DNA of 33,654 nucleotides from an uncultured Desulfatiglans sp. (GTDB taxonomy: Bacteria > Desulfobacterota > DSM-4660 > Desulfatiglandales > HGW-15), in NCBI GenBank assembly GCA_964547435.1, contig CAZJOB010000003.1:4093-37746 (forward strand), in the 5' to 3' direction. Of the stretch, positions 1-33,654 are shown in pieces; within the stretch, counting starts at the first letter, position 1, and the number at the start of each line of letters is the position of its first letter. Under the pieces are notes generated by a model. The model saw only the letters and a list, made by a program, of their open reading frames with translations, was not told the origin of the DNA and made no database searches. Position numbers and translations under genes: made by a program.

Positions 1-1141
1 TTCCCGGGCCTATGATGCCCATATCATACATCTTCTTCATATACCAGCCCAGGGCCGAGTATGCCGGAACCTCGGGTTGAATCGGGAAATCCGGATTATG
101 ATTGGTGGGAAATGACATGGGTCCCTGAAAACAGGTTTCCATGCCGTTTATTCCAAGCTGCTGAACAATGTCGGTTCCTTTCCGGTTCCATCTGGTTAAC
201 TCCGGGCCTCTGGGATCCAGGCTGCCTGCGTCGGTAGCAGTGAGACTGAACCATGTTGATTCGGCGCAGTCATCGGAATCCTGACTGTACGCACGATCCC
301 GGTTATGACATTTTCTCTGCTGGCCACAGCCAATACAGGCCGATCCGACCGATTGGCCGCCGAATCCTGCGAAACCGGGCCCCGACGGCCAGTTCTTTTC
401 ATACCAATCCCTGGCGTCTTTTAATCCCTTTGGGTCGGCTATCTTTATTCCCTTTGTTCCAACAACAGCAACGGCCTTAAGGTTTTTGGATCCGAATACA
501 CCTCCGAATCCTCCCTGTCCGGCGCCGCTGCCGCCTCCGTGTATCAGAGAAGCGACCCTGGTCATATTTTCACCAGCGGCTCCGATGGTTACAATAGCAG
601 GTCTTTGAATAGTATATCTACCGTCTATTTCCTGCCACTGCTGGCCATATCGAATGCCTGATTTCTTCCATATCTCTTCCTCGCATTCCCATGTTGTAAG
701 ACCCCACAGGTCTTTAGCATCTTCAATTGTTACCTTATCGTCTACAATATTTATATAAACCGGAGAATCCGCCCTTCCGATCACCGCCACGCCATCCCAT
801 CCGGCCATCTTCATAAAGGTGGAAAACATACCGCCGAAATTGCTGTGACCGAACCACTGTATCGGGTAACACTGGGGAGATAAACCTGAAACACTCGTCC
901 TGGCCCCCCATGGAACCCCGGTTCCGCTGACAGGTCCGGTAATGAGAGAAACCATATTTTTAGGATTAAAGGCGTCCTTAAGATCCCAGTCTCCCGGAAG
1001 AACGCAAAACTCCCAGAAAAGGGCCGTGGCAATTCCGTGTCCTCCGCCGTATGGTTCATATTTTTCTGTGTCTAATGCCCTTATCTCTTTATTCGTAAGA
1101 TTAACTAATAATAATTTTCCGCCATATCCTGGTGTAGCCAT
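1..1141 (-). CDS. Aldehyde:ferredoxin oxidoreductase (AOR) family tungsto/molybdopterin enzyme; N-terminal 380 codons, 3' end lies outside the window
   Basis: It is absent from the ORF track because it runs off the window edge. My translation from ATG 1141-1139 (AAGGAG 7 nt upstream) stays open to position 2. It reads MATPGYGGKLLLVNLTNKEIRALDTEKYEPYGGGHGIATALFWEF...GSKNLKAVAVVGTKGIKIADP...SACIGCGQQRKC... The N-terminal domain and Cys cluster are typical of AOR-family enzymes. No signal peptide is present. Confidence 0.8.
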   Translation of the reverse strand, partial: MATPGYGGKLLLVNLTNKEIRALDTEKYEPYGGGHGIATALFWEFCVLPGDWDLKDAFNPKNMVSLITGPVSGTGVPWGARTSVSGLSPQCYPIQWFGHSNFGGMFSTFMKMAGWDGVAVIGRADSPVYINIVDDKVTIEDAKDLWGLTTWECEEEIWKKSGIRYGQQWQEIDGRYTIQRPAIVTIGAAGENMTRVASLIHGGGSGAGQGGFGGVFGSKNLKAVAVVGTKGIKIADPKGLKDARDWYEKNWPSGPGFAGFGGQSVGSACIGCGQQRKCHNRDRAYSQDSDDCAESTWFSLTATDAGSLDPRGPELTRWNRKGTDIVQQLGINGMETCFQGPMSFPTNHNPDFPIQPEVPAYSALGWYMKKMYDMGIIGPG

Positions 1142-1158
1142 AACTGTACTCCTTTCTT

Positions 1159-1875
1159 TTACTCTTTAGCCTTGGGTTTAGCAAACGGGAAAGCCGGCAT
1201 CGGCTTTCTGGGCGGCTGCAGGTTCCGGTCATATCCATTGATATCGGTCTGATCAGGGAGTTCATCCACAACCTTCAAGGCGTTCGCGACGCAGGCCTCT
1301 ACGCAGGCCTGTGAGCCATTTATTCCGCCTTTTTTGTTATAATAGGGAGTATCTGTGCATAAATCACACTTCATGGCTTTTTCTGTAACATGATTCCATA
1401 TCGGTCTATGCGGTATAAACGGGCAGGATTGTATGCATGTCTTACAGCCTATGCATTCATCCGCGTTGATCATTCTTATGTTGCCGTTTTCAGCGCTTAT
1501 ATGACACGCCCCTGTGGGACAATTTTTAACGCATAGAGGGTCCGGACACTGCCGGCAAAGGTTTATCTGAATATCAAAGGGATATTCATCAAGAACATTC
1601 CTATGAACCTGTATTCGCGACAGGGACAGATTGACTACACCCTCGTGAACAAGAGAGCATGAGATCATGCAGCCGTAACATCCGGCGCAGTTTTTGCTGT
1701 CACAGACCAGATATTTGGTTGACAGCGGGTATTCCTCCTTTGCTTCTGCTGCCGTGGGAGAACAGACAGCAAGGGCGGTTCCCGCAATCGCGGTACCCCC
1801 AATAGTCAGAAAATCACGCCTTGAATATTCCCTTTTTTCGGTTTTGTCGGGCACTTTTTTAAGGTCTTTTGACAT
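1159..1875 (-). CDS. Tat-signal 4x[4Fe-4S] ferredoxin-like electron-transfer subunit (DmsB/NrfC/HybA/YdhX type)
   Basis: This is the ORF-track frame. I prefer ATG 1875 (GGAGG 8 nt upstream) over the GTG at 1884. The twin-arginine motif SRRDFL is followed by a hydrophobic region and AEA. Four Cys groups are present: CAGCYGCMISC, CRQCPDPLCVKNCP, CIGCKTCIQSCP and CDLC...CVEAC. The gene ends 17 nt upstream of the AOR gene. Confidence 0.85.
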   Translation of the reverse strand: MSKDLKKVPDKTEKREYSRRDFLTIGGTAIAGTALAVCSPTAAEAKEEYPLSTKYLVCDSKNCAGCYGCMISCSLVHEGVVNLSLSRIQVHRNVLDEYPFDIQINLCRQCPDPLCVKNCPTGACHISAENGNIRMINADECIGCKTCIQSCPFIPHRPIWNHVTEKAMKCDLCTDTPYYNKKGGINGSQACVEACVANALKVVDELPDQTDINGYDRNLQPPRKPMPAFPFAKPKAKE

Positions 1876-2175
1876 GAATGACACCTCCGTAAATGAACTT
1901 GTTATTATATATCGACCTTTCGAACATTCGAATAAATCCTTTTCTTATCTGTAACAACTCCGGTATCTCGATCACTTGCGAATAAATGAAGGCACTCGGC
2001 GTCATAGATAACAAGAATTTACAGTTATATTAGTATAGGAATATATATTATGCATGTCAAGAAAGATATGGGATTAAAAATTGGCGGGAAAAGACCATAT
2101 ATCAAAATAAAATGATGCTAAACTGCATTTTTACCCTTCAAAAAGATTAAATAGGTTACGATTGATAGAATACGA

Positions 2176-2203
2176 GGCATGACACCTTTTCAGTTGTCAT
2201 GCC
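2176..2203 (-). terminator. Stem-loop downstream of paralog P1; possible intrinsic terminator
   Basis: ggcatgaca / tgtcatgcc form a perfect 9-bp stem with a 10-nt loop, 13 nt after the P1 stop. The minus-strand tail is UCGUAUUCUAUC, which is U-rich but not a clean U-run. Confidence 0.45.
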
Positions 2204-2215
2204 CCGCTTGTATAG

Positions 2216-3175
2216 TCACCGGATATTCTGTATCTCCTCGGACATTCCCTGCTCATAGGTGCTCCACCCGGAATTCAGGCCGAAGGCGCCTCTAAGAAAA
2301 ACAGCCTCAATCCGACGAATATTTCCCTTTTCAATCTTGAACAGCTCTGCTATCTGCCAGGTCCAGTTGATCGAGTGATGGTCAAAAAAACCGAACGCGA
2401 AGACTATTCCGCGTTCCCTGTCCACCGCGACAAAGCGGCGGTCGCGAATACGTGTGACAATGCCTGCCAGTTGTCCCGACTCAAACTGTGCCTTGCAATT
2501 GGTCTGTGTGGTCTGCATGCCGTTTTCAAAACGTTCGCAGTCATCTGTGAAAGGATAGTATCCCTTGCCGTCGTTTCTCTGCAGGCCCTCGAAATAATAG
2601 TCCGCAATCTTGACGAGTTCTTCCCGTGACATGCGTTCTTCTTCAGGTATGACCTCAGTGTAGACCTTATGAGGAGCTCCCATCTTTTCAACCGCCTCTC
2701 CGGTCGGAGGAAAGCGTGAGGGCTTCTGTTCCTCTTCTTCAAAAAGACTCGTCTCGGGACGTATCACAAGCTGTTCCGCCTCGCAGATCTTCCCGTTGTC
2801 GTCAATTTTCAAACGAATCGCGACGGCCGGCAGAGTCTCCTTTGCGTTCGGCCCGGCCCCGCCTCCTTCCTTGACTGTTCCAATATAGGCAATCTGACGG
2901 GTCTCCACATCAGGAACATAGAATTTATAGTTCCCCCTGCCTGTCATACTGTACCAGAGACCTTCACCGCCCAGGGGCAGTTGAACGCCGTTTTCTGTAA
3001 ATTTACAGTCCCTGGTAAAGAGTTCCAGGCTGGGATCATTGTTCATCATGGCGTCCATGTATTGATCAAGATAATTTTCCAGACACTCCCGGTCACAGAC
3101 CGGTTTATCACCCTGCGCAAAGGCCAATGGTGTCACGAACAATAATGCCGCGAAAATAAATACTCTCATCCTCAT
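2216..3175 (-). CDS. Exported protein of an uncharacterised paralog family, one module (P1)
   Basis: 319-aa ORF with AAGGAGG upstream. The signal peptide is MRMRVFIFAALLFVTPLAFA|QG. It is roughly 75% identical by eye to P2 and shares the module motifs CDRECL, F-x-ENG, GEGLW, RLKIDD..I.E.E, DDC.R.ENG and F.I..G.I..IEA. Confidence 0.85.
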   Translation of the reverse strand: MRMRVFIFAALLFVTPLAFAQGDKPVCDRECLENYLDQYMDAMMNNDPSLELFTRDCKFTENGVQLPLGGEGLWYSMTGRGNYKFYVPDVETRQIAYIGTVKEGGGAGPNAKETLPAVAIRLKIDDNGKICEAEQLVIRPETSLFEEEEQKPSRFPPTGEAVEKMGAPHKVYTEVIPEEERMSREELVKIADYYFEGLQRNDGKGYYPFTDDCERFENGMQTTQTNCKAQFESGQLAGIVTRIRDRRFVAVDRERGIVFAFGFFDHHSINWTWQIAELFKIEKGNIRRIEAVFLRGAFGLNSGWSTYEQGMSEEIQNIR

Positions 3176-3198
3176 AACACTCCTCCTTTATCTCTGTA

Positions 3199-4218
3199 TT
3201 ATCTGATGCTCTGAATCTCCTCGGAAATCCCCTGCTCGTATGTGCTCCATCCGGCATTCATTCCGAATGGACATTTGTGAAATACTGCTTCAATACGGCG
3301 GATAAGTCCGTTTTCGATCTTGAACAGTTCTGCCAACTGCCATGTAAAGTTTATGGAGTGATGATCAAAAAAACCAAATGCAAACACGATACCCCTCTCA
3401 CGGTCCACTGCCACAAACCTGCGGTCCCTGATTCTCGTAACAAAGCTGAGAAGCCCGGACTCGAACTGCTCCTTGCATCCCCAGGAAGCCGAATACATGG
3501 TCGAGGTTTTGGGATCGGGCCGTTTCTGGCCTTCCGGCACAGGAACATTCGTTGTCGGCATTCCATTTTCAATGCGATGACAATCATCTGTAAACGGGTA
3601 ATACCCCTTGCCGTCGTTCCTCTGCATACCCTCAAAGTAATAATTGGCCGCCTCGACAAGTTCTTCCCGTGACATGCGTTCTGCCTCCGGTATGACCTCG
3701 GTATATATCTTGTGGGGCGCACCCAATTTTTCGACGCTCTCGCCCGTGGGTGGAAACTGCATGCCGCCGCCTCCACCGCCGCCTAACATGCTTGTATCGG
3801 GACGTATAACGAGCTGTTCGGCTTCGCAAATCTTTCCGCTGTCATCTATCTTCAGACGAAGCGCGAAAGCTGAAATTGTGGCTTGTGCAGGAGGAGCGTC
3901 GCCCCCCTCTTTGACCGTTCCGATATATGCGACCTGCCTGGTCTCAATATCAGGCACGTAAAATTTATAGTTGCCCCTTCCTGACATGCTGAACCACAGC
4001 CCCTCGCCGCCCAGGGGCAGCCGAACGCCGTTTTCGGTAAATTTACAGTCTCTGGCAAAAAGTTCCGGGCCGGGGTCATTGGCCATCATTGAATCGAGAT
4101 ACCTGTCAACATAATTTTCCAGGCATGCCCGGTCACAGGTTGGTTTTACCGCATCCTGGGCATAGGAAACTGAACCAGTGAATAATATAACCGCAAAAAT
4201 CAATAGTCTCATTCGCAT
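3199..4218 (-). CDS. Exported protein of an uncharacterised paralog family, one module (P2)
   Basis: 339-aa ORF with AAGGAGG upstream. The signal peptide is MRMRLLIFAVILFTGSVSYA|QD. It is a tandem duplicate of P1, with a Gly7 linker and a 24-aa insertion relative to P1. Confidence 0.85.
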   Translation of the reverse strand: MRMRLLIFAVILFTGSVSYAQDAVKPTCDRACLENYVDRYLDSMMANDPGPELFARDCKFTENGVRLPLGGEGLWFSMSGRGNYKFYVPDIETRQVAYIGTVKEGGDAPPAQATISAFALRLKIDDSGKICEAEQLVIRPDTSMLGGGGGGGMQFPPTGESVEKLGAPHKIYTEVIPEAERMSREELVEAANYYFEGMQRNDGKGYYPFTDDCHRIENGMPTTNVPVPEGQKRPDPKTSTMYSASWGCKEQFESGLLSFVTRIRDRRFVAVDRERGIVFAFGFFDHHSINFTWQLAELFKIENGLIRRIEAVFHKCPFGMNAGWSTYEQGISEEIQSIR

Positions 4219-4241
4219 AGAAATCCTCCTTTATAAAGTGG

Positions 4242-4277
4242 CGTCCATTCAAAAAACGAATGTTTTTTGAATGGACG
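4242..4277 (-). promoter_or_regulatory. Perfect 16-bp intercistronic stem-loop between the selenoprotein candidate and P2
   Basis: cgtccattcaaaaaac-gaat-gttttttgaatggacg lies within the 71-nt gap. On the mRNA it sits just upstream of the P2 Shine-Dalgarno (..CCACUUUAUAAAGGAGG). No U-run follows it. Confidence 0.6.
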
Positions 4278-4289
4278 TCAGGTAGTTAT

Positions 4290-6020
4290 TTATCTCCACT
4301 CATCAACAGATGCACTCATCATATAGCTGAAATCCCCTGCCTGCCAGAACAGATTCGTCCCGCCGCCAAGGGATATTATGGTAATACTCTCAGGACGCGC
4401 GAACTGGGGAATCATTGCATCTTTCGGGAGCTTCATCCATGACGCGAAAGGTTCCTGCCCCATGCGGCCCATGGGAAGGATAAAATTCTGCACAGCATAA
4501 AAGTCATCCATCCAGTCTTCAACACTTACCTTTGTGTTCTTGTAGATCCATTCTATAAGCTGTTCCTTGGAATCAAACCCCTCATAGTCTTTCAACTGAT
4601 GTGTGATATTCGGATCCAGAAGAAGAGTCGCGGAGGAAAATGGGCTCACGAATTTCAGCCAGAAGGGTATCTGCGGGTGAAATGTCTTTTCCATGCTCTG
4701 GTCCGGATGTGTGAATCCCCATCCCAGAAACACGCTTACAGTGCTTTCTTCCGGTTTAAAGCCCTTCTGAACATGCAGAGGCTTCCATCCCGCGGGCAGT
4801 TCCTCTTCATTTTCAGCCATGCAGAGGTTGTTATAGTTATAGTTGTTGCCCTGACTGCCCATGTAGGTCTCACCAACCTTTCCGGATGCGCCCAGGTTGA
4901 TGGACATAAGGGTCCAGGCCCTTCCTATGACCGCGTTGGCGTGATTGAATGGCCCCAGGGCGCCTATTCCGGAATTCATGCCTATTTCGTTACGAACCGG
5001 ACCGTTCACAATCATCATGGTCGCGAAAGAGGTCGTGGATGTGGAAAGCGCGGTCATGCCCGTGGACGCCAGCGCCAGGATCACCGGAAAGTGCTCAGGT
5101 TTGGCCCCTGCCATTACGGCATTGACAGCAACCTTTTCCACCGTATAACTCCATAATTCATGAGGAGTAGATGGCTGCATCTTGCCCACCTCTTCATTCG
5201 CTCCGCGGCTTGTCCCCTGAAGCATCTCCGCGACTCTTTTTTCTGTGGGAAGCACAATGGGAAGCCCATCTGTCCACCCCTTTTCCAGAAACAGGCGATG
5301 CAGGTTTTCTTCTGTATTCTGTTCCACCAGTCTTGGCGTGGGTCTTTCAATAAACCCTGTCTTTTTGTCTTCACTGCCAAGCGGAACGGTAAGGGCATCA
5401 ATAATCATGTCAATGACAGGCCTTCCTGTAACCAGGTCATTTCCTTTCAGATATTTCCGGCATACCTCAGAGGTAGTGCCCGCTATAGGATGAGGCACAA
5501 ACGTAAAACGTTCATTGGGCATGCCCTTTTTATATGCGTAGGTTGTCACAAGTTCCCTGAATCTTATGGTGCTTATGGGTGCTGTGGGCACCCCAAGCTT
5601 TTCAACTGTCCAGCAGTGGCCGGCGACCGACGGCGCGCAGGTGCTTCAATGCCCCACGCCCATGATCATGCCGTGCCCCTTTTCCTTGATCTCAGCCCAC
5701 AGATCAGGGTCATCATTAAAATATGTCCCTATCTTTCTTCGTAAAACCCATGTGGTTGCCGGATATTTTTCCTGTAAAAGTTCCTTCAGTTCTGCCAGGA
5801 ACTGATCCGTGGCCGAAAAACCTATATCCACAATGTATATTGTTTTTCCTTTAAGGTCATCGATCCTTGGGGCCATGGGGACCCGTTCAATAGCCGGGGG
5901 CTGGCCCAGAGGATTAAGGACTGTGATTTCCGGTTCCTTTTCCCGGGACAGCGTCGATGAAGCCGTGATCGTGATCAATGCAACGAAAAACAACAACCCT
6001 ATATTAATGTTCTTTTTCAA
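4290..6020 (-). CDS. Candidate exported selenoprotein: GrdB/PrdB/'UGSC'-like U-x-x-C core fused to an unassigned C-terminal domain (TGA at 5646-5648 read as Sec)
   Basis: Track ORFs 5646..6056 and 4290..5591 share one frame and are separated only by TGA plus 18 open codons. The downstream ORF has only a GTG start and no SD. The junction reads GMIMGVGH-U-STCAPSVAGHCWTVEKLGVPT...FVPHPIAG. I prefer the TTG start at 6020 (AAGGAGG 6 nt upstream), which gives MKKNINIGLLFFVALITITASS. If the TGA is a true stop, these are two separate genes (136 aa and 433 aa). Confidence 0.6.
5610..5641 (-). promoter_or_regulatory. Candidate bacterial SECIS stem-loop
   Basis: In the mRNA after UGA, a GCCG/CGGC upper stem carries the apical loop UCGGUCGC, which starts 16 nt after the UGA. 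A lower CC.GC/GC.GG helix lies across an internal loop. I folded this by eye only. A second 6-bp hairpin, GGGUGC-CCACA-GCACCC, lies at 5577-5593. Confidence 0.3.
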
Positions 6021-6112
6021 AAGACGCCCTCCTTTTAAGACATTTAATTGGGTCAATCCTAATTTTTCAAAGGATTATGTCCTGTTTTAATTGAGAAATT
6101 TGCCAAGCAAGT

Positions 6113-6246
6113 ATCTACAGCCGTGCCCGGTGTCTGTCACCCTGAGCAAAGCGAAGGGTCTCTATTTTATGACCAGTCACATGCCGGATCATGCCATTCA
6201 GAATAACAGATTCATGAGAGATTCTTCGCTTCGCTCAGAATGACAT
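6113..6246 (+). repeat. Repeat family A, copy 1: MITE-like element of about 135 bp with imperfect terminal inverted repeats
   Basis: It is roughly 88% identical by eye to the reverse complement of 15869-15999. The ends, gtcaccctgagcaaagcgaagggtctc and gagattcttcgcttcgctcagaatgac, are inverted repeats of each other. Confidence 0.8.
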
Positions 6247-6305
6247 TTTTAAATTGCTCAGCATGCATCTGTGGATAACTCAATCATTGCGAATGCTGGA
6301 ATCCC

Positions 6306-6348
6306 ATAAAAATCTTGTACGGATTTGCATGAAAATCCGTACATAAGA
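6306..6348 (-). terminator. Intrinsic terminator after paralog P3
   Basis: The core stem gtacggattt/aaatccgtac (10 bp) extends to about 14 bp with one bulge. On the minus strand UUUUUAUGGG follows it directly. It lies about 80 nt after the P3 stop. Confidence 0.6.
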
Positions 6349-6425
6349 AATTGGTCTATCATACAATAATACTGTTAAATTAACGAGTTATGCCTTTTGA
6401 GCAATTCGAATATAGCCATTTAATC

Positions 6426-8327
6426 CTATTCCCAGCCGCTTGTCAGACCGGTTCCGGCGTAAAAATAACCGATTGCCTCTATATCATATATCTTCCCGTT
6501 CCGAATCTTATAGATATGGGCAGCAGGCAGTTCAAATGGACCCCACTCGTTTGGTCGTTCTGTGGTCCCCGGCACGCCCTTGATCTCCATTACCTTTGGT
6601 TCTCCGTTGTGGCGGAATATGGAAAAGGCGAATACAAGACCCTTTTCTTCATCAACGGCAAAGACACGCCTGTCGGTGATATCGGTAATATAGCTCATGA
6701 CCCCTGTGGTGAGCTGCTCCCCGCATTTCATCTTTCTGAACACCGAAAAGTCATCCTTTGCTGCCTCTTCCGGCGTCTGGGTCTGATCGTTCGCGCTAAT
6801 GCCGCCGTTCTCCCTGCGCTGGCATTCATCGGCAAATGGAGCTGCATCGCCGTTGTCCTGAAGGATTGCTTCGTAATATGAATTGGCGATCTCTATCATT
6901 CTTTCCCTGGGTATGCGCTCCATCTTTGGCTGTCTCTCCAGCAGAGCGGCCCGCACCTTTGACATGTTGGGATTTAAGGATTCCCCGGACTCATTATGAA
7001 TAACAAGGTGATCTATCTTCGTGATCATATGATCCTCCATCTTGAGCCTTATAGCCGCGATGGTCGGATTTTTATTCTCCTCAATCACACCCATAAATGC
7101 CACCTCACCGGCATCGGGATCAGCTACGATTATTCTGAAATCGGTCGGTCCTCCGGTCGCGGTCTTCCACAGCCCCTCACCAATGGAAATCTTTTTTGTG
7201 TTTTCCACAATTTTTACACCATCGGCAAGCGGAAGGCCCGCAGGGTCATTTTTGGCCAGGGAGGCAAGATACTGATCCATCTTTTCCTCCAGGCATTTTT
7301 TGTTGCAGTTCCAGCCGTCAGAGGCCTGGTATGGGACACCCACAATGGCCATTGCCTCGATCTCATAGATTTTGCCGTTTCGAATCTTATATATATGGGC
7401 AGCGGGAACAGTAAACTGGCCCCACTCGTTTTTACGTTCGGTCAGACCGGGCAGGTTTATAACCGGCATGGGGTCAGGTTCGCCATCATGGTTGAACATG
7501 GAATATACCATAACCAGTCCCATCTCCTCGTCTATGGCTACAGGACGAATCTGGTTGATATCCGTGATATACCTCCACATGCCCGTGTCCATCTGTTCCG
7601 CGCATGTCATCTTTAAGAAGGCCAGCATTCCGCCGGCAGATGTCATGTCTCCCTCCCCCATCTTTGGATCCTGATTATTGGCAGTGGTCATTCCGTTTTC
7701 ATTACGCTGGCATTCATCCGCAAAAGGCGCTGCCGCGCCGCTGTTCTGTTCAAGAGAATCATAATAGGCAAGCGCCGCCTTCAGCATCTTATAACGCGGA
7801 GTCTTTTCCGATTCATCCAGTTTTTCAATAAGTGCAGGACGCGGCTTTGTCAGACCTTCGGGCACAGCATCGCCAGCCATGGGAGATGACGCAGGAGAAA
7901 CCATGTGATCGATTTCGGTTATTTCACCCTTTTCAAGCTTCAGACGAGCGCCCACAAGAACCGGTTTTCCCTCGCTCTCCATAACTCCCATGAAACCGAT
8001 TCGTTCCTCAACAGGGTCAGCGACATAGATCTTGAAATCTGTCGGTCCCGCAGTGGCGGTTTTCCAGAGGCCCTCTCCAACCTTTATTGGCTGAATATTT
8101 TCCACAAACTTTGCATCGGCGGCAATAGGAATACCTGAAGGGTCATGCGCCACCAGTGCCGCAAGATATTGATCCATCAAATCAACCAGAGATGCCCGCA
8201 GATCAACCTGTTGTTCAGACTTGATCTCATCATCGGTCGCGGTGGGCTCTGTCTCCTTTTTTGAGCAGGAAAAATTTAATGTACACACAAAAAGAAAGAT
8301 AAATATCAGAATTGCTGTTTTTTTCAT
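6426..8327 (-). CDS. Exported (probably lipid-anchored) protein of the same paralog family, two tandem modules (P3)
   Basis: 633-aa ORF with AAGGAG upstream. The N-terminus is MKKTAILIFIFLFVCTLNFSC|SKKETE, a Cys after the hydrophobic region in a non-canonical lipobox. The second module starts at WNCNKKCLEEKMDQYL, and the protein ends in SGWE. Confidence 0.85.
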   Translation of the reverse strand: MKKTAILIFIFLFVCTLNFSCSKKETEPTATDDEIKSEQQVDLRASLVDLMDQYLAALVAHDPSGIPIAADAKFVENIQPIKVGEGLWKTATAGPTDFKIYVADPVEERIGFMGVMESEGKPVLVGARLKLEKGEITEIDHMVSPASSPMAGDAVPEGLTKPRPALIEKLDESEKTPRYKMLKAALAYYDSLEQNSGAAAPFADECQRNENGMTTANNQDPKMGEGDMTSAGGMLAFLKMTCAEQMDTGMWRYITDINQIRPVAIDEEMGLVMVYSMFNHDGEPDPMPVINLPGLTERKNEWGQFTVPAAHIYKIRNGKIYEIEAMAIVGVPYQASDGWNCNKKCLEEKMDQYLASLAKNDPAGLPLADGVKIVENTKKISIGEGLWKTATGGPTDFRIIVADPDAGEVAFMGVIEENKNPTIAAIRLKMEDHMITKIDHLVIHNESGESLNPNMSKVRAALLERQPKMERIPRERMIEIANSYYEAILQDNGDAAPFADECQRRENGGISANDQTQTPEEAAKDDFSVFRKMKCGEQLTTGVMSYITDITDRRVFAVDEEKGLVFAFSIFRHNGEPKVMEIKGVPGTTERPNEWGPFELPAAHIYKIRNGKIYDIEAIGYFYAGTGLTSGWE

Positions 8328-8350
8328 TTACTGCTCCTTTTTTTAAAAAA

Positions 8351-10198
8351 TTATTCCCAGCCGTTTGTTATGCCGTGTTCAGCCATAAATCCTATGGCCT
8401 CTATCTCATATATCCTGCCCTTGCGAATCTTGAAGACATGGGCTGCCGGAAGGTCAAAGGCGCCGTAATCATTTGAACGCTCGGTAACTCCGGGAACACC
8501 TGTGATCTTGATCACCTTTGGTTCACCGTCGTGACGGAATATGGAAAAGGCAAACGCCAGCCCTTTCTCCTCATCAATAGCCAGGATGCGCCTGTCCGTG
8601 ATATCGGTGATATATTCCCACACACCTGTATTCATCTGTTCCCCGCATTTCATTTGGCCGAAAACCGACAGTCCGGGATCTGCCCCTTTGGGCACAGGGG
8701 TGGTATCACCGGCGCTTATGCCGCCGTGTTCCCTCCTCTGGCATTCATCTGCAAAGGGCGCCACATCGCCGTTTCCCTGAAGAATCGCCTCATAATATGA
8801 ATTGGCGATCGCCTTCATGCGTTCCCGTGACACACGTTCCATCTTGGGCTGCCTCTCCAGAAGCGCGGGCCGCACAGCGGACATGTTTGAATGCAATGCC
8901 TCCCCGGACTCATTATGAATGACAAGGTGGTCTATCTTCGCAATCCTCTGGTTTTCCACCTTGAGCCGGATAGCGGCAATGGTCGGTTGATTATTCTCTT
9001 CGAGCACCCCCATAAAGGCTACTTCGCCTGAATCAGGATCGGCCACTACTATCTTGAAATTTGTGGGAACTCCGGTAGCTGTTTTCCAGAGACCCTCACC
9101 CACAGGGATCTTTTTTGTGTTTTCCACAAGCACTGCATTGTCAGCCAGAGGGACGCCGGCGATATCGTTCTTTGCCAGACCCTCCAGGTATTGATCCATC
9201 TTTTCTTCCAGGCATTTTCTGGTGCAGCTCCAGCCGTCAGAGGCCTGGTATGGTATGCCCAGGCAGGCGATTGCCTCGATCTCATAGATCTTACCTTTCC
9301 TTATCTTGTATATGTGCCCTGCTCCGACACTGAACTGTCCCCAGTCATTGGGACTTTGGGTAACACCGGGCATGTTTCTGACAGGCAAAGGATTCGGTTC
9401 GCCGTCATGGTTGAACATTGAAAAGGCCATGACCAGCCCCATCTCCTCATCCACGGCGAACAGCCGCCTTTGATTGATATCCGTTATATACGCCATAATT
9501 CCGGTGCTGAGCTGCTCCCCGCACTTCAATCTTCCGAATGCGGTCATAGCGCCAAAGGTAGTTTCAGCGTCATCAGGGACAGGTTCCTGATTATTGGCTG
9601 ATGTAATGCCGCCCTCATGTCTCTCGCACTCCTCGGCAAAGGGCGCCACCTTGCCGTCGCTCTGTTCTATGGCATCATAATATGCATTGGCCGCCTTCAG
9701 CATCTCTTCGCGTGAAACCCTTTCTGCCGGATCAAGTTTCTGAACCAGTCCGGGCCTTGGTTTCAGCAAACCTTCAGGAAGCGGGCCGTCAATTCTCCAT
9801 ATCATATGATCGATCTCAGTGATCTGATCATTCTCCAGCCTCAGGCGAACTGCCAGTTGAATCGGTTTTCCCTGGTCTTCAATCACACCCATAAAGCCCA
9901 CCTGCCCGGCGACCGGGTCTGCCACATAGATCTTATAATCGTTCGTACCGCCGGTTGAGGACTCCCAAAGGCCCTTGCCTATGGGTGTAACTACAGTGTT
10001 TTCCACAAGCTTTACATCAGCCGCGAGCGGAAGACCTGCGGAATCATGCTTTACCAGGGCAGTAAGATATTGATCCATCAGGTCAACCAGTTGCGCACGG
10101 GAGTCAACCTGTTTTTCAGTCTCTTTTTTTGAACATGAAAAATTTAAAAAACCACAGGCAAGGAAAACAAACAAAAGAAGAATAGATGCCTTTTTCAT
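8351..10198 (-). CDS. Exported (probably lipid-anchored) protein of the same paralog family, two tandem modules (P4)
   Basis: 615-aa ORF with AAGGAG upstream. The N-terminus is MKKASILLLFVFLACGFLNFSC|SKKETE. Its C-terminal module is roughly 75% identical by eye to that of P3, and the protein ends in NGWE. Confidence 0.85.
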   Translation of the reverse strand: MKKASILLLFVFLACGFLNFSCSKKETEKQVDSRAQLVDLMDQYLTALVKHDSAGLPLAADVKLVENTVVTPIGKGLWESSTGGTNDYKIYVADPVAGQVGFMGVIEDQGKPIQLAVRLRLENDQITEIDHMIWRIDGPLPEGLLKPRPGLVQKLDPAERVSREEMLKAANAYYDAIEQSDGKVAPFAEECERHEGGITSANNQEPVPDDAETTFGAMTAFGRLKCGEQLSTGIMAYITDINQRRLFAVDEEMGLVMAFSMFNHDGEPNPLPVRNMPGVTQSPNDWGQFSVGAGHIYKIRKGKIYEIEAIACLGIPYQASDGWSCTRKCLEEKMDQYLEGLAKNDIAGVPLADNAVLVENTKKIPVGEGLWKTATGVPTNFKIVVADPDSGEVAFMGVLEENNQPTIAAIRLKVENQRIAKIDHLVIHNESGEALHSNMSAVRPALLERQPKMERVSRERMKAIANSYYEAILQGNGDVAPFADECQRREHGGISAGDTTPVPKGADPGLSVFGQMKCGEQMNTGVWEYITDITDRRILAIDEEKGLAFAFSIFRHDGEPKVIKITGVPGVTERSNDYGAFDLPAAHVFKIRKGRIYEIEAIGFMAEHGITNGWE

Positions 10199-10282
10199 TC
10201 CATAACTCCTTTTTCAGATGATTTAACTGATAGCGTACAGCGTCCTTTAAAACAGATGATTTTATAAGAACATCTTTTCGCG

Positions 10283-11188
10283 TTATTCCCAACCGTATTT
10301 AGTGCCTGCGGGCACGATCTCACAGTATGCCTCTGCCGCGTGAATCAGGCCGTCATATATCTTAAAGGAGTGCCACACATCCAGCACCCCGTCGCCCTGA
10401 AAGGTGGATCCGGGACCGAAATTCATGCGCACCGCGACCACGCCCAGTTCTTCGTCCACTGCTATAACCCTGTGAGTGATGCCTGAAAGGGTGGGAATAA
10501 ACTGGGTCTTCATGTTGTCGCATCCCTCGAAAAAGGTGCACCCCGGCCCTGCCATAAGCTGCCCGTTTTCATAACGATACGCATCCACAGCCATGGGTGA
10601 GTCAACCTTTACAAAACTGCCGACCTTCAGACCCTCAGGATAGGTCAGGGCCATTTTAATCATCTCCTCCCTGGCAACCAGTTTTTCCCTTGCCGGAAAA
10701 GACAGCATGGTCTCGCTGGCAGTCTTCAGGTTCTCAAGGTTAAAAAGCATGCCCTCTTCCCGGTTTCTGACAACAGTGGTCTCTATCTCTGATATCTTCT
10801 GATCGTCGATCTTCAGTCTCATCACAAAAAGGACAGGAGATTTGGCCTCCTCTACTACAAGGAATGATACTGCCACACCCTGCTTTACATCAAGAATGTC
10901 CCTGCGGTAGCCTGTGAGTCCGGATATGTTTTCCCAGAGACCCTGTCCGAGTTTCATCTCTTTGCAGTCTTCGGTAAATTTTACATTGGCGGCAACAGGC
11001 AGGGATTCCGGTTTGTGAGCGATCATGGCATCCAGGTATCTTGTTATGAACCCGCTGAGACATTCACGGTCACACGCCTTATTAACAGATTTTGTTGTTG
11101 TTTCCTCTATTACTTTTACGTTTGATATGCAGCTGATCCCTGTTAGAAAAAACAGGACAATTATGGTGATTATGCCTTTTCTGAACAT
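10283..11188 (-). CDS. Exported protein of the same paralog family, one divergent module (P5)
   Basis: This is the track ORF trimmed to ATG 11188 (AAGGAGG 5 nt upstream), giving MFRKGIITIIVLFFLTGISC... It contains KACDRECLSGFITRYLDAM, GQGLW, RLKIDDQKISEIE and YRYENG, and ends in YGWE. Confidence 0.8.
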   Translation of the reverse strand: MFRKGIITIIVLFFLTGISCISNVKVIEETTTKSVNKACDRECLSGFITRYLDAMIAHKPESLPVAANVKFTEDCKEMKLGQGLWENISGLTGYRRDILDVKQGVAVSFLVVEEAKSPVLFVMRLKIDDQKISEIETTVVRNREEGMLFNLENLKTASETMLSFPAREKLVAREEMIKMALTYPEGLKVGSFVKVDSPMAVDAYRYENGQLMAGPGCTFFEGCDNMKTQFIPTLSGITHRVIAVDEELGVVAVRMNFGPGSTFQGDGVLDVWHSFKIYDGLIHAAEAYCEIVPAGTKYGWE

Positions 11189-11416
11189 TATTTCCTCCTT
11201 GGATATATGATGTGTGCGGAAAAATCTTTGTGATCTCTTCCTATATAACACTTTTTTTTAATAAACAAGATGGAAATACCGAAGGCTTTTTTCTGTTTTC
11301 CCTTCAGACTTCAGCCTAAACGCCTTCAGCCTATATCTGATTCCCCCACTGTAATTCATGGCATTTGGCAAGGTCATCTTTCTCTACAGTTTAAGCGACC
11401 AGACCCCTTAAATTTT

Positions 11417-11514
11417 CAGGTACTTATAGATTCCCGCCCCCGTATCAAGTACGGGGCAGGCTCCAATCGCGGAAATGACGTTTTCGGGTCTTTTTACGAG
11501 TGCAACAAAATTTG
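11417..11514 (-). repeat. Composite short-repeat island: gattcccgcc hairpin module plus the TTTTTACGAG..CAACAAAATTTG motif
   Basis: ttatagattcccgcc recurs at 25483. ggtctttttacgagtgcaacaaaatttg matches the motif at 15846, 20994, 21023 and 25320. Track ORF 11270..11545 is built from this material. Confidence 0.5.
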
Positions 11515-11653
11515 CAGTGATAACTTTTTAATTTGGTTTAAGTAATATCAATAATTTGTTGTTTATAACACGCTAACGGCGGTAGTTGGGTCAGGGGGGG
11601 GAAGGGATTTGCTTTCGCAAGAAACTCGCCGATTTTTTACAGCCAAAATAGCT

Positions 11654-11688
11654 GGAGGGGAGGTATAACCTGAGATTAAGTCCCCTCC
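11654..11688 (-). terminator. Stem-loop; possible terminator after the small Gly-rich ORF and the fabD-DUF169 operon
   Basis: ggagggga / tcccctcc form a perfect 8-bp stem with a 19-nt loop. AGCUAUUUUGG follows it on the minus strand. Confidence 0.35.
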
Positions 11689-11715
11689 AACTAATTGATA
11701 TTACGATTATGCTTT

Positions 11716-11850
11716 TTATTCATTTTCCACACGCTTTAATGTAAATTTTGTGCTCTCTTGTGAGACGCCACCAAAACCGCCCAGGCCTCCGCCAAAGCCA
11801 GTGTTAAAACCTCCGGCGCCACCTTCGCCAAAGCCTGATGCCCTTATCAT
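11716..11850 (-). CDS. Possible 44-aa glycine-rich small protein, below the ORF-track size cut-off
   Basis: My translation is MIRASGFGEGGAGGFNTGFGGGLGGFGGVSQESTKFTLKRVENE. AGGTG lies 7 nt upstream of the ATG, and a stem-loop lies 28 nt downstream of the stop. The ORF is low-complexity, so it could be spurious. Confidence 0.25.
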   Translation of the reverse strand: MIRASGFGEGGAGGFNTGFGGGLGGFGGVSQESTKFTLKRVENE

Positions 11851-12004
11851 CAGGCAACACCTGATCAAACATGCCAACAAAAATCTTAATAGCCAAATTC
11901 TTTTATCTTCCTGGCATTAAATCAAAAGTTACAGTTAAACTGTCATGAAACGATAAAATTGTCAAGCCTTTTTATCAACGGTAAACTCTCATGATTAAGG
12001 GCAC

Positions 12005-12766
12005 TTAGCTTGTTAACACCTTTCTATCAAGCCCCCATTTTTGGAAAAGTTTTTTATACATTTCAGGCTGCTCAAAATCACCCATCTTGAGCATTGGTGA
12101 GCTTATGAAGTCAGCGCCTTCATCGAACAGCGGGGTCTTAAGGCCCCTGACAATCTCCCCCAGCATACCCGCCGGGATTGATGTAATAATCTCATCCTTT
12201 GCGCCTATTGTGCGCATGTCCTCGCCGATGTCGGGAGGGGCGATAAGGATCTGATTTTTTTCGATAACAGGCACAATGGTATAGGCGCAGGAAGGCGGGA
12301 AAAAATGTGAATTAATAGCAGGCTCCTCCCCGAACCAGTGCAGCGGCATGAGCATTGTCCTCATCTGGGACGGATCGGAATAGACAAGCACAAGATCCGG
12401 TTCAAATGAGGCTTTTTTGAGAGGAGCGGTAACAATGCCAATGTACCTGTCCTTTTCAAACCTGGGAAAACCCAGGAACCTCTGAATCTCCGGGTCATCC
12501 GGCTTATCCACAAGCCCGTATGCGATAAGAGGGGCAAAACACCAGTTGTCCTCCTTAAGCATAGCGACCGTTATTCCATCCCTTCGGGACATGGCAAACA
12601 CCTGGCACTGAGCAAGGTGAACGCCTTTGTCCCTTTTGGGTCTGAATGCCCCTTCGGGTATCTCTGCCTCATCTTTGAGCATCTTGACAGCTACAGGAAA
12701 AGATCTCAATTTGAGTATGGTTTCGAGCTCTTCTCCATAATTGTTATACTGTTCTATAGATGTCAT
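12005..12766 (-). CDS. DUF169 (COG2043) family protein
   Basis: 253-aa ORF. LRSFPVAVKML...GVHLAQCQVFAMSRRDG...WCFAPLIAYGL resembles DUF169 proteins as I remember them. Its start lies 1 nt after the fabD stop (TAGAATG). Confidence 0.65.
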   Translation of the reverse strand: MTSIEQYNNYGEELETILKLRSFPVAVKMLKDEAEIPEGAFRPKRDKGVHLAQCQVFAMSRRDGITVAMLKEDNWCFAPLIAYGLVDKPDDPEIQRFLGFPRFEKDRYIGIVTAPLKKASFEPDLVLVYSDPSQMRTMLMPLHWFGEEPAINSHFFPPSCAYTIVPVIEKNQILIAPPDIGEDMRTIGAKDEIITSIPAGMLGEIVRGLKTPLFDEGADFISSPMLKMGDFEQPEMYKKLFQKWGLDRKVLTS

Positions 12767-12767
12767 T

Positions 12768-13706
12768 CTATTTCACCGCCTTAATAAGATTTTCAATACC
12801 TTCTGAATCCTCTATATTCAAAACCCGGGCGCTGTCCTTGTCTATAATCTTGTTCACCAGCCCCGACAGAACCTTTTTGGGGCCCACTTCTGCGTAGACA
12901 TCAATACCTCTGTTCACCATATTCAGGACAATATTGTACCACTTAACAGGGCTTATCAACTGCTGCGCCATAATATTTCTGATCTTTTCCGGATCATTCT
13001 CTTCGCCCGCCGTCGCATTGAAGAATATGGCGGATTCGGGTTGCGAAAAAGAGATATCCTCCATAAAGGCCCTGAATTCCTCAACAGCCCCTTTCATGAG
13101 ATCGCAGTGCCAGGCCCCGCTGACCTTCAGGGGTATAGCCTTTCCATTCTGCTCCTTGACAAGACTTATGGCGTGTTCCATAGGGGAATGTTCACCGGTA
13201 ATTACTATCTGCTGGGCGGTATTATGATTGGCTACTGCGATTACACCCATGCTCGCGGCCTTTTCGACTATAGCGGCAACCTTTTCTATCTCCATGCCCA
13301 TTATGGCGGCCATTGTTCCGGGATGTGACAGGGATTCACGGTGCATCAATTCACCGCGTTTTCTGACAAGACACAGGGCGTCATATTCACTGACTACTCC
13401 TGCTGAAACCAGGGCCGCGAATTCGCCCAGGCTGTGCCCTGCAGAGACGAAAGGCCTGATTCCTTTGCTTTTCAAGGCCCTGAGACAGATAAGATTGATG
13501 GCTGTTATTGCAGGTTGAAGGTTGACCGTGAGTGTAAGCTCTTCCATAGGCCCCTCCAGACAAAGTCTGGAAATGGGGTTTTGGCAGATTTCATCCAACT
13601 GGTTAAATATCTCAACTGTGCCGGGTACATGGTCGACAATATCCCGGCCCATGCCCACTGATTGTGAGCCCTGTCCGGGAAAAAGAAATGCGATTTTGGC
13701 GGACAT
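12768..13706 (-). CDS. fabD: Malonyl CoA-ACP transacylase
   Basis: It has FLFPGQGSQSVGMG and the GHSLGEFAALV nucleophile-elbow motif. At 312 aa its length is typical. AAGGAG lies upstream. Confidence 0.9.
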   Translation of the reverse strand: MSAKIAFLFPGQGSQSVGMGRDIVDHVPGTVEIFNQLDEICQNPISRLCLEGPMEELTLTVNLQPAITAINLICLRALKSKGIRPFVSAGHSLGEFAALVSAGVVSEYDALCLVRKRGELMHRESLSHPGTMAAIMGMEIEKVAAIVEKAASMGVIAVANHNTAQQIVITGEHSPMEHAISLVKEQNGKAIPLKVSGAWHCDLMKGAVEEFRAFMEDISFSQPESAIFFNATAGEENDPEKIRNIMAQQLISPVKWYNIVLNMVNRGIDVYAEVGPKKVLSGLVNKIIDKDSARVLNIEDSEGIENLIKAVK

Positions 13707-13727
13707 AAAATCTCCTTTACTGTCAGA

Positions 13728-14282
13728 TCATGAATTATCCGCCTGCGGATCGCCCAGTGTCTTTCTGATCAGTTCATCAAGGGCAATATCATAATCCCTT
13801 GATCCCTGTATCAACGATTTGTTATTCGCGAGTTGTTTAAGTATCTTTTCTTCAGTCCTTTCGAACTTGAGATTTATATTTGAAACAACCCGGTTGACCG
13901 TCTGGTATATGTCTATATCAGTGCCGAATACGTCAATGACACTCGGATCATCAACAACTACTTCCAGTATATATTGAGTAATATACAGAGAAATGGGATT
14001 GGGACGAGGAACCAGATCACGAATAGGCGCGGTAAAATACTTGAAATCGAATTCACTGGTCTTTGTTAGTTTCTTAAGGCCCTTCAGCAACAGATCGGAA
14101 AAAGCGGCTGTATTATCCGTTTCAACAATCTCTTCCATAAGAAGGGCCTGGGTGAGGCTGTTATGGATCTCATTAATCTTGAATTTCAGGAATCTGTCTC
14201 TTTGAAAGGCCTGCTGCTTTTCCTTTCGCTCCAGCCTGTTTATCAGCTTATCCTGGACCCTGCCTGTGTTAAAATTTTTCAT
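13728..14282 (-). CDS. Hypothetical protein, possibly DUF507-like
   Basis: 184-aa ORF for a charged, helical-looking protein. The DUF507 assignment is from memory only and is unverified. Confidence 0.6.
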   Translation of the reverse strand: MKNFNTGRVQDKLINRLERKEKQQAFQRDRFLKFKINEIHNSLTQALLMEEIVETDNTAAFSDLLLKGLKKLTKTSEFDFKYFTAPIRDLVPRPNPISLYITQYILEVVVDDPSVIDVFGTDIDIYQTVNRVVSNINLKFERTEEKILKQLANNKSLIQGSRDYDIALDELIRKTLGDPQADNS

Positions 14283-14334
14283 TTTGTCTTCTTTTTTAAT
14301 AAATTAGCGGACTCCGATCAGAATCGGATTTTAA

Positions 14335-14655
14335 TCAATCAACCGACTTTGCGGCCTTTGTCTCTTTAGCCTTTGGCTCCTTTTTGGTATTTTCGGAAGC
14401 GCCCTTGGCCTCTTTTACTGATTCGCTTTTAGATTTGTCGTCTCCAGATCCGGTTTTGCCGCCATAACCACCGGATTTAGACGCATAATCAGTTACATAC
14501 CAGCCTGATCCCTTTAGATGAAAGGTGCTCTGAGAGATAAGTTTTCTCATTTTTCCCTTGCAGCACTCACATTTTTTGATGGGAGGGTCAGATATTTTCT
14601 GAAAAACCTCTGTCTGATGGCCGCATTTTGTACATTCATATTCATAAAAAGGCAT
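14335..14655 (-). CDS. FmdB-family zinc-ribbon protein
   Basis: MPFYEYECTKCGHQTEVFQKISDPPIKKCECCKGKMRKLIS is the canonical FmdB N-terminal CxxC...CxxC ribbon. A Gly/Lys-rich tail follows it. Confidence 0.8.
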   Translation of the reverse strand: MPFYEYECTKCGHQTEVFQKISDPPIKKCECCKGKMRKLISQSTFHLKGSGWYVTDYASKSGGYGGKTGSGDDKSKSESVKEAKGASENTKKEPKAKETKAAKSVD

Positions 14656-14682
14656 TTTGAATCACCTCACTCGAAATAAGAT

Positions 14683-15273
14683 TTAAGACATACACATATC
14701 AAAGGGCCTGTGGGGCCTGTATGAATCCAGCACATGACCCATATTTGTCAGGGAAATATCCCTCAGAATGTCATAGGTCGTACCATGAACAATCTTTTCT
14801 TCCTTTTCTTTATCTTCTCCCTTCAGATCATATCTCTGATAGAAATTACAGAACCTTACTATATGCACCAGTTCATGTGTAAGGATATAAACCAGAAGAG
14901 AACGTAGATTGAGTTTTTTATCTCTGTTAAGGGCATTTAAAATCTGATGATCCTGAAGGCAAATAAAATAAAAATCACGTATTTTTGTCTTTGACTCGTA
15001 ACCGTTCACCATCCTAGAGCACTTGTTCAACATGGCAAAGGCATATGGTGAAATCTCATTTTTTTTAAGAGACATAAGGGTTTTTACATCATAATGATGT
15101 CTTTTCCACTGCCCGAAGGAAAATTTATAATAGTCGCCGGTTCTGTCTTCAGCGATAGAGAGCGCCTCGTTTAAGACCTCTATATTTTTATCTTCAAAAA
15201 ATAAATAGGTCATATTCCAACCGTGGTTCCATATATTCAAGCATGAAGATAAAACATTTTCCTTAAAAGTCAA
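14683..15273 (-). CDS. Hypothetical protein with an HExxH motif (possible metallopeptidase-like)
   Basis: 196-aa ORF containing LTHELVHIV. The start is uncertain: TTG 15273 or ATG 15213, neither with a clear SD. The gene is AT-rich. Confidence 0.55.
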   Translation of the reverse strand: MTFKENVLSSCLNIWNHGWNMTYLFFEDKNIEVLNEALSIAEDRTGDYYKFSFGQWKRHHYDVKTLMSLKKNEISPYAFAMLNKCSRMVNGYESKTKIRDFYFICLQDHQILNALNRDKKLNLRSLLVYILTHELVHIVRFCNFYQRYDLKGEDKEKEEKIVHGTTYDILRDISLTNMGHVLDSYRPHRPFDMCMS

Positions 15274-15290
15274 TTGACTTTATAACATGC

Positions 15291-15367
15291 TGGTGGCGGT
15301 GACTGGATTTGAACCAGTGACTCCGCGGATATGAGCCGCGTGCTCTGACCAACTGAGCTACACCGCC
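15291..15367 (-). tRNA. tRNA with CAU anticodon (elongator Met, or Ile2 if lysidine-modified); CCA is encoded
   Basis: The reverse complement is GGCGGUGUAGCUCAGUUGGUCAGAGCACGCGGCUCAUAUCCGCGGAGUCACUGGUUCAAAUCCAGUCACCGCCACCA. It folds into a 7/4/5/5-bp cloverleaf with anticodon loop CUCAUAU. The G1-C72 pair argues against an initiator tRNA. Confidence 0.9.
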
Positions 15368-15378
15368 GAAACTTTTGT

Positions 15379-15406
15379 AATTTATATAAATCTGATCTTT
15401 TGTCAA
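15379..15406 (-). promoter_or_regulatory. Sigma70-like promoter for the tRNA
   Basis: On the minus strand, TTGACA is followed by a 16-nt spacer and TAAATT. The -10 element ends about 11 nt before the mature tRNA 5' end. Confidence 0.45.
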
Positions 15407-15595
15407 CCAAAAATATGGAAAAAAATTGGCACGAGGCGCAAGGCTCAGGGCGCAGGGCAAAGGCAACAAAACCTGGGAATAATATTAATCGTATTGATTA
15501 ATCGAGACCACTATGTCAAAAAGTGTCATATTGTCATACCGGCGAATGGAGTCTGCACCGGCGTGACTGAAGCCGGGGATATCTATACCATGCAT

Positions 15596-15625
15596 GTCAT
15601 TCCGGAGCTCGACTCCGGAATCCAG
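15596..15625. repeat. Palindromic 'gtcattccgg...ccggaatcc' hairpin module
   Basis: In gtcattccggagctcgactccggaatccag, ttccggag/ctccggaa form an 8-bp stem. It is related to the ends of repeat family B and to the gtcataccggcg... sequence just upstream. Confidence 0.5.
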
Positions 15626-15712
15626 TTTTTGATTTTTGTTTTCATTTTTTTGGTCAAACATATACCCTGCCAAAAAAAGAGTTGCGTGTTGGCAATCTAC
15701 AAAAAGCATAAT

Positions 15713-15868
15713 GGATTCCGGAATCCAGCCTTCGCCAACCACCGTCGCTCAAGCTTTGGCGGTCAGGGAGACTACGGCCCGGCAGGCCCCGAAAACAGCA
15801 TCGGGATTTTCAACAGGTCGCGGAATGACATATATGAAAAAACAACTTTTTACGAATTAAACAAAATT
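15713..15868 (+). repeat. Repeat family B, copy 1, with the adjoining TTTTTACGA..AACAAAATTG motif
   Basis: 15713-15830 closely matches the reverse complement of 25353-25468: I see about three substitutions plus one short rearranged or indel segment. In both copies the ttttacga motif lies on the same side. Confidence 0.8.
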
Positions 15869-15999
15869 GTCATTCTGAGCGAAGCGAAGAATCTCTCATG
15901 AATCAGTTATTCTGAATGGCGTGACCTGCATAGGACTGGGCATAAAATAGAGACCCTTCGCTTCGCTCAGGGTGACAGGTATCGGGTACGGCTGTAGAT
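15869..15999 (-). repeat. Repeat family A, copy 2, inverted relative to copy 1
   Basis: The sequence gtcattctgagcgaagcgaagaatctc...gagacccttcgcttcgctcagggtgac...gctgtagat is the reverse complement of 6113-6246, with scattered substitutions. Confidence 0.8.
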
Positions 16000-16246
16000 C
16001 ATTTTCATGGATACATGGATACTATGTATCATTTTTTCACACAATGTGTCAGAAACACTACACCTGTGAGTATAACCTTTATATAATTGATATAAAATTA
16101 TTTAAATTATATGTTAAATTAACAGCATTTTTAGGCACAAAAATTGCTATATATAAAGGCAACCTTCTGGAGTGCCCGTTACATTTATTTCAGATTCTCT
16201 CTAGGGGGAAAAAGATAACATATATTAGTAACGGCACATTCGGATA

Positions 16247-16267
16247 CCCCGGCATTCACTGCCGGGG
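16247..16267. terminator. GC-rich hairpin 10 nt downstream of the etfA stop
   Basis: ccccggca-ttcac-tgccgggg. The T-run (ttttt) lies on the plus-strand side, and an A-run precedes the hairpin on the minus strand. It may act bidirectionally. Confidence 0.4.
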
Positions 16268-16277
16268 TTTTTATTAT

Positions 16278-17261
16278 TTAAACCATTTTTTTCATCTCTT
16301 CAGTAAGGGCGGGCACGACCTTGAAAAGATCATCAACAACGCCATAATCCGCCTTCTGGAATATGGGTGCGTCCGGGTCCTTATTTATGGCCACTATAAC
16401 CTTTGACGTGGCCATGCCTGCCAGGTGCTGAATAGCGCCTGAAATACCGCATGCAATATAGAGGTTGGGTGAAACGACCTTGCCCGTTTGTCCGACCTGA
16501 TCAGTCTGAGGCCTCCAGCCAGCGTCAACCGCGGAGCGTGATGCTCCGACCGTGGCGCCCATAACAGCCGCCAGTTCCTCGAGTATGCCGTAACCCTCAG
16601 GGCCTTTCATACCCCTTCCCCCCGAAACTATCTTGTCAGCCTCGGTGAGATCGACCTTTCCGCTCTCGTCCTTTAACACCTCAACAGTCTTCGCCTTTAT
16701 GGCGCTGTCATCCAGTGTAAAGGTGGCGTCGACAACCTCGGCAGTCCTGGATTCGTCCGGTTCATTCATGGTCATAACATTGGGCCTGGCAGTTGCCATC
16801 TGGGGATAGCTGTTGTTATAGGATAGCTTTGCGTAGGCCTTTCCGGCATATATGGGCCTGGTCGCCACAAGATTGCCGCCATCAATTTCAAATTTGGTGC
16901 AATCCTGAGCCATTCCTACACCAAGCCTGGCCGAGAGGCGGGCTGAAAGGTCTTTTCCCTGGGCCGAGGCCCCAAGCAGAAGTATCGCCGGGTCATTCGC
17001 CTTAACGATTTCCGATATCACGGCAACGTATGCGTCTGTATTATATTTCTCAAGCCTCGGGTCATCCGCGACCAGCACCTTGTCAGCCCCGTAATTACCC
17101 AGTTTAGCTGCCTTATCCTTTATGTTTGAACCAAGCAGCACCGCTGTCAGTCCCTGTCCGAGGGAATCGGCGAGCCTCCTTCCCTCACTAACGAGTTCAT
17201 AGGATATCTTTCTGATATCGCCTTCCCTCTGTTCAGCAATTATCATTACTCCTTGTGCCAT
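16278..17261 (-). CDS. etfA: Electron transfer flavoprotein, alpha subunit
   Basis: 327 aa, with a C-terminal FAD-binding region reading ...VSPNLYIACGISGAIQHLAGM...VAINKDPDAPIF. AAGGAG lies upstream, and the gene follows etfB. Confidence 0.9.
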   Translation of the reverse strand: MAQGVMIIAEQREGDIRKISYELVSEGRRLADSLGQGLTAVLLGSNIKDKAAKLGNYGADKVLVADDPRLEKYNTDAYVAVISEIVKANDPAILLLGASAQGKDLSARLSARLGVGMAQDCTKFEIDGGNLVATRPIYAGKAYAKLSYNNSYPQMATARPNVMTMNEPDESRTAEVVDATFTLDDSAIKAKTVEVLKDESGKVDLTEADKIVSGGRGMKGPEGYGILEELAAVMGATVGASRSAVDAGWRPQTDQVGQTGKVVSPNLYIACGISGAIQHLAGMATSKVIVAINKDPDAPIFQKADYGVVDDLFKVVPALTEEMKKMV

Positions 17262-17304
17262 TTTTATCTCCTTTATATATTCACAATTTCTTTATTTAAT
17301 ATTG

Positions 17305-18099
17305 TTAGATAACCTTTGCTTCCTCGTGCAGAAGTTTTGTCAGCTCACCGGCCTTCTGTTCTGCCGATTCACCGTCGATTTTTCTGCCAGCGGCCCTTGA
17401 AGGCGGCGGAGTCAGTTCAACGATGGCGATCTTGCTCGCGCCTTTTCCGACCTGCGCGGCATCCAGGCCAAGATCGGTAATGGTCTTCTCATCAAGGGGT
17501 TTTTTCTTTGCCTTCATGATTCCGGGCAGAGACGCGTATCTTGGTTCGTTCAGACCCTTCTGGGTGGTTATCAATACGGGTGTATTTGCCTCGATGATAT
17601 CTGTCTGACCTTCAACCGGCCTGTTAGCCTTTACGGTTTTTCCGTCTTCGGAGACTTCCAGTTTCAAAACAACCGAGATCTGGGGAATGCCGAGGAATTC
17701 CGCAAGGGCCGCTCCCACGATACCCCTGTCATCATCTATTCCTCTCTGCCCTGTGAATATAATGTCACATTCAAGACCCTTTATGGCCGCTGCCAGGGCC
17801 TTTGCGACACCCAGCGCATCGCTGCCTTCCAGGGCCGGATCATTTATAAGAATACCCTTGTCCGCGCCCATGGCCAGGGCTGTTCGGATGGATTCCGCAA
17901 CCCTTTTGGGGCCTAATCCAACAACTGTTACCTCTCCCCCGAATTTTTCCTTCAGTTTCAGGGCCTCTTCCACCCCGTATTCGTCATAGGGATTCATTAC
18001 CCACTTGATATCACTTTCAACAATGGATTTCCCGTCCGGACCGATCTTTATCTGGGTTTCGGTGTCAGGAACCTGTTTAATGCATACGATAATGTTCAC
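17305..18099 (-). CDS. etfB: Electron transfer flavoprotein, beta subunit
   Basis: The N-terminus MNIIVCIKQVPDTE and NPYDEYGVEEAL are classic EtfB features. It uses a GTG start with AAGGAGG 7 nt upstream. Confidence 0.9.
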   Translation of the reverse strand: MNIIVCIKQVPDTETQIKIGPDGKSIVESDIKWVMNPYDEYGVEEALKLKEKFGGEVTVVGLGPKRVAESIRTALAMGADKGILINDPALEGSDALGVAKALAAAIKGLECDIIFTGQRGIDDDRGIVGAALAEFLGIPQISVVLKLEVSEDGKTVKANRPVEGQTDIIEANTPVLITTQKGLNEPRYASLPGIMKAKKKPLDEKTITDLGLDAAQVGKGASKIAIVELTPPPSRAAGRKIDGESAEQKAGELTKLLHEEAKVI

Positions 18100-18175
18100 T
18101 TTAAATCCTCCTTTTGGTTAATAAAATAATCTTTTTCACTAACATGTTGAGAAATAGCGTGTCAAGCCTGATTCC

Positions 18176-20938
18176 CTATTTCTTCCTGCCGGCAGCCTTT
18201 TTTCTCCTTGATCCCTTTTTCACAGCCGCTTTTTCCTTAAGTGCGGCATGGGCAGCAGCCAGCCTGGCAATCGGCACCCTGTATGGTGAACAGCTTACAT
18301 AGGTCATGCCGACCCTGTGGCAGAAATCCACAGACGCGGGATCACCGCCCTGCTCTCCGCATATTCCGACCTTCAGACTGCTGTTGGTTAAGCGCCCCTT
18401 TCTTACTCCCATCTCTATCAACTGGCCGATTCCATCCTGGTCGATTGTCTGAAAGGGATCAACCTTGAGTATCTTTTTATCCAGATAATCTCCAAGAAAA
18501 CCTCCTATGTCATCACGGCTGAAACCGAATCCCATCTGGGTCAGGTCATTTGTGCCGAATGAGAAAAACTCCGCCACCTCTGCCATTTTGTCGGCAAGAA
18601 GACAGGCGCGGGGTATCTCGATCATTGTGCCCAGCTTGTATTCTATCTTTCTTACCTTTACCTTTTTCAGCGCCTCCTCATAGACCCTGTCAACTATCTT
18701 CTTTTGTTCTTTAAGCTCATTCACCTCGCAGGTTACAGGAATCATTATTTCAGGAATGGCCTTTTTCCCTTTCTTATTCAATTCTGCCGCCGCCTCAAAT
18801 ATGGCCCTTACCTGCATTTCGGTAACTTCCGGATATGTTATTCCCAGCCTTACGCCCCTGTGCCCCATCATGGGATTAACTTCGTGAAGTGCTTCTCCCC
18901 TATTTTTGACCTCAATTACGCTTATGCCCAGACTGGCGGCTATCTCCCTCTGCTTAGCCGCATCCTGAGGTATGAATTCGTGCAGGGGAGGGTCAAGGAG
19001 TCTGAAGGTAACAGGGAGACCGTTCATTACATCCATTGTGTTTTTGATATCACGCTTCACATACCTGAAGAGCTTATTAAGCACCTTTTTCCTCTCATCC
19101 ACTGTTTTGCTGAGGATCATCTGCCGAAGAAGAAAAAGAGGCTCATCGCTGTTTTCTCCGTAGAACATGTGCTCGGTTCTGAAGAGACCTATCCCCTGAG
19201 CGCCGAAATCACGGGCCACCTTTGCATCCTTGGGCGTATCGGCATTTGCCCTTACTCCGAGGTCACGGTATTTATCCGCCAGCTTCATAAATCTCTGGAA
19301 ATTGGGATTTTCCGTGGCATCCATCATTGCTATCCTGCCCTCATACACATTGCCGCTGGTGCCGTTCAGGGTTATTATGTCGCCTCTTTTATAGACCTTT
19401 CCGGCGATGGTCATCTTTCCGGTTTTTGCATCGGCCTTTATAGCGCCTGCACCGACAATACAGCACTTTCCCCAACCCCTTGCCACAAGCGCAGCATGGC
19501 TTGTCATTCCGCCCCTGGAGGTAAGGATGCCGTCAGCCGCGCGCATGCCTGTTACGTCTTCAGGATTGGTCTCTTCTCTGACCAGGATAACCTTTCTGCC
19601 ATTTTTGGCCCACTCGACCGCCTCCTCAGCCGTGAATACTATCTGGCCGTATGCGCCTCCCGGACCGGCAGGCAGGCCCCTTGCAATGCTCACGGCCTTT
19701 TTTTCAGCAACAGGATCAACTATGGGATGAAGCAGTTCATCAAGCTGTTCCGGCTTTAATCGCGTAATAGCCGTTTTTTCATCAATAAGTTTTTCCCGAA
19801 GCATATCTATGGCCATGTTCAGGGCCGCTGTGCCTGTGCGTTTTCCTACACGGGTCTGCAACATGTAGAGCACTCCCTCCTGTATGGTAAACTCTATATC
19901 CTGCATATCATGGTAATGCCTCTCCAGTTTTTTCTGAATTTTGAACAGTTGTCTGTAAAGCCCGGGCATGGCCTTTTCAAGTGAAACAAGATGCCTGTTC
20001 TGATCATTCTTTGTGACTTCATTAATGGGGTTTGGCGTGCGGATTCCGGCGACAACATCCTCTCCCTGGGCATTTGGCAGCCATTCTCCGTAAAACCTGT
20101 TTTCACCTGTGGCCGGATTTCTAGTAAAGGCAACCCCGGTAGCCGATGCATTCCCCATATTTCCAAAGACCATTGCCTGAACATTTGTCGCAGTGCCCCA
20201 GTCATCAGGAATGCCCTCAATAAGGCGATAGGCCACAGCCCGTTTGCCGTTCCAGCTCTTGAAAACAGCGCCAACGCTGCCCCACATCTGTTCCATGGGA
20301 TCGTCAGGGAAGGCCCTTTTCAATACCTTCCTGATCCTTTCCTTGTATTCCCTGCAGAGATATTTAAGATCATCAACAGTCAGGTCTGTATCATTGGAAT
20401 ACCCCTTCTTCTCCTTTAGCTTTTCCATTATGCCGTCAAGCTGGACACGTATTCCTCTGCCCTCTTCCGGCTCTATGCCCTCTGCCTTTTCCATTACCAC
20501 ATCGGAGTACATGGTGATGAGCCTTCTGTATGAGTCATACACAAAGCGTTCATTATTGGTCTTTTTGACAAGCCCCGGCATTGTCTTTGAACAGAGGCCG
20601 ATATTAAGTACAGTCTCCATCATGCCGGGCATTGATGAGCGGGCGCCAGATCTTGCCGAAAGGAGAAGGGGATTTTCCGGGTCTCCGAATTTCATGCCCA
20701 TCTCCTTTTCCACGAGGCTCAGTGCCTTCTCAACCTGACCTTTCAGGCCGGGGGGAAATTTGGAACCGTATGCAAAATAGTCATTGCAGCAATCAGTGGT
20801 TATTGTAAATCCGGCGGGCACGGGAATGCCGAGCCGGCTCATTTCGGCAAGGTTCGCGCCCTTGCCGCCCAGAAGGTTTTTCATGTCGGCCTTTCCATCT
20901 GTCTTTTTAGTACCGAAGGAATAAACATACTTTGGCAT
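18176..20938 (-). CDS. ppdK: Pyruvate, phosphate dikinase
   Basis: 920 aa. It has LLGGKGANLAEM, the phosphohistidine region GGMTSHAALVARG, and the C-terminal PEP-utilising domain ...FFSFGTNDLTQ...VSCSPYRVPIARLAAA. A basic C-terminal tail is added. Confidence 0.95.
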   Translation of the reverse strand: MPKYVYSFGTKKTDGKADMKNLLGGKGANLAEMSRLGIPVPAGFTITTDCCNDYFAYGSKFPPGLKGQVEKALSLVEKEMGMKFGDPENPLLLSARSGARSSMPGMMETVLNIGLCSKTMPGLVKKTNNERFVYDSYRRLITMYSDVVMEKAEGIEPEEGRGIRVQLDGIMEKLKEKKGYSNDTDLTVDDLKYLCREYKERIRKVLKRAFPDDPMEQMWGSVGAVFKSWNGKRAVAYRLIEGIPDDWGTATNVQAMVFGNMGNASATGVAFTRNPATGENRFYGEWLPNAQGEDVVAGIRTPNPINEVTKNDQNRHLVSLEKAMPGLYRQLFKIQKKLERHYHDMQDIEFTIQEGVLYMLQTRVGKRTGTAALNMAIDMLREKLIDEKTAITRLKPEQLDELLHPIVDPVAEKKAVSIARGLPAGPGGAYGQIVFTAEEAVEWAKNGRKVILVREETNPEDVTGMRAADGILTSRGGMTSHAALVARGWGKCCIVGAGAIKADAKTGKMTIAGKVYKRGDIITLNGTSGNVYEGRIAMMDATENPNFQRFMKLADKYRDLGVRANADTPKDAKVARDFGAQGIGLFRTEHMFYGENSDEPLFLLRQMILSKTVDERKKVLNKLFRYVKRDIKNTMDVMNGLPVTFRLLDPPLHEFIPQDAAKQREIAASLGISVIEVKNRGEALHEVNPMMGHRGVRLGITYPEVTEMQVRAIFEAAAELNKKGKKAIPEIMIPVTCEVNELKEQKKIVDRVYEEALKKVKVRKIEYKLGTMIEIPRACLLADKMAEVAEFFSFGTNDLTQMGFGFSRDDIGGFLGDYLDKKILKVDPFQTIDQDGIGQLIEMGVRKGRLTNSSLKVGICGEQGGDPASVDFCHRVGMTYVSCSPYRVPIARLAAAHAALKEKAAVKKGSRRKKAAGRKK

Positions 20939-20993
20939 AATATAATCTCCTTTTTGACTGGTTATTTATTTTTTATTTTTCTATTATAGGATC

Positions 20994-21049
20994 AAATTTG
21001 TCGAACTCGTAAAAAGTCCAACAAGTTTGACGAACTCATAAAAATATCC
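20994..21049 (+). repeat. Two tandem copies of the AATTTGTCGAACTCGTAAAAAGTCC-type motif in the ppdK/cysteine desulfurase divergent region
   Basis: The first copy, aaatttgtcgaactcgtaaaaagtcc, is at 20994-21019. The second, aagtttgacgaactcataaaaatatcc, is at 21023-21049. Confidence 0.55.
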
Positions 21050-21156
21050 TGAAAGCGGGGATTATATACTGATTATGGCCAACCTATCAACTATTAATCA
21101 CGATTTATCTTACTCCGGCCTGTATTTTTTTCATTATCTCTCGAAAGGTACTGTTT

Positions 21157-22308
21157 ATGGCTGTTAATGACAATATAATATATCTTGACCACAATGCCAC
21201 AACCCCTGTCGATCCTGAGGCAGTTTCTGTCATGCATGAAATTATGAAGGATAATTTCGGAAATCCTTCAAGCGGACATATACTGGGCCTCAAGGCTAAA
21301 AATGCGGTTGACAGGGCGCGGGAAGATGTATCCGCTCTTCTGGGATGTAAAAAAACAGAGATTATCTTCACATCGGGCGGCAGCGAATCCAATAACATGG
21401 CATTAAAGGGGCTGATAGACTTCAGATACCCTGAAAAACATCACATAATAATCTCGGCAGTTGAGCATCCTGCTATAATAAATCCGGCCCTTTATCTCAT
21501 GGAAACCGGGATAGAGCTCAGCATCATACCGGTTGACCGCTATGGTCTGGCATCTCCAGAAGACATAGAAAAGGCCATAAGACCTGAGACCGTGCTGATC
21601 TCTATAATGCTTGCAAACAACGAGACTGGTACGATTCAGCCGGTAAGAGAGATAGCCGAAATAGCACGCGCCCATTCCATAGCAATGCATACCGACGCGG
21701 CCCAGGCCGTGGGAAAGATAGGGGTGAATGTCAATGAACTGGGTGTGGACATGCTGAGCCTGGCCGGTCATAAACTCTATGGACCAAAGGGCATAGGCGC
21801 GCTTTTCATTCGTGAAGGCGTAAGTCTCACTCCCCTTATTCACGGTGCAAACCAGGAATCCGGAAAAAGGGCGGGCACGGAAAACGTGATACTTGCGGCA
21901 GGACTGGGAGTGGCATGCAGGGTGGCAGGACGAAGATTGAAAAATGATATGGAAAGAGCGACACTGCTAAGGGACAGGCTTCAGGAACTCCTGTTCAATG
22001 GAATTCAAGGACTGATACTGAACGGCCACCCGGACAGAAGGCTTCCCAATACCATAAACGTGTCTGTGCCGGGTATTTACGGCAACAGCATACTTGAGGC
22101 TGTACCTGATGTGATTGCGTCCACCGGCGCTGCGTGTCACGACAGGAGGGTAAAACTGTCTCACGTGCTTCACGCCATGGGAGTCACACCTGAAGCAGGC
22201 ATGGGCGCACTGAGGCTGAGCCTGGGCAGGTTGAATGATATGGAGCAGATAGAGAGGGCCGCGAATCTGATTATTGCGGCTGTGAGGACATTGAGAGAAA
22301 ACAAATAA
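21157..22308 (+). CDS. Cysteine desulfurase, NifS/IscS class (PLP-dependent)
   Basis: 383 aa with IYLDHNATTPVDPEA, FTSGGSESNN, SLAGHKLYGPKGIGALF (PLP lysine) and STGAACH (active-site Cys loop). Confidence 0.9.
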   Translation: MAVNDNIIYLDHNATTPVDPEAVSVMHEIMKDNFGNPSSGHILGLKAKNAVDRAREDVSALLGCKKTEIIFTSGGSESNNMALKGLIDFRYPEKHHIIISAVEHPAIINPALYLMETGIELSIIPVDRYGLASPEDIEKAIRPETVLISIMLANNETGTIQPVREIAEIARAHSIAMHTDAAQAVGKIGVNVNELGVDMLSLAGHKLYGPKGIGALFIREGVSLTPLIHGANQESGKRAGTENVILAAGLGVACRVAGRRLKNDMERATLLRDRLQELLFNGIQGLILNGHPDRRLPNTINVSVPGIYGNSILEAVPDVIASTGAACHDRRVKLSHVLHAMGVTPEAGMGALRLSLGRLNDMEQIERAANLIIAAVRTLRENK

Positions 22309-22336
22309 ACGCACGCAAGCATTGGCTTGCGTGCGT
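22309..22336. terminator. Bidirectional intrinsic terminator between the convergent cysteine desulfurase and TonB-receptor genes
   Basis: acgcacgcaagc-attg-gcttgcgtgcgt is a perfect 12-bp stem. It is flanked by T-rich tracts on both strands. Confidence 0.7.
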
Positions 22337-22366
22337 TTGTGATTTCAGCAGTAACTGTATAATGAC

Positions 22367-24874
22367 TTAGAATATGTTATACCTCAGGGTCAGTGCGAAT
22401 GTACGGGGACGTCCCGGCTGACCCAGCCTGCCATATGTAAGTGCTGACAGATCCTGATTCTTGTTGGAGCCTATACTGATCCAGTAGAATTTATCAAACA
22501 GGTTCTGCACCTCTAATGAAAGAGACCAGTGCGCATCCGCCGACATGTATGTCAACCGGCCGTTAAACAGGGAGTATGCAGGTATTTCATGGTCCGGCCC
22601 GTTGGGTTTTTGGGCAACATCACTGTTGTGCCGCATACCCTGATAAAACATATCTATACGCGGTATCAGCATTGATCCATTCCTGAAATTGAACCTGTAT
22701 TGAGCGCCCGAGTTAAGGCTCCAGTCGGCCTGCAGCTTATAATCAGGGTGAGTAAAACCTCGCTCGCTTTGAGCGACATCGGTTTTATAGTTATACCAGC
22801 CGACTGACGCGTTCAGATCAAGATTTTTATAAGGCCTAGCTGTCATGTCAAGTTCGACTCCTTTTGATGTTCCCGGCGCGCTGAAGTATACAAACCAGTA
22901 TTGCCCCTGCCCTCCAGCCGCGAATGTCCCTGCGGGGCATGTGCCGCTGAAATCGGGCGTGCCGGGATCCGTTCCAAGCGGATCGGTGCATTGATAACCG
23001 AATGCGCCGGATACGCGCGGATCATATTCATTAAGGAACGCCGCGGCGTTTAACCTTAAACGGTTTTCAAAAAATTGCGTCTTGGCGCCAATTTCATACA
23101 TAAGTATCTTTTCATCGGGTGTCGGCAGAAGCTGAGCCTTGGTGTATGGTCTGGGATTTGCGCCTTCTGAACGGTAGCCCGTGGCCGCAGTGGCATAAGT
23201 CATGATATCGTCAGTAAACTGGTAACCGAGACTCAATTTCCAGTCATAATGTTTGCCTCCATACTGTAATGGCTCGGCGATTTGAAACAACTGGTTATGG
23301 TCAAAGGCAAATGATTTTTCCTCATCTGTTACTCTACCGCCCGCAGTAAGAGACAGCTTGTCGGTTATAGCAAATATGCCGTGGGCAAAAACAGATTTAC
23401 TCTCATTATCAAATTTATCATTATTATCAAAACCAAAAGGCATACCGATCAGAGGCCCTATACCGGAATCTTCTGCCCATAGACCGAGAGTGCCCAGAGA
23501 TACATAACCCACATAATGGGTGAAGGTCTTGTAATAATATCCGCCGACTGTCCAGTCCAGTCGTTTATCAAATAGGTTTCCATTTAACCGGAGTTCGTAA
23601 CTGTCCTGGTCATGCCTCATATCAATCAGATAGGCATTAAAACTGAAGGGAGTTCCGTTAACAGTTGAGAAAACCTGATTGTATTCACGATGGCCGTAGA
23701 TAAACTTGAGATGCATATTATCAGAAATGTCATAATCCGCCCTCACAAACAGATTTGTGTAGTCCTGTGTTGTCTTATCCGGCCATCTTATCTGCTTAAT
23801 AGGATCTTCAAAAGTTTCATAAACAGAGAAGGGATTGCCCGTAACATATTGGTCGCCCAGTATGGATATTCCAAAACGGGTCTGGTACATGTTATCCACA
23901 TAGGTATCAAATGTGTCGGTGGTGGCAGAATTTCTGCCTCTGAGAAGTGTCTCGGGCTGAGTATCCGCCTCAATCTCGGTGTAATCAAGGCCAAAATTAA
24001 ATTCCAGTTTCGGGGTAGCGAGGTATCGTAACATGATTTTGGCAGCGTCGCTCTGCGACCCCCCTTTCTCGCCGATTTTACAATTTCCTGCCAGAAGATC
24101 GTAGTGTTCCAGGGACGTGGGTAACGTCCCGGCCAGCGCGGGAGTGCCATTCGCGTTCATCTGGCATACAAAATCCAGGCGGTCCATGTATCCGTCTATC
24201 TTCTTTGAACTCGCGGAAATCCGTGTAAACAGTTTATCCTCGATCAGAGAAAAATCATAACCCCCGGAAAAATCCAATCGATCATATTCACCGTATGTTA
24301 CCTGAACGTGTCCGGTGTTGTCACCCATCGGGAGTTTGGAAATGAGCCGGATTGCGCCGCCTATACTGTTTTTTCCGAACAGGGTGCCCTGAGGGCCTCG
24401 CAAGACCTCTACTCGTTCCAGATCAACAAGCTCCATAGTAGACCCGACAACAGTCTCATTGAAGATATCATCCACATAGACAACAACACCGGGCTCAAAG
24501 GCAGGAATAAAATCGTTCTGGTCAACGCCACGTATTCCTATATAGGCATTTGGTCCCCATGCATTACCCTGCGGACGAATGGCTGAATTGGGAATGACCA
24601 GACCCAGGTCAGCAATAGATGAGATATTCCTCACCTCCAGTGTTTCGCCGGTAATGGCAGTGATGGCTATCGGCGTTTTCTGCAGATTCGTTTCCTGAAA
24701 CTGGGCCGTTACGACAATTTCTTCTAATGTGAATTCTTCTCTTGCCTTCTGATCCTCCTGTTTGGCCTGCTCATTCTCCTGGCCTGTTGCGGTTCCGCAT
24801 ACAAATACGGTTCCCATGATTAACATGAATTTTAAAACCGGTTTAAATAAAGCACTCCTCTTCAATCTTTCCAT
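22367..24874 (-). CDS. TonB-dependent outer-membrane receptor
   Basis: 835 aa with a signal peptide. The plug region reads EEIVVTA...LQKTPIAITAI...VEVLRGPQGTLFGKNSIGGAI. A long beta-barrel follows, and the protein ends in LRYNIF (terminal aromatic residue). Confidence 0.9.
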   Translation of the reverse strand: MERLKRSALFKPVLKFMLIMGTVFVCGTATGQENEQAKQEDQKAREEFTLEEIVVTAQFQETNLQKTPIAITAITGETLEVRNISSIADLGLVIPNSAIRPQGNAWGPNAYIGIRGVDQNDFIPAFEPGVVVYVDDIFNETVVGSTMELVDLERVEVLRGPQGTLFGKNSIGGAIRLISKLPMGDNTGHVQVTYGEYDRLDFSGGYDFSLIEDKLFTRISASSKKIDGYMDRLDFVCQMNANGTPALAGTLPTSLEHYDLLAGNCKIGEKGGSQSDAAKIMLRYLATPKLEFNFGLDYTEIEADTQPETLLRGRNSATTDTFDTYVDNMYQTRFGISILGDQYVTGNPFSVYETFEDPIKQIRWPDKTTQDYTNLFVRADYDISDNMHLKFIYGHREYNQVFSTVNGTPFSFNAYLIDMRHDQDSYELRLNGNLFDKRLDWTVGGYYYKTFTHYVGYVSLGTLGLWAEDSGIGPLIGMPFGFDNNDKFDNESKSVFAHGIFAITDKLSLTAGGRVTDEEKSFAFDHNQLFQIAEPLQYGGKHYDWKLSLGYQFTDDIMTYATAATGYRSEGANPRPYTKAQLLPTPDEKILMYEIGAKTQFFENRLRLNAAAFLNEYDPRVSGAFGYQCTDPLGTDPGTPDFSGTCPAGTFAAGGQGQYWFVYFSAPGTSKGVELDMTARPYKNLDLNASVGWYNYKTDVAQSERGFTHPDYKLQADWSLNSGAQYRFNFRNGSMLIPRIDMFYQGMRHNSDVAQKPNGPDHEIPAYSLFNGRLTYMSADAHWSLSLEVQNLFDKFYWISIGSNKNQDLSALTYGRLGQPGRPRTFALTLRYNIF

Positions 24875-25315
24875 AATTCCCCCTTTTTATGGCTTAAGGT
24901 TAATATTATGCTGCTCTTCGACTATCCTCCTGGAGATAGCTGAAGTTCCTCTGATAAAGGCGAATAATATTCAAACTATATCGCCGTACTGCTGAACATA
25001 ATTTTTTAAAAAATATGGATTTGAAGATACGTGTGATAGGGATATTAAAGATACCCAAAAAGTGCATGAACCAGAGGGTAGATGTCTGCGAGATGAAAAA
25101 ATCCGAATAGCGTGCAGCGCAACAAGAGATTCAGATTATCACAGGAACGGCATCTGTACACCATTCACATGTTATAAACGAATTAATAATTATTAACGCA
25201 AATTTTAGTTATTATATTCCAACGTTGATGTCAAGAAAGAAAACCGGCTCCTCATAAGAATTTGTGGGCAGAAATGTGACTGAATATTCAAAAAATCGAT
25301 GACTTCTGCGAGTTC

Positions 25316-25468
25316 GTCTAAATTTGTTGAACTCGTAAAAAGTCTCCCCATTTGTCATTCCGCGACTTGCCTGTCCCGATGCTGTTTTCGGGGCCTGCCG
25401 GGCCGTAGCCTCCCTGACCGCCAAAGCTTGAGCGACGGCGGTTGGCGAAGGCTGGATTGCGGAATCCA
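25316..25468 (-). repeat. Repeat family B, copy 2, with the adjoining motif; inverted relative to copy 1
   Basis: See 15713-15868. The sequence cgtctaaatttgttgaactcgtaaaaagtc precedes tgtcattccgcgac...ggattgcggaatcc. Confidence 0.8.
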
Positions 25469-25488
25469 GTATTTTCATCTAGTTATAG

Positions 25489-25532
25489 ATTCCCGCCGGA
25501 GTTTATTCACGAACTTGATTCGGGGCGGGAAT
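25489..25532. repeat. attcccgcc...ggcgggaat hairpin module
   Basis: A 9-bp stem, attcccgcc/ggcgggaat, encloses a 26-nt loop. The leader agttatagattcccgcc also occurs at 11417. Confidence 0.5.
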
Positions 25533-25787
25533 GACGCCCTGAGCTATTCTCAGACAGCCTCCTGGTTCGCAAAATAGTCCTTCCGGCCTGTTAATTTTCC
25601 ATTGAAACAAATTCCTTTACAGTGCGTATTCAATAGATTATTCATGTAGCACTGAAGGTTGCTATGGAAGCCAAATTAACCATAAAATCAGATAAATCTG
25701 TGAGGATCGGGGCAAGGAGATTTATGGCGGTATGATGGTGCTGAATACAAAAGAATACAGCTTCGGTGTAACAGGAGGCAACCTTTT

Positions 25788-26543
25788 ATGACCAGAATCA
25801 GGCCGAGCGGCGGCTACAGGTCAACCGCCAGCTTTCAGACTGCAACTATAATTTATGATGCCACATACTGGTTTTGTGAAAAGTTTCTAAACCCTCATGG
25901 CCGCATGGCAGACCAGATGGTTCAGGCGGCGCGTTCGGGACGGCAGAATATTGCTGAGGGCAGCAGAGCGGCAGCCACATCCTCTCAAACCGAATTGCGC
26001 CTGCTTAATGTGGCGAGGGCCAGTTTGGAGGAACTGCTGCTTGACTTCGAAGACTTTCTTCGCCACCGGCATTTGATCCAATGGGCTCCTGATTCAGTGG
26101 AAGCGCGGGCCGTTCGCGGGGTTCCGAAGAGGTTCAAGACAAATCAGCCGGATCAGCCTGATTTGACGGATTTAACAGACCAGGCGCGGTGGGCCCTTTA
26201 CGCGCCCTGGCTGGATCACGATGACCCTGCTGTCCGATCCAATGCTATTATCTGTCTGATACATCAGGCAAATTTTCTGCTTGACCAACAGATTACGGCG
26301 CTCGAAAAGGGCTTTGTAGAAGAAGGCGGCTACAGCGAACAGCTTGCAGCCCAGAGGCTGGCATTCAGGGCAAAGAGAAAATCTGATCAGCAGGATCGGG
26401 CTGATCCGTCTGATCAGATTCCCTTTTGCCCGATCTGCGGCAAGACAATGGTGGTGAGGACCGCTAAAAGCGGTAAAAATGCAGGCAACCGCTTCTGGGG
26501 CTGCTCGGATTATCCGAATTGTAAAGGGGTTGTGAAGCTATGA
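25788..26543 (+). CDS. Four-helix-bundle protein (23S rRNA intervening-sequence protein / Avd-like family with 'suffix' domain) fused to a topoisomerase-type C4 zinc finger
   Basis: AGGAGG lies upstream. The sequence contains ...QMVQAARSGRQNIAEGS...LLNVARASLEELLLDFEDFL..., then FVEEGGYSEQLAAQRLAFR and low-complexity SDQ/PDL repeats. It ends CPICGKTMVVRTAKSGKNAGNRFWGCSDYPNCKG. Family names are from memory. Confidence 0.75.
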   Translation: MTRIRPSGGYRSTASFQTATIIYDATYWFCEKFLNPHGRMADQMVQAARSGRQNIAEGSRAAATSSQTELRLLNVARASLEELLLDFEDFLRHRHLIQWAPDSVEARAVRGVPKRFKTNQPDQPDLTDLTDQARWALYAPWLDHDDPAVRSNAIICLIHQANFLLDQQITALEKGFVEEGGYSEQLAAQRLAFRAKRKSDQQDRADPSDQIPFCPICGKTMVVRTAKSGKNAGNRFWGCSDYPNCKGVVKL

Positions 26544-26608
26544 TAAAATAGCCTGCGTTTGGCCTGCAATTTTCACTTTTGGCCTGGTTTTTTTCCTGAT
26601 ATTATTCA

Positions 26609-27985
26609 TCAACCTTCTGTTTCCGTCTTTTTCTTCCTGTTTTCTTCCATGTAAAATGTCACTTTCTCATCTGTCAAACCATAAAACGTCATGACAAAAC
26701 CTGCCATAAGGTAGCATGCCACAGGCAGGAGCGCGATAAGATTCATGAGGCTGCTGACAAATTCAGGTGTCACTTCCATATTTGCTTCATAACCTATGAA
26801 TGCCCAGAATGCGGGAATTATGGTAAGGGCTATGGCCATACCTATTTTTATCGGCATTGTATACATGGACATGATAAAGGCGCTGGCATTTTTCCCTGTC
26901 CTGTAATAACCGTATTCAGCGGTATCCATATACATTGCCTGTCTTATAGGCATAGGCAGATAGACAATAAGATTTGTGCAGCAAATAATCGAAATATAGG
27001 CAATGGGGCTGCCTGCACCAAACACACGAAGAATTATATACCCTATGATGCCGATAAAAGCCGTATAGACACATATCCCCTTTTTACCCGTCTTCTTTGT
27101 GACGGCAGGCGCTATCAGGGTGCATATCAGAATTGAAATGGCTGTTGATAAAGAATAGTATGTCATCCATGAACCGTCACCCGCCACATATTTAAAATAA
27201 TAGGCAGCAACAGATGTAAGTCCGAATATTGCCACATCTTTTAAGGTATCGGCAATCATTATTAATAAAAGGGGCCTGTTGCCGAGTATCTGCATAATCA
27301 TTTCAAACCCGGTAAAATTATGAGAAGCCTTAAATTTTTTACCAGGATCATATACGTCATATTCTTTTGTCTGAATGAACAGATTCCAGTATCCTGACAC
27401 CTGTAATGCGGCAAGCACGATTACCGTCAGAAAAAACCCATGTGATTCGCCATAGGTTTTATTCAGATAATTCAGAATGTTAATAGCCACAACGCTGAAT
27501 ATGATTTGTGAAGCATACTGATATTGGACGTTCCTTGCCGAAAGGATTGCCCTGTCTTCTACATGGTCTGAGAGCACCGAAATAAGGCCAAGCTGGGCAT
27601 TAAATGCGAAATTAATGCTGACATGAGCTAAAAGATATGCCGCGCCCAGATAGAATATTTTAGTCCAGTAGTGTATCGAAGGTATGTTAGTGAAGGTTAG
27701 AGTAAAAAAAACAAATGTGGACAATGGTAAAAACAGAAGCCATGAACGAAATTGACCCCATCTGAACTGTGTTTTCTGAATTATAACCCCGCCTACAGGT
27801 ATTGATATAGCATCCACTATATGAGTAATAAACATGAATATGGTCAAATGTGCAGGAACGATCAACGCGACATCTGTCATAAAGTAGCTATAGTAGTAAA
27901 CCGCCACCATCATCATGATATTAAATGTCATAGTAGCGAAACCGTAGCTGTGTATTATGGAGAAGGGAAGCCTTTTATCAATCAT
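26609..27985 (-). CDS. GPH-family (MelB-like) MFS cation symporter
   Basis: 458 aa with about 12 hydrophobic segments. THIVDAISIPVGGVIIQKTQFRWGQFRSWLLF matches the GPH D-x-x-D-P-x-x-G...G-x-F-R-P-W signature region. Confidence 0.8.
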   Translation of the reverse strand: MIDKRLPFSIIHSYGFATMTFNIMMMVAVYYYSYFMTDVALIVPAHLTIFMFITHIVDAISIPVGGVIIQKTQFRWGQFRSWLLFLPLSTFVFFTLTFTNIPSIHYWTKIFYLGAAYLLAHVSINFAFNAQLGLISVLSDHVEDRAILSARNVQYQYASQIIFSVVAINILNYLNKTYGESHGFFLTVIVLAALQVSGYWNLFIQTKEYDVYDPGKKFKASHNFTGFEMIMQILGNRPLLLIMIADTLKDVAIFGLTSVAAYYFKYVAGDGSWMTYYSLSTAISILICTLIAPAVTKKTGKKGICVYTAFIGIIGYIILRVFGAGSPIAYISIICCTNLIVYLPMPIRQAMYMDTAEYGYYRTGKNASAFIMSMYTMPIKIGMAIALTIIPAFWAFIGYEANMEVTPEFVSSLMNLIALLPVACYLMAGFVMTFYGLTDEKVTFYMEENRKKKTETEG

Positions 27986-28213
27986 ATAATATGATCTCCT
28001 GAAAGATTAGAGGTATGTTGCTTTTAAATCTGCTGCCTGATAAATGCCTTTTAGTGAATGTTTTTTGCAGGCATTCATTGATAAAATATTTAGTATATAA
28101 ATATACTTTTCTCAAGATAATAATCTGATGAAAGGCTGAAAAATTTTCTGTAAAAGTCTCCTTGAAAAACAGTCCCTCTTTTCTTACAATGTCTTTCACA
28201 AAAGGAGTGAGTT

Positions 28214-28936
28214 ATGGACCTTAAATTAAAAGACAAAGTGGCGATCGTCACGGGCGCTGGAAGCCAAATAGGCTATGGCAGGGCCATAGCCCTTACCCTT
28301 GCTCAGGAAGGCTGTGATCTTGTCCTGGGTGACATAGATATCGAGGGAACGAACAAGACCGCAAATGAAATAAGGGCCTATGGCAGAAAGGCCCTTGTTG
28401 TAAAGGTCGATGTTACAGACCGTGCCCAGGTAAATGAAATGGTAAAAAAGGGCATCGATGAATTGGGCGGAATAGATATTCTGGTAAACAACGCGGGCGC
28501 GAGCAGCAGAATGATGCCATTCGTTGAGTCCACAGGAAGGGACTGGGAATATGATATAGGGGTCAACCTTATCGGGCAGATGAATGTGGCCCATGCTGTT
28601 CTGCCTTCCATGATGTCACGCGGATTCGGCAGAATAATAAACACCTCCGGAGGACAGGGCATCCCCGCACTTTCCATGTATGGCGCGGCAAAGGCAGGCA
28701 TAGTGGCATTCAGCAGGGCGCTTAATAAGGAGCTGCAGGGCACAGGAATAATTGTCAAGGTATATTCTCCGGGCCTTGGGGCAACCGGTCTTACTTCCGA
28801 TGATCCCCGAATGGACAGCATCGCGCCGACCCTGCCGCTCGGAAGGTTATGCACACCCCAGGATGTGGCGCCCTTTGTCGCGTTTCTGGCCTCGGAGTTG
28901 AGCGACTATATGGCAGTGTCAATGGCAGGCATGTAA
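28214..28936 (+). CDS. Short-chain dehydrogenase/reductase (FabG-like)
   Basis: It has the TGAGSQIGYG cofactor motif, NNAG, and the catalytic S...YGAAK. Confidence 0.9.
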   Translation: MDLKLKDKVAIVTGAGSQIGYGRAIALTLAQEGCDLVLGDIDIEGTNKTANEIRAYGRKALVVKVDVTDRAQVNEMVKKGIDELGGIDILVNNAGASSRMMPFVESTGRDWEYDIGVNLIGQMNVAHAVLPSMMSRGFGRIINTSGGQGIPALSMYGAAKAGIVAFSRALNKELQGTGIIVKVYSPGLGATGLTSDDPRMDSIAPTLPLGRLCTPQDVAPFVAFLASELSDYMAVSMAGM

Positions 28937-28948
28937 AAGGATAGCGCA

Positions 28949-30658
28949 ATGAAAATAACGTCGGACATACTGGTGATAGGCGCAGGAGGTGCGGGCGCCA
29001 GGGCAGCCATTGAGGCTGCTGCCATGGCTCCCGGGATGAAGATTATCATTCTCAGCCAGGGGCCCATAGGAAAAAGCGGGCTTACAGCCATGGCAAATGG
29101 AGGAATGGTGTGGGTTGATCATCCGGATGACAGCCCGGAGGCCCTTTTCGAGGATATCCTTCGATATGGCTGCTATCTGAACGAGCAGAATCTTGTCGAG
29201 GCTCTGACCACAGAGGGTCCTTCAAGGGCGCGGGAGCTGATAAACTGGGGCGCCGAAATGATCCCCTTTGACAAAAGCGGAGGCCGTTCATCCGAAGGAG
29301 AAAAAAGGCCCGCCAGTTCGCGGGGCCACTACATCCCCGGCGTGAACTACATGAGGGCCCTGAAAAATGAGATTGCGCGTCATTCAAATATCATCGTCTT
29401 TGAGGACGTGGCAGTCACAAGGCTGATAACCTCCGGCAACCGGGTCGCCGGGGCATTTGTCCTGAACATACGCAATGGCGATTATTTCCTGATCGAGGCA
29501 AAGGCTGTTGTCCTTGCCACCGGAGGACTGGGAGAGATCTATCCTCATTCCACAAACGCGCCCTTTGGAATGCGCGGCCACGCGACCGGCGCCGGCTATT
29601 CAATGGCATATCAGGCCGGCGCGGAACTTATAGATATGGAGATGGTGCAGTTTACGGGCAATCAGATCTATCCGGCCTGGCTTCTCGGAAATCCCGAATT
29701 ATTGTGCACCATGTGCGGAGGCAAATACATAAATGCCCTTGGCCATGAATTCATCAAGCAGCCTCAGCCGAGGGACGCAATTCAGAGAGCCGCATATAAA
29801 GAGATCAGGGAAGGCAGGGGAACTGAAAAGGGAGGTGTATTTATCGACCTTACATGTTCTTCACTGACCGGTGAAGAGATAGAGGAACAGCTTAAACACT
29901 CACTTGCCGAGGAGGTCGCGAAGGAAAGGTGGCAGCTTATCAAGAGAATGAGCGTGAATGATCCTGATCCAAAGAGATGGAGGATTGAGTTCTCCCCAGG
30001 AGGCGCCCATTTTTTTATGGGGGGCGTCCGAATAAATGAAAGATGCGAGACCAGCCTGGAAGGACTTTTCGCCGCGGGCGAGGTGTCGGGAGGCGTGCAT
30101 GGCGCAAACAGGATGGGAGGAAACGCCATGGTCGAAATAATCGTTTTCGGCGCCAGGGCAGGGAGATACGCCTTTGAATACGCCCGTGAAGCAGGCGAAA
30201 CCACATATGAGGACCCCTCAAAAGAAGAGCATGAAAGACTTTGCGGATTTTTCAGGGATAAAGGCATCTCTTCAGGGGAAATAACAAAAAGGGTTGCGGC
30301 AATCATGTCGGAATATGCAGGGGTGGCAAGAACAGAGAATGGCCTTAACAAGGCCCTGTCGGCCCTGCGGTCAATAAGGAACGATGACCTGCCCAGGCTG
30401 CGGGCGCCCTCCGGCCTGAACTTTAACCAGAAATGGATTGAGGCCATCCAGGTTCCATGCATGCTCGATGTTGCGGAGATGATAATTATGTCCGCCCTTT
30501 TAAGGACAGAAAGCCGGGGCGCCCACTTTCGCGAGGACTATCCTGAGACAAAATCCGAATGGCTGAGGCATACAATGGCAATAAAACAATCAGATCATAT
30601 GGAAACCGGCACAGCGCCTGTGACCATCACAAAATCGAATCCGGAGGGAAAGATATGA
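28949..30658 (+). CDS. FAD-dependent oxidoreductase of the SdhA/FrdA/NadB superfamily (divergent)
   Basis: It has the dinucleotide fold DILVIGAGGAGARAA, plus GGLGEIY and ESRGAHFREDYPE. The covalent-FAD His position reads KSGLTAMANGG (Gly), and the HPT motif reads QFTGNQ. Confidence 0.85.
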   Translation: MKITSDILVIGAGGAGARAAIEAAAMAPGMKIIILSQGPIGKSGLTAMANGGMVWVDHPDDSPEALFEDILRYGCYLNEQNLVEALTTEGPSRARELINWGAEMIPFDKSGGRSSEGEKRPASSRGHYIPGVNYMRALKNEIARHSNIIVFEDVAVTRLITSGNRVAGAFVLNIRNGDYFLIEAKAVVLATGGLGEIYPHSTNAPFGMRGHATGAGYSMAYQAGAELIDMEMVQFTGNQIYPAWLLGNPELLCTMCGGKYINALGHEFIKQPQPRDAIQRAAYKEIREGRGTEKGGVFIDLTCSSLTGEEIEEQLKHSLAEEVAKERWQLIKRMSVNDPDPKRWRIEFSPGGAHFFMGGVRINERCETSLEGLFAAGEVSGGVHGANRMGGNAMVEIIVFGARAGRYAFEYAREAGETTYEDPSKEEHERLCGFFRDKGISSGEITKRVAAIMSEYAGVARTENGLNKALSALRSIRNDDLPRLRAPSGLNFNQKWIEAIQVPCMLDVAEMIIMSALLRTESRGAHFREDYPETKSEWLRHTMAIKQSDHMETGTAPVTITKSNPEGKI

Positions 30659-31053
30659 ACAGCGGACACGTAACCCTGAAAATATTCAGATATGACCCTC
30701 TTATTGACCGCGCGCCGGTTTATAAAACCTACGAGGTCCCCTGGCATGAAGGGCTGCTCCTCCTGCCCGCCGTAAAATATGTTCGTGACAACTTAGATGA
30801 AACGCTCGCTTTCAGGGACTACTGCTGCGGCTGTTCATGGTGCATGTCCTGCCTCATGATGGTAAACGGCAAAGGGATGAGGACATGTTCAAGGGTTCTT
30901 CATTCGGGAGAAATGATCCTTCTGGAACCGATGAAAGGATTCCCAATTATCAGGGACCTTGTTGTTGACTTTGGAATAGACATCACTACACCTGAAGGGG
31001 TCTTTAAGAAGATGGAAGGGACCTTGCTGAGGAGAGTTTCAGGCATTACTTAG
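30655..31053 (+). CDS. SdhB/FrdB-like iron-sulfur subunit reduced to the N-terminal [2Fe-2S] domain
   Basis: This is the track ORF trimmed to ATG 30655 (GGAGGG 7 nt upstream; ATGA overlap with the flavoprotein stop). CGCSWCMSCLMMVNGKGMRTC contains a C-x4-C-x2-C-x11-C pattern. FPIIRDLVVD is followed by the stop, so there is no CxxCxxCxxxCP domain. Confidence 0.8.
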   Translation: MNSGHVTLKIFRYDPLIDRAPVYKTYEVPWHEGLLLLPAVKYVRDNLDETLAFRDYCCGCSWCMSCLMMVNGKGMRTCSRVLHSGEMILLEPMKGFPIIRDLVVDFGIDITTPEGVFKKMEGTLLRRVSGIT

Positions 31054-33169
31054 CGTCAAGTATATCCCTGATCTTGGCGGAAAGAACAGGTATGGAAAAG
31101 GGCTTCTGAATAAACTGAACCCCCTTATCCAGCACCCCCTGATGAGCTATAACATCAGCCATATAACCCGACATGAATAGTATTTTTATTCGGGGGTATT
31201 TTGAACTGAGGCTGTCTGCTAGTTCTTTTCCATTCATCTTAGGCATTATCACATCGGTCATAAGCACATCTATCTCCCCGCCCATGGATTCCGCCTTTCT
31301 AAATGCCTCTTCCGGCGAGCAGGCCGTCACCACCCTGTAGCCCAGTTTTTCAAGGATATCCCTGTTCATCATGAGCAGGTCCTCTTCATCCTCCACTACC
31401 AGCACGGTTTCGCCCTTTCCCTTCGCCTTTATTGTCTCGCCCTCTTTCTTCGATACTGTCACATCACCGGTGAAACGTGGAAGGTATATCTCGAATGTGG
31501 AACCGCTGCCCGGTTCACTTCGCACATTGATAATTCCATCATGTTGTTTGACAATACCATAAACAGTTGACAGGCCGAGGCCGGTCCCTTTGCCCATCTC
31601 CTTGGTGGTAAAAAACGGCTCGAATATGTGATCAAGGTTTTCCTTCTCAATGCCCCGGCCATTGTCGCTGACAGAAAGCATAACATATTCTTCACCCTCT
31701 ATTCCCGGATTCACTGTAAAATTTAAGGCCCTGGACATTACATTCGATGTCTCTATTTCAATCCTGCCGACCCCGTCTATTGCATCACGCGCGTTGACAC
31801 AAAGGTTCGTTAACACCTGATCAAGTTGAGACGGGTCAATCTTTACATGCCACAGGTCTTTTCCCGGTCTCCACTCACATTCGATATCTTCACCGATCAA
31901 TCTTTTAAGCAACAGAAAGGTTTTTGACAACCGCTCATTCAGATTGATAACTTCGGGCATAACAGTCTGTTTTCTGGAAAAGGCCATGAGCTGCCGGATA
32001 AGTTCGGCTGAACGCTTTGCTGCGTCCTGTATGGTTTTCATCTTTTCCCTTATGGATTCAGGCGCGTCCACATCGAGCAGTCCCAGTTCCACGTTGCCAA
32101 GGATCACACCCAGAATATTATTGAAATCATGCGCAATGCCTCCTGCTAGCAGGCCGACAGATTCCAGTTTTTGCGCCTGGTTGATCTGAGACTGAAGCCT
32201 TTCACGTTTTTGGATCTCCTGTTTCTTTTCGGTTACATCTCTTACAACAAGGACGCCTGCCACAATGGTTCCATTGCTGTCCAGGATTGGCGCAGCGCTG
32301 GCAGACACCCACGTGTCGATATTATTACTTCTGCGTATCAGCGCCTCCTCTTCCCTGATGATCTCTCCGTTCAGCAGGGCCCGCGCCAGGGGGAACTCTT
32401 CAAAGCGATATAGAGATCCATCCTCTCTGAAGGCCTCCCAGTTTATGTTATCCGGCCTGTATTCATTTGCAGGGCCGGTCAACCTGACCGGGCCAAAAAG
32501 GCTCAATGCCGTGGAATTTACCCAGAGGATCTCTGAATATTCGGCGTTTGAAATTATGATGCCTATCGGTGAATTCATGACAGCCGCCTCAAGAAGCGCC
32601 TTTGTGCGTTCAGTTTCTTCAGTCTTCTTCCTTACTATTTCATCCAGGTTTGCGATCTGATCCTTTACCTTTCTGTTTAGATCCCATTTGCATGTAAGAG
32701 CATGAGCAAGCTGAAGCACTTCCACATTATCAAACGGTTTTTTGAGTATCAGCAGGTTGTCGTTTTCACCCAGCAGGCCGTGAATCTCATGCCATGAGTA
32801 GTCGGCGTAGGCTGTGCAAAGCACCGCCTGAATATCGGGACATTCCCGCCAGAGATGCCTGATTGTTTCAATGCCATCCCATCCCGGAGGCATGCGGCCA
32901 TCCACAAAGGTCATGGCGTAGGGCCGCCCGCTGTCTCTGGCCTGTATGACCATATCAAGCCCTTCATTTCCCTGTAAGGCAAAATCGACCTCAAAGGAGC
33001 TTGTCACATTATTCTGAGGCGCAGTCCCGAACAACATTGATTCCATATTGACCAGGCTGCTGTCCTGCTCAAACGTTCTGGTCAGTATCTTTCGGAAGTC
33101 ATCATGAATATCGGCATTGTCGTCAATAACCAGGATGCGGTAAGACTGTTTTGTTTTGTCAGTACTCAT
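31046..33169 (-). CDS. Hybrid sensor histidine kinase (REC - coiled coil - PAS - HisKA - HATPase_c - REC)
   Basis: The N-terminal receiver reads RILVIDDN...FVDGRMP...LKKPF. It is followed by a PAS-like region, the H-box GIAHDFNNIL, the ATPase boxes DNGRGI / GTGLGLS, and a C-terminal receiver reading VLVVEDE...DVIMPKMNG...QKPF. Confidence 0.9.
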   Translation of the reverse strand: MSTDKTKQSYRILVIDDNADIHDDFRKILTRTFEQDSSLVNMESMLFGTAPQNNVTSSFEVDFALQGNEGLDMVIQARDSGRPYAMTFVDGRMPPGWDGIETIRHLWRECPDIQAVLCTAYADYSWHEIHGLLGENDNLLILKKPFDNVEVLQLAHALTCKWDLNRKVKDQIANLDEIVRKKTEETERTKALLEAAVMNSPIGIIISNAEYSEILWVNSTALSLFGPVRLTGPANEYRPDNINWEAFREDGSLYRFEEFPLARALLNGEIIREEEALIRRSNNIDTWVSASAAPILDSNGTIVAGVLVVRDVTEKKQEIQKRERLQSQINQAQKLESVGLLAGGIAHDFNNILGVILGNVELGLLDVDAPESIREKMKTIQDAAKRSAELIRQLMAFSRKQTVMPEVINLNERLSKTFLLLKRLIGEDIECEWRPGKDLWHVKIDPSQLDQVLTNLCVNARDAIDGVGRIEIETSNVMSRALNFTVNPGIEGEEYVMLSVSDNGRGIEKENLDHIFEPFFTTKEMGKGTGLGLSTVYGIVKQHDGIINVRSEPGSGSTFEIYLPRFTGDVTVSKKEGETIKAKGKGETVLVVEDEEDLLMMNRDILEKLGYRVVTACSPEEAFRKAESMGGEIDVLMTDVIMPKMNGKELADSLSSKYPRIKILFMSGYMADVIAHQGVLDKGVQFIQKPFSIPVLSAKIRDILDAK

Positions 33170-33654
33170 ATTCTTTCTCCTGGCGAGATGGGGAGCTCAA
33201 GTATAAAGGTCGCGCCCTTTCCCGGACCATCACTGAACACACTGAGGCTGCCTCCGAGTTCACGGGCTGCCAGGGCGCCGCTGTGTAGACCAAATCCGTG
33301 ACCGGACGGCCGGGTTGTAAAACCATACTGAAAGATGCGGGTCATGTTTTGCCGGGATATGCCAACCCCGTTGTCCATAACCTCCATTCTTACAAAATGA
33401 TTGCGTCTCCTGATTCGCAATGTAACGATTTTTTCCATTCCGCCATTTTCACTGCATGCATATTTTGCATTATTGATCAGGTTCAGCAATATCTGAATAA
33501 CCTTGTTTTTGTCAACATGAATGGCTGGCAGGGACTCATAATCCTTTATAACGGTAATTCCATGCCTGACCAGGGCTTCAGCATGAAATTTGAGCGTGTC
33601 TTCCATTAATTTTTCAGGGCTGATGGACTCACTCACACCTGAAACACGTCCGTA
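33166..33654 (-). CDS. Sensor histidine kinase, C-terminal HATPase_c part; 5' end lies outside the window
   Basis: The frame is open to the window edge. It has the N box LINNAKYA, the G1 box DNGVGI and the G2 box GHGFGLH. Its stop overlaps the next kinase's start (ATGA). Confidence 0.8.
   Translation of the reverse strand, partial: YGRVSGVSESISPEKLMEDTLKFHAEALVRHGITVIKDYESLPAIHVDKNKVIQILLNLINNAKYACSENGGMEKIVTLRIRRRNHFVRMEVMDNGVGISRQNMTRIFQYGFTTRPSGHGFGLHSGALAARELGGSLSVFSDGPGKGATFILELPISPGERI

Follow-up and report, generated by a model that had tools for sequence, protein, structure and literature searches.

Lsd19 and MonBI/MonBII are polyether epoxide hydrolases/cyclases of the tandem-NTF2 type, with two NTF2-like cones in each unit, and they are the closest described counterparts of the modules reported here, which share this arrangement. 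Catalysis in Lsd19 relies on Asp/Glu/Tyr pairs, and limonene-1,2-epoxide hydrolase (LEH), another enzyme of similar fold, uses an Asp-Arg-Asp triad with a Tyr and an Asn, the residues being Tyr53/Asn55/Arg99/Asp101/Asp132. A second described group, which concerns the neighbouring genes, is that of the class V WORs, Tat-exported W/Mo oxidoreductases of the YdhV/YdhY type, to which no function has been assigned and whose further subunits are diverse and little understood (PMC13328260). DUF8021, the family described below, is not listed among the class V WOR subunits in that study, and NTF2 and SnoaL are absent from its text (PMC13328260). We analysed a stretch of 33,654 nucleotides from an uncultured Desulfatiglans sp. 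(hereafter the window), in which five DUF8021 genes lie next to a ferredoxin gene with an SRRDFL Tat motif followed by a YdhV-like AOR gene, an arrangement that fits the class V definition of PMC13328260.

Five DUF8021 genes and their seven modules

The first-pass annotation had proposed five homologous ORFs with seven modules of ~300 aa, and all of them were confirmed on the minus strand at the positions given in Table 1. The ORFs add up to 6,636 nt or 19.7% of the window, in agreement with the 6.6 kb and 20% estimated before. P1/P2 and P3/P4 are indeed adjacent duplicate pairs; their identity, put at ~75% by eye, was measured by all-vs-all BLASTP as 70% for P1 and P2 (E 5e-180) and 65% for P3 and P4 (E 0). 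Between subfamilies, identity falls to 27-32% (E 1e-19 to 1e-41), and P5, described as a divergent single module, shows 27-32% identity to the other modules (E 1e-19 to 1e-27). Single-module proteins match P3 and P4 twice each in BLASTP, as expected from two modules per chain. A family HMM made from 112 DUF8021 members, all from outside the window, recovered exactly seven modules in the five ORFs (each E <= 7e-59; P1, E 5e-93) and zero further modules over the rest of the window. The mechanical ORF of P5 opens at a GTG (11251); a better start is the ATG at 11188, which an AAGGAGG site precedes by 6 nt. The terminator-like hairpin downstream of P3 suggests that P5, P4 and P3 may form one transcription unit.

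Table 1. Location of the DUF8021 genes, their modules and neighbouring features in the window
Feature	Coordinates	Strand	Basis
Aldehyde:ferredoxin oxidoreductase (W/Mo pterin), N-terminal 380 aa, truncated by window edge	1..1141	-	NCBIfam PRK09849 (YdhV-type AOR) E 2e-50
Tat-signal (SRRDFL) poly-[4Fe-4S] ferredoxin, small subunit of periplasm-facing AOR/WOR	1159..1884	-	
P1, single DUF8021 module, 319 aa, two NTF2-like cone domains, type-I signal peptide AFA|Q	2216..3175	-	ORF, BLASTP, family HMM
P2, single DUF8021 module, 339 aa, type-I signal peptide SYA|Q, Gly7 inter-domain linker	3199..4218	-	AF2-modelled protein
Perfect 19-bp palindromic hairpin between UGSC stop codon and P2 ribosome-binding site	4239..4280	.	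Sequence
UGSC-family selenoprotein gene between P3 and P2, in-frame TGA at 5646-5648, motif H-U-S-T-C	4290..6056	-	Read-through translation
Terminator-like hairpin and T-tract, after P3 and before UGSC gene	6316..6343	-	Consensus scan only
P3, whole, two modules	6426-8327	-	ORF
P3 module B, aa 340-633	6426..7310	-	Domain E 6e-109 (HMM)
P3 module A, aa 1-339, signal peptide and probable lipobox Cys (LNFSC)	7311..8327	-	Domain E 7e-108 (HMM)
P4, whole, two modules	8351-10198	-	ORF
P4 module B, aa 324-615	8351..9229	-	Domain E 9e-108 (HMM)
P4 module A, aa 1-323, signal peptide and probable lipobox Cys	9230..10198	-	Domain E 1e-108 (HMM)
P5, divergent single DUF8021 module, 301 aa, probable lipoprotein (LTGISC)	10283..11188	-	HMM E 2e-61; ATG and RBS

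The family had been taken as unnamed. This did not hold, as proteins identical to P1-P4 are already annotated in Pfam as the uncharacterised PF26061, DUF8021 (P0095, identical to P1; P0001, 100% to P2; P0192 for P3; P0122, 100% to P4). P5 is assigned to DUF8021 by proxy, through its match to the HMM of the 112 members, which contains no window sequence. Direct Pfam and NCBIfam scans of P1-P5 gave nothing significant, the Pfam copy scanned being one without the PF26061 model. At 50% identity DUF8021 falls into about 4,350 clusters, every member carries the source name "hypothetical protein", and a literature search for PF26061 or DUF8021 returned zero papers. A characterised family matching the module was looked for and none was found: PDB sequence searches with P2 alone, with a profile of the seven modules and with a 116-member profile gave chance matches only. 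The multi-module architecture is not special to the window either, as two-module proteins of ~610-630 aa are common in the family and three-module ones of 895-898 aa exist. The five genes are real, old paralogues of Pfam DUF8021.

Export signals had been noted on all five proteins, and in each of them a basic n-region precedes a strongly hydrophobic h-region. In P3, P4 and P5 a Cys stands directly after the h-region (NFSC, NFSC and GISC). Compared with the lipobox [LVI][ASTVI][GAS]C, their boxes LNFSC, LNFSC and TGISC are non-canonical at -2 and -3. Judged from these N-termini, P3-P5 are probably lipoproteins, and P1 and P2, whose signals end at AFA|Q and SYA|Q, are apparently soluble and periplasmic. 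Of the 374 family members whose sequence begins with M, 339 likewise have a hydrophobic N-terminus. An extracytoplasmic location of all five proteins is very probable.

Fold, internal duplication and conserved residues

The AF2 model of P2 (pLDDT 84.8, pTM 0.83) consists of two alpha+beta cone domains, at about residues 28-140 and 158-318, each half being formed by one long helix followed by 4-5 strands. The best PDB matches in Foldseek were Lsd19 (4rzm, 3rga) and MonBI-MonBII (9kw6, 9kw8), with probability 1.0 and E values from 5e-7 to 2e-5; LEH, SdnG and NsrQ followed with E of about 1e-3, and a KSI-fold protein with 2e-3. For single NTF2 domains, namely those of LEH, SdnG, KSI-fold and designed curved-sheet NTF2 proteins, Foldseek gave probability 1.0 and target-normalised TM values of 0.55-0.66. 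Sub-threshold Pfam matches to SnoaL_2 or SnoaL were present in 8 of 116 members (SnoaL_2 in seven, lowest E 7e-4). A tandem NTF2/SnoaL-like fold had been offered as a guess, and the AF2 model and Foldseek agree with it, along with the weak SnoaL_2 matches. We consider it practically certain that the modules have an NTF2-like fold and belong to DUF8021.

The two related halves that had been perceived in each module were also recovered, since profiles of the N-half and C-half align with 96% probability in hhalign (E 3.9e-9, 26% identity, 104 columns). This alignment pairs Y40 with Y194, E62-N63-G64 with E217-N218-G219, D90 with D272 and E134 with E310, so that both cones bear equivalent Tyr, Glu-Asn, Asp and Glu sets. 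The duplication inside each module is, on the evidence of these profiles, an ancient one. Each ~300-aa module is, in terms of fold, a fused and internally duplicated pair of NTF2/SnoaL-like alpha+beta cones; with two cones per module and seven modules, the locus therefore encodes 14 cones.

Across 116-119 diverse members, Y40, E62, N63, D90, R121, E132 and E134 in the N-terminal cone and Y194, R215, E217, N218, D272 and E310 in the C-terminal cone are kept at 87-99%, despite only ~30% identity among paralogues. The Cys pairs C28/C32 and C213/C248 co-vary, in keeping with export, and the N-terminal Cys28/Cys32 pair is absent from module A of P3. E132 and E134 could form inter-domain salt bridges instead of lining a pocket. 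The modules are predicted, with good though not full confidence, to be small-molecule pocket proteins. That they are catalytic rather than purely binding is a further prediction, to which we give slightly less than even chances.

Neighbouring genes and their conservation

Pfam UGSC matches lie on both sides of the in-frame stop of the selenoprotein gene, the codon being UGA, and NCBIfam UGSC_fam matches with E 4e-19. The product has an N-terminal hydrophobic signal or anchor and consists of UGSC fused to a conserved domain of ~390 aa without a Pfam entry. More than 7,900 homologues of this C-terminal domain exist, every one labelled "hypothetical"; its AF2 model, of moderate quality (pLDDT 71), had no PDB match with E < 0.5 in Foldseek. 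A SECIS-like hairpin was looked for after the UGSC TGA, where folding was no better than that of shuffled sequence. Further neighbours in the window are DUF169, FabD, ETF and PPDK, and Rfam finds one tRNA as the only RNA gene.

Related loci were collected with a P2-centred alignment, and the statistics that follow, given for 75 loci, mainly describe the P1/P2 subfamily because of this centring. A UGSC gene occurs within 5 kb of DUF8021 in 11 of the 75 loci (15%; 85% are without it) and a Tat-exported AOR is near in 8% (92% without). A fixed link to the TGA-containing gene or to AOR, which had been raised as a question, is not supported; both links recur, but in a minority of loci. An obligate DUF8021-UGSC system was considered and rejected by a reverse neighbourhood test, in which 1 of 80 UGSC-type metagenome loci carried DUF8021. 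Where the partners do occur, their order is repeated. DUF8021, a spacer of ~330-420 nt, Tat-Fd and AOR follow each other in the window, L003 and L009; the order is Fd-AOR-DUF8021 in L088 and AOR-DUF8021 in L032, and all ferredoxin partners have RR motifs. The order of DUF8021 with UGSC likewise recurs in L022, L034/L083, L063, L067, L081, L084 and L085. Other DUF8021 genes are found with SDRs, sensor kinases, MarR, amidohydrolases, tannase-like esterases and ECF sigma factors, and two of the three two-module homologues compared stand in unrelated contexts. A family scattered over genomes with no conserved neighbourhood had been named as the outcome that would speak against the finding; the neighbourhood is partly conserved, and the finding is weakened by these figures but not refuted.

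Possible role and comparison with known enzymes

The best explanation as a whole, which we hold tentatively, is that the DUF8021 proteins are acid/base enzymes working beside periplasmic redox enzymes. Each cone would form a small-molecule pocket, and the modules would catalyse acid/base reactions without a cofactor, as hydrolases, isomerases or enzymes of the (retro-)aldol/lyase type. This chemistry is proposed because the closest structural relatives, LEH, Lsd19/MonB and SnoaL, perform it. The substrates would be organic compounds outside the cytoplasm, each paralogue having its own specificity, and the proteins would act upstream of, or beside, the Tat-exported class V AOR/WOR and the UGSC-type selenoprotein encoded in the cluster. 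One possible route is that carbonyl compounds are generated or presented by the modules and then oxidised by AOR before import. Functional coupling of the DUF8021 proteins to AOR/UGSC in this locus is conceivable, if rather doubtful.

The modules may instead be non-catalytic ligand binders or carriers, an alternative that we find unlikely but which survives best. They would then be periplasmic or surface lipoprotein "cups" for hydrophobic/aromatic substrates, which would be passed among TonB-dependent receptors of the outer membrane, enzymes of the periplasm and MFS importers, several modules in one chain adding capacity or avidity. Proteins of the NTF2 fold often serve for binding only, and two or three tandem modules per chain are more usual in binding proteins than in enzymes. 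The lipoprotein-like Cys of P3-P5 points the same way, as do TonB-dependent receptors flanking DUF8021 in L084 (three of them), L022, L051 and L003 and MFS transporters adjoining it in L063, L067, L081 and L085; in L084 and L085, DUF8021-UGSC is accompanied by TonB-dependent receptors, a DsbA-like protein and an MFS transporter. Lipoprotein status and TonB-receptor neighbours suit binding as well as catalysis. However, only 3 of the 75 loci have a TonB-dependent receptor within 5 kb, the nearest structural neighbours in Foldseek are enzymes, and near-invariant charged and polar residues at ~30% identity would be odd for diverse ligands, unless these share one chemical group.

It is a good deal less probable that no common system exists, and that a large, mobile and fast-duplicating family has accumulated paralogues by chance, with independent and unrelated roles and an incidental adjacency to AOR/UGSC. 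The scatter of DUF8021 over variable contexts and the frequency of tandem duplication (27 of 75 loci have at least two copies) would agree with this. Against it, orthologues of P1, P3, P4 and P2 (71-79% identity) surround the same UGSC gene in L083, a single-cell genome of the Thermodesulfobacteriota; all four of these paralogue types have stayed with UGSC in a second genome, and these orthologues are closer to the window genes than the paralogues within the window are to each other. Also, the 23-nt intergenic spacing within both P1/P2 and P3/P4 suggests co-transcription, and the window cluster is the largest of 82 loci compared, window included. In the least probable reading, the modules would handle no substrate and would serve class V AOR/WOR or the UGSC selenoprotein, the periplasmic redox enzymes, as subunits for docking, maturation or other accessory tasks; the tight repeated orders with Tat-Fd-AOR and with UGSC and the diverse, poorly understood extra subunits of class V WORs (PMC13328260) are outweighed by neither partner being near most DUF8021 genes, by the absence of DUF8021 from almost all UGSC-type loci and by numbers of DUF8021 loci per genome (at least 5 in one Desulfatiglans MAG) far above expectation for dedicated subunits.

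The acid/base enzyme reading can be carried further, to a proposal that we regard as speculative and improbable. DUF8021 proteins would supply the substrate-processing or substrate-delivery partners so far missing for the periplasm-facing class V W/Mo oxidoreductases and for the UGSC-fusion selenoprotein, in an unrecognised extracytoplasmic catabolic/redox system of anaerobic sediment bacteria (Desulfatiglandales, Acidobacteriota and others), where diversified cofactor-free NTF2-type enzymes would turn imported organics into aldehydes/carbonyls that are oxidised outside the cytoplasm. DUF8021 sequences come from uncultured anaerobes that break down recalcitrant organic matter. Should the modules prove to be enzymes, the family would offer a large and so far unexploited source of cofactor-free biocatalysts of the periplasm, and the recurring pairing with Tat-exported AOR/WOR would give a concrete handle on the substrates of that enzyme class. 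The locus is also useful as a structural or biochemical target.

In comparison with known enzymes, Lsd19/MonB and the window modules both have acidic and Tyr residues in each cone. Sequence identity between Lsd19/MonB and P2 is 10-14%, and the packing of the cones in the P2 model differs from that of Lsd19/MonB, as whole-chain superposition gives TM 0.26-0.36 and rmsd 15-18 A. Furthermore, Lsd19/MonB are cytoplasmic proteins from Streptomyces polyketide clusters, whereas the window proteins are exported and come from anaerobic sediment bacteria; no PKS, epoxidase or polyether gene cluster was found among the neighbours of the window genes. The Tyr, Asn, Asp, Arg and Glu set of the modules resembles the residues of LEH, their match in space being putative. 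In hhalign either half scored a probability of <1% against the LEH sequence with nothing alignable, the LEH sequence used having its five published catalytic positions in place. LEH (1nu3), SdnG (7xsi), NsrQ (7f10) and KSI-fold proteins are single-domain, in contrast with the window modules, which are fused double domains, exported and multiplied. Within DUF8021, relatives and window proteins are alike in length, signal peptide and one-, two- or three-module architectures. The window shows no difference in kind from other DUF8021 loci and stands out among the 82 loci compared by its number of copies (5 genes, 7 modules); it is a well-described example of a catalogued family, and not a new kind of system.

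Five DUF8021 genes carrying seven modules

P1-P5 lie at the positions given in the first-pass annotation from the sequence alone, and their homology and module count, as described there, were borne out by BLASTP and by a family HMM trained on 112 relatives, all from outside the window. This HMM recovered exactly seven modules in P1-P5 (each E <= 7e-59) and no further module elsewhere in the window; 33 columns are invariant across the seven, and single-module proteins each match P3 and P4 twice. Together the genes span 6,636 nt, 19.7% of the window, in agreement with the earlier estimate of about 6.6 kb and 20%. The adjacent duplicate pairs are real, but their identity had been put too high, at about 75%: P1 and P2 share 70% (E 5e-180) and P3 and P4 65% (E 0), with 27-32% between subfamilies (E 1e-19 to 1e-41). 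The mechanical ORF of P5 reaches a GTG at 11251; we prefer the ATG at 11188, as first read, because an AAGGAGG site precedes it. The initial observation was a correct and careful one of a real feature.

The family, described then as unnamed, is already catalogued. Database proteins identical to P2, P1, P4 and P3 (P0001, P0095, P0122 and P0192, respectively) carry precomputed PF26061 (DUF8021) annotations, and P1-P5 are DUF8021 members; a direct Pfam scan was empty because the copy used lacks the PF26061 model. DUF8021 is wholly uncharacterised: no paper mentioning PF26061 or DUF8021 was found in a literature search, no sequence relative in the PDB, and the source-given names are "hypothetical protein" without exception. 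A profile search covering 1.84 billion representatives returned 4,352 clusters at 50% identity with E <= 1e-3, and 2,620 with E <= 1e-10. Two-module members of about 610-630 aa are common and three-module members of 895-898 aa exist (P0170, P0180 and locus L084, 4361-7057). Hosts comprise uncultured Desulfatiglans/Desulfatiglandales, Desulfobacteraceae, Acidobacteriota, Gammaproteobacteria including Steroidobacteraceae, and one Phycisphaerae MAG, with several loci per genome (at least five in one Desulfatiglans MAG).

Fold and export

Profile-profile alignment of the N- and C-terminal halves of a module (probability 96%, E 3.9e-9, 26% identity) upheld the proposal that they are related, superposing the helix Tyr (Y40/Y194), the E-N-G turn (62-64/217-219), the strand-end Asp (D90/D272) and the last-strand Glu (E134/E310). 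The AlphaFold2 model of P2 (pLDDT 84.8, pTM 0.83, 42 input sequences) folds into two domains, each a helix with a curved sheet (about residues 28-140 and 158-318), and the linker between them is disordered and Gly-rich. Its top PDB matches by Foldseek are the tandem-NTF2 polyether epoxide hydrolases Lsd19 (4rzm, 3rga) and MonBI-MonBII (9kw6, 9kw8), at E 5e-7 to 2e-5. Single NTF2-like domains follow (designed curved-sheet proteins, SdnG, limonene-1,2-epoxide hydrolase, NsrQ and KSI-fold proteins; TM 0.55-0.66, normalised to target). The model thus vindicates the earlier guess of tandem NTF2/SnoaL-like folds, and each module is predicted to be a double NTF2-like cone; at the sequence level the link stays sub-threshold (P3 against SnoaL-like domains, E 0.028; SnoaL_2 matches in 7 of 116 relatives, best E 7e-4). 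P1-P5 belong to the NTF2-like fold superfamily, and the locus encodes 14 such cones. The inter-cone linker holds a seven-Gly run in P2 (residues 146-152) and a Glu-rich EEEEQK in P1, and the C-terminal cone of P2 bears an insertion of about 24 aa, absent from P1.

All five proteins carry export signals, as had been claimed, each with a basic n-region ahead of a strongly hydrophobic h-region, and hydrophobic N-termini occur in 339 of 374 relatives; on these signals P1-P5 are predicted to be exported. The signals of P1 and P2 end at AFA|Q and SYA|Q. In P3 (NFSC), P4 (NFSC) and P5 (GISC), a Cys directly after the h-region suggests lipoproteins, with non-canonical boxes. Two pairs of Cys, C28/C32 and C213/C248, are conserved across the family, and the first modules of P3 and P4 have lost both Cys of the N-terminal pair together; such pairs would fit disulfide bonds in an extracytoplasmic protein.

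Gene order, neighbourhoods and paralogue age

Coordinates of features in the window
Feature	Position	Strand	Remarks
ORF, 251 aa	25788-26543	plus	weak 23S rRNA intervening-sequence protein match plus topoisomerase-type C4 zinc ribbon, an unusual pairing
tRNA-Met (CAT)	15291-15367	minus	only Rfam/ARAGORN match of the window
DUF169 gene	12005-12766	minus	upstream of the cluster; 750-nt gap follows
P5	10283-11188	minus	301 aa
P4	8351-10198	minus	615 aa
P3	6426-8327	minus	633 aa
Terminator-like hairpin	6316-6343		after P3
UGSC-family selenoprotein gene	4290-6056	minus	in-frame UGA 5646-5648, motif H-U-S-T-C
Perfect 19-bp palindromic hairpin, 4-nt loop	4239-4280		between UGSC stop codon and P2 ribosome-binding site
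P2	3199-4218	minus	339 aa
P1	2216-3175	minus	319 aa
Sigma-70-like promoter (11/12)	2060-2032		in 330-nt spacer between P1 and poly-ferredoxin
Tat-signal (SRRDFL) poly-[4Fe-4S] ferredoxin	1159-1884	minus
YdhV-like aldehyde:ferredoxin oxidoreductase (AOR)	1-1141	minus	cut by window edge

The hairpin upstream of P2 has no clear T-tract behind it on the coding strand; it might serve in mRNA processing or stability, or act as a partial terminator. Ferredoxin and AOR together match the "class V" type of periplasm-facing W/Mo oxidoreductase, for which, according to a 2026 survey, neither an activity nor a physiological role is known (PMC13328260). The selenoprotein (UGSC; Sec context GVGH-U-STC) has an N-terminal hydrophobic segment and a C-terminal domain of about 390 aa without a Pfam entry. 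That domain is highly conserved (70-87% identity among top matches) and has more than 7,900 homologues; database entries are mostly of about 410 aa, truncated at the TGA, and the AF2 model (pLDDT 71) matched no PDB fold at E < 0.5. Soil and peat metagenome loci often contain more than one copy of the gene (118 copies in 65 loci). In an unrelated genome of 5.8 Mb (L001), another DUF169 gene (3209-3976) is some 6 kb away from a tandem DUF8021 pair, accompanied by MarR, MoaF-like and SnoaL_4 genes.

Among 75 loci from genomes, each centred on a P2-like gene, a second DUF8021 gene occurs within 5 kb in 27 (36%), a UGSC C-terminal domain gene in 11 (15%) and an AOR in 6 (8%); loci of at least 15 kb gave 7/42 and 4/42 for UGSC and AOR. 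Conversely, of 80 metagenome loci retrieved with the UGSC C-terminal domain, one contains a DUF8021 gene (1/29 among those of at least 10 kb). Given these minority counts, the co-occurrence raised earlier as a question recurs without being constant: the associations are real motifs of a sub-lineage but do not define the family. Two loci (L003, L009) repeat the order DUF8021, spacer of about 330-420 nt, Tat-ferredoxin, AOR; L088 has ferredoxin-AOR-DUF8021 and L032 AOR-DUF8021, with a twin-arginine motif on all ferredoxin partners. Four others (L063, L067, L081, L085) share DUF8021, DsbA-like, MFS, UGSC, and L084 has DUF8021 genes of 333 and 898 aa (three modules, directly upstream of UGSC), UGSC, and three flanking TonB-dependent receptors. 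SDRs, SnoaL_4 lipoproteins, MoaF-like proteins, OYE-type flavoenzymes, a xanthine-dehydrogenase-type Mo subunit, tannase-like esterases, amidohydrolases, MarR regulators and sensor kinases also recur, which fits an extracytoplasmic or catabolic processing theme. No single partner is common to the DUF8021 loci compared, and of three two-module homologues lying on long contigs, two sit among unrelated genes; the family thus comes partway to the scattered distribution that the first-pass annotation had named as a refuting finding.

In a Thermodesulfobacteriota single-cell genome (L083/L034), the same UGSC gene is likewise surrounded by orthologues of P1 (71%), P3 (79%), P4 (72%) and P2 (77%). As these are closer than the window paralogues (70% and 65%), the duplications are older than the divergence of the two organisms and the set has been maintained, which argues for distinct, retained functions. 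Across 82 loci, its own included, the window has the most DUF8021 genes (five), followed by L034 (four), with one or two in 70 others.

Possible function and comparison with known enzymes

Both cones keep a Tyr, Glu-Asn, Asp, Arg and Glu set, conserved at 87-99% in 116-119 diverse members whose background identity is about 30%. The cones are probably small-molecule pockets, and we tentatively propose that the modules perform cofactor-free acid/base catalysis of hydrolase, isomerase or (retro-)aldol type. Products or ligands might be shared in the window locus with the periplasmic AOR and the selenoprotein, a coupling that we regard as possible, if doubtful. TonB-dependent receptors and MFS importers would be the partners in the main alternative, a non-catalytic carrier or capture lipoprotein; catalysis is favoured over pure binding because the polar residues are invariant and the structural neighbours are enzyme-type, and we consider a carrier rather unlikely. 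That members share no common function is improbable. An accessory subunit of redox enzymes, as the AOR-containing loci might suggest, is very unlikely, AOR being a minority neighbour.

Nothing in the locus overturns expectation, and the functional link is a minority association. With the size of its family, its 14 cones and its repeated association with class V W/Mo oxidoreductases and a selenoprotein, it is a reasonable experimental target. In the comparison with the catalytic triad of limonene epoxide hydrolase, that enzyme gave no alignment with module halves. Lsd19 and MonB resemble the P2 model, as its best Foldseek matches, in their tandem NTF2 cones. Over the whole chain, TM drops to about 0.3 (rmsd 15-18 A), the pair of cones being arranged differently; membership of the Lsd19/MonB family is ruled out by this geometry and by the lack of sequence homology, and is contradicted by the export of the window proteins and the absence of a polyether gene cluster.

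Follow-up and report, generated by a model that had tools for sequence, protein, structure and literature searches.

Two called reading frames in an uncultured Desulfatiglans almost certainly form a single UGSC-family selenoprotein gene

Two open reading frames called on the minus strand of a 33.6-kb stretch of DNA (the whole of which was analysed and is termed the window here), 5646..6056 and 4290..5591, almost certainly constitute one gene of 576 residues whose internal TGA encodes selenocysteine (Sec). The complete coding sequence (4290..6020) begins with a TTG at 6018-6020, which follows a Shine-Dalgarno sequence read directly from the DNA (AGGAGG, 6028..6033) at a spacing of 7 nt. It then passes through the TGA at 5646-5648, where the first called frame stops, and ends with a TAA at 4290-4292, the frame having been checked along its length. 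The 18 codons after the TGA, STCAPSVAGHCWTVEKLG, are open and in frame with the GTG of the second called frame, and no Shine-Dalgarno sequence precedes this GTG. All of these elements had been described in a first-pass annotation of this DNA and each is present at its coordinates, which confirms that observation. The encoded protein is 82% identical to a homolog from a Thermodesulfobacteriota SAG, and its close relatives at two other loci (L001 and L002) also start with TTG, followed by L-K-K-K.

A terminator-like hairpin with a T-run on the same strand (6316..6343) separates the selenoprotein gene from an upstream DUF8021 gene, which suggests that the former has its own promoter within 6057-6315. 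A 19-bp inverted repeat (4239..4280, assigned to neither strand) lies shortly past the stop codon and is a possible transcript end; since its T-rich tail lies on the plus strand only, its role as terminator of the selenoprotein gene is presumed. Judged by at least 60 open codons on each side, a credible coding frame and no ordinary gene boundary, the TGA at 5646-5648 is the sole Sec candidate, and no other in-frame TGA across the 33.6 kb was convincing. A reassigned genetic code is ruled out because the window otherwise uses TGA as an ordinary stop, at the end of 6 of its 23 large ORFs. Set against L001 and L002, the 19 codons past the TGA include 13 that are unchanged, 4-5 with synonymous differences and 1-2 with non-synonymous ones. 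By this codon comparison, the 18 supposedly intergenic codons are under purifying selection.

Homologs were sought among species representatives with the post-TGA part of the product as the query, and 81 related loci were compared, from species genomes of Thermodesulfobacteriota, Acidobacteriota, Chloroflexota, Actinomycetota, Proteobacteria and others. Their codons at the aligned column demonstrate an alternation of Sec and Cys, with TGA in 69 loci, TGC or TGT in 11 and CTA in one; homologs carrying Cys or TGA at this position had been proposed as a check on the initial observation. All 81 loci have an open frame of 82-180 codons upstream of the column, and each of them except the one with CTA retains the x-x-C that follows it. 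In the window, Sec is residue 125 and the first residue of U-S-T-C (5637-5648), in the context GVGH-U-STC, and G-V-P-T starts at U+18, in agreement with the U-x-x-C and G-[IV]-P-T spacing noted at first pass. Other loci carry USTC, USSC, UDGC, UPGC, UGGC or UNGC. Full-length Cys homologs of this long form comprise 545-622 aa in a single ORF and have CSTC, CPGC or CGSC at the motif. At the position of Sec, some full-length homologs instead show T, M, G, S or L and yet retain the conserved motifs of the C-terminal domain, which suggests that this domain may work without the redox pair.

Residues 33-189 (5454..5924) match the Pfam UGSC family PF24696 with 90.4 bits (cut-off 25; E = 1.9e-25) and cover positions 1-157 of its 172-position model; the domain alone scores 94 bits. 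This match, above the gathering threshold, demonstrates the UGSC-family kinship that had been one of several guesses. Because the alignment continues across the TGA at residue 125, the stop falls inside a domain rather than between genes, as the first-pass annotation had argued. The NCBIfam UGSC equivalog NF041046 (147 positions) yields 69 bits, below its 125-bit cut-off, and nine other long-form homologs all score between 32 and 86 bits; the long form is thus a subfamily separate from the equivalog's own members. With 576 aa, a predicted signal peptide and a C-terminal domain of 357 residues, the window protein differs from the small stand-alone UGSC form, whose size of ~150 aa we infer from the length of the equivalog model.

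Proteins containing UGSC have been recognized since about 2005-2008 and rank among the most abundant selenoproteins predicted in bacteria, and Zhang and Gladyshev described in 2008 a 'UGSC/Unknown_1' arrangement in which UGSC is fused to an unknown domain (PMC2398784). The window protein shares with this family (reference ABI76733.1, Hyphomonas neptunium) the domain and the U-x-x-C column, and differs from it by a USTC rather than a UGSC motif and by the added signal peptide and 357-residue domain. Sec is by far the commoner residue in both the GOS collection (Sec:Cys 255:21, as given in PMC2398784) and our loci (69:11). Long Cys forms are also already named in databases, as exemplified by WP_358488424.1 of Pseudonocardia sp. 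(560 aa, CSTC), which NCBI calls a 'UGSC family (seleno)protein'. It has the same two-domain architecture and conserved motifs as the window protein and is 45% identical to it over 451 residues; unlike it, the Pseudonocardia protein carries Cys for Sec, is without a signal peptide and was called as a single ORF. The kind of feature is therefore known, and current understanding is not overturned. In the literature we encountered no experimental work on a member of the UGSC family.

The UGSC domain is predicted to adopt an alpha/beta fold, for which the natural Cys homolog P0128 was modeled as a stand-in. In its AF2 model, the C-x-x-C has a beta-strand on one side and a helix N-terminus on the other. 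A thioredoxin fold has been proposed for UGSC (PMC2398784). Foldseek searches with the P0128 model returned weak matches (E ~0.01) to SIS, flavodoxin and other Rossmann-like alpha/beta proteins, with no thioredoxin among them, and the whole Cys-homolog model had no credible match in the PDB.

The remainder of the protein is a conserved domain of 357 residues (220-576; 4293..5363) marked by the motifs GWTDGLPIVLPTE, VAVNAVMAGA, VNGP, ANAxIGRA, ENEE and S[IV]DxWR. Its AF2 model is confident (pLDDT 93.7, pTM 0.93), and the earlier description of a region of about 350 aa lacking an assignment stands: no relative emerged from Pfam or NCBIfam, a sequence profile had no matches among PDB chains, and a Foldseek search of PDB structures produced nothing credible (best E 0.19, probability 0.06). 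No Cys or His in this domain is invariant among homologs. Proteins composed of tandem C-terminal domains without UGSC also exist.

A putative SECIS hairpin, GCCGUC-GGUC-GCCGGC, occupies 5619..5634 on the minus strand, 15-30 nt from the U of the UGA, with the GGUC loop at 5625-5628 and one U·C mismatch in the stem. The folding check proposed in the first-pass annotation was not favorable, as this hairpin is not the minimum-free-energy fold of the region after the UGA, which folds no better than shuffled sequences (z = +1.27). The case for a SECIS was made comparatively because single-sequence folding of this region gives no signal. Among 70 TGA sequences, 47 have a GGUC apical loop at the hairpin. 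The predicted helix is paired at 80.7% compared with 69.3% in shuffles (0 of 500 as high), and controls in which the helix was slid reach at most 65%; its covariation score is 0.333 compared with 0.166 in shuffles (0 of 500). These values demonstrate at the family level, from the alignment, that TGA loci carry a covarying hairpin. Compensatory changes are visible even in the protein (P-A-V-A, P-T-V-V, P-E-V-S), and fold z-scores reach -2.6 in L044 and -3.9 in L026. Most Cys loci have lost the helix; L025 and L043, for example, are without the hairpin.

RNAalifold applied to the 70-sequence alignment gave only three pairs with near-zero energy, a poor result that arises because clades use slightly different stems; explicit pair counts with controls are more informative here. 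Rfam produced no match in the window at gathering thresholds and only noise around the TGA at E ≤ 10. Candidate status of the window hairpin as a SECIS thus derives from its position and its homologs. The SECIS of E. coli fdhF has the loop G22-G23-U24-C25. Like elements of that type, the window hairpin lies in coding sequence soon after the UGA and presents a GGUC loop (G21-G22-U23-C24), but its stem is short and broken by the U·C mismatch, it matches no Rfam family and SelB binding is putative.

The N-terminal segment of the protein (MKKNINIGLLFFVALITITASS, residues 1 to ~22; 5955..6020, minus strand) is predicted to be either a signal peptide of the Sec type or a membrane anchor, a feature that had been recognized at first pass. 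It opens with a basic MKK n-region, continues with a hydrophobic core of 16 residues (Kyte-Doolittle peak 2.8, residues 7-19) and closes with an A-S-S c-region. Unlike Acidobacteriota relatives, the window protein has no twin-arginine (RR) motif at its N-terminus. Comparable N-termini occur at seven other loci (L001, L002, L005, L009, L011, L022 and L080), and the window protein is probably exported. The first-pass annotation had regarded a non-Tat exported selenoprotein with an unknown domain as unusual, a judgment that is not supported, given the abundance of UGSC, the fusion reported in 2008 (PMC2398784) and the 560-aa Cys form named by NCBI. Nor is export alone exceptional, because surveys list DsbA-like and DsbG-like selenoprotein families, by homology periplasmic thiol oxidoreductases (PMC2398784, PMC1976440).

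Genes for the Sec machinery accompany the long UGSC gene in some relatives. At four proteobacterial loci (L031, L035, L040 and L041) it is adjoined by selD, selA or selB homologs; the SelD, SelA and SelB assignments were confirmed with representatives from L035 and L041, which exceed the NCBIfam cut-offs, and tRNA-Sec follows selB in L031, L035 and L040. None of selA, selB, selC and selD is within the 33.6-kb window, and Sec insertion in the window's own organism is presumed. In about 11 loci, the next gene on the same strand is thioredoxin reductase (TrxR)-like, and three further loci have such a gene at a distance of up to ~3 kb. Other neighbors vary and include transporters, amidohydrolases, SDRs and acyl-CoA synthetases. 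DUF8021 genes neighbor the long UGSC gene in the window and in L001, L002 and L019 but nowhere else, and were rejected as a general partner; because it is confined to these loci, the DUF8021 link is clade-specific.

The arrangement could in principle consist of two genes, with the TGA at 5646 ending a 124-aa fragment and a 433-aa (or shorter) ORF starting independently. Existing annotation reads it this way, as the best 120 database entries are all called as 407-446-aa proteins that start past the TGA and a separate 107-aa 'UGSC' fragment is called in L001; the weak window hairpin would also fit. However, these calls mirror the behavior of gene finders at TGA and do not demonstrate termination. 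Two genes would also require a stop in the middle of a Pfam domain, initiation at a GTG without a Shine-Dalgarno sequence, purifying selection on 18 'intergenic' codons, and a boundary where 11 orthologous loci have a Cys codon in one continuous ORF. We consider this very improbable. A nonsense mutation of a former Cys codon, whether in a pseudogene or by sequencing error, deserves hardly any credence: TGC and TGT are indeed one base from TGA, but TGA recurs at this column in 69 independent species genomes spread over many phyla, is accompanied by a covarying hairpin missing from most Cys forms, and is flanked by two halves that are both intact and conserved.

Other alternatives accept the selenoprotein and concern its function. 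Glycine and proline reductases are thioredoxin-dependent, and the U-x-x-C motif together with the TrxR-like neighbor of some relatives recalls GrdB and PrdB, whose Sec region had been likened to this one at first pass. That resemblance is of motif only, since the window family has neither a sequence-family match to these proteins nor pyruvoyl-subunit or grdA partners. Pfam GRDB (PF07355) gave no match to the whole protein at E ≤ 1, and neither it nor any other reductase family matched the UGSC domain at E ≤ 10; there is no PDB sequence or fold match, and no grdA, grdE or prdA-like genes are among the recurrent neighbor clusters. A substrate-specific reductase subunit of the GrdB/PrdB type is accordingly improbable. 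A weightier alternative, though still an unlikely one, is that this true selenoprotein is not a reductase, its U-x-x-C binding or carrying a metal, metalloid or selenium or acting as a regulatory redox switch, and its C-terminal domain being a non-redox enzyme or binding protein. The homologs in which T, M, G, S or L takes the place of Sec and all C-terminal motifs are kept point in this direction, as do the tandem C-terminal-domain proteins without UGSC, the lack of an invariant Cys or His in that domain and the varied genomic contexts. Against it are the large excess of Sec over Cys (69:11), an imbalance that typifies catalytic redox sites, the recurrence of the TrxR-like neighbor in ~11-14 loci, and the model, which puts C-x-x-C at the N-terminal end of a helix, where known redox-active pairs are also located.

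We therefore favor, with a probability of roughly 85%, a single Sec-encoding gene whose three-part product would be a redox enzyme. The initial proposal of one gene with Sec in a U-x-x-C inside a domain is borne out by PF24696 extending across the TGA and by the Sec/Cys column of the 81 loci; the redox role we infer. Translation would begin at the TTG at 6020, and at the UGA (5646-5648) SelB and Sec-tRNA(Sec), recruited by the hairpin 15-30 nt downstream, would insert Sec rather than terminate, after which translation would run on to the TAA at 4290. The product would comprise a Sec-type signal peptide or membrane anchor, a UGSC alpha/beta domain in which the selenol and thiol of U-S-T-C lie where a beta-strand gives way to a helix, and a 357-residue conserved domain without known relatives. 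As a selenol-dependent redox enzyme, it may cycle the UGSC domain between selenol/thiol and selenenylsulfide forms, with the substrate bound by the C-terminal domain. Among cytoplasmic relatives, the thioredoxin-reductase-like flavoprotein that the adjacent gene encodes could re-reduce the pair.

For annotation, both called ORFs are to be merged into a single Sec-containing CDS. The same split affects essentially every close relative in public protein collections, where the best 120 hits are all truncated calls. At least 587 matching loci are present in species-representative genomes, and there are 4138 clusters at 50% identity. The long form is the common architecture in this UGSC branch. Testable handles are provided by the confident C-terminal model without a solved relative, the recurrent TrxR-like partner, the complete islands of Sec machinery in some genomes, and the predicted cytoplasmic, Tat-exported and Sec-exported versions.

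A broader reading that joins all of these aspects is tentative, and we regard it as possible rather than probable. If true, long-form UGSC proteins would be a very large selenoenzyme family that is systematically split by annotation, with a catalytic C-terminal domain whose fold is not yet solved, and one enzyme would serve in cytoplasmic, Tat-exported and Sec-exported classes. In some Proteobacteria, the long UGSC gene would be the only selenoprotein gene seen in an island with selD, trxR-like, selA, selB and tRNA-Sec genes, and would be the reason those lineages keep Sec decoding. The window version, whose neighbors form an array of secreted DUF8021 paralogs of the NTF2-like type, would then be a periplasmic selenol-based redox system.

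The selenoprotein gene occupies positions 4290-6020 on the minus strand, where gene callers had divided it into two ORFs. It opens with a TTG start codon (6018-6020), located 7 nt downstream of the Shine-Dalgarno sequence AGGAGG (6028-6033), and continues for 124 codons to an in-frame TGA (5646-5648) at residue 125, in the context GVGH-U-STC. Directly 3′ of the TGA, 18 open codons (STCAPSVAGHCWTVEKLG) run up to the GTG (5589-5591) that begins a called 433-aa ORF, which terminates with TAA at 4290-4292. The joined product of both called ORFs has 576 residues, and the junction, in-frame TGA, TTG start, AGGAGG and length reported in the first-pass annotation are all present in the minus-strand sequence. 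The genetic code is the standard one, since TGA serves as the ordinary stop of 6 of 23 further large ORFs in the window. When in-frame TGA codons flanked by 60 or more open codons on either side were sought in the window, that at 5646-5648 was the sole case in a credible frame and away from a gene boundary. Of the 19 codons that follow the TGA, 13 are unchanged in the two nearest loci, 4-5 carry synonymous differences and 1-2 non-synonymous ones, and this mostly synonymous pattern indicates that the stretch is coding. At the nucleotide level it is also better conserved than the preceding 40 codons, of which 15-20 are identical in these loci.

A conceptual product with the stop replaced by Cys aligns to PF24696, the UGSC family, over residues 33-189 (E = 1.9e-25; 90.4 bits versus a gathering score of 25), and the isolated UGSC domain scores 94 bits. 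The TGA position corresponds approximately to the middle of the model and, by this alignment, lies inside the UGSC domain. The NCBIfam model NF041046, “UGSC family (seleno)protein”, matches at 69 bits, short of its cut-off of 125. With a score above the Pfam threshold and below the NCBIfam equivalog cut-off, the gene is best described on sequence grounds as a member of a long-form UGSC subfamily, in which a C-terminal domain follows the UGSC domain. A 560-aa Cys form already carries the label “UGSC family (seleno)protein” at NCBI. The resemblance to PrdB and GrdB raised in the first-pass annotation was not supported, as the comparison failed each test run, with no Pfam GRDB match to the UGSC domain at E ≤ 10. 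Analyses of the Sargasso Sea, GOS and Olavius symbiont data reported UGSC-containing proteins as selenoproteins without a known function, with a GOS tally of 255 Sec and 21 Cys sequences, and a “UGSC/Unknown_1” fusion is recorded in the GOS work (PMC2398784, PMC1976440). Reviews from 2022 and 2026 list these proteins as uncharacterised (PMC9312934, PMC13188914).

Homologs are abundant in protein collections. A word-indexed search gave 7187 matches, and the 120 best are all 407-446 aa long with 69-100% identity, lengths which imply that gene callers began them 3′ of the TGA. An exhaustive HMMER search with the post-TGA part yielded 4138 cluster representatives at E ≤ 1e-3, among them full-length homologs of 545-622 aa. 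These carry Cys at the Sec column, in the contexts CSTC, CPGC, CGSC and CGGM, or more rarely T, M, G or S. One 262-aa JGI protein (P0220) reads GH-W-STC at this column, its Trp evidently being a TGA translated by a gene caller under another genetic code.

At least 587 matching loci emerged when one genome per species was scanned, and codons were tallied for 81 of them: the best 80 of the at least 587, plus one locus retrieved earlier. Homologs with Cys or TGA at the aligned column, whose existence the first-pass annotation had proposed as a check, make up nearly the whole set (69 TGA, 9 TGC and 2 TGT, or 11 Cys codons among 81 loci), the remaining codon being CTA. The frame 5′ of the aligned codon is open for 82-180 codons in all 81 loci, and x-x-C is retained in 80, the exception being the CTA locus. 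Among the carriers are Thermodesulfobacteriota, Acidobacteriota, Chloroflexota, Actinomycetota, Alpha-, Beta- and Gammaproteobacteria, Latescibacterota, Binatia, Rokubacteria, Verrucomicrobiia and Bacillota. Tandem paralogs are frequent across family loci; L005, L007, L008, L024, L033, L036, L038, L065 and L068 each hold two or three long-form UGSC paralogs, arranged in tandem or a short distance apart. Such clusters suggest diversification, perhaps in substrate specificity.

Seventy TGA sequences could be aligned without gaps over 45 nt counted from the U of the UGA, revealing a hairpin in which nucleotides 15-20 pair with nucleotides 25-30 around a four-base loop. The loop reads GGUC in 47 of these 70 sequences, matching the fdhF SECIS of E. 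coli, whose apical loop lies one nucleotide farther from the UGA. Paired cells amount to 80.7%, versus 69.3% in column shuffles and at most 65% in a slid-partner control, and the covariation score is 0.333 versus 0.166 in shuffles; none of 500 shuffles was as high for either value. Compensatory changes are visible in the protein, where CCG-GCG-GUC-GCC-GG specifies P-A-V-A, CCG-ACG-GUC-GUC-GG specifies P-T-V-V, and CCG-GAG-GUC-UCC-GG specifies P-E-V-S. Among the 12 non-TGA loci (11 Cys and the CTA locus), pair 17-28 forms in two and pair 16-29 in none, the exceptions being two Burkholderiales loci with the hairpin CCGC-GGUG-GCGG. Single-sequence folding gives z scores of -2.6 and -3.9 for two loci (L044 and L026, respectively) and about +1, or no signal, for Cys loci. 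RNAalifold recovered only three pairs for the set as a whole.

The putative SECIS of the window gene, GCCGUC-GGUC-GCCGGC (5619-5634, minus strand), has a U·C mismatch in its stem, and the hairpins of the closest relatives contain the same mismatch or U·U. The fold expected after the TGA was not recovered for the window sequence itself, where the minimum-free-energy structure is a different one and shuffled sequences score just as well, and no Rfam family matches the region. The analysis demonstrates a single ORF, UGSC membership with the Pfam domain spanning the TGA, a Sec/Cys column and a covarying hairpin, which bear out the main reading of the first-pass annotation, a Sec TGA inside one gene. 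The gene is a mis-annotated new member of the known UGSC family.

No sel genes were found in the 33.6-kb window, whose only tRNA is tRNA-Met. Four proteobacterial loci (L031, L035, L040 and L041) have a homolog adjoining sel genes. In L031, a single-strand island (5700-13114) comprises the long-form UGSC gene, selD, a thioredoxin-reductase-like (TrxR-like) gene, selA, selB and tRNA-Sec; in L035, selD, selA and selB lie 3′ of the homolog; in L041, selD and a TrxR-like gene precede the contig end; and L040 has a TrxR-like gene directly upstream and, farther out, selA and selB on the other strand. The last three loci thus hold partial or rearranged versions of the L031 island. Proteins chosen to represent L035 and L041 score 445 bits for SelB (cut-off 242), 595 for SelA (268) and 497 for SelD (299), and tRNA-Sec adjoins selB in L031, L035 and L040. 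Where Sec machinery is visible, this shows the family to be decoded as selenoprotein. The four hosts are a member of the Rhizobiaceae, Oricola, another alphaproteobacterium and a gammaproteobacterium, and the UGSC gene is the sole selenoprotein gene seen inside these islands. We infer Sec decoding in the window's organism as well, aided by 82% identity to a Thermodesulfobacteriota genome; Thermodesulfobacteriota are rich in selenoproteins (PMC1976440). Insertion of Sec at the TGA would be SelB-dependent.

Over residues 1 to approximately 22, the product has a basic n-region and then a hydrophobic core of 16 residues, after which comes A-S-S, and it would be exported via the Sec pathway. Three N-terminal classes exist across the family. 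Most homologs from Proteobacteria, Chloroflexota and Actinomycetota have no signal, while Sec-type signals are present in the window gene, L001, L002, L005, L009, L011, L022 and L080. About 15 Acidobacteriota (Acidiferrales) loci carry a twin-arginine signal, MK[IV]NRRKLLSLLG.SPALLAG, with TGA in all (L014, L019, L021, L024, L030, L036-L038, L046, L050, L060, L061, L070, L077 and L079), and these versions are therefore predicted Tat-exported selenoproteins. In L038, a Tat-signal Cys paralog sits beside a Sec paralog. Tat-signal forms often adjoin a PQQ-dehydrogenase-like (“acido-empty-quinoprotein”) gene.

The selenoprotein gene is bordered by a terminator-like hairpin on its upstream side (6316-6343) and by a 19-bp near-perfect, terminator-like inverted repeat (4239-4280) 10 nt past its stop codon, which in a simple scan scores as a terminator on the opposite (+) strand only. 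It is flanked by five minus-strand paralogs (2216-3175, 3199-4218, 6426-8327, 8351-10198 and 10283-11251) with signal-peptide or lipoprotein N-termini, two of which are internal tandem duplications. A Pfam search of the five returned no match except one faint SnoaL_2, and they are approximately 70% identical to L001 genes carrying PF26061 (DUF8021), a domain for which no mention was found in the literature. The same synteny occurs in L001 and L002, and DUF8021 neighbors are confined to the closest relatives and L019. Downstream of this cluster is a gene for a 241-aa 4Fe-4S dicluster protein with a Tat signal, RRDFLTIGG (1159-1884, minus strand); that it might carry electrons in the periplasm for the exported system is pure conjecture. 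Family-wide, the TrxR-like flavoprotein (TIGR01292, 295 bits, under the 343 cut-off) is the recurrent neighbor: about 11 loci have its gene directly alongside on the same strand, and three more have it close by. Further neighbors encode transporters, amidohydrolases, SDRs and acyl-CoA synthetases.

The 560-aa Cys homolog P0128 gives a confident AF2 model (pLDDT 92.5, pTM 0.91), whose UGSC part consists of alternating strands and helices, with C-x-x-C placed after strand 100-106 and at the start of helix 111-125. For this part, the Foldseek matches are all weak, at E of about 0.01, and comprise SIS, flavodoxin and further alpha/beta folds. The C-terminal domain of the window protein (residues 220-576) is also modeled confidently (pLDDT 93.7, pTM 0.93), with no credible Foldseek neighbor in the PDB (best E 0.19, probability 0.06), no sequence relative among PDB chains and no assignment to a Pfam or NCBIfam family. 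Invariant or near-invariant positions of this domain include the D of GWTDGLP, the T of LPTE, the N and R of ANAxIGRA, the E of ENEE, and the D and W of S[IV]DxWR; none of its Cys or His residues is invariant. The two-domain architecture is kept in more distant relatives. Four proteins of about 710-740 aa (P0196, P0209, P0232 and P0237) consist of two tandem C-terminal domains without UGSC or a Pfam match, indicating that this domain exists on its own too.

In the mechanism we favor, a redox cycle of U125 and C128 would serve the chemistry of the C-terminal domain, and in cytoplasmic relatives a TrxR-like protein may supply electrons. The main functional rival holds that the U-x-x-C pair is a carrier or regulatory switch and that the C-terminal domain is non-redox. 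In seven homologs (P0122, P0123, P0138, P0140, P0159, P0166 and L008), the Sec column is occupied by Thr, Met, Gly, Ser or Leu and x-x-C is lost, and the same seven retain the C-terminal motifs; judged from these sequences, the domain may function independently of the redox pair. They give the carrier or switch explanation real weight, although we consider it rather unlikely overall.

The appeal of the family lies in the function of a very widespread selenoprotein, for which there are now several handles: a C-terminal domain that is confidently modeled and has no relative of solved structure, a candidate partner to act as reductant, the Sec islands and the three classes of export.
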